A stretch of DNA of 63,242 nucleotides, filler included, from Klebsormidium nitens (Eukaryota > Plantae > Klebsormidiophyceae), in the NCBI GenBank assembly GCA_000708835.1. It is 7 parts of 7 records of this genome, joined end to end, with 100 filler letters (N's around TTAATTAATTAA, not from the genome) between each part and the next. Parts side by side here need not be neighbours in the genome. Positions count along the whole stretch, not along the records: positions 36,110 to 47,325 come from DF238147.1; 6 more parts are not named here. One strand, written 5' to 3'. Positions 1-63,242 of the stretch are shown one piece after another; position 1 is the stretch's first letter; each line of letters starts with the position of its first letter. The notes under the pieces were generated by a model. It ran no database searches, was not told where the DNA came from, and was given only the letters and a program-made list of their open reading frames with translations. The position numbers and the translations under genes are program-made.

Positions 1-868
1 CATATAAGGCCATTGTACTTTGTAATTCACATTTTGGAGAAGAAAATATTTTCTCCCTAAGTAACCTACTTAGGGTACATTGCTTCCGAGTGCCCGGTAA
101 ACGGATTGGTACCACTTGGGTCCGTACCGGCTCCGACTTCAGGTTTCGACCCTCGGTACGACCGTCCCGCACAACATCAGACATTTGAGTTTCCAGGGGG
201 ATGACGTGGCGTCCTGTGAGTGGCCCAAACTTAATACCGAACTTCATTTGGCTTGCTGCTCTACGTAGGCAAGCCTGACACCGTCATGCCCTTTCTGGAT
301 GCAAAATTATTGCTTTCACAGCTTGTGTGGCCGGAAGGCGCATCCTGCTGCATGCTAGCTGGTTGATCAGCACTGCCAGAATCCTCCGGCCAGCCTTCTT
401 CCTTCTCCACACTTTCTTGTGCTCACTGGACCACGCAGGCGGACGGACCAGCAGGCTCCGGATTTTATTGGAGCTTGAAGGGACAATGCAGCCAGCAATT
501 TGTATATTTATTTGTTGCAGCTTTATGCATCAAGCAGCTAGTCTATGATTCTGGTTCCCTTGATAAGACCCAGGAAAGTATCCGCATACCAGCATCGCTG
601 CGCCCGTCACTGCTTGTTACAGGGATCTGATTATCACTCGTATCAGATGCAGGAGGACTTGATTCCCTCGCGCTGACCACGATTGCCCCTGCAGCATTAC
701 GTGAAAGAAGAGAGGCAGTTACCTGCACTTTCAGTTCTGGCTCCGATCAGTGTCACGAGCAATGCAGCTTGTGCTGCTGGCAATTACCGACTGAAATCTG
801 TCCTCTAGGAGGAGAAGGGCACCTTGAAGACTTCTTACAGAGTGCCAACACTCCCCAGCAGCTTAGGC

Positions 869-2837
869 ATGGGGCCTCCGCTGCCGTTTCCTGTGAAGAC
901 TAGACAATTCAACGAGGACATCAAGGTGTGCTGAACCTTCAAGCTAGTAAGAACCTCTGTGGTAGAATCCCTACAATTGTGCTGTGTTTGGCGCTTTCTT
1001 TCTTGCTGTTTGACACAAGCGGGGAAGCACCACCTCTTGCTTGATTGAATAAGCAAATCGTGGCCTACAGAAGGAAACCATTGCTGATCTCCTCCAGCTC
1101 CGATTAAAATTGTTTCATGTCACCTTCCCCAGGGCATCAAGACGGACTTCCTGGTCAGCAGATACGAAGACTACACTGCTGTAAGTACCAAGCCACTTCT
1201 GGCAACCGCAGGATTCGTCCTATTGTCGGGCAAAAAGCTGTCGTAGCATTTACTTCGCAAGTATTCTATGGCTTGATGAAGAATATGGGGGGAAGCACAC
1301 CGCTGTCTCCACAGGGGAGCTTGTCCGCTAGCCTCTCTTATGATGGAATTGCACCGCAGAATCGGTACAATTTGTGATTCTTCTTGAAGTCCGATCAGCA
1401 GTGACGCCATCGAATCCTGTACACCACATGAAGATTCTGATCATCAGGAGCAAAGCTCTGATATTCTCTTCTAATCATGAGAACAGGAAACCTTCTCCTC
1501 ACCTCACCTGTACTAATCGGGATGGCTGTTCGAAAATGGTTGGATTTCGAGCGATCTGCCTCTATTCTGGACGCCGCCTGGGTGGAGCAAAGAGCAGCAT
1601 TCAATGAATAGTTTGTTGCAGGTTATGGTAACCCAGATCGGGAAGATGGGAACAATTCTGCAGGCAAAGAAGGAGGAGACATACGGAGGCGCCTCCACCT
1701 ACACTGTCAACACGCTTTTTGGCAAGCGAGACGAGGTGCGCGTTGCCACCCCATCAATGATGCTGAAATGTTGCTTTTTCGTAGTGCTTCTTGTATTGAT
1801 GATGCTTCGACAGTCTGTGTTTAGAAAAAGCTTTCTGTACAATGATCGACGTTCACCCTTGCAGACGGTCTTTTTGGGTCTTGCCTGAATTGACTTTCTG
1901 TGGCGGCGAGACCAGGCACATGATACGTGCCAGCAATTGATTGTTTTACAGTCTTGAAGCTAGAAAGAGAAACTGAGGTTGATTGCTGAGGTGGCCGCAC
2001 AGACGGGCACGTCGTGGTGACGTCTAGCGTCGTCAGTCTTACTGAAATCAAAGCAGTAGACCCGCTTCGGGCGGTCTGAATTGTCTAGGTGAGAATTAAT
2101 GGTACGACTTCGTCCAATCAATATTGTCAGCCAGGTCTCGGACATCCCTACAGACTCGTCCGTCGAGTGATGTCAAATCCGTGCGTACTGCTTGAGCTGT
2201 GCAGCTGGAAACCATACGCTTACTTGGTGTCCCTGTTTGTCCCCTTCTCAGCCTCTCCTTGAAGCGTGTGCCCGCCAGCTGGCCGAGAAACTCAGCGCCG
2301 GCGACTCCTCCCGAGCACTCCTCTTGTCCCTGGGACTGCGAGATCCTTCTCCTGTAAGTATCTTTCCATGTGTCCTGATGAATCTCGCGGGACGTTCTCA
2401 GACTTCCGATTGGTTTCCTTTGATCTGGTCGTCTGAGTGACGATGTACCTGACACCCGTCTTAACTTGACGTTGTGAGTAAGGCTCTGCAATCAGAATTG
2501 GAGTGGAGAGCGCTAGAAGCACTTTCGGGTCCGCTTGCACGTTGACTCTGCATAAGCAGCGCCGGGACGTTTTCGTGTGACTGGGACTAGAAAGACGACG
2601 CTTTCTACGTCGAGCAAATTCGTCTGTGTCGGCTGGAGTGATGCGCAAAAGCCATCTTGTGTTCAGGGCGTTTGCCATGACGCGGTGCAGACCCATTCCA
2701 AATTTGTGCTTTGGTCAGGTCCCCTACCAGGGATTCGGCGGGGTTGTTTTGTCATACGAGATTCTGAACCGGGTCCACGTCTCTTGCAGGAGTCTGTCCG
2801 CGAAGTTTTGAACGCGATTGTTGAGAACGCCGTGTAA
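869..2837 (+). CDS. PSMG3: Proteasome assembly chaperone 3 (PAC3), 5 exons, ~122 aa
   Basis: GT-AG exons 869-925, 1133-1180, 1622-1735, 2252-2353, 2790-2837 splice in frame: MGPPLPFPVKTRQFNEDIK|GIKTDFLVSRYEDYTA|VMVTQIGKMGTILQAKKEE..TLFGKRDE|PLLEACARQLAEKLS..LLLSLGLRDPSP|ESVREVLNAIVENAV*. TQIGxMGT, FGKRDEP and LSLGL are typical of plant PAC3. Confidence 0.9.
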
Positions 2838-5627
2838 GGACCACGAGGCTAAGCAAGCAAAGGCGGCTGATGCCAGGAATCGGACATTCGCTTGGCAACA
2901 GTCTTTCTGGGAAGATGATGAGCGATGTTTGGGATCTTTAAGCGAGGCACCTCCTCGGAAGTCTTCTCGAGGGCCCGAGCCGTGATCCTTGCCACAGCGC
3001 AAGTGCATCCGCCTCCGGATTTTGAATCGTCCATGAGTACTCTGGACGGAATGCGCTCGAGTGCATTGTCGAAACCTGGTAGGCGTCTAGCAATAGCATC
3101 GGTACGTATCCTTGCGTTGGCAAGCGGCCGTGCGTTTGCAAAGGGTTCTAAAGTCCGTTCACAATGACTGATTGACACAGTCTGGATTACTACCTGCAGC
3201 AAGTACGTTTGGATTGCAGCCTTTTACAGCTCAAGGTTGAGTGTCGGTGGCAGAACGGTTTTGGTTGTATCAATAATGTTAGGCAAAAAGATTCACTCAC
3301 AGCAATGGACCACCGCCTTCAAGTTGACGGTCGGTGAGACTACTGTGCCGAAGGGTAGTGTCTGAGTATCTGCATGAAAGTGCTAGATGTATCTGGAGCT
3401 GGTACTAATGTCATGCGCAGCAAAAGACTCACGTACAGGAGAGGATCTCTGAGCGCTGCGCGCGGGGGCCTACTTCGATATTGCCATGATCGAATTTAAA
3501 TTGTTGCATATAAATTCGGCCTCTTTCATGTTCCAGGGCGCATGCTGACGAACGAGCAATTAATTGGATCATGCACAGCATGACACACTCGCTGATGCTG
3601 TACATGATCAAACCTAGTGTACGTGGCCTGACGTGACACAATGATGCAGCTAGACGGCATGTACGTCATGAGCACTTGTGTCTAGCAAGCGTGCTAGCCT
3701 GACGTGCACTGACGTGACACTTGAAGTTCAGCATCATCGCATGCAACCGTGTTGAACCGTCTGAGTCTGTCGTCCGTACTGTTTCATGGTCAAAATCTAG
3801 ATGACTTCGTGTTGGACGTGACAGCGTCCCTTATGTGAGCGCCAGCTTGGCATGGCATGCATCATGGCCCATGCAAGCGCACCCTCCGCGCGTCGGTAAC
3901 TGTCCGACGACGGACCCATGCAGGCGGCGTTATAGGTCTTTGAAAACTGCAAGTTACTGAGCGGGACATTTGCGCGGATGTCAAAGCGAACGCGGATACT
4001 CGCGAGGGCGAGCTGGCCCGTCTTGAATCATTGAATAATATCCGATTCCAGTGACAAAGCGCAGGCCGGTAGATTTGCTTTCATACGTCCTCAGCGGCCG
4101 TAGTATATTTATGGCACAGTATTGCACAGTATTTGAATAATGTAGTAACTTGAATTTTCCGCTAGGATCAACGGCCCTCCTATGCTGCAACCAATCAGCC
4201 AGCTGAGATGCCGCCAGCTAGGCAGGCCACGTTCACTAAGTGTGTTTCGCAATGGATGCTTCAATTCCGTCACCCTTGGATTTGACGGTGGGGTGTTCGA
4301 AATGGCTCACGATGAACCAAGCTAGAGAAATCCGGAATGATATCCAGGCCACAAGCCCGACTCGAATTGACGGTAAGATTACAATCTTTCTTGTAGTGTG
4401 CGGGCTCTCCAAGTATCTGCCGTTGCATGTTCGATAGACACCTTTGCCATGCGCTCTTCACATAGTCTCGATACGGTTCGCCGTAGTATCTAGCGTACCT
4501 GCTCTACATGCATGGTTCTGCTAGTCAAATGTCAGGCACTGAAAGCGGATTCAGAACCCGGTGGGATGCTATTGGACTTGCGGATGTGGATGCTAAACGA
4601 TTTGAATTCCACTCGACTGAAAGGAGCTACCGTCTTTCGTTGATCTCCTAACCGGAGTTATTTCGCAAACCGCAAACAAATCAACACTGCAGTGCGTCTG
4701 CTCTTGGCCCGACCTGGGGCAAAAGAGCGAAAACGCTTGTTCACATGCACTATCTACTAAATTAACTACACAACCCTCTTTTCCTCGGGTACAGTTCTCT
4801 AAGCGCTAGTAACCAATGCGAGCAGTAACCTGATTTTTTGATACTTATGTTACACCTTTCAGGCGGCCGGGATGTACTTTCTGTCTATGGTACACTTCGC
4901 AGCAGCCTCCGCCACGCCGCACCTCTCCCTATTGAGTATCATGCAATTACTGCAAATGGACACCTGCAGAATTATACAGCATATGGAGTAATCTGTACAA
5001 ATGGCTCCAGCCCTTGCTTGAATTGGCGTCATTTCGTCCTCACGCCGCTGCTGGGGCCTCCAGCGGACGTAGCGGCGGGCCTCCTCGGCATCCATTCGCT
5101 TTTCCCGGGGACTCAGGACAGCTTTCAAACCGTCCCGGGGTTTGTCAAACCCGCACAAAGTAAACTCCGTCCCCCCGGCTCCCTTAAGGGCAACCTGCTG
5201 TCGTTTGCAGTCTCCCGCCCACGCAAGGAATCTGGGAAATGCGCCTCAGTCGAGAGGTTTTTCCCGCCTCCCTCAACTCATCCCCGTTCGTATCCAAGCC
5301 TAATCGTGCGTGGACTCTTTGGAACTCAGATTCTGCCTTTTGAAACCCTCCATCCAAATCAAACGTCTCAATGCAAGTCCAGCTTTCTGAGTGCGGACCT
5401 TTTGTTTCCCAATCCAGCTCGGACCTTGTTCTTCAACTCGAACCCAATTCTCTCAACCCAAACCCGCTTTCTCGACCCAACACAAGTTTCTTAACCCCGT
5501 TTCTCTCTCTGACCCCACTCGGCTCCCTCTCCTTCCACGACTCGAACTCGGCTGTCCTCACCGGGATGTTTAACATGACCAGACATCCTCGATTCAAATC
5601 CGGGTTCTCAACCTTAACCGGCCCCCG

Positions 5628-6761
5628 TTACCCAAACCCAGCCGGTGCAATCTGCTCGTCCGCAATCATCTCCACCCCCTTGCCAACGACCACGTGCGTG
5701 ATGACCTGATTGCACCCCGGGGCGGGGCACCGGTAACCACTGAGCACTCGCACGCACGCCGGACCGCATGTGTCGCAGGCCTGCAGAAGATTGACTGAAC
5801 TTTATTCAAGTGGAATAGTCAGTACATTGTTACCATGTTACTCGTCAGTGAATCCCTTTGGGGGTTTTCGTGGATATGGCCTTCGCTACATGTGCGAGGC
5901 TGCTCTTAGCAACGCCTGAGGTGCACGGAACATAAAACTAAAGAAAGAAAATCATAAGCCAAGATAATGATAAGCTCCGACTATCACTCCGACTAAAATC
6001 CTAAGCCAAAAAGACACCCGCTCCACACTCCTACCAACCCTAACCACCAAATCAACCCTGCCCGTCCCAGTGCGAAGGTTACCTTGTTATTGTCTCGCTT
6101 ACAATCATCTTTCCTGAGTTTGATGCAAGGAACTCCACCAAGGGGGCCTCGAGCATTGAAGAGACACGGGCAGTTTCGCGAGTGTTCAGGTATACCATGT
6201 TGGCACCTCCGAAGTTCCAAAAGGAAGGAGAAGCCCGTAGGAATCGAAGTACAAACAGAGTCACTAAGTATAAAGAACAAATAGCCCCCATGTTGTTGAC
6301 CCGCTCATTAATATACAGACACAACAGATGATCACAGGACACACAATCGCAGGGACTTAGAAAGCTGTTCAAGAAAGGAAAAGAAAGGCTGACAAAGAAC
6401 ATACAATAGCAGGGACCCAGAAAGCTGTTCATGAAAGGGAAGAAAGGCTGACAAAGGAAGCAGGTGTTGTTTCAATGAACAAGCGGGTGGCAGATGGGTC
6501 TGCAAAGACCACCGCAGACGGTCTCACCATCATGTGTCTGCAGGGCAGGAAGATGACGCACTTGGCGCGTTCGATGCACATCGTGCACAGGAGCTTCTCC
6601 TGGACCTCCCTCTGGTCTTGCTCAGCCTCGCGACGCCGGCGCTGCTCAGAAAAGAGCCTTTGGTAAAGGGAATGCAGTACGGTCTCAAACGTGGCGGGTG
6701 GGGCTTCTGGCGGGGTGGGCATGGGCGGCGGGAGTGGGCGGGTTTGGGCAGAGGTATGGAC
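5628..6761 (-). CDS. RING-HC zinc-finger protein with a preceding coiled coil (last two exons; 5' exons unresolved)
   Basis: Exon from 6761 gives ..EQRRRREAEQDQREVQEKLLCTMCIERAKCVIFLPCRHMM, donor gtgaga. Exon 5780-5628 gives ACDTCGPACVRVLSGYRCPAPGCNQVITHVVVGKG..GFG*. Splicing completes the RING (CxxC..PCxH..CxxC..CPxxGC). Confidence 0.75.
6341..6457. repeat. Imperfect 60-bp tandem duplication in the RING gene intron
   Basis: acacaatcgcagggacttagaaagctgttcaagaaagg.. recurs at +60 as atacaatagcagggacccagaaagctgttcatgaaagg.. Confidence 0.8.
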
Positions 6762-9700
6762 CTAAGGAGAATTGATTGAAGTGAGTAGGGACTTGGGGCG
6801 ATTATCATCAAGGAGCGAGATGCACTGGTACAGAAAGGTCGGAGTTGAGAGGATGGTGCAGATCAGGTGTAAGCAGACGGAAACGAAACATATAAGCAGG
6901 GGCATGACCAGTGAGAGATTCAATCAATGAGGGATCTTGATATTTGCAACCGAGCAGAAGGATGGAATGGTGTGAATGAGCAACTGGTGTTTATGGTGCG
7001 CGGGTGCAGACCTGGCAAGAAGGTGGGGATGAAGTGGCAGTGGTTGACCTGAAGGAAACCCTAAGGAGAGAAGTGCTCATTATCATCACAAGAAGTGGTT
7101 TTGACTGGAAGTGAGAAGAGACAAGGGAGTTGCACAGGCTGTGTGAACCCTAGAGCGAGGGCCAGAAGAAAAGCTGACGACTCCTCTACACTTTCAGGAC
7201 TCTGCTTTGGCAGACTTTGCGAGAAAAGTTGCAATCCTGGTCCAGGATTGCTTAGGCACTGCCAGTGTATGCTGAGATAAAGCCTGTAGTCTTCTTGGTA
7301 TGTGCAGGCAAACAGATAACTTGGCAGATCAGGAGTGCTACATGGCCTTGTATTTCCGAAGCCTGTGATGACTTACAAATGCAGAATCTTTATTAGGTAC
7401 CTTGAGAGTACCTCTCTAATACTCTCTTAAGAGACTCTGCTTTGCAAGATGCGACTTGTGGACAGAAACGACAGATTGACTGGAATAGGATTGACATCAG
7501 CAATATTCTGGTGGGGTGTATCTATTTCACAAAAGCATAGAGAGAACGTTGAGGATGACACACAAACATTCATGGAAGAAGAGAGGTTGATGTTACACAC
7601 AAACACACTCTGCTCGGACGATCCCAAGAAATGATTGCAAGAACAAAAGCATGCAGTGAAAAGGTTTATTGGCAAAGAATCACTAGTCCCCGTTCTCATG
7701 TGAAGTATACTATAGCTACTTATACAGACATGGGAGCGGGACACCTTTGAAGCAGCCAAGTATGCATGTTTGGAGAATCAATGGGAGGAAACAACTTGTC
7801 GATTCTTAAAGCCCAAGCTAGCTGTGCAGGTTGCGATCCATCAGCCTTCGCCCAATCCGGCTCTTAAGGCAGCAGCACAAATCCCACTGTAAAACTTTGT
7901 GGCATTTTTGGAAAACCAGAGAGAACAAGACCAGATGTCCAGAGTTTGTGGAGAACCCGGAAAGTCCAGTCTTATTACCTCTGCCATGCCAGGTCCGCAG
8001 ACTGCTCTGATGCTCCTGTGCTTCTTTCACAATCAGAGTTCCAATATTTACCTGCAAAGCAATGCCTTGAGTCCATCAAAAGCTGACAAATTAGATTCAC
8101 AAATGAGGACGCCAATAGCACCTCAGGATGGATACAGACGTCTGAAAATGCGCGCAATAAAGACTTCATAACACAGAGGTTCTTGCTTCTTCACTCCGCT
8201 GGAAAGCAGGTTCCTGCTGATTCGTGTCCCCTTTCATCGCATTCACATGTGGCCAATTCAGCTGGCAACCCTTCCTGTTTCCTGCCAGTAACTCCTAGCA
8301 TGAGCAACATTGCCTTGTTTTCACCAAATGCCTCCTCCCAAACTCCTAGCTAGTGAAGCTCTGAAACTCACATTCACGTTGTGGAGCCGCTTGGCACCTG
8401 GAAAAAGTAGGTCCGGATTCCTTGGCTGAACACGCCGAACCCCGCACACTTCCGCACGGCTAGGGTTTCTCAGCGGCGGCAGCCTAAGGAGACCAGAAAC
8501 ACCCTCCCGCTTGGTGCAAAGACCAAATCTTCACTTATCGCCACACCTGCCAGTGCACGCGGCGCCTGTGCAACCTATGCGATTGTGCTTCCTGAAAAGA
8601 GCGTGCTAATGCGTGGCAGGAATGCAGGACGCGGAACGCTGTGGACAGATTATAGGGTTTGGGCAATCGCTCAAAGCTGGCAATTCTGCGTGGCGCGCCT
8701 CCACCGTGTTTTGTTTGGCTCTGCATATGTGCAGCGAGCTATCCCTTGTCGAAGGTGCTTGGAAGGTGGCCCCGGCCCTAGCTCGGGATGTTTTAGGAAT
8801 CATAAGGGCCAGGTACTTATAATAAGCTCACCAGCCTGGGGCGGGTGGGGTTAGTTTGGGGGTTAGGGTGGGTACGGGTGCGGAGCGGGTCGATTGTTGG
8901 GTTAGGGTTTTCGTGTTAGTTGGAGCTTATTATACCTGGTTCTTATTATACCTAAATCAGTTCGCCATCCCGGCCCTGGCCCTGGGCCTTATGATCCAGC
9001 AACTGCATGTCAGACCAAGGCCAGGTTGCGTACCAGTCAGGCCACGCGCCAATAGGATTGAAGAATCGTCGATTGAAAAGATCGGACGGTGAAGACGACC
9101 TCGGTAACGTGACCGTCAAGGATTCAATTCTGCGATGATGTTGATGTCAACATCCACAGCCCACTACGGTATGATGATTACCGGTTCCGGTCGCCAACCA
9201 CTGGCATCGGAATCCGAATTCCGGGCAGGCGAGCAGGCAAACTGCGCCACAACCGCGGTCAAAGACGCGTCAAGACATGCAATTGCTCGGCTAAGCGTAC
9301 CCGTATTGCCAAGATTGGGCCGCGCATAGATTATTGGTTGCATATGTATACTCTTTGCTGGCACCAATTTGTGCACCTGAGGCTGCGGTGAGCTGTTTAC
9401 CAACCATGAATCTACCTAGTACCGGTGAACCGGTAATAGCTATCGAAGCATAAGATGAGGGAACACACACTGCCACATAGGTATATTCATGCCATGAGCC
9501 TGAAGCCTACGGCCGAACTGGCTACGGCGTGTTTGAAACTAGAGACCATCATTCGGAGTCCACTCACTCGATTCTACAGTATCTGGAAGTATGTAACAAC
9601 ATCAGGTGAAACACGAGCAAGTTAATGAAGACATGAAGATTTTCACCTAAGTTGATACAAGTTTGATTGAATCAACCGCTTACTCAGGATCCATAATGCT

Positions 9701-10603
9701 ACCGTCCGATCAATATCTAGATGTACCTTCCTTGTCATAAGAATCAATTCAAACGTGCCGGCTGACTTTGCACGAGCCAGCCCTTGCATGTTTGCGCTCT
9801 GTTGCGATTTGCACAAAATACGCCCAGATTACGCTTTATGCTTGAGGGGCAAAGCCACCCCTGTTGCCGGGAACACCCGGTCGCCATTGATGATGCACTT
9901 CGAACTTGTCCGGATCTGCAAAACAAACATGAGAGGGAGGTCGGCAAAGTGAACTCAGAAGCTACTGATTTGTTTGTTGAATTCTGAAGATGCTCCGATA
10001 AGCGGCTATCAAAAGCCTCGAGCTCGGTCGGAAGAAAGCCTTCGACAACGTGGATCATCACAAGGTAACACAGAGTGTGTGTCATCCTCTGATACTACTC
10101 GTTGACTTGTCCGTTCGAGCAACTGCCTCTAACACCCCCAATGAACCTTGTGAATGCACGTTTGCAGAAACACGTCACAGCGACGTCATTACGAAAACGC
10201 CACAGAGAACGAAAGAAACTGATCAATGACTCCCACTTGCTTCTGACGGGGCAGCAGCAACTTTCTCGGCCCGAGTCTTGGACCTCGTCACACCAAGAAA
10301 ACAAACTCGCGACTTCCAAACGGAAGAATGAGTGCTGCAGTGGCGACTGGAACAACGGCCAAAAGACCGCGAGGTCCTCATCCTCGTGAAGAAATCACTT
10401 TGCGAGTTCGTCGCGCATGCCTTCCAAAAATGCTCACTGCTTACATTGGATGCAGCTCCTAAGAAACATCCTTTGAAAAAGCTCCGACATCTAGCAAAAC
10501 ATATCGACAATGCTGACCGACCCGAAGAGCAATCAGCAACTCCAAAAAAAGGGAACTCAAAGTGGGCCGCATTCTCCCAACAAGCACCACAGTCGTTGCT
10601 TAC

Positions 10604-13600
10604 CTTATCTTCGGCCGTTCTTTTCACCTCCCCCTTGTCAAGGCCTCCAAAGCCGGGCTTCGCTAAGGCAGCGGCCGCCAAGCGCTTCCGCAGTTTGCTC
10701 AGCTTAATGCCCTTGAGCCCCACCTGCGAAGAACAATGGAAAGAAAAGATCATTGCAGATCGTTTTTGGACGCTGCATCATAGAGAATCTAATGAGATTC
10801 GTCTCGAGTTTCTTCCTGAGTGCAGTTCTTGGTACTGCAACAAGTAGCAAAGATGCGGATCATCATGGTCAAAGGCCGAATCACAATCAATGAACTAGAC
10901 TGATCGTTTCAATTTCGCAAACCCTGTTGCTTCTCGATCTTCAAGCGTTGTCATTGAAAACAGTTGCAAATTCAAAACATCGAAGGAAGGTCAAAACTTG
11001 CATTACGCCAAATAGCCAGAGACAAGCTGAATTCCCCGCACTCTACGGTCGTTGCCAAACCTTCTCTCAGAACACTTCTTGCCAACGTTGCTACCATGAA
11101 ACAACATTGAGGAAGGAAACAAAAGAGCCGCCCCAACACGATGTCCACTAGCTTTTCCTCGCCCCTCACCTCCTCAAGTTCCTTCATCAGCAATTTCTTC
11201 CACTTGATCGCCCCCACCCCCGCTTGCTCCCCTTCGTTTGCCCCCGCACCGGCCCCCTCCTTCCGAAACTCCCTATCTTTGGCATCCGCCCTCCTCGTCT
11301 TATCCTCAATCGACAGAATGTTTCCGTTCCCCACCAAGTCCTCGTCTCTCGCCCCCCGCACCGCTTCTAAAACGTCATTGTAGCTGGTGACAGCTGGCGC
11401 TTTGTCATTGGCCGCCGAGGGCGCCTCGGCAATTCCTTCTTCGCTCCCGTTGTCATCGTCAAAGTTGACCTTGCTTCCCTTCCAGCGCGCGCCGGCCACC
11501 TTCTTGGGCTGGCTGCCAATCCCAAGGCCCTGTTTCCCACTGGTCTTTTTGTCCTGCGGGACGAAGGGGCACAACATAAGTGAAACCGAGAAGCAGATGC
11601 TGAGTCAGTGTCCAGGGGCGGACGAACTAGGGGCCCCTGAATCCGTTTCCTCATACGGCAAGAGCAGAATGCAAGTCAGTGTCAAGGGGCGAAAGAACTA
11701 TCCTCTAGAGGCCCTGATTCTGCTCTCTCTCGGAGACAAGCAGAATACGAAGATGGAAAGAAGGCTAGGTGCCTAAGTTTTTACAGAAACCGTGGCTGCA
11801 ATTCAAGGATGGGGAGGATCGATCAAACAGAAAAAGACTATCTATGCCAGAAAGATGGAGAAGGTGCGTCGTCAAGGCTACAATTCTTCTTTACAGTAGT
11901 CCTTTTCTTTCACTCGTACGGAGCTCATAACGTCTGTGGCATGCCAACGTCAAGGCAAACAGGTTTCCCGTCATCCACCGACGAGCCCAGCATAGCCTTT
12001 CACAAATCATCGACCCCAAGGCTGTGTCAGAAGCGAATGTCATTGAGCACCAACCAGACCACCAATTGGACAACTCCAGCTCGGGTCAGAATCTGGAAAT
12101 GCAAGACGCAAACGCCGATTGACTGGCCATCGATCGGCCCCCTGCTCATACCTGCACCAGGTTATACAGGTCCTCTTGATCCTGCTCCAAGAATCCCCGC
12201 TTCGCCTCGTCCCCAGTCTCTTTCTTCTTTTGCTTTTCTCCAAGCCCTCCCCCTCGCACGAACCCGTATTTGTGGCCCCACCAGTCTGGACTCTCTGCCA
12301 GACTTCTGGAAGCTGCATCGGCACCCCCCCCGACACCTGCCGTGCTCGCGGTGACAGCTGTCGTGCTCGTTGTAACAACCGTCACGCTAGTATTCGTACC
12401 GACTGCGGTCTCAATTTTCTCGGTTGCAGTTTCGTTTTTGACTGAGAGGATCTGGTCCTCGCTCGGCGAATTCTCTTTGCTGTCGCGTGACTTCTTCTTC
12501 ATTTTCTTTACTACGACCGTATCTTCTGTCTCCTCTTCGGTTATGGTAACCCGGGTTGCTCCCATGTCTGCCACAGGCAGCTCCACCTTGAGCGACGATG
12601 GCTGGCCGCCCTGTAAGCAGATACTTCTTTTAGGGTTTGAAGTTTAGGGTTCCAACCTCCAGGATCCAAGCTCCACGAGCTAGGATAGGAGAACTCAAAA
12701 ACCAATGTTTTCAGAGGTAAATCCAAGAAATGTGCTTGAGAGGCCTTTTATTGATGCCAGGGATTTGAACGGTGTCAACAAATGCAGGCGGCGCGACCAA
12801 GCAGCAACTCAAGGTCGGCATTGGAAACTTCCACATCACAAATGGCACAAACATCTGGCAATCTGCAGGACCGACCTTCAAAATTGACCTCTCAATCAGC
12901 TCAGTGAAACTTATTCTTTACATTTGCGGTTGAGAACTTAGATCAGCCAAGTGCCAACATGTCAGGCTTAAAGCTATTCCATTTGGCGACAAGATCCACA
13001 TTGTGCATCCATTTCATTGTACATTTATTGTACATCGCGACCACCTTACCATCTCATTTATAGCCTCCAGACAAGATGAGCCTTCACACTATCAAACCTC
13101 AGACCTGTGGCTGTGCTGCCCGCTCCAAATACACAAACAGGAAGTGGTAACGGTCACACAATGCAACATCAGGCAGAAGTAAGCAAGTAGATGCTTCTAT
13201 ACTGACGCTGCAATGGTTGGAGCCAAAGCTCACCAAAATTTCCTGCAAGTGGTGGCTTGCATAGCCCGCCACCGCTTTTGACGCCTCCCGCTTCTTGTAC
13301 CGCCCCACGTGCCGCGCCAGCTTCCTCGGCTGCTTTTCCTCCGCCTCTAGCTCTTTCACCTCTTCCTTTACACTCTTCCTCTTCTTTGACTTTCTCCCCA
13401 CTTCTTCGCCCTCGCCATCGACCTTCTGCTTCTTGCTCTTCTTGACCACTTTCTCCGCATCTTCTGACTCACTGTCATTCTGCTCCGCCCCGCTTGTCCG
13501 CTCCCCCGCACTCTTGACCGTCAGATTCGCCAGGATCCGGTCATAGATAGACGTGTTGATCGTCCAATCCGCAGCCTGCTTCTTTGCCTCAGCTAAACCG

Positions 13601-13776
13601 ACCCCGGATTGCTCAACATTCTTCCGGACTCGAATGTGCGTCTTAATGCCCTGCTTCTCCTTCCCCAGCCCCATACCTTCCTCCCACCCCATCTGCTTCA
13701 GCAGCTTAAAGGCAAAGTCATTGCGAGCAACCCCCTGGAAGAGCTTCGGCCCCTCGGAGACGCTTGAGGCCGCCAT
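10604..13776 (-). CDS. G-patch domain nucleolar protein (PinX1/plant GDP1-like); final exon unresolved
   Basis: N-terminal G-patch FAFKLLKQMGWEEGMGLGKEKQGIKTHIRV. In-frame exons 13776-13234, 12610-12152 (WWGHKYGFVRGGGLG..FLEQDQEDLYNLVQ), 11553-11170 (DKKTSGKQGLG..KWKKLLMKELEE), 10723-10604 (IKLSKLRKRL..); lysine-rich. Confidence 0.85.
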
Positions 13777-14507
13777 TTTGGACAGGAGAACGCGATTCAG
13801 CTGTGTGGCTCAGGGCGCCTTTCTTCTTTCTTCGCGTTCCTAAGAGGAATTGATGGAACACTCACAGATGCGAGTTCATAATCACGGCAGTCCAAGCTCA
13901 GCAGGCTCAGAACGGCAATGGTTCTGGACCTCTGTGGTAACGGTTGTACTTGCGATGGGGTCTCAGCTTGTGCCGCAATGTGCGCGAGCAACCCAGCAGT
14001 TTCCGATCGGGACTTGTGGGACGTAGAAAGTACGGTAGAGCTGTAGACACTCCTTAGACACGGTTGACATGAGCGTAAGATACAAGCTCGATACAAGCCG
14101 CTGCGCCAGTATGTATAGTACCAAGTCTATTAGGCATCTGAACGCATTCAACGAAGTCCAGCTACCGTATCTGCAACGCTGCGCGGCCGGGCACTACTCG
14201 GTCAATCTCGTATAGGTAGGTACGTATTTGGAGTTGGCTGGCAACAGGGTACCAAAACTTCAGACTCTATCCTTTGAAGCGTTCACTTGAATGCAAGAAA
14301 CACTCTCCTTGCTTGATCGATTGCTCAAACCGGATCGATTGCTCAAACCTTTCAAAGCATCCAGGCACTAGGACTCTTAAAACTGTGCAGCTTTTGACAC
14401 GTTTCATCCTTGGTAGACGGAGCGCTAATGCAGGCAACCTGCTGATCTACTTCAAGCTGGCACGCCTAGAGCTGGTTCGGTGGGGTTGCTAAGAAAAGCA
14501 TACCAGA

Positions 14508-17500
14508 ATGGCGCAGTATTACACAAAGCAGCAGCTGCAGGGAGCTGGAAAGTACTCGGGAAAGGTCAGAATCGGCAACTGGAACGAGGATGCAGAGCTG
14601 GACGAGATCGTGCTCAAGGTGAGTCTTGGTAAGAAGGATGCCTGAAAACAAGCCCTTGTGAAGGCTGGGGTTCTTTCAACAGGTCCCAGGAGAACAGCAC
14701 AAAAGACGCATTCTGCGGGTAGAATCGGTGCTTAACGATAATGTATGCTTCAGTGAGTGCCGGCATGTCCAACGTACCCTCTATTGAAAAGGCTGCCGCT
14801 GGCTAAGCTGCTTTATAAAATGCTCAGCCCTCTCTTTCACTTACCTCCCAAAGAGATTGCGACCTGCAGTTTTCACGGGCTGAACCACCCAGAGTAGAAC
14901 TGGGCGGCAGCTTCCGTTCCAGCCATACATTAACAGAGAGCACCAGCGTTTCAGGCGATTCAGGCCCTCATGTTCCATCACTTGAGCTCTCCTTTAAAGC
15001 GGGTCCTCAGAAGGCAACTTCACGGGGCGTACCTCTCCAGTATTCCACCTTATTCTAGTGAAATAATTCTCAACCTGCCTATTCCAGTGAGACGTTTCTC
15101 AACTTGCATCAATCTAGTGAAACCTTTCTCAAATCGTCTCAAAAAAAAAGATACACCCCTCCAGGTCATGTTTCTTCCCACAGCACCCCAATCCCTCGCT
15201 CACAATTTCCTCTGCAGGACTACATCGACCGCAAGGCCCGCGGCGAGCTCAAGCTCGACAAGTTCCAGCAGAGGATGAGCGTCGCCCTGGCCCCTGTGGA
15301 AACGTCGACGGTCGCCGCAGAAGGCCTTGTCCACTTCGGGGACGTTTTCTGCCTTAGGAACGTGCAGACTGGGGCGCTATTAGCGGCTGATGTCGGCGAC
15401 CGAGATACAAGGCCCGGAGAGGGGTTCAAGTGCGCCGTGTCGGGAACGACGCTGCCGGCCTCGCAGGCGCCAGTGGCAAGGAACACATGGATGCTGTCGA
15501 AGTGAGTTACATGAAGACCGCCGAAGCGTCAAGGACTGACGCTGAGTGTTTGTGATGAAGCGGTCACGTAGGTTTCAATTGGGGTGTGCTGATTGCAATT
15601 TCACTGGGCAAGTTGTCATGGAGCGCATAAAGAGTAGCGATGTTTTGCACAGTCTGGTACGGAATTCGGTTGCAGAGCCGTTGACGACTTGTTGATAAAA
15701 ACAGCTTTGTGCAAACTCTCCCTTGAAAAGCAACCTTTCACCAAAGTAGAGTTACGGAATCCCATCTTTCTCCTAACTCGTGTATATATCTCATCGCCAG
15801 ATACAAGGGCGCACCCAAAGGAGCGGTTACCGAGCGCCATTACGACGGCGACATTTTGCACTACGGCCAGAAGTTCCGGCTAGTCGGGAACCCGATGATG
15901 TTCGGGAGGGAGATTGAGGACCTAGAGGAGCCGCTGTACCTCAAGTCGGGGCCAGTCACCACGCAGTACTTCGCCAAGTGCTCGCGGCACCAAGAGGTGG
16001 GTCTTTTGTCAGAGTCTCAAATATCAACAATACACAGAGATGGAAGAGACGGGGGACCAGATAACAAGAGAGAATACAGGGGGGTCGAAGTAAAAACAGA
16101 GGTGAAAGCCGATTGCGGCAACACGCAAAGGTTGCTACTTTGGATGCCGCGAGCACACGTTTCTCGTCCTCGCCCTCTTTTAGCGACCGAGCAATATACG
16201 GCGAACTCGAGTGGGCGCCTTCTTGTACAGGTCGTAGGTTCAAGATCTTACTGAGTACTCCAAGTAAAGTCTCCGACGGAGGGTTTTGACAGAGACAGAC
16301 ATGGATAAGGTGCATTTGGACGGAAGAAGCAGACGTGTGGAAAAAGACTGGAATAAGATCGAAAACGGACGGGGAGGGCCGGACAAAACAGTTGAGTGCA
16401 GCAGCCATAGTCAGGATCGGTTGCACGGATTCCGCCAACAGCGAAAGCGGTGCGCAAGCGTCAGGAGGCCGCTTGGAAGGGGAGCTGAAACAGAGGAGCG
16501 AAACCAGACAGGAATCATAGATGGAATGGAACTGCTTTCATCGGACTTGTCAGTCGTTAGAAAGTTGTCGGCACTCCTAGTACAGCCTATAGGAACTTAG
16601 ATTTTCCCTGTGTTTCTGTAGGTGTCGCTCTCTTCCACCCGCAATTATGGAAGCGTCTGGCACGTGGCTCCACTGAACCCAGCGGAACGGCTGACGGCGG
16701 ACGGAACGCCTGTCCCAGCCGGAGCTCCCGTGAGTCGTCCCGACCTCTCATTGAAAGGTTTCGAGCCCATTTGATGTTGGAGGTCGGGTTTGAGAGGCTT
16801 AGCTCACCTTACGTCACCAAATCTTGTGCGTCTGGTGGTAGATGTGATTGAAATTATTCGACCACTTCGGAGACATGCCGAAACCAGTGGTTTGAGTCTG
16901 AGCTTCCGCACTACTGTAAGAGTTCGCCTGGTGTAAAAGAAATCCCAACGCACGACACCCGCACATGCTTCTGCCTCTTCCACGCTTCCTGAGCCTTTCC
17001 TGCTTGAACTGGATCGACTCTCTTCCTGAGCTCAGCAAAGCAAGGGCGAAATAATTTCGCTGCCTTTATTCCATACTTTCAACGACCAGGTTTTGTTGAA
17101 AGGCTCCAGCGAGAGATTCTTCCAAGAATCGAGCAAGCTTAACGCCAATCTTTCTGGTTCTCAAGTCGTCTTGATGTACACCGCCTCGCATAACCGAGCG
17201 AGGTTTTCCCTGACCTTTCTGGTGTCCAGGTCGTTTTGAGCACTCCACCTCGCATTACCGAGCGAGGTTAACGCTAACCTCTTCGTCTCCAGCTCGTCTT
17301 GATGCACTCCGCCACGAACGAAGCCCTCTGCTGCAACGGCCTGCTCTTCGGTAACGACTTCGGAAAGGAATTGGAGGCGAGTCTCAGAAACCTTCCTGAT
17401 TCTACCTCGTTGAACTGAGCATAACATGATTCGACACTCGATGACCCAAAATCCAGCACCGCTGCCTTTTGCTCGGCTTTTCCAAATGCCAAAAGGCGAT

Positions 17501-18965
17501 TTGGCTCTCATAAGCCTTAGTAAGGCCGGCGTCAAGGAAACGTGCTTGTCTTTAGCTTTTGGTAATGATAAAGAGTTCACCCTGATACTATTCCGTTTGA
17601 CAAATACTCGAACGGTACGTAACCTAGCAGGTGATTGTTGCGTCGGCATCCGCTCATCTGCAGGAGCGGTACGCACCTGTTCCGGCCGGTCCCTATTTCC
17701 CGCCTATCAGAAATCTTGATTTCAACCCCCTCTCGGATGGCACCAGCCAGCTTGCTCGCGCTCATTCGGACGGTTTGTCGCCGTCGCCAACAACCTTTTG
17801 AGCGATGCGCTTAACGTCAGCAAGTTTGAGATTATAATATTGTTGGCATTCACGGTTAAATACCTGCTGATGTTTGCGTCCCTGTTCTTGCAGATCTGCT
17901 GCCATAACGCGGCCCCGGCGAAAATGACCGGTAATCTAGAGCTGACCACAAAAGGCGTCCCGGAACAACTCGTGGCTAAGGCGGAAGGGCCCAGTAACTA
18001 CTGGGTGTTCGAGGTGAGCAAGGTCACCAAACGATTGGCTCAACAACTGTGCTCTTCCTAACTTTTCTTTAGAGTCTTGTTCTCGTTCTTCGTTGCGATC
18101 TTGTTTCAAGGTGTGCCTTGCGTTCAGATTACTTGTTCACTCAAGAAATGTCCGCGGTGCGAAAAAGAGAGAATCACTTACGGAGGCCCTGAGAGTTGTG
18201 TACTCCGATCAGGAGCGGCACTTCCAATGGTGCTCAATAATTTGAATGCTGTTGCGTTGCAAATGTACCTAGAAAAATCGGATGGATTCAATCAGGGAAC
18301 GCGTTCTTGTATCTTAGATTGGCTTGCTCGCGGTGGCTGACGCACAGTGTTATACGCCAATTTATTAGTCCTCTGCCTCTTCACGCAGAAGAGGTGCGAG
18401 AATCTCTCCAGCTGTATCTACGCTGTCGTTGTCAACTGTTCTGCTCTAGTGTAAGTGTAACGCGGTAGACGATGGAGATGACTCAGCTTCCAGAAAGCGG
18501 TATTTTAGGGCCGTCAGCCTGATGGCCCAGTTGTGTCAAGCCACCCGGTCATAGTTGAGCAAGAGTGTCAAGCCACCCGGTCATACTTGAGCAAGAGTGT
18601 CAAGCCACCCGGTCATAGTTGAGCAAGAGTGCTTTCTCCGGATCTCTCAGGTGGGCGACACTGTGCGCGAGCTCCGCTTCCGGTCCCCCGGGGAGAGCGT
18701 CGCGCGCCCGGCGCTCGCGCGCCTCGCGGCCGCGTTCGAAGCCGCGGGGGAAGACGCGGTCAAGGCGCTGATCCAAAACCTAGAACTGCTGGACAAGGCG
18801 AGCAGCGGGTGGCTGGATAGGTTAGAGGTTTTGAGGGTTATGAAAACGAAGGTTAGGGCGGAACTGAGCGCGGGGGAGCTGGAAGAGATCGCCAAGTTTG
18901 CGGGTTGGGAGAGTGCGACGAGCGCCAACTGGCGGGATCTCGTCGCGTACGCGCTCGACGGATGA
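14508..18965 (+). CDS. CFAP161: Cilia- and flagella-associated protein 161, 7 exons, with C-terminal EF-hand-like extension
   Basis: Exons 14508-14618 (KVRIGNWNEDAELDE), 15218-15501 (VHFGD..PVARNTW), 15801-15996 (ILHYGQKF..LYLKS), 16622-16729 (W..LNPAERL..GTPVPAGAP), 17293-17376 (LVLMHSATNEAL..NDFGKELE, GC donor), 17894-18013 (..SNYWVFE), 18651-18965. All phases compatible; motifs follow CFAP161/C15orf26. Confidence 0.9.
17122..17313 (+). repeat. Three degenerate ~64-bp tandem copies spanning the branch point, 3' splice site and start of CFAP161 exon 5
   Basis: AG acceptor-like sites end at 17165, 17229 and 17292. Each is followed by (g/c)tcgt(c/t)ttga(t)g(t/c)ac(a/t)cc(g/a)cc; ctcgcat(a/t)accgagcgaggtt recurs at 17185 and 17249. 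Confidence 0.75.
18533..18628. repeat. 32-bp minisatellite x3 in the last CFAP161 intron
   Basis: gtgtcaagccacccggtcata(g/c)ttgagcaaga, three head-to-tail copies with one mismatch. Confidence 0.9.
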
Positions 18966-19646
18966 AGCGATAAGCTGAAGGTGCTGAGGATATCGAGTCT
19001 TATGTACAGGGCTGCGCCGCTTTAGGAGCCATAGGAGTAAAACTTCTGATTGCACTGCACTATTCCCTTCGAAGTATCTTAGTAGTGTAATGGTAACGCT
19101 GGATCTGTCCAGTTTCCGTGACTTTGTATGATTAAGTTTGAAAGAGTGCTTGGAGTAAAAGTGGTGACCAAACATGAGACTCTGAGCTAGCTTCAAAAAG
19201 GTTCGGACTTGCCTCCAATATAGTCGTCTGTTTTCGAACAGCCTGGACGCCACATCTGGAAAATACTTGCGGGCCATCTTGCCCGGTGCAAAGCACGGTT
19301 TGTACAATGTAGACCGAGGAATCCGGTGACAATCAGTAAACGCAGGCAGAAAGATGAATGAAGGCCAGATGCGAGAATTGCAAATCAAGCCGGATTCAGC
19401 AGCCGCGATAATCTCGGATGATGCTTCTTGTAAGGCTATGTTCGCTGTTACACACTATTACACACCATCAACAGCTAGCGCGTCGTCTAAGCAGTGGATC
19501 ACAATCAGATGGAATACAAAGCTTACGCGATAATGATTCACTCGTTGAGGCTTGGCATGGCCTAGAGTATCGCATGATTTATCGGTCCCTTGAATTTTGC
19601 AGACTTTTGAAGATGAACGGAAAACGGCTCTACTTTCAACCCCGCT

Positions 19647-22600
19647 TCAGTCCATCTCGTCGAGTTCAAAATGATCAAAAGACGGGCCTGCATTATCGTT
19701 ACCTGACTCTTCTTCAGTCAACATCGGCACAGCACTAATCTGCTTGTTGATATCGCCCTCTACGCTTCCTCTTATCACCGCACGGTTACATCCCGGCAGC
19801 AAATCTTGTTCCACCTTCGAACCACGAGAATCTGCGCAATCACCTGCTGTCACGTGCCCCTTCTGGACCGGCCATGCAATCTTGCGAACGACCGGGCTGC
19901 TACTCTCTGCTTCCTGTGGCGCACAGCTCTCCTTAAGCAAATTCTGGCCGACTTCGATCGTTTCTGCACATTCATCAGACTCTGGCTTCACGTCTCTTTC
20001 TGCGGCATCCTCTCCAAAGACGTTATCAAGAGTATGCCCTTCGCGGCAATTATCCCTGTCCGACGTCACATCGTCCCTCCCAAGATCCACCGCATCCAAC
20101 CCCAGACTGACGTCACCAAGCGTTTCTCCTCCTTCTTCAGGCGGTTTCGCATTTCCCCCCACCAACTCTGCTTCGCTTGCCGGCTCCTGGGCCTCCCCAA
20201 GCCGAACCGCGCCCGTCCACAAGTCCCTAAACTTCGCAGTTCCCCAAATCACAGGACGCCGCTCCGTCAATGTCAAGACCTCGACATCCTCTTCATTATT
20301 GCCCACTCCTAGTTCCTGGAGATCGTCGCACTCCAAGGGCTTTCCTTCACCTACCCCGTCGCTCTTGGCCGCGGCCGCTTCTTCAGCATCTGTTGCCAAA
20401 CCCGCGCTCTTCTCAATGCTTGCGCGCCGCGAGTTGCGACCGCTCGTCGCGAGACCGAGCGCGCGTGCGCTCTCAAGTAGCAGCGCGTGACTGCTATTGT
20501 TCAGGACCTCCTCCGCGCGCACTGCTGCCCGCTCGAGCGCGCGAGCGCGCGCCTCGGCCCGAAAAGCCTCCTCGCGCGCCCGGTGCTCGCGCGCGTCGTC
20601 CGAGAGCTTCGCGATCGCCGTGACGTCCAATTCGACATCCTTGTTACGGTTTCGCTCATTCCTCGCTTCCCTTTCGGGGGTCGATGTGCCGCTTGTGTCG
20701 CCCACCATAACCCAGTCCCCAATTCCGCCGGCTTCTGGAGTTCCGTTTCCGCTTCCTCTGGATTCCGGTGACGCTTTCTCCACCTTCTCGAACGAGTGGT
20801 CAGAGTCCGCCGGGCTGCCAGCGGACCCCTGCGTCTCTTCCGCCGGAAGTCCGTCGATGTCCAGAGTCAAAGGCGCCCTCGTTTCGCAACCCGATTCCGC
20901 TCCCACTTCCTCCACCGGAACTCCAGCAGAATCCAAGGGCGCACTGCTTTCATCTGCAAATCCTTCCTGGTCAGCTGTTCTTTCGTGCAACTTCCGTTCC
21001 GCTTCTGCTGCATTCCGTTCCGTTTCCGCTGCTTCGGCTTCCTTCATGGTTGATTCGACGGCCGCTCCGATGGCCTCGCTGACAATGTGCTCCGCTGCAG
21101 CGGAACGCGCGGCCTCGAGGCGCTCGCGCGCGGCATTCGCGCGGGTCTCCGCAATCATGTCATCAAAAGCTGCACGAAAAAGAAGGATATGTCTGTGTTG
21201 ACATATCATACACACACATACACACATACACACATACACACATACACACATACACACATACACACATACACACATACACACATACACACATACACACATA
21301 CACACATACACACATACGCTGGGACGTTTTGGTTGCTGTCAAACGGTTGGAAGTAGAGTAGTTCATGTAGAACCACCAAGGAGCAACACCCATAGGAAAG
21401 GCGTTTCGGAGAACGGGAGAGTGCTTCCTCGTCCAGCCAGATATTCCTCTTGAATACCGTGGAAAGGTCTGCATGTTACTTCGCTGAGCAAATGGCAATC
21501 TGCAACACCTGATCCAACAGCAAGCTGATGTCAAGCTTGAACGACCGTCCGAAATTTCTCGCTCCACTTCCCGGCGATGCCGGTGAAGCTGAAGCTTTTA
21601 CTTGTACGGCGCGACATCTTCTGAACGACCATGAAAGAACATAGAGATGGAGTTTACGAGCCGCTAAAACACCGAACTGCAACCTTGAGCATTCTGTTCG
21701 CTCGCCTAGCTGTCGGGTAAAATCACAACGAACGACGAAAAACGTTCTCACCTTGTCGATGCCGCTCGCGCGTTTGTACCTCCTCGTCTCGAATTGCTCC
21801 TCGCATCGCTTTCTCGGCCTGCAAGCAAACGCATAACGGGTAAGCTATGCGTTAGCTTCGATATGTCCTGTAAGAGAAGAGGCCACAAACTTTCCAGGGA
21901 CAAATTCAAACCCACGAGCGGTCGTGTCGGGACAATTCATCTGTTCAGCGAATCCTGCCTTCTACAAATATCCTCGGGGATGCCGAGCTGGGCAGAGCTA
22001 CCAAAAGTCACCCACGCCAAACCTGAGTCTGACGTCACGCTTACGTCAAGCCCTCCCCGGGCCCACGCCTCCGCGAGTCGCCGCTCCTTCTCAAACACCG
22101 GGCTGTCGTCCAGGTACTTGAGCGTGGGAATGGCGACGATGAGGCTCTTCCGGTAGTATGACGTCGTGCTGACGACGGGGTTGCCCACTAACCGCAGCAG
22201 GGTTAGCGGCAGGGTTTTGATGACGTCGAGCGCGGTTTCGTCGGCGATCTTGTTGCCGGAGAGGTCCAGGGAGCGGAGGCTAGGGCACTCCTGTAGAGGG
22301 ATCCCGTAACAGTGAGATTGTGCTTCGTATTGGAGAAGGCGGAAGAAAAACTGAGAATGGGAGCATGCTCTAACCTGGAGGAGGCAGCAAAACGGATGAT
22401 CACTTTGATAATTCGAAACAAGCTGGTAACCTGACGATGTGCGTGACCCCTTCAAGGCGTGACCCCTTCAATCTATGTAGCGAGCTGGTTTTGATTGTGC
22501 AGTGCCGACCTGTCTCACTTCTCCTAGCGTTTGTAGTCCAACTCGTCTCCCCGCATCGACGTCACTCGGAAGGAGATAATGGTTTTGGTGCCCTGGAATA

Positions 22601-25230
22601 AGCCCCTCTCAACAACCCGGTCGAGGAAGAAACCGTTGCTCCTGAAACCGTTGCTCCTGAGATTGCGGCTCACATTCAACCTTTCAGAAACTCGAACAAA
22701 ATTTTTCATTCTGGGGAAGCATGAGTGGGAACGAAATCTCAAGAGCAACAGTGGCCGAGTCTTGACGGCTTCAAGAAGCAGAAAGGGCTTGCCTTGAGGT
22801 GTCTGACGTCACCCTCCGATGCTATCTTGTTGCCTGTGATGGTCAGCTGACGCAGCAGAGGGCAGCAGGCCAGGTTCTCGATCTTGCTGATCTGCAGTAG
22901 AGTGATTGAAATCCTCGTCAAGCTGAGTTCGACCAGAGATCGTCGCTCCGATCATATGCGGCATGTTCAGAAAATCTGAATCTACAAGACACCATCCTAC
23001 TCCCTGCTTCTTTTGGCTAGAGCTACTTGAATGTTCGATCAATAGTCTGCTGATGAAGAGGCACAACTCTCTTTTGGAAGAGAAGAAGAGAAATCGAATC
23101 CAGGGCTGCGCCAAACGGGTTTTGCACGCCTCGCGACCTCGTCGTTCTAGTTCCATCCAATCGAGTGAGCATCAACGCTGTGTGGAAATAGCAAGATCTC
23201 TTACCCATTTTAGCACGGCCCACATCCACATCGTGGCAGCAAAGCCGAATTGTAGTCATGGAAAAAATGTTCAGCGGAATCACAGAGGAGCCGTCCTCTC
23301 GCCTCAGCCGAATGTGTGACCCTGGAAGTGCAACTTGCAAAGCGGTCGTGCAAAGCAAGGACGTCATTGCTTGGAAGACCGATTCGGTGTTCCTGAAGGG
23401 CAGATGTCTGACCTGGTTGTCCGAAAGGTCCAACACTTCCAACTGCTTCAGCGTCTCGAGGCCTTCGATGTCGTAAATTAGATTCTGCAGGCATAGGGAG
23501 ATCACAGACTAATGTCGCGATGCACAAGAATTTCTTCATCGAAGTGAGGGCAGCCATCGCTTCTTGTCGAGTTGCATTGACTCGGTTTGAGTTAAGGAAT
23601 CAACCCGGAAACAAAGTTAGCTCAGTAGAACTTTACTCTGTCCTCAAATCGACTCTTGGGCTTTGTCTGGCACGGTTGCATATAGGTGTCAAACCTATGG
23701 ATCTGGGCCGCTGTTCCCCTCAAAGCAGGCGATGTAAAGATCTGCCTGACAGGTCGGCCTTTATTTCCTTACGAAATCGGGCCGAAAGTTGGTTGGAGTC
23801 GGAAACTCCATGTTGGAAAAGAAAAAGCGCCTAAACACCTTTTGAGGGGAATTTTCTTTTGGAACGGTGGTCTCACCTGATTCAGGGACAGTGATCGAAG
23901 ATTCGTGAGCTCGTTGAGCCCCTCAATTGTTCTGATGGCTGCAATCGCATGCAGGTCGTAAATCAGTCCGTCCCAAGCACTGGCTTGCAAAGTACGCCTC
24001 GTTATAAGAAACGGTGCCGCTATCGATTTGAATGCGCCGTTTGTATTACTGGTCTTGCCCACTACGTGCTGACTAAGAAACATATGCCAAGCAGAGTGGC
24101 AAAAGCTGTTCCTGTCGGCGGGTTTTGAAGTTACCCTGCAAAAGTGTCTTTTGTACGGCCGTTTCGTTAGCAGCGGGATCTACCAGCACCACCAGACACT
24201 GGCACAGTACATTTAGGAAGCAAATAACAGACTCACAAATGAGTTTGTAGGCAATCTAAGAAACAAGGAGAACGTTTTAAAGCAATGTCTCACCATTTCC
24301 TTCAAGATAAAGCGTCCTCAGGCCAGTAAACGGCTCTAATGATTGCAGTTTTTCGATTCCCTGCAAGCATGTAGACAGTAGCCTTAAGAGCAGGCATTCC
24401 AACAGAATGTGATCTGCTTTGGCCGCATATTTGTGTGCTTTATACAGCGCACACCCTTCTCGCCGTTGGCTGCATGAATGTGACCCTGTGACACAAGATA
24501 GCTGATCGGAACGATGCTTGTCCAGCAACTCTACCTTCTGGAAAGTGTCTCCACTAAAGATAATACTCAAGTGTCGAGCCAGCAGAAAGCATGATATATC
24601 ATTTATGAAAGGTGGTGACACTTTGAGTGCGTCAAGGTGGGGGCCTCACCTTGTGGTGCAGATGCAGGACGTCATTGAGCTCTAGACAGCTAGCATATCT
24701 GCAAGACAGCGAGTTGACCCTGACACCATGATCATCAAGGTCACTTGAGCTTTTCAAACAGACAGATTCAAACTAACATTGAAGCTTATGGAAGATTGAA
24801 GTGAATCTCCTCGGCAACTCTCCTACATTTCGTCGCGTCAGCACTTCTTTCTTGCACGTTCAAGACCAAGGTCTACCAAAAACAGCAAGGAATTTTTTTG
24901 TCTGTTGTTTCAAGCTCCCACCTGGGAATGACCCCTTCTGATACAAAAACTTTTTGGGCTAGGCAATGTTGTTTGCAACACGGAAGCATATGTCTACAAG
25001 GAACGGCCCAATGCTGAGTCTTCTTTAAACAAAAGGCGTAGCTAGCGGCCATCCGAATGTGTGTAAGTAATGCTGGCCGAACAAACCGTCATGGCTCTCT
25101 GTCAGGTAAGACGGGGCTGTGCAGAAAAATGCTGACTGGACACATAGATTTGAAGCAGGAAAGAGGATACTCACAACTTGAGCTCCCTGCAATGGCGTCG
25201 CAGTGACCTATTGGTCAGTTCAAAGGCCAT
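19647..25230 (-). CDS. DNAAF1: Dynein axonemal assembly factor 1 (LRRC50/ODA7), LRR protein with long acidic tail
   Basis: In-phase exons 25230-25175, 24698-24650, 24360-24294, 23938-23877, 23484-23413, 22891-22793 (GC donor), 22290-22045, 21818-21752, 21169-19647. Translation: [101 protein letters not shown], the typical DNAAF1 LRR/LRRcap pattern. Confidence 0.88.
21207..21317. repeat. (CACATACA)n microsatellite, ~14 units, in the last DNAAF1 intron
   Basis: Near-perfect 8-bp periodicity; it produces the spurious MYVCMCVC.. start of ORF 19647-21311. Confidence 0.95.
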
Positions 25231-26375
25231 GTTGAGCGATCGTGTTGCACCAATGCAAAACCTAATGTAGAGCTTTCAGACGCTTTTATCTGGTCAGCTC
25301 TGAATGAGTGGCATGCCGGATGCCCAGCTCTGTTGTTTTAGCTGGTCAGCTTTTAGTGAGTAGAAGGCTCTCGTACATGAATGTAAGCTTGGCAGCTAAA
25401 CCGGCTCTTCTCTTGTATATCAAAAGCTGATTGTTCAAAATGAAGTATGCGTCCTCAGAACCTCAGAACAAGCTCAATCTAGACTTCTTGAAGTCTCCAA
25501 AAATTCTGCCGACCTACAATCGATACTCCAATCGTGCTCCAATCAATTGAATCGATTCTGGAAGAGGTTGATGCACCCTGGACGCCACCATCAAAAAACT
25601 ATCACATCGTCACAACGTCAGGAGTGTGAAGGAGAGTGCAACGTTCACCCAAGGGCAAAAGTCAAAGCATCCAAGCTAGCATCGTGAAAGCAGCAATTGG
25701 AGCTGGGCGGAATGCACTTGGAGAGAGCTTGGAGAAGCTTAGTATACCGTACCGGTCTAGGTAGAACCAGTGCACACTGCAGGCTTCACCATCGTGCACA
25801 TTCCAATTTCCAACACACCTACCTAGCTTGGACTATGCTTGCCGTCGATCTACAGTCTACAGAATGAAGAGAAGCTGAGTAGCCGTTGATCTTTAATCCA
25901 AACCGGTGGCAGGTATGTTACGCACGCTGACGCTTTGCACGCGCACCCGCGTGACCCGGCGTATGGTCATGATAACTTTAAACTGTGGCCGAGCGCGCGT
26001 ACGTGGGGCGGGCCCGGCGCCACTGCAACAACAGACAGGCCCTAGTTGAAGTTGAAGTTGAACTTGGAAGTGGGGCGCCATGCTCAGGCTGATGCCACTC
26101 AATGGTTTTGGTGTGGCGACGCATTGAGCGGCGGCCCTGCAGTGACTCGTACTACCTAGTAGGACAGTAATAGTTGTAGCCTGCAGTGAGTGGCTCTTCA
26201 TGCAGTGGCAGGCCGACAACAGGCAATAAGATTGATTCTGGTTGTAGATCTCGCCACAATCAGCAGCCAGCTTTGTATGAGCTTTGTCACAAGTCTGTGT
26301 TCCCTCTGCAGTCTGTTTGAGTCTGTTTGATAGGCTGCAACCTTCCTCCTCGACCATCGTTGCAATCAGTCACCG

Positions 26376-27993
26376 ATGGCCAAAACAAGAGGGACTCCCC
26401 AGTCTGTTCGGGCCGGGAATTCATCCCTTCAACGCCTTGTTGAAATGAAAAGTGCTCATGACACTGCGGTTCGACAAGGCCGCATCGTGAAAGTACATGG
26501 CAAGAATGTTGAGAAGACCAAGGTGGTTGAAGCACTCACAAAATTCCAATGCGTAACTTGCAAGGGCTACAGTGGAGGCAGTATGATGCGCAAGGAGTGC
26601 CTATGTCAACCGACGGAACCTGTATATTCCTGTGGAGCCCACCATCAAGACCCTAACTTTGATTCCGAGACAGCAAGACAATGTATATCATGCTCGAGAG
26701 TTGTGACCTGATCTGAAGATAAAACGGTCACAATTCTTATGGAGGCCTTGCACGGCCAATATGTTCGCTGCCCCAAGGAGGGCTGCTCCTTGTTTGTGGC
26801 GGCTGATGGCCTAGCAAACCACCTGTCAAGGAGCTGCAATTTCAATCGAGTGACGTGCCAGAAGCCAGGTTGTGGAAAGACGTGAGTGCCTATCGCAATT
26901 TTGCCAGTGAGGCTGCTTCTTTCTTTTCTGGTGTCACCGGTCAGTCATTAGCAATTATTGTTTAAAAAAAGGTTTGAATCCTTCCTGATGCATCTCCAAG
27001 CAGGGTCTGACACAACCAACCTCGTATTTATAAAATGTAAACGATACCACTTCAGTTAATTTCGTTATCTGATTCAGTCTAGCGCGACGCTCGATCTGCA
27101 AATTTAAACCCGGCGCAGCGCCGGGTCGTACGGCAATTTTGAATCGAGTAAGAAATTTTCGGACTTAGCCGTTTTCGGAGACCAAAAAATGCCCGTACGT
27201 GGGGCAAAATTGAATATTCACTACAAAAAAAATCATAAGCCGACGTAAAAAAACATTTTGGTCAAACCGTGCGGTCAAAGTCTTTGAAATACCCCCCCTC
27301 CTAAGTTGAGTGATTTGTCGGTTGCACTTTCCCCCCCTACTCAAAGGACCACGGTGAGATATTTACGTAAATACGATTCTACGGATAAAATTCGCTGTGA
27401 ATTGCGATATGCGCGCGGACTCAATAATTCAACGATCGTTTCCCCTTTCGCCCCGTGTCTCGGAACTTCAGGCTGGTTGTGGAAGGCCCAAAGAACCTCT
27501 GAACCGCCATTCTGAGGAAGTCTGATCATTGTTTAACAGCAGCTCAGATGTTGGCGATCTTCCAAACGCTCTCGCAACGTTTTAGAAAGCCTGGCATCAT
27601 CTATAAAGAACAGCTTTGAGAGTTCTTTCATTACAAAGAGGCTCTGAAATGCTGCAGATTCCTGGCGAAGGAGAAGAGCCGGCACTCGGCTGAATGTGAA
27701 TCCACAGAGTGCCAGTATTCTTTCAGGAACAAAATGCTGGGAGTTGTGGGTTGCACATGGGTTGGGAATCAAAGGAGAGGGACACTCACAAGTGTGCGTT
27801 GGGCTCTCCTGACGAAGCAATTCAGACGCTTCGTAAGTTTGTAGAGTTCGTTTCTGCCAAGCTTGAAGAGAATGGCATAGAGGATCCCCTTGTAGAATTG
27901 CCGGATGACAATCAATCAATGCAAAGCAAACCTGAGTCATCTGAGAGTAGAGCTGCCTCATTGACATCAAACTCTAATGGTTCCGAACAGTAG
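26376..27993 (+). pseudogene. RING-like plus TRAF-type zinc-finger gene, probably disabled
   Basis: FQCVTCK..CLC..C..H..CISC, then in-frame TGA at 26709-26711. Reading resumes SEDKTV..RCPKEGCSLFVAADGLANHLSRSCNFNRVTCQKPGCGKT to a gtgagt donor at 26883. A later Cys/His segment lies at ~27725-27810. Confidence 0.55.
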
Positions 27994-28770
27994 TCTCTTG
28001 TGGCTTGCTTGTTAGGCAATCTGATATTGGGTGTCAGTCAGGAATCTGGGTATGGAGGCCCTTTTCAGGCGGCAGGTTTTGAAAGAGGATTCCTGTGCGG
28101 AAGTCAAGAATGGTGAGATGAAGTCCTTGTCAGAAACCACTCGTTTCAAGTTCTTGATTCGAAGTGACACCATCTCTGTGTTCTTCACATTCTATCAACC
28201 CGAGCAATTCAACTGCTTCTCCAAATTGTTATGGACGAGCGTCATCCTCGACAATGTGCATGCGTTACTTGCACAAGCAAAGATTGAAGTACTGATTGGA
28301 ATGCACGGACAGTACGTAGCCCCCGGATATGATCAAGTGCGTTGCATACCATGGTCGTTCACCACATGGCCGTTCACTATTATAGTTGCAACTATAATCA
28401 GTTACCGGCCACACGGGACAGCTACGGTGCTTTTTCGCCCGGGGGAAAATTGCCGCAGACCAATTTATTTCGGGCGCGCGACGTAGCATATCCGTACGGT
28501 ATCGCAAATTTCCCCCGGCGAAACACAGGGGATGTACAGGACCTCGATGGGTACTTCCGAGGATATTCCTGCCAAAAATTTCACATTTGCCCCCAAATTT
28601 TTCTAATTTGTTGCATTTTGGCCCTAAAAATGGCCTTTACATATGGCTATAAAACTGCAAATTTAAGGAANNNNNNNNNNNNNNNNNNNNNNNNNNNNNN
28701 NNNNNNNNNNNNNNTTAATTAATTAANNNNNNNNNNNNNNNNNNNNNNNNNNNNNNNNNNNNNNNNNNNN

Positions 28771-31700
28771 CTTATACATGTACGTGAAAGAGTACATAAA
28801 GAGGGCCATAAATGGAATCTCATACCGCCATTATATATTATCCAGCCGTCCCAATGAAAGAGTTTTTCGACTGCCTTCTGGGTCTTAGTTATACCGGTAT
28901 GACCGCCATAAAGAGTATCATGATATTCGGTCATGATCGTGCGCCGAACCTCGAAGGTGTCGGCGGTGGCAGGCACATAGATGCGACCATCTTCTATAAC
29001 TAGACCCTCTGAAGTGAGTCGTCGGGCCGCCACGCTATTTATATCTTGCAGCGTTGGGTCCTTGGCATACGAAAAAAGGATGGCTTCCTGAAGAAGGGGA
29101 GGTAAGCCAAACTTACTTGGAAGCGTACGCCTTGTGAAGACCTCGCTGGCAGCTAACACCGGATGGGGTTGGCCGACCGCCACGACCGGCGTGCTAAGCT
29201 CTTCATCCCGCAAAAGGTGAGGCAGGCAACGTCACTCACGGGGAACTGGCTTAACGGGTCTGCAACGTCAGACCTACCAGGCCTGTAGACCCAATCAAAG
29301 TCAAACCGTTGAAGAAACTCAGACCAACGAGCCTTACCCCTGCTCAGGTTTTGTTGCGTTTGGAGAAATGTATTTGGACAGTGATCAGTTATGACAGTAA
29401 AATAAGTACCTTCAAGGTAGCCTGCACCTTCAAACCGCCAAACAATGAATCACAGCCAAGAGCTCATGTTCACTGGTTGAATAATTACGCTCAGCTAGCC
29501 GGAGAAAGCTTTTGGGACTCAAGGCAACATGCCGATTTTCTTGTAACAGAACCCCGCCGACTCCTAAAAGCAACGCATCGCTCACCACCGTCTATGGTTT
29601 AGAGGAGTCCGGCAATACCAAAACGGGTGCTCGACAAAGGAGGTCCAAGAAATGCCTCTTGCTGTCGGGTCGACCATTCAAACTTAAGGCTTATTTGCTC
29701 GCGTCAACTCGGATAACGGCCCAACAAGATTCGAGAAGCCTTGAATGAAACGCCAAACCAAGGAAGGACCTTACTTGGTGCACATCCTTCGGGACCGCCC
29801 AATCAGAGACCGCTCTGACCTTGTTGGGGTCTGGTTTGATGCCGTCAACTCCGACAATGTGGCCGAGGAACTTGGTCTCGCTTTGCACGAAAGAACTTTT
29901 GTCTTTACAAACATAGAACCTTTCGCGACGCAAGATTTCCAAGACCTTTCGCACATGAGCCTCATGCTCTTCTTCGGACTTACTGAAGATAAGAATATCA
30001 TCAAGATATAGTACAACGAAGTCCCGAAGATAAGGCTCAAAGATGCCGTTCATGACAGATTGGAAGGTCGCGGGAGCACCAAGGGAAGGACTCTCCATTC
30101 GAAGTGTCCAATTAAAAGGCCGTCTGAAAGCCGTTTCCGGAACATCGGCTTCGGAGATTCGAATTTGCCAATATTCGGAGGTCAAATCCAAGCTGGTAAA
30201 GAACTTAGCACCCAAAACCGTATCCAACATGTCATCGATGCGGGGAAGAGGATAGCGATTTTAAACAGACATTTGATTCAACATTCTATAGTCCACGCAC
30301 ATGTTCTCAGACCTCGGCCGTTAGGCTTAGGGACAAAGAGAATCGGGGCGCCGTAAGGACTCGTGGAAGGTTGAATCAAACCCGTTTCCAAAGGAACCAT
30401 TATCTGCTTTTTCGCTTCTTCCAATTCCAAAGGTGACAAACGATATAGAGAGCAAAACGAAGGTGTGTGGCCTGGCTCTAAAGGACTCGGAATCTCATGC
30501 GAACGGTTTCGCTCGGGTGGAAAACCTGGAGGCAGAGGGTCTTGAAACACATCGGTCCATGCACGAAATCCTTCAACATCCTATCAATCCAGAGTCTGGA
30601 GGTCTCACCCGGTAGCGGCGGGTCCTTGAGTAACTAGTTAAAGCCAAGAACATTGGCTTACCCTTGCGAATTTGGCGCTTCATCGGAAGTGCCAAAAGGA
30701 GCCGCACCAGTTCGGCCTCACCTTCTCCCTCCTCAGGATTTGCCAGCAAATCGCGAATAAGAGGGTTTTGATTGACAGTGATTTTACGGCGTCCTTTAAA
30801 GAGGACGGCACCACGAGTTCGGTATCTTAACTCTACGTTGAAAGAAGTCAGAATGTCATCACCCAAGACTAGATCGACTCCGTCCAACAAGTCAAGGACC
30901 AAACAATCAATACGTCGACAAAAAGCACTTGCGCCGTGCCATCACTTATGACGTCTGTGTTATTGCCTAACTTTGCGACCTAAGAAGCACTCTCTGCAAC
31001 AGTAATACCACCAATATCGAGGAAACAAAGCAACAGCTAGCACCAGAGCCAAAGAGGAAGTTTGCCGTAATACCGGCCGCTCGCCCTGAAAAGAGCATCT
31101 TCGATCGAGACTTTGTGCCTATAGAGTTGCATTGGTAACATCATCCTCTGCTAGAAGATCAACGGGAACCGGAAGGCTAGCATAATACATAACTCGAAGC
31201 GCGTGCTTTGCAGTTGTTACTTCAGCAACGCCTTGTTTGTTATACCTGATTATAGGCGAGCCGCACGGGACGGTATACACAGAACGCCATCCTTTCAACC
31301 ATTCCAAAGGAAGTTGACGAGGATGCGTTATTAGGATGCAAGCCGAAGTATCGTGCGGCGCCTTATCATAAACACTTTGGAAGCTGCTACAAAGACCCGC
31401 ATCAGAATCGGCGTTAATCGACATTTGTTTATGCGCCAAATCAAGATCGGAAAAATGGTTGAGTTCGGGCCAATCATAAGAGTAAACACCAGCAACGGAA
31501 ATGACACCTGATCATCCAAATGCCTTACAAACTCGTGCCTGTGACAATTGAACGTCATCCGAAATTAGGTCTATCTTCTCTCTAGCTTTAGTGTTCGCTA
31601 CACTACCGATGCTCTCTATTTTATCAGCCTCAGAAAGAGAGCTTCAGAGTTTCCGACTGAGGGGTGGCGGCGGCCTTACAGTTCTTAGGGTTCTGCAAAC

Positions 31701-32850
31701 AGCCCCTAGCGAAGTGGCCCTTCTTCTTACAGCAGAGGCACACTCCCGCCTTCATGAGCCGCGTCACCCCCTCCCGAGCGATTTTCAATCCCGACCCGTT
31801 CGCCTTGCCCATCCACTTCTTCATGTAGGGATGGTGGTGCTGCTTCTTCTTAGTCACAGCGCCTTGCACAAGATTGAAGGGGCGGTTAGTCTTGGGCTTG
31901 CTTTGCTTATCCTCCGCCGACCGACTAGGACCCGACTCCGACCCCGAACCCGGATTTGGGTCCTTCCTGGTCTGTTGCATCACTGCCCAATTGAGCGAGC
32001 AACACTTGAGAAACAGAGCAAAGCTAGTCCAACGGGACCCGTCCGGCATGCATGATGCACACCGGAAACGAACCTCGCTTTTCAAACCGTCCATGAACAT
32101 CTAGATTTTGACTGCCTCTGAAAGACTCTCCTCACGGAGCTCACAACAAAGTTGCTCAAACGTCAGCGCATAATCCTCAACCGAAGAAGAGCCTTGACGA
32201 AGTCTTTTAAGCTTAGCTCAGGCCTCTGAAACGGGGTCAACGGATCCATACGCAGAGAGCAGCAAGTCCTTAAGCCAGGTCATGGTTGGTTAGAATTCGG
32301 GTATGAGGAGCTTGGCCGACTGGACCCGAGCATATACACTGTCACCCTCGCTTTCCCATCTAGATGAAGAGAGACGCAAGCAGCCCTCTCATCCCAGGAA
32401 CCTTGGTGTATGCAGAGTACTCTTAAGTTCCATCATCGAGAACCAAGTCCTAATGTCCATTGCCCCGTCTGAAGACTTGCCATAAAAACGAGTCGGCTTC
32501 ACTGAATCAGGCTTTTGAGTTCTAAACGAGACACCAAAAATCCGAAGTCCAGCAGATTCCAACCGAGCAAGTGCGGCTTCAAGACGTGCAATCTTAGACG
32601 TAGGGGTCTCAGGGTCCTCACGCTCCATATCAGTCTGGATATCGGCTTCATGCATGGCCGTCTCCCGTCTACCCCCGCGAACCGCACATGCGAGCCGCCC
32701 TCCCCAGCTTCGATGGCGCCGCCACGCAAGCGCGCCACAGTAACCTGCGCCCTTCGCCCGCTCACTAAAGCGGTGAGCAATTGCCTCCATACGAGACAAA
32801 GAGGCTGCGCTGACAGGCGGAAGAGAGGTGCCGCCGCCCATGATAGAGGG
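28771..32850 (-). mobile_element. Degenerate Ty3/gypsy LTR retrotransposon (gag, Dam-like domain, PR, RT, RH, INT N-terminus); both ends in gaps
   Basis: gag: KPTRFYGK..LKRLRQGSSSVEDY..knuckle CLCCKKKGHFARGC. Protease remnant MLFSGRAAGITANFLFGSGAS (~31100-31040). RT: IQPSTSPYGAPILFVPKP, FFTSLDLTSEYWQIRI, VVLYLDDILIFS, KFLGHIV. INT: EYHDTLYGGHTGITKT. Order PR-RT-RH-INT; many stops and frameshifts. Confidence 0.92.
31119..31560 (-). pseudogene. Dam-like (N6-adenine DNA methyltransferase-type) domain in gypsy element 1, catalytic motif degenerate
   Basis: ..NHFSDLDLAHKQMSINADSDAGLCSSFQSVYDKAPHDTSACILITHPRQLPLEWLKGWRSVYTVPCGSPII..LRVMYYAS; aligns by eye with the 35525-35950 domain. Confidence 0.55.
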
Positions 32851-33532
32851 NNNNNNNNNNNNNNNNNNNNNNNNNNNNNNNNNNNNNNNNNNNNNNNNNN
32901 NNNNNNNNNNNNNNNNNNNNNNNNNNNNNNNNNNNNNNNNNNNNNNNNNNNNNNNNNNNNNNNNNNNNNNNNNNNNNNNNNNNNNNNNNNNNNNNNNNNN
33001 NNNNNNNNNNNNNNNNNNNNNNNNNNNNNNNNNNNNNNNNNNNNNNNNNNNNNNNNNNNNNNNNNNNNNNNNNNNNNNNNNNNNNNNNNNNNNNNNNNNN
33101 NNNNNNNNNNNNNNNNNNNNNNNNNNNNNNNNNNNNNNNNNNNNNNNNNNNNNNNNNNNNNNNNNNNNNNNNNNNNNNNNNNNNNNNNNNNNNNNNNNNN
33201 NNNNNNNNNNNNNNNNNNNNNNNNNNNNNNNNNNNNNNNNNNNNNNNNNNNNNNNNNNNNNNNNNNNNNNNNNNNNNNNNNNNNNNNNNNNNNNNNNNNN
33301 NNNNNNNNNNNNNNNNNNNNNNNNNNNNNNNNNNNNNNNNNNNNNNNNNNNNNNNNNNNNNNNNNNNNNNNNNNNNNNNNNNNNNNNNNNNNNNNNNNNN
33401 NNNNNNNNNNNNNNNNNNNNNNNNNNNNNNNNNNNNNNNNNNNNNNNNNNNNNNNNNNNNNNNNNNNNNNNNNNNNNNNNNNNNNNNNNNNNNNNNNNNN
33501 NNNNNNNNNNNNNNNNNNNNNNNNNNNNNNNN

Positions 33533-33993
33533 AGTGACACGTGGCAGCTGTCGAAGTAATGTTCGATAATAATTATTATTGGATATGTCGACAGTAGTAT
33601 AAGTAGAGCTACTAGACTAGCATGTCTTTTCCATGACCAGGATTGCTTGGCATGGCGCAAGACGCTCTACTTTGAAGTCAGAAGTATGCTCTTTGCCATG
33701 CTGGAAGGACGTCATTGTGATGACTAGATGCAGCCATGGGCAGTGCCCAAGTCTGCCTCTCTACGATTCGTGACTGACTGAACGCAAGGCAGAAACAAGA
33801 CTCTGAAATCTTGAAGGATGTCCTGAGGGACTTGTCCAACGAGAGGACAGAAGTTGTCTTGGGCAGAAAGACGACAATTGTTCTGAGCTGCGCCATCGCT
33901 TGAGAATGCCTGCTTCCATGGTTTCCGCACATGGTTGCTGAACGTGTGTAGTTATCCTGCCAGCTTTTCGCATATAGCTGGCCAACCGTTACA
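33533..33993 (+). repeat. 5' LTR (3' part) of gypsy element 2
   Basis: Ends ..ccgttACA immediately before a tRNA-Met PBS and the gag ORF. Left end lost in the gap. Contains a G-box/ABRE-like gacacgtggc at 33536-33545. Confidence 0.7.
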
Positions 33994-33994
33994 G

Positions 33995-34006
33995 TGGTAT
34001 CAAAGG
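33995..34006 (+). promoter_or_regulatory. Primer binding site, initiator tRNA-Met type
   Basis: tggtatcaaagg one base after the LTR-terminal CA; the canonical plant Met PBS is TGGTATCAGAGC. Confidence 0.8.
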
Positions 34007-35524
34007 CTTGTGTTCTGATCTCTTGCGAGATTGGAGTTGGGTCCATGTCGAAGAAGGAGCGCATCGCTTCGTCTCTTGACCGGATAACGGATCTGTGTTT
34101 TACGATCTCTGAGTTGGCGATTGGCGAAGACTCTGAGGAGGAAGCATCTGCGAAGGCTTCCACGAGTGCTCTCTGTCCTGAGGCCGCAATCTTTGAGCCT
34201 TCACGCAAGGGGAAGGAGAAGATCTCTGGCAAAGAGGAGAGTGCGATTTTTGAGGATTGGGAAAGTGTTCCCGATCTGCCATCTGAGAGTGACACGCCTC
34301 CTTCCTATTGTCAGGTTGTTGGGGGTAGCTCTCAGTCTGTGTGCATCACTCCTGTCGGTCGGGAGGTGAGGAGTCAGTCTGTTGATTCAGGGGAATCTTC
34401 AGCTATGGCGGCCAACTTGCCGAACTTTGCGGCTATGACGGTGGCCCAATTTGACCAGTACTATAATGGTCTTCAGACAGATCCTGCCAGGATTGCGGCT
34501 GAGACGCAGGCCCTGACACATGGCAGTGACGCCATAAGGATCTCTGTGTTGCTGAAGCGTGATAATCGCAACCACGCCAATCTGACAGCAATGCAGGGTC
34601 AGTTGCAGCAAGCTCAGGCCACGGCTGCACAGGCACAACAGCAAGCTCAGGTTGCTGCTGCTGCTCAGGCTGCTGCCGTTGCAGCTGCTGCAGGGCAGGT
34701 AAAGGCCTCGCCTCCTTCCAAGTGGGAGAATAAGGCGAGCAACCCATCCATTCTGGAGTGGTTCGATCAGATCGAAGAGTATCTTCGGAACACGCCTAAC
34801 GCTGAGTATTTGTGTCTGGCGTCTTCGTATCTGAATGGGAAGCCAAGATCGTATTGGTCTTCCCAGTATGCTGTGTATCAACGTGCGAACCTAGGATTGT
34901 ATCCTCAGAATGCTCGTCAGTTTTTCAGGGAAACCATGACTCGTGGGTATGGTCTGAGGACTTTCATTCAGTCTTATTGGGACACCTGGAATAATCTCAA
35001 GCAGGGATCCACAAGTGTGGATGAGTACAACGTTGCTTTCGAGCAAGCTGCTACTAACCTTCCCGCTGAGATTACAGACGAGCAGATCAAGATCGAGAAG
35101 TATCAGTCTGGTCTCCAAGTGGATCGGAAGGAGTTGTGCAGAACGTCTCCCAACGGAACTCGTTGAAATGCTCTTTGTGATCTTATGCAGTATGCTACTT
35201 TGCAGTGGCCCATGATCGAGGAACGCTTGAAGCGTAAGCCTGCCCAGTCCACCAAGTCGGTGGCTGGCAAACGTAAGGCGTCCGGAAGTGGCTCCGGGAG
35301 GACGTCTAAGGCGCGGCTGTCTGCTGCCCTTACGGACGAGCAGTATGCTCACAACATGGCGAACCGCCTGTGCCGCAACTGCGGGAAGCCAGACCATATT
35401 GCGGCAGACTGTACTGAGGAGTCTCAGAATGGTAGCAATAATAGGAAAAAGCAGAAGAAGGGGAGGAAGGATTTTCAGAAACGCTAGGCAGTGCAGGCCC
35501 GGGACTGTTGTCTAGTGTTGATCT

Positions 35525-35950
35525 GTGTTAGATCTGTCAGAACAAGACTTCCTGGACATATCAAACATTACTAGTCGTATCTTTGATATGGGAGTTCGTC
35601 GTTCTGAAGATTCTATTTCCACAGATGTATGTCCTAACTCAGACTTCCTGTCATCTTCGATGTCAGGCAAGCATGTGTGATTAAGTGCCAGTTCAGTCAA
35701 ACATTTGACAGAACGTGTTCGGCACTTCCATTCTGCGTTTGATGGTAATCCTACTGCCACGTCAGCATGTATTTTGATTCGTGATAGCATGCCTGTGCCT
35801 TTGCCTATGTTAAAGGATTTCTCTGTCGTACTGACTGTTCCTAAAGGCGGTTTGGTCCGTCAACTGCAGTCAGATGACACGTGGCAGGTTGTTTGAAGTC
35901 TTGAGAAGCTACGAGTATTGTATCTTGCTTCTGTTGTTGACAAAGTGTCT
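35525..35950 (+). pseudogene. Dam-like domain in gypsy element 2, catalytic motif degenerate
   Basis: ..NSDFLSSSMSGKHV*LSASSVKHLTERVRHFHSAFDGNPTATSACILIRDSMPVPLPMLKDFSVVLTVPKGGLV..LRVLYLAS. Confidence 0.55.
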
Positions 35951-36189
35951 GCTGAAGCAGGTTTACTCACAGAAAGTATTCTGTCAGCCGCTCGAAAGGG
36001 CTCGAAGCCNNNNNNNNNNNNNNNNNNNNNNNNNNNNNNNNNNNNNNNNNNNNTTAATTAATTAANNNNNNNNNNNNNNNNNNNNNNNNNNNNNNNNNNN
36101 NNNNNNNNNGGAATAATGCATGACTATGAATTCCATACATAACCATACAACGTATTCATGTAGTTTCATCGCTTGACAATAAACACGAG

Positions 36190-38030
36190 CGCTCCAAAGT
36201 ACCGAGCCTAATCAGATGCCGAGCCTATATCGCATGACAATGACGCAAAATGATTGGGTCAACTCGTTATCTTTCCACTGACGATATCGAACCTCCTGAT
36301 CACTCACGAGGTTCGCGACCACTGTAAACGGCCATTTCTGTACTAACCGAATAATAATGCTCGTATGTCGCTGGTACTCATCCCGGTCCGTAGCTTTGAC
36401 AGACACAAGCTGCTCCCCAATCATCATGTTAGCATGATTCTAGATAGCCAGATTGGGAACCCGGTCCTCGATGGCCGGGGCTTTCCTTCCCCGTCGTCCG
36501 GCACAACACTCAAGTTCCTAGTATCAGGGTCAATAACCAACTGCTGGGAACCCAAACCAGACTGAGCAGGGGATCCACGAAAAACCGGGGCAAAAACGCA
36601 TCAGTGGAAAAGGCCCTGGGGGCTTAAAGTGAGCCGTATAGTTGTGATGCAGAATACCTGGGCCCACACCAAGGGGTGCAGCGGGGTCGAAGGCGCCGCA
36701 GGTGGGCTGTCCCGTGCGAGGCCCCTGCCACGTGTCGCCCCCCGCCACGAAGAAGTTGTGCAGGGCCGAGTCCAAACCGGGCTGCCGACCCATGGTCGCG
36801 TTGGTGGGCATGCCTTGGGGAGAAGCACTCAGGCGGGAGAATGCTGAGGGCCGAGGGTCGAGCCGGTCAAAATNNNNNNNNNNNNNNNNNNNNNNNNNNN
36901 NNNNNNNNNNNNNNNNNNNNNNNNNNNNNNNNNNNNNNNNNNNNNNNNNNNNNNNNNNNNNNNNNNNNNNNNNNNNNNNNNNNNNNNNNNNNNNNNNNNN
37001 NNNNNNNNNNNNNNNNNNNNNNNNNNNNNNNNNNNNNNNNNNNNNNNNNNNNNNNNNNNNNNNNNNNNNNNNNNNNNNNNNNNNNNNNNNNNNNNNNNNN
37101 NNNNNNNNNNNNNNNNNNNNNNNNNNNNNNNNNNNNNNNNNNNNNNNNNNNNNNNNNNNNNNNNNNNNNNNNNNNNNNNNNNNNNNNNNNNNNNNNNNNN
37201 NNNNNNNNNNNNNNNNNNNNNNNNNNNNNNNNNNNNNNNNNNNNNNNNNNNNNNNNNNNNNNNNNNNNNNNNNNNNNNNNNNNNNNNNNNNNNNNNNNNN
37301 NNNNNNNNNNNNNNNNNNNNNNNNNNNNNNNNNNNNNNNNNNNNNNNNNNNNNNNNNNNNNNNNNNNNNNNNNNNCTGAGGGCCGAGGGTCGAGCCGGTC
37401 AAAATCGGAGGGGCGAGAAACAGGGGGCCCATCCTGGGGCTCCCAAACAGGCTGCACGGGGGGGGTGGCGGTCCAGAAATGCTCTGGCGCTGAACTACCC
37501 CCCTAAGATGGCGAAGCTCGACGTCCTTGGACGCACGCTCGGCCCGTGCCTGGGCTAACTGAAGTGTCATCGAAGGGTCCTCTACAGAAACGTGGGGGGG
37601 TCAAGAATTTCTACGAGGGGCCCCAAGGCTTGGCATCCGTGAATCAAATGAAACGCCCCCGCGAGAAATCGTGGCCTGCCCTCCATCAGCATGCATCATG
37701 GCAGCTGTAACTTCTGGGCAGGGCCAGTGGAATCGGTCTCACCAATTTGGAAGACCGGGGCATCGGGGCGCAACCGACGGGCCCCCCCCAGGTGGGAAGA
37801 GTGGGTTCTGCGACCTCCCCGACATGCCTGATGGGCGCGTCAGGGGTACGAAGCTCCTGCTGGTCTCCCACCAGGATGAGGGCCGCCCCCGGCATACGTA
37901 CAACCGGAACTTCGATCTCGTCCGGGTTGTCAAACCCATAGTCCAAGACCTCGTCTCCCACCTGGAAGTCTGTAGGGGAGATGTCCGGGCGTGGAATTTC
38001 GGCCATGGTGACAACGGAACGAGAAAACAA
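36190..38030 (-). mobile_element. Probable DIRS/Ngaro-type retrotransposon ORF1 (gag-like) fragment
   Basis: Pro-rich ORF1 across the gap, then DRDEYQRHTSIIIRLVQKWPFTVVANLVSDQEVRYRQW. This resembles the Y..I..L...W..V..YD..FR motif of YR-retrotransposon gag and the motif at ~62170-62310. No RT or recombinase visible. Confidence 0.45.
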
Positions 38031-39199
38031 TCTCTATGCTCAAGTTAAATTCAACTTGTAAGCAGAGTTTGAGAATGAGCTAGGTTTCTGGCGATCTCCC
38101 TACTTGAAACCTAGCAACTACACTAGGTGACTGCACTGGTCTTGAGCACTGCGTCGCCGCTGCTGATTGGGTAGCGATCCGCGCCTCCATGCATTGGCTA
38201 GACGTTGGCGCGTCATCGCGTAAGCTGTCCCGGCAGACATTACGTGCCATGGTGCGCTGGCGCAATACGCATGGGATTTCGTACCGGTACCTGAAAAAGG
38301 GACACGTGGGGCGAGAGCAATCTGCTTGCACGTAATTTGGCTCCGTTGAACGTGAGCCCTTGATTATCTTCGTCTAACTCTATAATCAAATACCAACGAG
38401 CTTGGAGTTGACGAGCAGACATGGTTTTCAAGAAAGTGCAAGCAGCATTGGTTGACAATACTGAATGCAAAGAAGTCTTTCTTGGGGCTCGAGAAAATCT
38501 TTCGAGGTGTCTTTTCAGCAAGTCAATTCTGAAGGCCGCTTACGACAATTCTGGAGCTTCTCTATTTTTTACTGAAAGTTGCATGGAGTTGCTCTGTAAG
38601 ATCTATCAGCTTATCATTCTGATGGGGCTATCTGAGCGCAGACATACAATCACGTCCAGCTTCTCAGCAGTCCTTGCTCTCCAGCTGGATGTGCAAGATG
38701 TACAACCTACTGTACCTACCTAGTAACCTAGGTATTGCGGTTTCTGGAGCATCCACGCGAGCCGCACATAAGCAGACCCTTTGAAGCATTGAATGGTAGC
38801 TAGGTCCCGACAGGCCTCAATGGTCCGCTGTCACGCATTTCAAACTTATATCGTACCTTTGGTGAATGGTAGGTTCGGTATGGGCACTCGACTACCGTAG
38901 TAAATAGGTTCTAATATAATATATATATGTCAGGTTGTTTCGCTAGTGGCCACTGGCAATCTGTACCGATCTATACCTATCTACCTATCTAGGTACCTGA
39001 TAGGTATCTGCCTGGCTTGCTCGGTGTACGATACCAAGATGGGTATCGGGACCGTAGGTACCAAGGCCGTACTGTCGGCTCCGGATCCAGGTACCTTAAG
39101 GTACGGTAGTGCCTGAGTAGGGTAACTAGGTACCTGCTTTCGTTACCGTGGGTACGCTTCTACCGCAACCAGTATCTGGCCAAGTGGTGGTTCTTTTGA

Positions 39200-40520
39200 C
39201 CGAGCACTTCTTGTCTACTGATCAGAGTCACAAAACGCTAGGGAAGTAAGATTTTCCTGGGCCGGGGACACCTCTGGCTCCGCAGAGCCAGAATTTCTCC
39301 AAAGAACCTACGGAATTCGCGGAGTTGTACAAAGTTTCAAGCAACTTCTGTGCAACCAACACGGGGACTTTACGGGTCTGTGAACTGCTTTCATTGGAAG
39401 GAGTGCGGTCCCGACGAGCGGAAATTTGCGGTTTGCGAACACGGTGCACGGCGATACTATACATGGACCAGGGTTGGCTTACTACTAGTGCAGTTCTTTC
39501 GCGTTACTACCACGCAGTACTCCATGAAACTGCACGGTCTGGAACCCGCGTACGTGATATGTGGTGCTGCTCAACTCGACAATCCACACCCCTTTGCACA
39601 CATCCTCATTGTGGCCCTACACCGTAAAAGCCACTCCGTTTGCACCGCCGCAAACTCTCGCCCCTTCGCACGGCTACTTGCGCGCGCGCTCTGCCTACAC
39701 AAGGCTTCTGTGTGGTCTCTCCTGCCGCACTTGCGACACTCTGTTACGCGGAACCTGCACTTTGCCTTCATGTGACCCAAGTGCTTTGCCACAACAACAG
39801 CACGTTGGCGGGTTTGAGCTCCCGCCTCCCACTTCCAAGCTTCTTTCCAGCTCGTATGAGCTTCCAGGGCCCTTCTCTGAGCTTAATAGCCACTTTACGC
39901 CGCCACCGCTTCATTTTCACCTAAAATCCCCTTCAAGGACCCCGCGTCAGCTCTCAGCTTTAGGTTCTGCTCTTTTTTGCATTAGCTTCGGCTGGATCTT
40001 ATCGAGGGTTAGCTATTTTTCTCCGAGCTCCAGAAATTCCAAAACGATGGCATACATCCCCTAGCAAACCTTTTAAAGCTCGCACGGCCAGCTCACCCTC
40101 TGTGACAATTTGTCCTGCCGCCTCCAAATCTAGCTAGAGCTCCCGGGCTTCTCCTTGGTATTCTGCAATGGCTTTCCGCTTTGTCAAACTTAGACCCGTC
40201 AGCTTTCTTCTAGCTGAATCATGCGCGCATCGCTCCTCTTATCAAAGACGGTCCTCCCAACTTCTTTCACGCTTTTCGTGGGTTCACCCTCAATCAACTT
40301 CACTTACACATCTTCCGTGTGAATCAGCATCAGCCCCCTTGCTTGGCTGAACTCTTTCCTTTCCGAGGACTTTGGCTCCTCTAATGCACACAACAGTCTC
40401 TTGTATGCTAGAAGCCCTCGGAACTTGGCCTTCCACGTTGACCAGTTGAGTCACCACAAAGTAGCGGGATCGACACTTTGTCTTCGCCATCTCAACTACA
40501 TCTTCCCTTGAACACAATCA
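39200..40520 (-). mobile_element. Degenerate Ty1/copia gag, protease and integrase N-part
   Basis: gag-like ..LTLDKIQPKLMQK..; paired knuckles HLGHMKAKC..CRKCGRRDHTEALC; protease remnant EWLLRCRATMRM (cf. WLLDSGATxHM); PTLVHV-like integrase start. Heavily frameshifted. Confidence 0.65.
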
Positions 40521-40611
40521 AGTCAAATCCTCCATTTCTCATATTTACACACTCAGCGGCGCGAGCGTTCAAATATCGCCCTTCGGACAACCATATTTGA
40601 AAGCTTGCGCT

Positions 40612-40689
40612 TGTTCGGTTTTATCTCGCTGCCACTTGGTCTACATTGGCGCCACTATAGCCCGAGTGGCAGCGCAATAAAATCTAACA
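40612..40689. repeat. 78-bp TG..CA palindromic LTR-like unit (copy 1, diverged)
   Basis: tgttcggttttatctcgctgccacttggtctacattggcgccactatagcccgagtggcagcgcaataaaatctaaca; homologous to copies at 41530-41607 and 41829-41906. Confidence 0.85.
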
Positions 40690-40690
40690 A

Positions 40691-40701
40691 TGGTATCAGA
40701 G
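40691..40701 (+). promoter_or_regulatory. tRNA-Met primer binding site following the 78-bp unit
   Basis: tggtatcagag one base after the terminal CA. Confidence 0.75.
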
Positions 40702-40708
40702 GAAGGTT

Positions 40709-42185
40709 CTCCCCCACGCACCAAGTATCCTATGCAATTTACATCTTCTTGCACTTCAAGAACTTTCCGGGTGCCAACGCTTTGGTCAAGATGTCCGCCT
40801 TCATGTCCTCCGTCTTGCAATACGTGAACTCGATCTCCTCCCGCGCAAAGTGGTGAATCACGTCGATGTGCTTCGATTGTTGCGAAGCGATCGGATGCTT
40901 GAGGAGCCGTATTGCCCCTTGATTGTCGCAATGAATTAGGACCGTTCCAAGATCCAACACGAGATCATCCCCGAGTTTGCGGAACCACAACGCCTCTTTC
41001 ACGGCGTTTCCGCGCTCATATACTCCGCCTCTACCGTCGAGACCGCCACCGTTGGTTGAAGAGGGCTCGACCAACTTACCGCTCCCACGTACATTAACAA
41101 GACGTACCCCGTTGTAGAACGCTTTGTGTCAATATCCCCCGCATAATCGTTGCAAAGCAGTTCGAAGACCTCGCCGCTCCCCCCGAACGTTATTCCGGCT
41201 TCCTCCGTCCCCGCCAAGTAGCGAACCACCCCAAGCGCCGCCGCCCAATGCGCCTCCGTTGGCGCACTCGTAGTGCGCACCAAAGAACCCACGGCTTGGA
41301 CAATGTCGGGCCGCGTGCACACGCTCAAGTACAACAATCTTCCAATGAGCTCGTTATGAGGGAGCCTCGCCGTGTCTAGCGGCTCACCCTCTTGCGTCAA
41401 CTTCTCCCCCGCCCCAAGGACGACCGAGACCGTCCGTGCGCCCGCAAACCGTGCCGCCCAAGAAGCCCCCCTGTGACCTTCTTTTGTGTGTCTTCAAAGT
41501 ACGCGCCTCCCGGTTGCGCGCCAACTCCATGTCAAGTTTTAATGCGCTGCCACTCGGGCTACACTGGCGCCAATGTAGCCCGAGTGGCAGCGCGTTAAAA
41601 CGTAAGAACCGGGATGACGTCACGGTGACGTCACCGGGCGGCCGAGTGGGCCGAGTGACCTGGGTTCGGATTCCAGGGGAAACAAGTTTGACGGCTGACC
41701 GCGCAAAAAGGTTGCCTCGTGTGGCCCGTAAAACGGAATGCCTGAGGGGGGGCGCCAGTTACTGATGGGTCGTAATGAGACGACGCCTGAGGGGATGGAG
41801 AGAGCCGGAGAATCCGGTATCCACATTTTATTAGGTTTTAACGCGCTGCCACTCCGGCTACACTGGCGCCAGTGTAGCCCGAGTGGCAGCGCGTTAAAAC
41901 TTAACACTCCATCCGGAGGAAGTAGGTCGCCTCCCCCAAATCGCGGACGTCGATCTTCTCCGCCAAGTGCGCCTTCGCCTTCGCAATCCGCTCCGCCCCC
42001 CGTGCCGCGACGAGAATGCCGTCCACCCACACAATGAGGTAAACCCGCTCCCCGTCCACCACTTCCGAAAAGAGCGCCGCATCCGTCAAAAACGTCACGA
42101 ACTCAAAGTTTTCGAGCTCCTCATTCAAGCGCGTGTGCCATTCACGCGGCGCTTGGCGCAACCCGTACAAGGTGCGTTTGAGAAG
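40709..42185 (-). mobile_element. Ty1/copia RT-RNase H fragment with polypurine tract, interrupted by a 377-bp insertion
   Basis: LKRTLYGLRQAPREW, LIVWVDGILV, DLGEATYFL, LIGRLLYLSVCTRPDI, TKRSTTGYV, AVSTVEAEY, IHCDNQGA..SKHIDVIHHF, ADILTKAL. PPT gcgtgggggag at 40719-40709. Confidence 0.92.
41530..41906. mobile_element. 377-bp TG..CA insertion (TRIM-like element or solo LTR) with palindromic 78-bp terminal repeats and 5-bp TSD
   Basis: TSD ctcca at 41525-41529 and 41907-41911; removing the insert rejoins the copia RT (YFLxMEL..). Terminal units at 41530-41607 and 41829-41906. Confidence 0.85.
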
Positions 42186-42919
42186 TGTTGAAACACAGCG
42201 TTGTTGGAAGTGATATTCAATAAATCGAGTTCACACAATGTATAGGAGTGTTCCGAGTCACGGCCTATGTCTAGGTCTACACTCCAGCCTTGTAGGCTCA
42301 GTGGACCGTCACCTAGTAAGTCCGAAAATTTCACTCTATACCGTACATCGACGGCTATCATCGAACCTACAAAATATCGACGGTGTTATCGCCAAGTCAT
42401 TCGGGTGTATGCTGTAACCCGTGCGCATTTAACCATGTAACCATTGCTACAAGTTACCAACGAGTTACCGTCGTCGTCGTGATCCTAAAACCAATCTCTT
42501 GAACGGGAGTTCGATGATAACCGGTTGTCAACGAGTTACCGTCGTCGTCGTGATCCTAAAACCGATCTCTTGAACGGGAGTTCGATGATAACCGGTTGTT
42601 AGCGGTTGGCGATTACATGCGCACGGGTTACAGCGTTACACCCGAATAACTTATTGAGATCACCGCCGTAATGAGTAAGTTCGATAATAGCCGTAGATAT
42701 TCAGAGATTTGCGCAAAATTTTCGGACTTGCTTACCCGGTCAACTGAGCCTATTAGGCTATCAGTGTAGACCCAGACTAGGAGTGTGACTCTATTTAAGC
42801 GAGTCTAGCATAGCACACAGACTGCATAGCTTTAGCGCCGCTAGACTCCAAACACTCGACATGCATTGTGTGACCTTGATCATTCAGTCATTCATTCCCA
42901 ACAACGCCGTGTTTCAACA
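42186..42919. repeat. 734-bp imperfect fold-back (long inverted repeat) bounded by TGTTGAAAC..GTTTCAACA
   Basis: Arm matches: tgttgaaacacagcgttgttggaagtga / tcattcccaacaacgccgtgtttcaaca; ggtctacact..aggctcagtggacc..aagtccgaaaattt / aaattttcggactt..ggtcaactgagcct..agtgtagacc; attcgggtgta..ctgtaacccgtgcgcat / atgcgcacgggttacag..tacacccgaat. Confidence 0.85.
42458..42599. repeat. 71-bp direct tandem duplication at the fold-back centre
   Basis: caacgagttaccgtcgtcgtcgtgatcctaaaacc(a/g)atctcttgaacgggagttcgatgataaccggttgt x2, one mismatch. Confidence 0.92.
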
Positions 42920-43077
42920 GAAACACCTAGGGTAATAGCTAGGCTTGAGCTAGGCTATAAGATTCGGACTCATGTATCAAAAGAACCGCATTCATTCGGG
43001 ACTAGTAGTTGTGCACTTGAAAGGCGCTTGCTTTCAACAGCGCCCTCTTCACACCCAAATGCTATAGGCACATAACC

Positions 43078-43882
43078 TGTTGAAACTTATCGTGAGGGAG
43101 TCGTGGTATACTTGATTTACTCTTCGCGGATCGTGTTGCCCGGCACCCATGCTCATCACTCATTAATGGTAGCCATGCATCCTAAGAGGACAAAGGAAGC
43201 GCCTCACAAGCGGCTTCTTTCTCTCCACAAACTTCTCTTGATTTTATGTATCACATTAGTAGTTTCCACCACCATATGTCGTACCGATACAACTAGGCTC
43301 ACAAGCCTAAGTCACACACTACTAGGCTCACTAGCCTAGCTCACAATACACTCAATGTAGCCTTCGATATCCTCATTTATGGCTTGCACTGACGGTCCTC
43401 TCAACCGCCTGACCTCTAGAACCGCCTAAAGGTTTAACCGTCTAACCGTCGTGCACGCGCATACTGGCGTTTACTACTTCAAATTGTATATAGGTCGTAC
43501 CCCCATTACAATGTAATTCGGTCGACCATGTAATGACCGAATCGTAACAAGCGGCGGCACGGATTTGAAGTGATTGTTTGATTGGGTATTGATGGTCTCG
43601 GATGCAAGTGTCCGAATCCGGTTTATCAAATCGAGTAAGCCGTCAGATTGGAATTGACGGGATAAGAAGACTAGTTAAAATGGTTCCAATTAAAAGTGGA
43701 AGCATTTCTGGTAAACCGTAGATCGGACTTCGACTCATATTGGCCGTGGATTAGTAGGGAGGGTCGGACTCCGCTGTAGGGGGTAGCTAAATCCGCAATC
43801 TAGCCATGACTTTGAACAATCTTAGGTTGTGTGTACTTATTTCTCCTGTTTGTGCTTACTCGAAAGGTGCTTGCTTTCAACA
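43078..43882. repeat. Possible solo LTR, TGTTGAAA..TTTCAACA
   Basis: Starts tgttgaaac and ends aaggtgcttgctttcaaca. The same right end recurs at ~43021-43039. No TSD found. Confidence 0.4.
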
Positions 43883-46800
43883 GGTCGAATGAGTCTAACG
43901 AATGCAACGTCGCACTACAAATGAATGACCTACTAAGTTTTCATTTAATGGAATATCCGCTATTGCAACACCTGGCACACAGGTAATTTGAGCACAGCAA
44001 TGGATCTGCGACTATCGAGTCGAAAGATCCAATCTCAATGTAAGATGGTCAACTGACATAACGCACAAGTTCGTGCCGACGAGTCGACCATCCGCGATGG
44101 GCAAAGGATCGGTGTCTTGATAACGATATTTTGCCATATAAGCTCGACCAAGTTGCAACTAGAGATTTCTCTATAGACCATGCTAAGCGGACGGTCTCAA
44201 GTGATTGTCAAGTGCTAAATTGAACGGCTGCACGTTGTAAGTGACAGTATTTTTGGCTATGCAAAATACGCCTATACAGCGCAAGTGCAAGCGCGGGTAG
44301 AATCGAGGACCAATGCGCGCATGCAACAAATGCTATAGCGCGCAACCGGTAGAGCTGCGCGCTTGCCATGTTTGGCTGGCACGCCGCATGAGAAAGCGCA
44401 ACGCGCTACTGGAGATAGATGCGATTGATAGCATTGAGCGTGACATTGGCAGGTGCGAACAAGAGTGCTCTTCAATAAAAAGACGTAAACTTGGCACACT
44501 TGAAATTTTGTGTATATCATCTTGCACGCTGGATTAATCAGATGCAGCACCCGAACTATAGTACACGCCTCAGTCAAAGCCCCAACATGCGAGACACATG
44601 TCACGTACGGGGGTCCTGGACTACGGAGTTTCACGCACTTTGGCGCGGTACCAGCTCGCTGGTACCCCGCCGGTACCATGTTGCGTCCGTGGTGCGTACA
44701 CGGTGGCACCATGAACGGTACGGTACAAGTTTAACATGGACAGTACGGTACCAGCAGACGAACAGCGCGCAAGTACTCGGAAGTTGCCCGGTATTGGCAA
44801 GCAATCCCGCAAAAAACGCTGCCTCTTCACAGATGAATGGGCTCTTCAGAAGTTGCCCCCCGGACACCCGTGCAGGCTACCCTCTGCTGCTGCACGGACT
44901 TGTCACTTCAGTGTGTCAGTGTGCCCAGGGGGCCGGTCCATAATACTCTAAGTCGGTGATAGGTACTTGCCCTAGTTTTACCCTAATACCTACGCGGTAG
45001 TACGAATACGGCACGGTAAAAATATCAGGTGTACCTAGGTACGGTACTCCACCATTTGCACCGTCATTGCGGAACTTGCTTTGAAGGTACCTAATTTGAC
45101 TTACGCCGAACGGTCCCATCCAGAAGCATCGCAACCGTTGAGTTGCCCCTGTGTTTGCCAATCTACGACTGATGTAGATGCTCAGATATACTCGATACAG
45201 CCTGCATGCCTTTCAATATCGTTGTGTAGGTACCACGGTACGTCGGTAGTACCCGTACAGGCAGCTCACTCACCGAAAGCTCCCTTGTCAGCCTTGTCTT
45301 CAGCTTCCGACCACCTTTCTTCTTGCTGCAGATTGTTAGCTTTGCTGTAAGTCTTTGATGTAGAGGCTGGCAGCTGTCATATATGCAATATATGCATGGT
45401 CTCTTTAGAATTTGTGGCTTCGCACTACCTAAGTACCCAGCTTAGTAGGAGTCATGGCTTGAAATAACAGCTTGCAGCCTTTACCACTCAGCAACTCAGA
45501 TCGAAGGGTCAAAATCATACCCTATGTCCAACTTACCAGCTCCATGCAGCTCTGTGCATGAAATGGGGGAAGCTGAGAATCGTCAAGTGAGTGGCATTTG
45601 AAATTGAGTAGCTTACAAACTTAACTCAGATGATTTTCTCCGGCACAAAGAGGAGCTTCACAACGTTCACCATTGTCATCCAATGCTCCTTGCAACTTTT
45701 TGGAGACCCGCATGAATGCATAGGACTCGACTACGGCAGCCATTCTTGTGAACTTTGAGAACGATTCTGCTGCTTGGTAACCATGTTTGCTCGCGATCTC
45801 CAAGCTCCCTGTTCGGAACCCTAATTTTTGGTACGCAGCCAGTGCACTGTCACTTCGGTCCCACCGTACTGGCTCCGTACTTCCAACCCGGAGCCATCGT
45901 GGTACCACTTTCAAAATTGAGAGTTCCGTACGGTAATCATCGGATTAATACCGCGGTGGTACCGCGCTGACACCCCGCCGAATCGGCTGCAGGGATGAAA
46001 GGGCGAATCCCCGACTCCCACCCCAAAGTCGCATGTCTGAGCTCAAACAAGAGAGCGGGATATCTGGCGGCGTGACTCGATACAGAGAATTCCGACGCAA
46101 GCAGATCTCACTTCTTTTTTTAGGATATCACTTTTATTGTAGACCTTTACAGCATTTTCTAGGCATCTGCTACGATTTTCGGTTTAGCTGAGCTAAGTTT
46201 TGCTTGCTGAAGTTTAGCTAAAGTTTAATGAAGTTTTGACGTCATCCTTGGCAAGAATTGAGCTGACCTCAGCAGGTTTGACATGTTTGACACACGGAGC
46301 AATCCGAGCACGACCCTGCTTCGTCGATTCAATCGTGTCCGTCCATCTGACAGTCTGTAAATCCAGGAGCACACGTGACCAAATGTTTGACGTCAGCTAC
46401 AAGTTGTTGAGTTTTGCTTCGAACTTGCAAGACCCTAGCGAGGTTTAGCTAAGCTATTTCTCCAATCGTAAAGGATGCCTAAAATCTGCTGTAGTAAGGA
46501 CGCATTACGAACACAAAAAGTTGGTTGCTGCAAAAAGATCTCTACACGCAGCAAGCAGATTGTTGGTTGGCCCCCAACAAGGGCAGACACATCGCAAGGG
46601 CGGTCGCATCAAGCAACCCCTAGAACTGTACGGAAACTTCCTACGTACAATGACGTAGAGCGCGTGATGTCTCTACGGGTCAAGTGGGAACTTCATGCCC
46701 GTGAAACGGCACAATGAATCCTTCACAGGGTTCTCACTACTTTGGTTATTTGGCCTATGATTGGGCTCAATCGAAATATTGGTCCGGATGGATGGTACGA

Positions 46801-47426
46801 GACCCGTGGATAGGAATGGACGGTTCAACCGTGCATTTGATGGAACCTTTGCAAGTATTTGGTCATTGTAAACATCGTTGTACACGTTGGAATCTTTTGG
46901 CATAGTGGGCCTAGTGGAAGCAGGAATTTCTCGAACTCGATGGTGGTGAAACACTCGGATCGAGAGGGTTGTAAGAGAAGGAAGCCGCTTGAAGGGCGCT
47001 TCGTGCGTTCCTCTTTGGACGCATGGCTTCCCAAAAAAGGGATAACGAGCATTATCTCGGCACTACAATGAAACCAACACCGAAGTCACTATTGCACTAT
47101 CCTAGCGAGTAGTTTCAAGAGCATTTGGCCCGCCAAAGTTTGCTTAAGTTTCGAGGTTTTCGGTCTATACAAAGCTTGTAGCGGTCCGGTAACTGATTCA
47201 CAATCTGTAATAAAGTCTCCGGCTTTGGCCTTATGTCAATGCGCAAAATCGGCCGCGCGCGCTCGACGACAGCCCGTCGAGCTATTACTTAGCACATGAA
47301 TTTCAATATTGAGCTACAGTCCGCCNNNNNNNNNNNNNNNNNNNNNNNNNNNNNNNNNNNNNNNNNNNNTTAATTAATTAANNNNNNNNNNNNNNNNNNN
47401 NNNNNNNNNNNNNNNNNNNNNNNNNC

Positions 47427-50400
47427 TCCTAGGGCCTCGTCCCCGTCCGCAATTGGCCCTCCCGCCGGTCCCAACGCTCTGCCTTCCCCCGCCGGCGCCT
47501 CTTCTCCGGCTCCTCACGGTTCGGGCTCTTGCGTTGCGCTCTGATCATCCGAAATTTCAACCAGGCCGAGCAGCATCGGCATCTTCTCCTCCTCATCGCC
47601 CTCGCTCTCGCTGTCGCTTGCGTCTGCTCGGCGGCCCCTCCTCGTCCATGACCGGCCACAGCCCCGTCCCTAGCTCCCAACTGTCCGCGTCTCCCCCCCC
47701 GGGCGGGAGGTTCCAACTGCCGTCAGCCAGGAAAGCCCGTGGGAGCGTGCCCAGGCCCACGTCGCGCTCGTAGTCCACCGGGAAATAGCCCTCTGCCTCG
47801 CCCGCGTGCTCTCTGCCCTGGCGCCACCCCACTCGGTACCGCACCTGCTCCCGCCACGCGTCGATCACCATCCCCATCGACCAGAGCACCACGTTGCCCA
47901 CAAGGAAGTCGTACGGCGCCTGCGTCACGACTGTGCGCGCCCGAATTGAGGTCTCCGCTGCCGTCCCCTTGTTGAAAACAAACTCTACCGGCTCTTGGGT
48001 GAGGGGTAAGGGCTTGGAGGACTTCCCGTCCGCCAGCCCTAGCGTCACGGCGTCAGGGATGATGTTGTCTTTGCCCCAGCCGAGCTGCTTCATCCCCTTC
48101 TTCCCGATCAACAACGGCATCGCACCGGTGTCGAGGATGGCTGTTCCCGTCAGCGGCTTGCCGTTCACCCACACCCTGCGCTCCTCTGTCCGGATCACCG
48201 GCGCCTTTACTCTCTCCAGCCGCCGGTCCCCACGGAACGCCGGTAAGTCTCTCATTCTTTGCGCCAACAGGGCGCGCGCCGATGGCTCTACCATTTCGAG
48301 GTAGGACGCGGCCCCCTCGAGCGCTGTTGCCATTTGCGCCGGTGGAGAAGGTGGCGGCGGTTCCACCCTGGGTCTGCGGCGGGGCGGGAAGTACTCCACC
48401 CACTCTGCCGGCGGTTCATACCCCTGGGGTGGGTATCGGAAGGAGCTGGTATGGGGTTCGGGGTGGGAGAAAAACGGGTTCTGCTCACATTCCGGTGGGT
48501 AGGGGCCCGGGGCTTCGTCCATCCCCCATTCGAGGCTGGTGCTGCCCGGCCAGTGCGCCTCAATATACGCCTACTGGTCCTTCAGTAGATCCTCCTTCAT
48601 GTTGCTGCGCCGCCGGTGCTTCGCCGCTTCCAGGCTCTCATGAATCATCATCGCGATTGTGAGCCTGCGCTTAGGCCGCGCCGGCTCTGGCGGCGGTGGC
48701 GGCGGCGGCGGCACGCTTCATGCATACCTCGGCCCGGCCTCCCCACGCGCCGGCTCCTGTTCCTTAGGCTGCGCTGGCGGGGTTTCTGCTCGACCTTCCC
48801 GTTCTGCCTCACCCCTTGTCCTCGCCGGCCTCGTCTCCACCTGGGTTTTCGTCCTCTGGTTCCGCTTGTTGCGCCGGCTTCTGGGTTGCTGCCCTCCCTC
48901 GCCGGTTTCTCAGGGGGTAGCGCGCCAACCCCAGCGCCTCTTTCATCCAGCTGTCGTCCCCGCGCTCATCCTCATCCGGGACTTCGGCCCACGGGTCGTT
49001 TGCGGCCTGTTCTTGCCAAAGTTGGAGCAGGGCGCCTGCCGAGATCTCCTCCTCGGTTTGCTCTGCCCCCCTGGCTTCCGGCTCAGGTTCCCGCTCCGGT
49101 TCAGGCTCCGGCACAGCCTCTTCCACCTTCTGTTTCCCCTTCCGCCGGCGCTTCCGCTCCTCTTCATCCTCTTGCGCGGCCGCAACCTCTGCCGGCGGCC
49201 CCTCCGCCTCCCGTGACGCCTCAGCCAGCACGTTAGGGGTGGAAGCAGGGCCATCGGGCGGCGCGGGCAGGACCAGGGGCTCAACCCCTTCCTCCACGAC
49301 CGCCTGCCGCTTCCTAGGAGAGCTTCGCACCGGGGGGTTGGTGGGTTCACCTCAGGTTTGGGCGCCGGCGGCACTTTGGGTTTCGCCGCGGGCTTCCTCC
49401 TGGACTTGGGTGACGGCTTCTCCTCGCCGGCGGCTAGTTCTGCCGCTGCTGCAGTCGGCGCCGGCTGCAGCATCGACCCAAGGGGTTTGGACCGCGGGGG
49501 TGCGAGTTCCCCCATTCCTTCTGAGGGCGTGGGCTTGGGGCCGACCAGCTTGTACCGCGTCGCGAACGCCGGCGGTTCTGGCAGCTTCCTCTTCTTCTTC
49601 TTGAGGAACCCCCTGATAAGCGCCGTGCCGTACGTCTCCGCCGCTTGCGCCCGCCACTGGTCGACCAGCTTGTACCGCGTCGCGAACGCCGGCGGTTCTG
49701 GCAGCTTCCTCTTCTTCTTCTTGAGGAACCCCCTGATAAGCGCCGTGCCGTACGTCTCCGCCGCTTGCGCCCGCCACTGGTCAATTGGCACTTCGACCGC
49801 CTCCCCGCACTTCTCGCTGCGTCCCCGGTTCTGTTCTTGGTCAGGGTTGGGGCCGACCGTGACCAGCTCTTCGCTGTCCATGGGTTTCTTGGACATCCGG
49901 CCTGGCAACCGGACCATCTCGGCGAAGTCTGGTCGCTGGGGTTCCCGCTGCTCCCGTCGCTGGCGGAAGAGCTCTAGCAGGTCTGTCCCCACTCGCGCCA
50001 GCGCCTGGTAGACAAAATCATACCAGACCGTGGTCCGCGCGTATGCCCCTTCCTTCTTGATCGCGCGCTTGTACTCCAGCACCGCGTGAGCCCAGTAGTT
50101 GAGGTACCCGTGCAGCTCGTTGTCTTTGAGCTCGTTCCACTGCGGGCTCTTCTTGCGATCGGTGCGAGAGGTTCTCCAGCTCGGGGTTATGAGCACCTGG
50201 GCGAACGGGTCCTCCGGGTTGCCCAGAAAGCCTCTCTCCAGGACGGTCAGATGGTTCTCCATTTCCCCGCGCCCGCGTTCCCTGGGGTTTGGCGAGAAGA
50301 TCCAAAAATCCGTCTTCCTGGTTAACTCCGTTGCCGTGGGTGAAGGGGCCACAAGAGCCTCCTCCTCGGACGAAGTTACTTATGTGCTTGAGGGATCTAT

Positions 50401-52780
50401 CCCCCCCGGCTCTCGGGCACCTTCACCGCCCCTGTTCTGCTCTGCCGGCACTGGCGCCGGCTCCCCTTGCACCTCTGCTTCTGCCCGCTCAGGCCCCTCG
50501 GCTACCTCCTCCTCCCTTTTTCCTTTTTCCTTCTCTTCTTCTTCCATGGGCGTCGCCTCTTTTTCTGGCGGCGGTTCCTTTTCCTCTGGATCAGGGGGGT
50601 TTTCTCCTGGGTCTCCTCCCGACGCTCCCCCCCCTGCCGGCTGATCCGCGGCGCCCATTTCTTCGTCTCGCCCCGCTTCTTCTTCTGCCGGCGGTGGTGG
50701 CCCTCCTGCCAGCATGTCCGCATCCTCCATTTCTTGGTCTGGGGCCGCATCTGCGTCTGCCGGTGGTGGCGTCCCCTCTGCCGGTGCGTCCGCTGCCTCC
50801 TTCCCTTGGTTTGGGGGCTCGTCCGCATTTGCCGGCAGCGGTGGACCAAGCGCCAGGTAGTCCAGCCCCCTCTCCATCTCCTCTTCTGCCGGCAAGGGCT
50901 TCGCCGCTGCGGCCTTCCCCTTGGCCGGCTGCGTGGGCTCATCAGAGGAGCTCTTGGCTGAGGAGTTGTCCTCCCTCTCTGGGCCACGCACAATGAAGTC
51001 GTCCATGGAATCCCCCGACTCGCTGTCAGAGTCATCCGGTTCAGACCCCTTGCGTACTTTGCGCTTGACTGGATGCGCCCGCTTCTTTGCGCCCCCGATC
51101 CCCGTCCTCTGAGCAGCGGCCGCACGCCCGCGGGTTTGGCGCTGTGCGCGCACCTTCTCCATTGTTTGACACTTCGGCGGTTCCTCCGCCTGGGGTTTCG
51201 GTTTGCGCGGTTTGGGGTCGTGGTACGGGATATGGCGGTCCATGAGGTCGGAGCCTATGTGGGCGGAGGCCTCGAAGATGAAGATCTCGGGCATGGACAT
51301 CTCTTCAAGGGTTTGGCGGGCTTCGGCTCTGGGCGGAGGGGGTGTGAGGGGGTCGTCGTTGTCACTCGCCAGGGTGGCCTCTGGCACTTCTTCCACCCCC
51401 GCTGTGGTGAACATCTGGGCGTACTCGTCTGGCAACACCTTGACGTTCACCCTGGGGACTGGCTTCATGTCGAACTCGAGGTCCCGTCCCTTGCGCCCCC
51501 GCCGCACCTTCTTGCCTTGAAGCGCCACCTCCTCCGCAGCCTCCAGCTTGTTGAGAGTTTGGTCCAGTTCATCCCACACGATCCGCGTCTCCTGCGCTTT
51601 TGCCGCCATGTCATAGGCCTCCTGCAGCTTCTTGGCCTGCGCCGCGTCGTCTGGCTCTCCGTCGCCGGCGGTGCCTGACGGCCCCGCCTCGTCGGCGAAG
51701 TATACCGGCGCCGGCGCCCCCGTTGCCACTCCCCGACGCCTCACAGTCTCACCCGGGATGGGTCCCACCCGCGGGTCTTCCAACAGCTTCTCGCGCACTC
51801 CCACCAGGTCCATGCCTTCGAGCCCCTGGTAGCGCGCGTCCGTTGGGGCATATTCTTGGAAAGCGGGGGGCAGGCGAACCTCATGGGTTTCCTGTGAATC
51901 TTCCCCCCGCGCAGCCCGCCTTCTTCTTGCCGGCACCTCTTCCTCAGGTTCTTCCTCCCCCTCGGTCTCAGGTTCCGGTGGCGGCCGCTCTCCTTTGGGC
52001 TTGAACGGCGGCGGCGGACCTCCCTTGCGCAGGCGGTCCTCCTTGGCTCGAGCAGCCAGCCGATCAGCCTCGCCACGCGCGCGCGCGGCTGGGGTGGTGT
52101 CGCGCTGCGCCTGCGTACTGGGGCGCAGCTCCGGCCCCTCGTCCGCCATTACCGCCAGGGCCCGCAGATGCGCCGGCGCTCCCCTCACAGTCGCTGACCA
52201 CGCCATGAAGGGGCTCCACTGGTCGTCCTCCTCCTCAGAGTCCTCCTCAGCGTCGAGTGCCGCGTACGCGTTCTTCGGCTTTCCCCTTTTCGGGTTGACG
52301 GCAGGCCTGGGCGCGTTCTCACCCCTTTTCTTCCACTTCTTTGGGCGCTTTTCCGGGAACTTCTCTCAGCACTCATGGCTCTTGTGGGAGTCCTTCCGCC
52401 CGCAGTGAGCGCAGACGGCCCCCGGGTCCCTAGGGTGAGCCTATGCCCTCCGTACATATGGGCTATCTCGCTGGGCCCCTTGTTGATCCACCAGTAACGT
52501 ACCGCGTGGGCCCCTTGGGTCGGGTCGTATTCTCCGCGGGGCAGTCCCTCTCCTTCGAGCACCGCCTTCCAGCTGGGGGACACGTCTACCGACACCCGGT
52601 TGTACTAGTTGTCTTCGATGTCGAACCCCGGGTTGTCCCCCATCGGGTCCAACCCCCGGCTGAACAACTCGATCCCCCGGTCCTTCTCTTTGGGAGTGCT
52701 CCCTCGCAGGGACGACGGGACTTCATGTTTTTTCGCAGAGGCGGCTGGGTCCACCGCCCTCTGCGTCGCTGCCGCGCTCA
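47427..52780 (-). mobile_element. GC-rich gypsy-like retrotransposon: gag zinc knuckle, very long low-complexity region, retropepsin; RT not seen
   Basis: Knuckle CAHCGRKDSHKSHEC (~52414-52370) is in frame, via one TGA, with ORF 52206-50380. Then ORFs 50352-48943 and 49330-48809, then protease ORF 48522-47593 (VWVNGKPLTGTAILDTGAMPLLIG..YDFLVGN). Confidence 0.75.
49542..49782. repeat. Perfect in-frame 120-bp tandem duplication
   Basis: 49542-49661 is identical to 49662-49781 and duplicates DQWRAQAAETYGTALIRGFLKKKKRKLPEPPAFATRYKLV. Confidence 0.95.
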
Positions 52781-54247
52781 CCTTCTGCTTCACCGCACCG
52801 TGGGTTTTTGCTCTCCCCCTCCGGTTCCTCAAGGGATAACGCGCCGACCCCAACGCTTTCTGCAGCCAACTGTCGTCCTCCAGTTCGTCCTCATCCGGGT
52901 ATCCGGGTGTTGGGCCCACATGTCGTTTGCGACCCGTTCTTGCCGAAGTTGGAGGAGGGCGTCCGCCGAGATCGCCTCCTCGCTTTTTGCCGCCCCCGCA
53001 CCCTCTAGCTCAGGCTCCGGCCGCCTCCGGCTCCGGCTCAGCCTCCTCCACCTTTTGATTCCCCTTCCCCCGGCGCTTCCGCTCTTCTTCATCCTCTTGC
53101 GCGGGGCCCCGCAATCTCGGCCGGCGGCCCCTCGGCCACCCGTGACGTTCCAGCCAGCACGTCAGGAGTGGAAGCAGGGCCACCGGACGGCGCAGGAAGG
53201 ACCAGGGCCCCAACCCCTTCCTCCGCGACCGTCTGCCGCTTCCTAGGAGAGCTTCGCACCGGTGGGGTTGGTGGGTTGTCCACAAGTTTTGGCGCCTGCG
53301 GCTCTTTGGGTTTAGCCGCGGGCTTCTTCCTGGACTTGGGCAACGGCTTCTCCTCGCCAGCGGCTAGTTATGCCGCTGCTGCAGTCGGCGCCGGCCGCAG
53401 CATCGACCCAAGGGTTTGGACCGCGGGTGTGCGAGTTCCCCCATTCCTTCTCGGGCCGTGGGTTTGTGGCCGACCAGCTTGTACCGCGTCACGAACGCTG
53501 GCGTCTCCAGCAACTTCCTCTTCTTCTTCTTGAGGAACTCCGTGATCAGCGCCGTGCCGTACGTCTCTGCCGCCTGCGCTCCCCACCGGTCAATTGGCAT
53601 CTTGAACGCCCCCCCGCACTTTCCGATGCGTCCCCGGTTCAGTTCTTGGTCGGGGGGGTTGGGACCGACCGTGACCAGCTCTTCGCTGTCCATGGGTTTC
53701 TGGCCGGCTCGGCAACCGGACCATCTCGGCGAAGTCTGGTCGCTACCTGGTTCTCGCTGCTCCCGTCGCTGGCAGAAGAGCTCCAGCAAGTCTATCCCCA
53801 CCCGGGCCAGCGCCTGATAGACAAACTGGTACAAGGCCGTGGTTCGAGCGTCTACTCCTTGTTTCTTGCTCGCGCGCATGTACTCCAACACCGCGTGAGC
53901 ACAGTAGTTGAGGTACCCGTGGAGCTCGTTGTCCTTGAGCTTATTCCACTGCGGGCCCTTTTTGCGGTTGGCGCAAGAGGTTTTCCAGGTCGGGGTTATG
54001 AGCCCTGTGGCGAACGGGTCTTCCAGGTTGCGCAAAATTATCCTCTCTCCAGGATGGTCAGATGGTTCTCCATTTCCCTGCGCCCGCGTTCCTTGGGGTT
54101 TGGTGAGAAGATATAAAACTTTGTCCTCGTGGTTAACTCTCGGCGTGCGTGAAGGGGCCTCAAGAGCCTCGTCTTCGTTTGAGGTTACTTATGTGCTTAA
54201 GGGATCTACCCCCCCCGGCTCTTGGGCACGTTCACCGCCCCCGCTCC
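52780..54247 (-). mobile_element. Second, diverged partial copy of the GC-rich gypsy-like element (matches ~48900-50420)
   Basis: Colinear homology, e.g. QWNKLKDNELHGYLNYCAHAVLEY vs QWNELKDNELHGYLNYWAHAVLEY and ARYPLRNRRGRA in both. Has only one copy of the 120-bp unit. Homology stops at 54247. Confidence 0.8.
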
Positions 54248-54367
54248 TGTAACGATTACGACTGGTTAAGCCTAACCTCGTTCTCGACAGGATTTCGTTG
54301 ACCGCGAGTTAGCGAAACGGCGGTGGTTACGTCTTAACGACGCACTGCGTAGCTGTCTGCAAGACGG
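54248..54367 (+). repeat. Probable LTR terminus inserted into the second copy
   Basis: Begins TGTAACG exactly where homology to 50420 ends; its reverse complement CGTTACA equals the LTR end of gypsy element 2. Runs into a gap. Confidence 0.45.
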
Positions 54368-55557
54368 NNNNNNNNNNNNNNNNNNNNNNNNNNNNNNNNN
54401 NNNNNNNNNNNTTAATTAATTAANNNNNNNNNNNNNNNNNNNNNNNNNNNNNNNNNNNNNNNNNNNNGTCCGCGTATATCTAGCCTGTGGCGCCGCGCTA
54501 CAAGGACTGCGCAGGGGGCCCAGCGAGGGGCTGAAAAGTCGGAGGGGAAGGACAAGGGGAAGAAAAGAACAGCGCAGGGGCCGGAAGAAGGGGCTAAAAC
54601 GGAGAAGCTACCTGAGAACCGCAAAGAGACGAAAGCGAAGCAGGGGCCTGGCGTAGGGGCTAAACCGTCCGGAGAGCGTGCCGAGGTGGATGCCGGAGCG
54701 TTGGAGGAGTCCCAGGGAGGCGCAGAGAAGTCGAAGCGGGGGACAAAGAGGGGGAAGGAAGCAGAGGAGCCGGGAGGAGAGAGCGGCGAAGCCTCTAGAA
54801 CGGTGAAGTGGAGGGGGAGAAAGCAGAGAAGGAGGCGCAGACGGGGGCGGAGTTGTCCCAGGGGGATACGGAAGCCGGAAAGAAGCGCCGGGGAGGGACA
54901 TAATCGTGCAGAAGGAGAGAAGACAGTGGCTTGACCGTCTGCAAACTTTAGAAAGGGTGCGAAATTGTACATAGCGACTGCGTCCACTAAGGTCACAACT
55001 TGCGGTAAAATAGAAAGCAAAGTGTACGTCTGTTCTAACCGCACTTGAAGCACGGGTTGTTGTCACGGTGGAGTGAGCAGTATAGCGCACGAGATCCCAA
55101 AGACGTTCTAGGAGCATAGAATCTGTGATTGTGCGTAGCTGTACATTCGATGCAAGCAGCAAACTTCGTTAATGCTAGAGGCTGTATGATAGTTGCAAGT
55201 AGGGTAGCAAGGCGTCGTCATTAGATAACAGTACGTGCCAAGCACTGCTTGTCCTTTGAGACCTTACCCAAAAATGCCCGAAATGCAATGAGGGAGTTTC
55301 CAAGGAATTCCGACATAGGCCAATCATATGTCAAATATTCACAATACGATACATGTCGACGTGCTTACATCATGATCGTGACCTAATCCAATCAAGTCAT
55401 TTAATCTCTTTTTTGATTTTGCAATGAGTACAATCTGGCTGGCGTGTGTCACTGTTAAAAGTATTATATGCTGTCACGAATGGAGCTCCACTACATTACG
55501 AAAGTCAAGACGACGAACCCTTAAAGTGTTTATGGTGTCCGCCTTATAGCAACTAAT

Positions 55558-56758
55558 CTACTTCACATGATCCCTCCGGCGCGGCGACTTTCTGGCCCCC
55601 CTCTCAAGCCGCTCCCTTCCCCATCTTTCCACCCTGCTTCGACGTTTCAGCTCCTCCCTGAGGCCCATGTGCAGCTTCCCGAGCCCCGCGCTCCGCAGCC
55701 ATTCGCGTCTGGCGTTGCAACTCCGCCTTCTGCGCCCGTTTAGCATCCTTTGTCGCCCTCTCTCTTGCCTCCCGTTCGATTTGATTTGCGGTCTTCCACC
55801 TCTTCTCGTCCGCTTTGCCGGGGTCGTACTCGACCTTCTCACGTTTGTGCCCGAGGCGTGCTCCACGGCGGCTTGCAAGGGCAGAGTGTTGTCTTCATTC
55901 CGAATCCCGCGGATCGTGCGCGCTAGGTCCAGGTCCTTCTTCTAAAGGGTCTTCCGCTTGCCGTGCGCCTGGCAGAAGATCGCGTCACCGAACAGCCCTA
56001 CGCCAAAGGCATGAGTTGCCTCCAACAGGGCGTCCAACGCCGACGCCTGCCACCTGGAGGCAAGCTTGCCAATCCGGATCAGCACTAAGATAAAGGGGCA
56101 CAGCTTCGTAACCGCACGCCGTCTCAAAAACAAGATTATTTGCTCACTTTTGAATATTCCACGTCCATACTTGGAGACGTTGATCGATTCAGCCACTTGC
56201 TCGAGCTCATGCCGTATCAACACTTAGGCATTCCAAGCCAGGTGGAACTGCATACCTGAACTTGCCGTCTTCGTCGGTACCAAGCCGCCGGGCAGTCTCT
56301 GCATCGCATAGCTCGCGCACGAGACGAGCAGACGAGAGTCGCGGGATGAGCGGGTCCGTGCTCTTCTGGTACTTGCGGATCTCCCTAAGAGCTAGCTAGA
56401 GTTCCCGGCCCGTACCGACGCGTCTTCTTCTCTGGTTGGGGATTGCCAGCGCCTTCCGGCGCCTTACGCTTAAAGCCTGTCGAAACATGGCCCGTTCAAA
56501 CTATGAGCAATGATTGAGATGGATGCACTGTGCTTGAAACAAGAAAGCACAGATTGGCAAAAGGCCATAAGGCAGAGCGTGCAATTGATTCCACTGTCAA
56601 AAAATTGAACAACCAAAGCTCGTAGGAACTGCGGAATGAGGTGAACCTGACTACCGTACCTTTGCCAGCCTGTGTGTTCTGACTTTCCGGTGCCTTTCCC
56701 TTGCCGCTTGCCGTTGCCTTGAGGTTTGCGCCCTTTACCCCACTGCGCTTCTTCTCCG
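55558..56758 (-). pseudogene. Divergent histone H3 variant with CenH3 hallmarks; frameshift plus nonsense codon; C-terminal extension
   Basis: Phase-compatible exons 56758-56660, 56476-56256 and 56053-55558: ..ATASGKGKAPESQNTQAGK|GFKRKAPEG..KKTRRYGPGTLA[+AGCT]LREIRKYQKSTDPLIPRLSSARLVRELCDAETARRLGTDEDGKFR|WQASALDALLEATHAFGVGLFGDAIFCQAHGKRKTL*KKDLDLARTIRG.. Extra 4 nt at ~56390-56397; TAG at 55944-55942. Confidence 0.85.
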
Positions 56759-57243
56759 CTGGTGCATAAAATACTCAAGATGAGAGCCCACCATATTGAG
56801 CATGCACCGGGTCCAAACAAGCATGCGAGCTTGGGATGTTGGGACAGCAGAGGCCCATATCAGCTGCTTCTAGCTGAGATAGTGCAATATTATCCCAAAG
56901 CGCACTCATGACCCGTTTTTGGTAAACAAACCGTCTGCCACGAAAACGGAAGAAGCTGCTTAGAGCCGAGATTGACCGCACTGTATACCATAAAGCGATC
57001 ATACATCCAGTTTGGGAAATGAACCAATAAGCCCTTTGAAAATCGAGAAAGCGGATTGCTCATCCGCGGTCGTTGCATGCTTCCCACCCGCGGCCTTGCT
57101 GCTAGCACCTTCTTGTGCCCTCTCCTTCCCAGTGCCGCCAGCTGTAGCTGGACTGCCTGCATGCACCGCCGCCCCGACCACCGGCCTTCCCTTGTCCCCG
57201 AGCGGCTTTGGAGGCGCTACGTAACTCCTTATGATATATTGAT

Positions 57244-57942
57244 TTACGCCTTCGCTGCTCTACCTCTTCCTCCTGAGCCCCATTCTGTGCCCCGTGTTAT
57301 ATCCTGGTGTGCAAGTCCTTGGATGAAAGCCTGAAGCTCGTCCATCTGTGCCCGGGTCGGAGGCTCGAGCGTAATGTCCTCCTTTTCTACAACCAAAGGG
57401 GGCTCCGGCTGGATTGCTGCCAGCGGATCGAACATATCAACACCGGTCCCTAGCTTCATGGTCCCATCCCCCCCACTAACCTCTGGCTGTTCTGCCCCAT
57501 CCTCTGCAAGCACATCGTTTTGCTGTGCACGTTCATGCAAAATTTCCTCCAACTCCTCCGCTGTCCAATGCTTCAGGGACATAATGTCCATATCTTCATC
57601 GTCATCAAACTCACCCGCGTTAAACTTTTCTGCAAAAGTGGCTGCGTCTTCCCCCTGATGCTGTGCAATATACGCTCTAATTTTTGCTTTCTTTTGTTTC
57701 GCTTCTTCATTACCCCAGTTCTCGTCAATAAACGCAAAAGGGTCTATGTAAACCAATTTGAAAAGGTCTGGCACCTGGGCATCCGCCGCAAGCCCAGCAC
57801 GTTCTGTATCTGATAGTTCAGCCAGTGTCTGCGCCCCCTCCATTTCCGAAGCTTCCTCTCCCTGCGCCAGCGCCATCTCCTTTTGTGAAGCTACCTCTGC
57901 CTCAGCATTAAAAGCAGAGAGCAGGTTCCGTTTTTCTCTCAT
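57244..57942 (-). CDS. Acidic ORF of unknown function, possibly an upstream exon of the H3-like gene
   Basis: Stop-free ~232-codon D/E-rich frame (MREKRNLLSAFNAEAEV..FDDDEDMDIM..GSGGRGRAAKA*), same strand as and directly upstream of the H3-tail-like exons. Confidence 0.5.
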   Translation of the reverse strand: MREKRNLLSAFNAEAEVASQKEMALAQGEEASEMEGAQTLAELSDTERAGLAADAQVPDLFKLVYIDPFAFIDENWGNEEAKQKKAKIRAYIAQHQGEDAATFAEKFNAGEFDDDEDMDIMSLKHWTAEELEEILHERAQQNDVLAEDGAEQPEVSGGDGTMKLGTGVDMFDPLAAIQPEPPLVVEKEDITLEPPTRAQMDELQAFIQGLAHQDITRGTEWGSGGRGRAAKA

Positions 57943-59068
57943 GATGAGCGCTCGGCCCGGAATATTGGAATTAATGGAGACTTGCAACTGCCCCGCAGAG
58001 CGCCCTAGCTTTGAGCGACGGTATAGAAATGGAAATTGAGAGTTCCGGGCGGCGCTTGCAACCCTAGAACTTTTGTGACTTCGAAAAATTGGCAGTCGAT
58101 TTCGATATGTGGGAAGAACAGAATTCCATACACTACTGCCCACCCGTCGAACGCCCACGAAGCAGGATGTGGCAGACTGAAGTCCACTGATCTAGGCCTT
58201 GAGACTGCCCAAATATACCTTTGAAAACCCTACTATTTGGTTTCCTTGCTCAGCTCGACTGCCCTTGAAAACCCTAAATACAAAAATCACAAGATCCTCC
58301 GCCAAACCGGGAAAATGGTGTAGTCCAAGGGACTACTGCTGTAAACGTGGTCATCAAGCCGACAAAACCCTGCTAGAGCAGCACGCGTGATATCAAAATA
58401 GTAGTCTCTGGAAGGTGTTTGTGAAATGGTACGCCCTAAGCACTGTTGTGCGCACAACTTCAACGCGCGCGGCACATAGCGGCACTACCACTGCGGCGCG
58501 GACTTATTGTCGGCAGGTCACCGGCAAGCAGTCGGCGGTCACGGCCCAGAGCATGCACACATGCGGCAGGCCGGGGATGTTGGGCATCGGTGACAGGTCG
58601 GCAAATACGCCTGCCGCCCAGCTGCCCAGCAATGCTCCGTGCCGCGCAAGTGCCGGGGTTGAAACGTTCTNNNNNNNNNNNNNNNNNNNNNNNNNNNNNN
58701 NNNNNNNNNNNNNNTTAATTAATTAANNNNNNNNNNNNNNNNNNNNNNNNNNNNNNNNNNNNNNNNNNNNCCGCTGAATGCAGTTTATTAATTCTTGTGT
58801 TATAGTTACTGTAGCCTGACTGTAGTTAAGCTGTCTCCCCAAGCCGTGTTTAAGGTTTTACTCTTCAATGATCACTTTTCCAGGAAGTTAAGCGCCAAAT
58901 CGAGAAATTTGTGCTAGTAAAGAGGAAATAATGAGATTCAACGCGTCCGCGATGAGTCATTAAACTATGATTCGATTGCTAACCCGTATTGCTTTTCTTT
59001 CTCATATTAGTTGGATGCTCGAACGTTTTCTACCAGCTGGCACAGTGGTTGAAGCTCTCCTGCTGTTC

Positions 59069-60700
59069 TTCCAGAACCTGCACAAGACACACCCTCGCCT
59101 ATGGGCCAAGTACGCCAACAGGCCCATCGTGGAGTTCATCGAGGACATGAAGACGATGCGCGACGACATCCCCCTCTCCCGCCTCGTCCTTGGCTGGGGC
59201 TTCAACAACAACTCGGAGGTGTTCGCACGCGTGCTCCTCGTGCTGGAGCATCGTGAGAAGAGGCGGCCCTAGGCGCACGCGACCTTCGCGCGCTACGTGA
59301 TGCAGCCGGGCTGCCTGGAGTACCTAGGAGACGTGTACATCGTGTGCTGCCACGACACGCTTCTCCTCTACGCTCCAAGGTGGGGGGAGACGCGTAATCG
59401 GGAGATGTTCTGCTTGGTGCTTCTCTCTTCTTATGTATATTTTTCATGTAGTCTGTAGCAGCAACAACACGGAGTTTGTATAAGGTGAGCTTTACAATGG
59501 TCGAGATCACTCTGCACAGAACCTGGATAACGCATGGACAACAGATGGTCCAAGCTGAACAATTGCTTCAGACCGAAGATGCATGTTCGTTAAGGAATGT
59601 CTTGGTAGTTTTCGACACTTCGACATTTTGTTAAATATGAAGTCACCTTGGTTGTTGTCTTGTTCCAAAGCTCTGGTTCTGCGTCTGCTGTTTTGCTAGC
59701 ATTGAAAAATACTCTCTTTGATAATGTAGTATGGACCTGCGGTACCATCACATCCCCAAAATTCATCAGTTGTGCTATCCGTATCACGAGGTCTTCTAGC
59801 AGACCACCGCGCGCCTGCTGAAGAGGGTGAGTGTCTTCTGCCTTGCACTTTATTTGACTTGTGGCTGGCTCCAAGTTCGTCTTCGATGCTGGAGCCTCAA
59901 ATCTAGTTTTTCAAGAGCTTCATCGGTTGTTGAATTGAAATTGTTGCACAAAAAGGCCCATTCATTTCGTTAATGTATCGTGTATATGCAGCTCGGCCGG
60001 TTTGTAACGATTTCGTTTGTGAGAAGGCTTAGCAAAGCGTTAGTCGAGTGCGTTGCATGTCTTGCTCGCTTGTGAAAGAAAGATTACATTGCAATTCTGC
60101 AGTTCGTTTTCAGTGTATACTTAGGTTTCAGTGAGGTTTTCATCCATACTTGTAGGCCCAAGTATTGCTGAAGATTGTGTCCTGTGAAGATCGTGTCTTG
60201 CCAAGCCCTCGTTGAATCAGCTTGAAGAAAACGTCTTTCCAATACGTACTTCGTATACGTGACTTTCAGGGGACAGCCGCTACTAGCATCAGCAGTTCTT
60301 CGTGCGGGAGGCGGACTTCAAATTGGGCACAAAAGCGGAGAAGAAGGGGATTACAGCTGACAGCGGCGGCAACTGGAACCTCAACTAGAGTGGGAACCCC
60401 GGTCGACCCGGAGCCACCTTGGCGAGCTCCACCGTTGGGTGGCACTCGAAGAAGACAGTCCTTAGGATGGCCGCAGAGAACACCGTCATCCCTGCCAGGG
60501 AAACTGTCATCAACGGGCAGGTGTTTCTGGCCCCCGCCATCGGCCAGCCGCGGAAGCGCAACGACCACGTTGGGAGCCGCATCGAGCAGCTGTACCGGTC
60601 TTCGTCAAACGGCGCGTGGCCTAAGCGTCTCGTCAAGGACCTGACGACGCAGCCGTTCCATGGAGGCTTCGTGGTCAAAGGTCAGGGTTTTGGAAGCTGA
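59069..60700 (+). pseudogene. Unidentified decayed protein-coding exons
   Basis: Two blocks (~59069-59400 and ~60270-60700) follow ag acceptors, have G/C-ending codons and carry in-frame TAGs at 59270, 60284 and 60386. No family recognised. Confidence 0.35.
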
Positions 60701-60786
60701 TATTGGCCTTTCTTTGGACAATAGTGTATTTGGAGTCGTGATTGCAGACATAGACATAAGGCCCTTAAAATTCGCGCGATCTATAG

Positions 60787-62066
60787 TGAGCGTGGAGCGT
60801 CTCCGGCTGGTCCACATGGACGTCTGCGGGCCGGGCCGCTTGGTCGGGGGAAGCCGATACTTCGCCACGTTTCTAGACGACCACAGCAAGCTCTCAGTTG
60901 TAGTCCCCTGAAGCAGAAGAGAAAGGTGGCCAAGGTGACCGAGCACGTGATTAATCGGTTGAAATTGCAATCCGGGAAGAAGCTCAGGTCGGTGGGGACG
61001 GACCGGGGGAAGGAGTACATCAAAAAGGCCCTCAAAGATGTGTTTGGGGGCAAGGGGACGGTGCACGAGAAGACCGCCCCCTACACGGCAGAGCGGCTCA
61101 ATTGGGAGTTGTAGGAGAAGGTCCGGGCGATGCTCGAGGATTCGGGGCTGCCCAAAGAGATGTGGGCGGAGGCCGTTGTGACGGCCGACTACACCCGGAA
61201 CCGGACCCCAGTGAGCGCACACGGGAGGACCTCGTGAGAGGCGTTCTTTGGCAAGACGCCCAACGTTGGGCACACGCCGCATGTTTGGGGCGCGAGCCTA
61301 CAGGCACTATCTAAAGCAAAGACGTTAGAAGTTGGATCGGGTGAGCGGGCGGTGTGTGTTCGTGGGGTATGAGCCAGACTCCAAGGCGTACAGAGTGCTC
61401 CGGGAGAGCGACGGGAGGATCATGATCTCTCCGAACGTCATCTTTGACGAGGGCGAGGGGGACAACGGGATTGTCGAGCTGAGCTCCGATCCAACGGAGG
61501 GTTCCCCAGAGGCGGCCGGGAGGAGCAACACCGCGCACGCGCTCGCGCCGGCACACGAGCACGCGCCCGCAACGGGCCGCGGCCGCGTGGCACGCACGAT
61601 TTCCAACTCCAACCAAAATGGGCAAGTTGCGAAAACGGTGCGAGAGAGCAGAGCAGAGCCGGAAGAGTTTGCGGAGAACTTAGGGATGCCAACACGGGCT
61701 GCTCAGAGGTACCCACCGCGTGAGAGACACACGCCGGGGGAGTGGTACTGTGCCAACTTGGCGGCGGACACTGAAGCGGAGGAGCACCTGAAAGGAATGG
61801 GGGAGCACCCTGAACCGCAGAGTTTTCAGGAAACCGTAGCGGGAAAAGAGAATGACCTCTGGCGGAAGTCCATGGACGAGGAGATGCGTTCCCAATTGCA
61901 GAAAGGGACGTGAAAGACCGTCGATAAACCGGAAGGGGTCAAGCCGATTCCCATGAAGTGGTTTTACAGATCTAGCGGGACGCTCACGGGAATGTGGAGC
62001 GGTACAAATCCGGGCGGGTGGCAAAGGGCTACGTGCAGAAGCAAGGGATTGACTTCGACGAGGTGT
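60787..62066 (+). mobile_element. Degenerate Ty1/copia integrase, linker and RT N-terminus
   Basis: LRLVHMDVCGP..GGSRYFATFLDDHSKLSVV, LRSVGTDRGKEY, HEKTAPYTAE, RVSGRCVFVGYEPDSKAYRV, EPQSFQE, WRKSMDEEM, KPIPMKW, AKGYVQKQGIDFDEV. INT precedes RT, the copia order. Confidence 0.92.
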
Positions 62067-62166
62067 NNNNNNNNNNNNNNNNNNNNNNNNNNNNNNNNNN
62101 NNNNNNNNNNTTAATTAATTAANNNNNNNNNNNNNNNNNNNNNNNNNNNNNNNNNNNNNNNNNNNN

Positions 62167-63138
62167 GGTCAAACGGGGCTCCAGTGGTCCATTGCTGGAG
62201 GCGGTGGGCTAAATCAAACTCGAAAAAGATCTCCAACGGCCAGCCGTTTCCCCCACATTTGGAGTCGAGAAGCATAGTCAGACACGACTCCTGATACCTA
62301 TCATAGTCGGGGCCTGGATGGCGCCGAGTTGAAGCAAGGCAGTTTTGATGCGTTCAGAAGACTTCAAGTACGCAGGGAGATCGGGGCATTTAATTTTCTT
62401 GGTAGAAACGCCAGACATATCCGGCTGAAAAGTGACGGAGCCTGTGAGGTTATCATACAGCAGCTTATTGGGAGCGCTTTTGATCGCATTTACAGCATTC
62501 ACAGTCAAAAAAATTTCAATGAGCAATGGTTTCGGGGGCTGCACCGGGACAAAAGGTGGAGGATACGTACTCGGGCGAGGCCCCTGCAAGGGGCCGGTGG
62601 CCTGCAGGCGGGTAAAGTCGAACCCGGTACGTGGGATGGGGCCCCCGGGTGCTGGGACAGGGCCAAAGCCAGGGCCGCCAGGGAAGGGAGGTCCAGCTGG
62701 GGGAGGAGCCACCGGGTGATAGGCAGGGGGCGGGGCGAAAGGGGCTGGTGGAACGCCCCCCATGGCCGGGGCTGGTACAGGTGCTGGCATGTAACCGGGC
62801 GCTGTGGGAACCGGGGGAGGGGGTGCAAACTGCTGGGGATAAGGTCCCAATGGGGCAAAATAATGCGCCTCAGGCCGAATTGGGCCAAGGGGTGCCACAG
62901 GGGCCGGGGGAGCGGGAGGCTGCCTTTGCGCCTCAAGATGGGCCTGCATGAATTCTCTGATTCCGGCTTGAACACTCGTAGCAATACCTGCTTGAAGAGT
63001 ATGTGCAAAAGCCTGAAGGCATTGTGGAACGGGGGGCTCGGGAGCAACACCGGGAGTGGGAATAAATGTGGCAGGAGGATTTGGATCCGGGGGAAAAACA
63101 TTAGGAGGGGCGTGACCATAGCTCGCCCCCAATGGCAA
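62167..63138 (-). mobile_element. Probable DIRS/Ngaro-type ORF1 (gag-like) fragment
   Basis: Pro-rich ORF 63138-62278; after a 1-nt shift it reads DYDRYQESCLTMLLDSKCGGNGWPLEIFFEFDLAHRLQQW, sharing YQ..L..WP..D..R..QW with 36212-36427. Confidence 0.5.
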
Positions 63139-63242
63139 ATCGGGAGGAGTCTGAAATCCAGAAAGTGTAGGATGATGGTGGAAACCAATATTGCGGGGCC
63201 CTAGCCTCTCATGTATGGAGCGTCCCCTAGGATGCTCAGGAA

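Follow-up and report, generated by a model that had tools for sequence, protein, structure and literature searches.

A 377-bp TG..CA insertion with self-complementary ends in a degenerate copia element of Klebsormidium nitens: a probable LTR-derived element

A degenerate Ty1/copia element of the streptophyte alga Klebsormidium nitens is interrupted in its RT region by a 377-bp TG..CA insertion, which is flanked by a 5-bp TSD and consists of two 78-bp ends and an interior. Each end is a near-perfect palindrome (hereafter P; P_L and P_R for the left and right copies), so that the ends behave as direct and as inverted repeats. The insertion is real and unusual, and it is best seen as a variant of the LTR-element class rather than a new kind of element. 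It is probably a non-coding derivative, inserted by integrase, of a K. nitens copia lineage with a palindromic LTR or LTR module, a reading supported by a third P unit in the LTR position between the host pol and gag. The evidence comes from a single 11-kb scaffold that carries three P units; it belongs to an assembly of the short-read era and is contained in a window (the whole stretch of DNA that was analysed) of 63,242 nucleotides.

Structure and target site of the insertion

The target site was examined by deleting the element in silico together with 0–9 flanking bases and aligning the resulting translation to the related protein P0005. The alignment is best when exactly 5 flanking bases are removed (382 nt in total), running gap-free and stop-free across the junction. 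Because RT colinearity is restored at exactly 5 nt, the 377-bp insertion with a 5-bp TSD is regarded as established, and this frame restoration bears out the earlier note, which had described a 377-bp TG..CA insertion with a ctcca duplication in copia RT. The TSD length falls within the 4–6 bp range used for LTR elements, and the outer termini lie close to the LTR consensus TGTTRNR..YNYAACA, with the C at position 4 as the single departure. ORFs through the element gave no protein-family match. The features are listed in Table 1.

Table 1. Coordinates of the insertion, its parts and the surrounding copia features (positions along the window)
Feature	Position	Strand	Description
Insertion	41530–41906	+ taken as sense	377 bp, TG..CA; P_L, 221-bp interior, P_R
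TSD, left copy	41525–41529		ctcca, 5 bp, identical to right pentamer
TSD, right copy	41907–41911		ctcca, 5 bp, identical to left pentamer
P_L	41530–41607		Left 78-bp palindromic unit; outer end TGTCAAG, inner end ..GTAAGA (no CA)
P_R	41829–41906		Right 78-bp palindromic unit; inner end TATTAGG (no TG), outer end CTTAACA
Interior hairpin	41609–41638	+	Two TGACGTCA octamers (41615–41622, 41626–41633); starts 2 nt after P_L
Purine-rich tracts of interior	41744–41812	+	3' half of interior; PPT-like, not abutting the repeat
Host Ty1/copia pol	40739–42205	-	Degenerate, 5'-truncated; second half of RT and RNase H
Host copia gag	39574–40490	-	Degenerate, with frameshifts and stops; natural N-terminus to CCHC knuckle
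Third P unit	40612–40689		TG..CA at both ends; LTR position between host copia pol and gag
tRNA-iMet PBS-like 12-mer	40691–40702	+ (opposite pol/gag)	TGGTATCAGAGG; 1 nt from the CA end of the third P
Purine tract of host 3' UTR	40707–40722	-	Ends GGGGGAGAA (40707–40715); 17 nt before third P
Leader, third P to gag ATG	40491–40611	-	121 nt; hairpin 40559–40610

Once 1-nt spacers are excluded, the terminal unit measures 78 bp and the interior 221 bp. The 79-nt terminal arms show 92% complementarity when compared as inverted repeats and 94% identity when compared as direct repeats, and P_L and P_R are each self-palindromic, with arms of 33–37 nt that are 94–95% complementary and meet in a 0-nt loop. 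Single-strand folding yields -56.4 kcal/mol for P_L (z -11.4) and -61.8 kcal/mol for P_R (z -11.8), in both cases with 0 of 200 shuffles as good, while the fold of the whole element reaches z -14.1. Alignment and folding together confirm the further statement of the earlier note that the 78-bp ends are palindromes repeated in both orientations; copies of P are at once direct and inverted repeats because P is its own reverse complement.

The two ends are not identical. Aligned directly, P_L and P_R show 8 differences, five of which are located in the terminal 14 nt (Fisher p 0.004); aligned as inverted repeats they show 6, a slightly better match. The outer ends of the element resemble each other, as do the inner ends, and P_R is mismatched at its penultimate pair.

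The interior opens with a hairpin (-17.4 kcal/mol, z -2.55, 1 of 200 shuffles as good) that occupies the position where a PBS would be expected. No PBS-like match occurs in the interior in either orientation (p 0.46–0.92), including the positions beside both inner ends, and the 16-nt spacer preceding P_R is not an inverted PBS. The last of the purine tracts ends in GGAGAA (41807–41812), directly ahead of this spacer. Purine runs of at least 7 nt number five in the interior, all on the + strand, and together with the hairpin after P_L they weakly indicate the + strand as the sense strand of the element. Neither the host leader nor the host 3' UTR has any sequence in common with the interior. 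A tRNA or SINE origin of the interior was rejected, as ARAGORN, even with relaxed settings, and Rfam gave no match.

The host copia element and the third P unit

The insertion lies on a short, repeat-rich scaffold of 11,216 bp (36110–47325), on which a second TG..CA palindromic element, 734 bp in length, is located 280 bp away. The host pol corresponds to about residues 976–1341 of the full polyprotein and retains its natural stop at 40739–40741. Its RT is recognized by RVT_2 (E 8e-13) and is colinear in tblastn with the proteins P0009, P0005 and P0064, and the minus-strand ORF at 40999–41400 has 33,221 homologues, the best of which, P0003 (99% identity), is K. nitens GAQ92913.1 (KFL_011980020). 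That gene model renders the insertion as an intron, and the annotated 'gene' is a dead copia fragment. An introner-type origin of the annotated intron was rejected, since the GT..AG choices around the element fail to restore the frame. The host gag is colinear with about residues 16–282 of more than 15 full-length copia polyproteins (best tblastn E 3e-5), and its knuckle gives a weak zf-CCHC match. The host thereby displays the features that define Ty1/copia, namely RVT_2 followed by RNase H at the pol C-terminus and a gag with CCHC.

Between these two coding regions lies a third P unit, absent from the earlier note, which is 82% identical to P_L and P_R (E 2e-25) and still folds to -34.3 kcal/mol (z -5.8). 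On the minus strand the order is pol stop, 49 nt, third P, 121 nt and gag ATG (40490), matching what is seen where neighbouring units of a tandem LTR-I-LTR-I-LTR structure share an LTR, an arrangement known for TRIM/SMART-type elements. The distance from pol stop to gag start is 249 nt; because only this much is available, the LTR of the host junction either consists of P or was once longer and has collapsed to P. No TSD surrounds the third unit, and the idea of P as a free-standing 78-bp MITE was rejected on this ground. P was likewise rejected as an LTR-LTR circle junction of the retroviral type, its centre being GGCGCC and not CA|TG.

Adjacent to the third P is the 12-mer TGGTATCAGAGG, which matches the plant tRNA-iMet primer-binding-site consensus TGGTATCAGAGC (PMC7215508) at 11 of 12 positions and is the sole such match in the window. 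By our own calculation, about 0.05 matches with at most one mismatch are expected in 22 kb (both strands), so the adjacency of this site to P is not attributed to chance. The GGAGAA motif of the interior recurs in the host purine tract, and a hairpin again starts 2 nt after P in the host leader (z -3.07, 1 of 200 shuffles as good). The 121-nt leader holds no PBS remnant (p 0.86). The earlier note would have given up its LTR reading had P never been linked to a PBS, PPT or pol; the third P adjoins pol, gag, a PBS and a purine tract, an outcome in favour of that reading.

The layout of the host junction is non-canonical: the PBS lies between pol and P, and its strand is not the one that encodes pol and gag. 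In the coding direction the purine tract comes first, followed by the inverted PBS, a single T, P and a PBS-free leader. Flipping 40612–40706 produces a textbook arrangement in which the purine tract abuts TG and is followed by the LTR, one A, a 12–16-nt PBS, the leader and gag. Because the flipped block equals the content of plus-strand strong-stop DNA (LTR plus PBS), a small, palindrome-favoured inversion is suggested. Against an inversion, with limited weight, stands the layout of the 377-bp element, which shares GGAGAA 16 nt before P_R and the hairpin 2 nt after P. By analogy with the fungal GalEa elements, in which a hairpin occupies the PBS position, the arrangement may instead be specific to the family.

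Searches for additional copies were carried out at several levels. On the scaffold piece, nhmmer profiles of the P unit and of its arm matched only the three P units. The half-unit and gapped whole-unit patterns found no match in JGI metagenome contigs, nor did the half-unit pattern in IMG/VR or GTDB genomes, collections that do not include K. nitens. An ORF through P used as protein query at two lengths returned no further copy, and neither did a related copia protein used as query in IMG/VR. Among the three known units, arm-to-arm core mismatches amount to 1–2 per unit in the young element and 8 in the old host unit, which is consistent with decay from a perfect palindrome. The compensatory changes between arms that the earlier note proposed to look for did not emerge, with one double change (A-T to T-A), separating the host unit from the units of the element, among 37 pairs in the three copies, not above shuffles. 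Rfam microRNA matches to P (mir-431 and others) were set aside, as they score 33 bits against gathering thresholds of 56–100 and reflect a generic hairpin shape.

Origin of the insertion

The preferred explanation is a K. nitens Ty1/copia lineage whose LTR would be, or would be built from, the 78-bp near-perfect palindrome P. The 377-bp element would have arrived at its site as reverse-transcribed DNA, with a copia-type integrase using the outer TG..CA ends of P as attachment sites and cutting the target with a 5-bp stagger to generate the ctcca duplication; these enzymes presumably acted in trans. The earlier note had likewise favoured an LTR-integrase element, either TRIM-like or a solo LTR. 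Its general assignment gains support from the third P in LTR position, and strict TRIM membership falls away because a PBS is lacking and the inner ends, TA.. and ..GA, are without TG and CA. Several observations count against this explanation: no PBS occurs at either inner end, the purine tract does not abut P_R, the host junction is non-canonical, the interior has no counterpart in the host leader or 3' UTR, and long TIRs with TG..CA termini are also found in integrase-related DNA transposons.

Two forms of the LTR-derived element are considered. Tentatively placed first is a solo LTR of a family with an LTR of roughly 377 bp that carries P at both ends, in which case the single host P would be the product of P-by-P recombination or collapse. 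The length is ordinary for a copia LTR, and both it and the PBS-free interior favour this form. So do the inner ends without TG and CA and the concentration of differences in the terminal nucleotides, because a single round of reverse transcription should leave both LTRs with the same sequence up to and including their inner ends. This argument is weakened by the terminal heptamers, all four of which vary more than the P core. The other form, possible but somewhat more doubtful, is a TRIM/SMART-like LTR-internal-LTR element whose LTR is P alone. It is favoured by the occurrence of P alone in the host LTR position, by the confinement of the interior purine runs to the + strand, and by the hairpin 2 nt after P and GGAGAA 16–17 nt before P on the minus strand of the host and the plus strand of the element, parallels that were noticed post hoc and are individually weak.

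An origin as a miniature inverted-repeat DNA transposon is unlikely. The element would then carry 79-bp TIRs moved by an integrase-related DDE transposase of the Ginger, TDD or GingerRoot type, and the third P would represent either a lone TIR in decay or an independent insertion that landed by chance beside copia pieces. Such an origin would suit the slightly better inverted alignment of the ends, the likeness of outer end to outer end and inner end to inner end, the interior without a PBS and the neighbouring 734-bp TG..CA palindromic element. [quoted passage not shown] The 11-kb piece contains no transposase gene, and the third P sits, without a TSD, exactly between the natural pol end and the gag start, with a PBS 1 nt from its CA, a placement that speaks for the LTR-derived element.

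Less probable still is a replicon that depends on hairpins for priming, in which P or the adjacent hairpin would fold back and prime in place of a tRNA, or tRNA-iMet would prime the plus strand. The whole arrangement of two P units and the segment between them would be copied without regeneration of its ends, and the elements would be symmetric in orientation. This would explain the stable difference between inner and outer ends and the missing canonical PBS after the 5' repeat. The hairpins that immediately follow P in the host leader and in the element, in the GalEa position, and the gap of 16–17 nt between purine tract and P in both would also fit, although the 16-nt spacer of the element, as noted above, is not an inverted PBS, and the element hairpin consists simply of two palindromic octamers that may form a transcription-factor site. 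The inverted PBS of the host stops 1 nt short of the repeat, which is the position required for the end of a plus-strand primer, and hairpin priming has been proposed in the literature as the ancestral state of LTR elements. Each arrangement is represented by one degenerate copy, however; the mismatch at the penultimate pair of P_R is poor for self-priming, and compensatory evolution was not detected in the three copies. Were this origin nevertheless true, the usual PBS/PPT logic would give way to the LTR hairpin, the hairpin that follows the 5' repeat and the inverted tRNA-iMet site acting together, with a hairpin-primed minus strand, a tRNA-primed plus strand or both, and the lineage would be a present-day representative of the hairpin-priming stage through which LTR elements have been proposed to arise.

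A local duplication or assembly artefact at a palindromic repeat is highly improbable: palindromic repeats are classic sites of misassembly and the scaffold is short and filled with repeats, but an exact 5-bp TSD, TG..CA termini and an RT frame restored by the loss of 382 nt are the signature of transposition and not of a misjoin, and the 6–8 positions at which P_L and P_R differ argue against a collapsed repeat.

If the LTR-derived explanation holds and an active copia lineage uses P as its LTR or LTR terminus, P would rank among the shortest LTR modules known. Since P is self-complementary, ectopic recombination between any two copies, acting as direct or inverted repeats, could produce deletions or inversions, and transcripts reading through P would fold into a hairpin of roughly 37 bp, perfect in the intact palindrome and predicted to be a likely Dicer substrate, an extreme case of the hypothesis raised for Sireviruses. 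Self-complementary strong-stop DNAs would in turn bear on strand transfer and on the hairpin-priming ancestry of LTRs. Elements with 78-bp LTRs would escape LTR finders that run with a default minimum repeat length of 100 bp.

Comparison with known systems

No description of a self-complementary LTR was found in the literature searched, where the only palindrome of this kind is the LTR-LTR junction of retroviral circles. Among described groups, the TRIM/SMART elements (Katydid, Cassandra and Zma-SMART of about 280 bp) share with the 377-bp element a non-coding length below 1.5 kb, short direct TG..CA terminal repeats, a 5-bp TSD and a presumed dependence on an autonomous LTR element. In contrast to them, the K. 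nitens element has no tRNA-iMet PBS after its left repeat, its purine tract stands 16 nt off, its inner ends are without TG and CA, and its repeats measure only 78 bp, each of them palindromic.

With a Ty1/copia solo LTR the element shares a typical length (plant copia LTR sets average 220–373 bp), the TG..CA termini, the 5-bp TSD and its nesting in another retrotransposon. The inverted repeats of ordinary LTRs span a few bases, whereas here they extend over 78–79 bp and are each self-complementary. Moreover, what occupies an LTR position next to pol, gag, PBS and purine tract is the P module alone rather than the full 377-bp sequence. In the fungal GalEa copia elements a canonical PBS is likewise missing, and the 5' LTR is immediately followed by a conserved hairpin site; these elements have no sequence similarity to the K. 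nitens arrangement, and their LTR is not palindromic. Unlike GalEa, the K. nitens host possesses a good tRNA-iMet site, placed on the opposite flank of the repeat.

Ginger1, Ginger2/TDD and GingerRoot transposons share TG..CA (TGTNR) termini, TIRs of 40–270 bp and TSDs of 4–6 bp with the insertion, but their individual TIRs do not form palindromes, most of their TSDs measure 4 or 6 bp and they show no link to PBS, gag or pol. No report of these groups from streptophyte algae was found in the literature searched. By analogy only, the inverted terminal repeats of parvoviruses, including AAV, are each palindromic, rendering the ends both direct and inverted repeats; these are single-stranded DNA viruses that use a nicking Rep protein and have neither TG..CA termini nor a TSD, and homology is not implied.

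The maize Sirevirus copia elements share conserved, hairpin-forming, GC-rich palindromes within their LTRs, together with an inverted repeat around the junction of the PPT and the 3' LTR, and it has been suggested that these palindromes give rise to hairpin small RNAs. Each Sirevirus palindrome is a 17-nt motif that recurs within the regulatory U3, whereas in K. nitens one 78-bp palindrome would form the termini of the LTR and possibly the whole LTR.

A second palindromic element on the scaffold

Scaffold DF238147.1 carries a second palindromic TG..CA element, larger than the 377-bp insertion with 78-bp palindromic ends that lies in the degenerate copia RT. This 734-bp element begins where the copia RT homology ends (42186), and its termini read TGTTGAAAC..GTTTCAACA; no TSD was seen around it. 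Nearly its whole length forms a single palindrome, with arms 68–77% identical across ~560 nt and a 71-bp tandem repeat (x2) at its centre (42458–42599).

Features of the scaffold
Feature	Position	Strand	Remarks
AT-rich island	36530–37609
Gene model GAQ92913.1 / KFL_011980020	40999–42170	minus	"hypothetical protein"; public annotation
734-bp palindromic element	42186–42919
Direct repeat, ~32 nt	43009–43040 / 43850–43883		ends ..GCTTTCAACA; right of copia fragment
Inverted repeat, 71-nt, 79%	43168–43237 / 46962–47031		right of copia fragment

The 377-bp element within an annotated gene model

The GAQ92913.1 model is built from the degenerate copia RT–RNase H fragment, treating the 377-bp element as an intron that is spliced out; this intron probably arose as an artefact of annotation. 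Inside the element are tRNA-like fragments (41640–41677): box-A motifs of the GGCCGAGTGG type and a hairpin resembling a T-arm, composed of CCTGG, a 9-nt loop and CCAGG. Neither ARAGORN nor Rfam found a tRNA in this interior.

Flanking repeats and the AT-rich island

The two short repeats tabulated above, both right of the copia fragment, hint at additional nested elements with TGTTGAAA-type termini. The AT-rich island has a GC content of 0.30–0.35, versus ~0.5 elsewhere, and harbours a minus-strand 346-aa ORF with no Pfam match, together with a perfect 30-bp direct repeat whose copies, at 36844 and 37376, lie 532 bp apart.

Primer-binding site beside the third palindrome

At the third 78-bp palindrome, located between pol and gag of the host copia, an adjoining tRNA-iMet PBS has the purine tract on one side and the repeat on the other (40691–40706), and it lies on the strand that does not encode pol and gag. 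Compared with a canonical LTR junction, this repeat–PBS block appears to be inverted.
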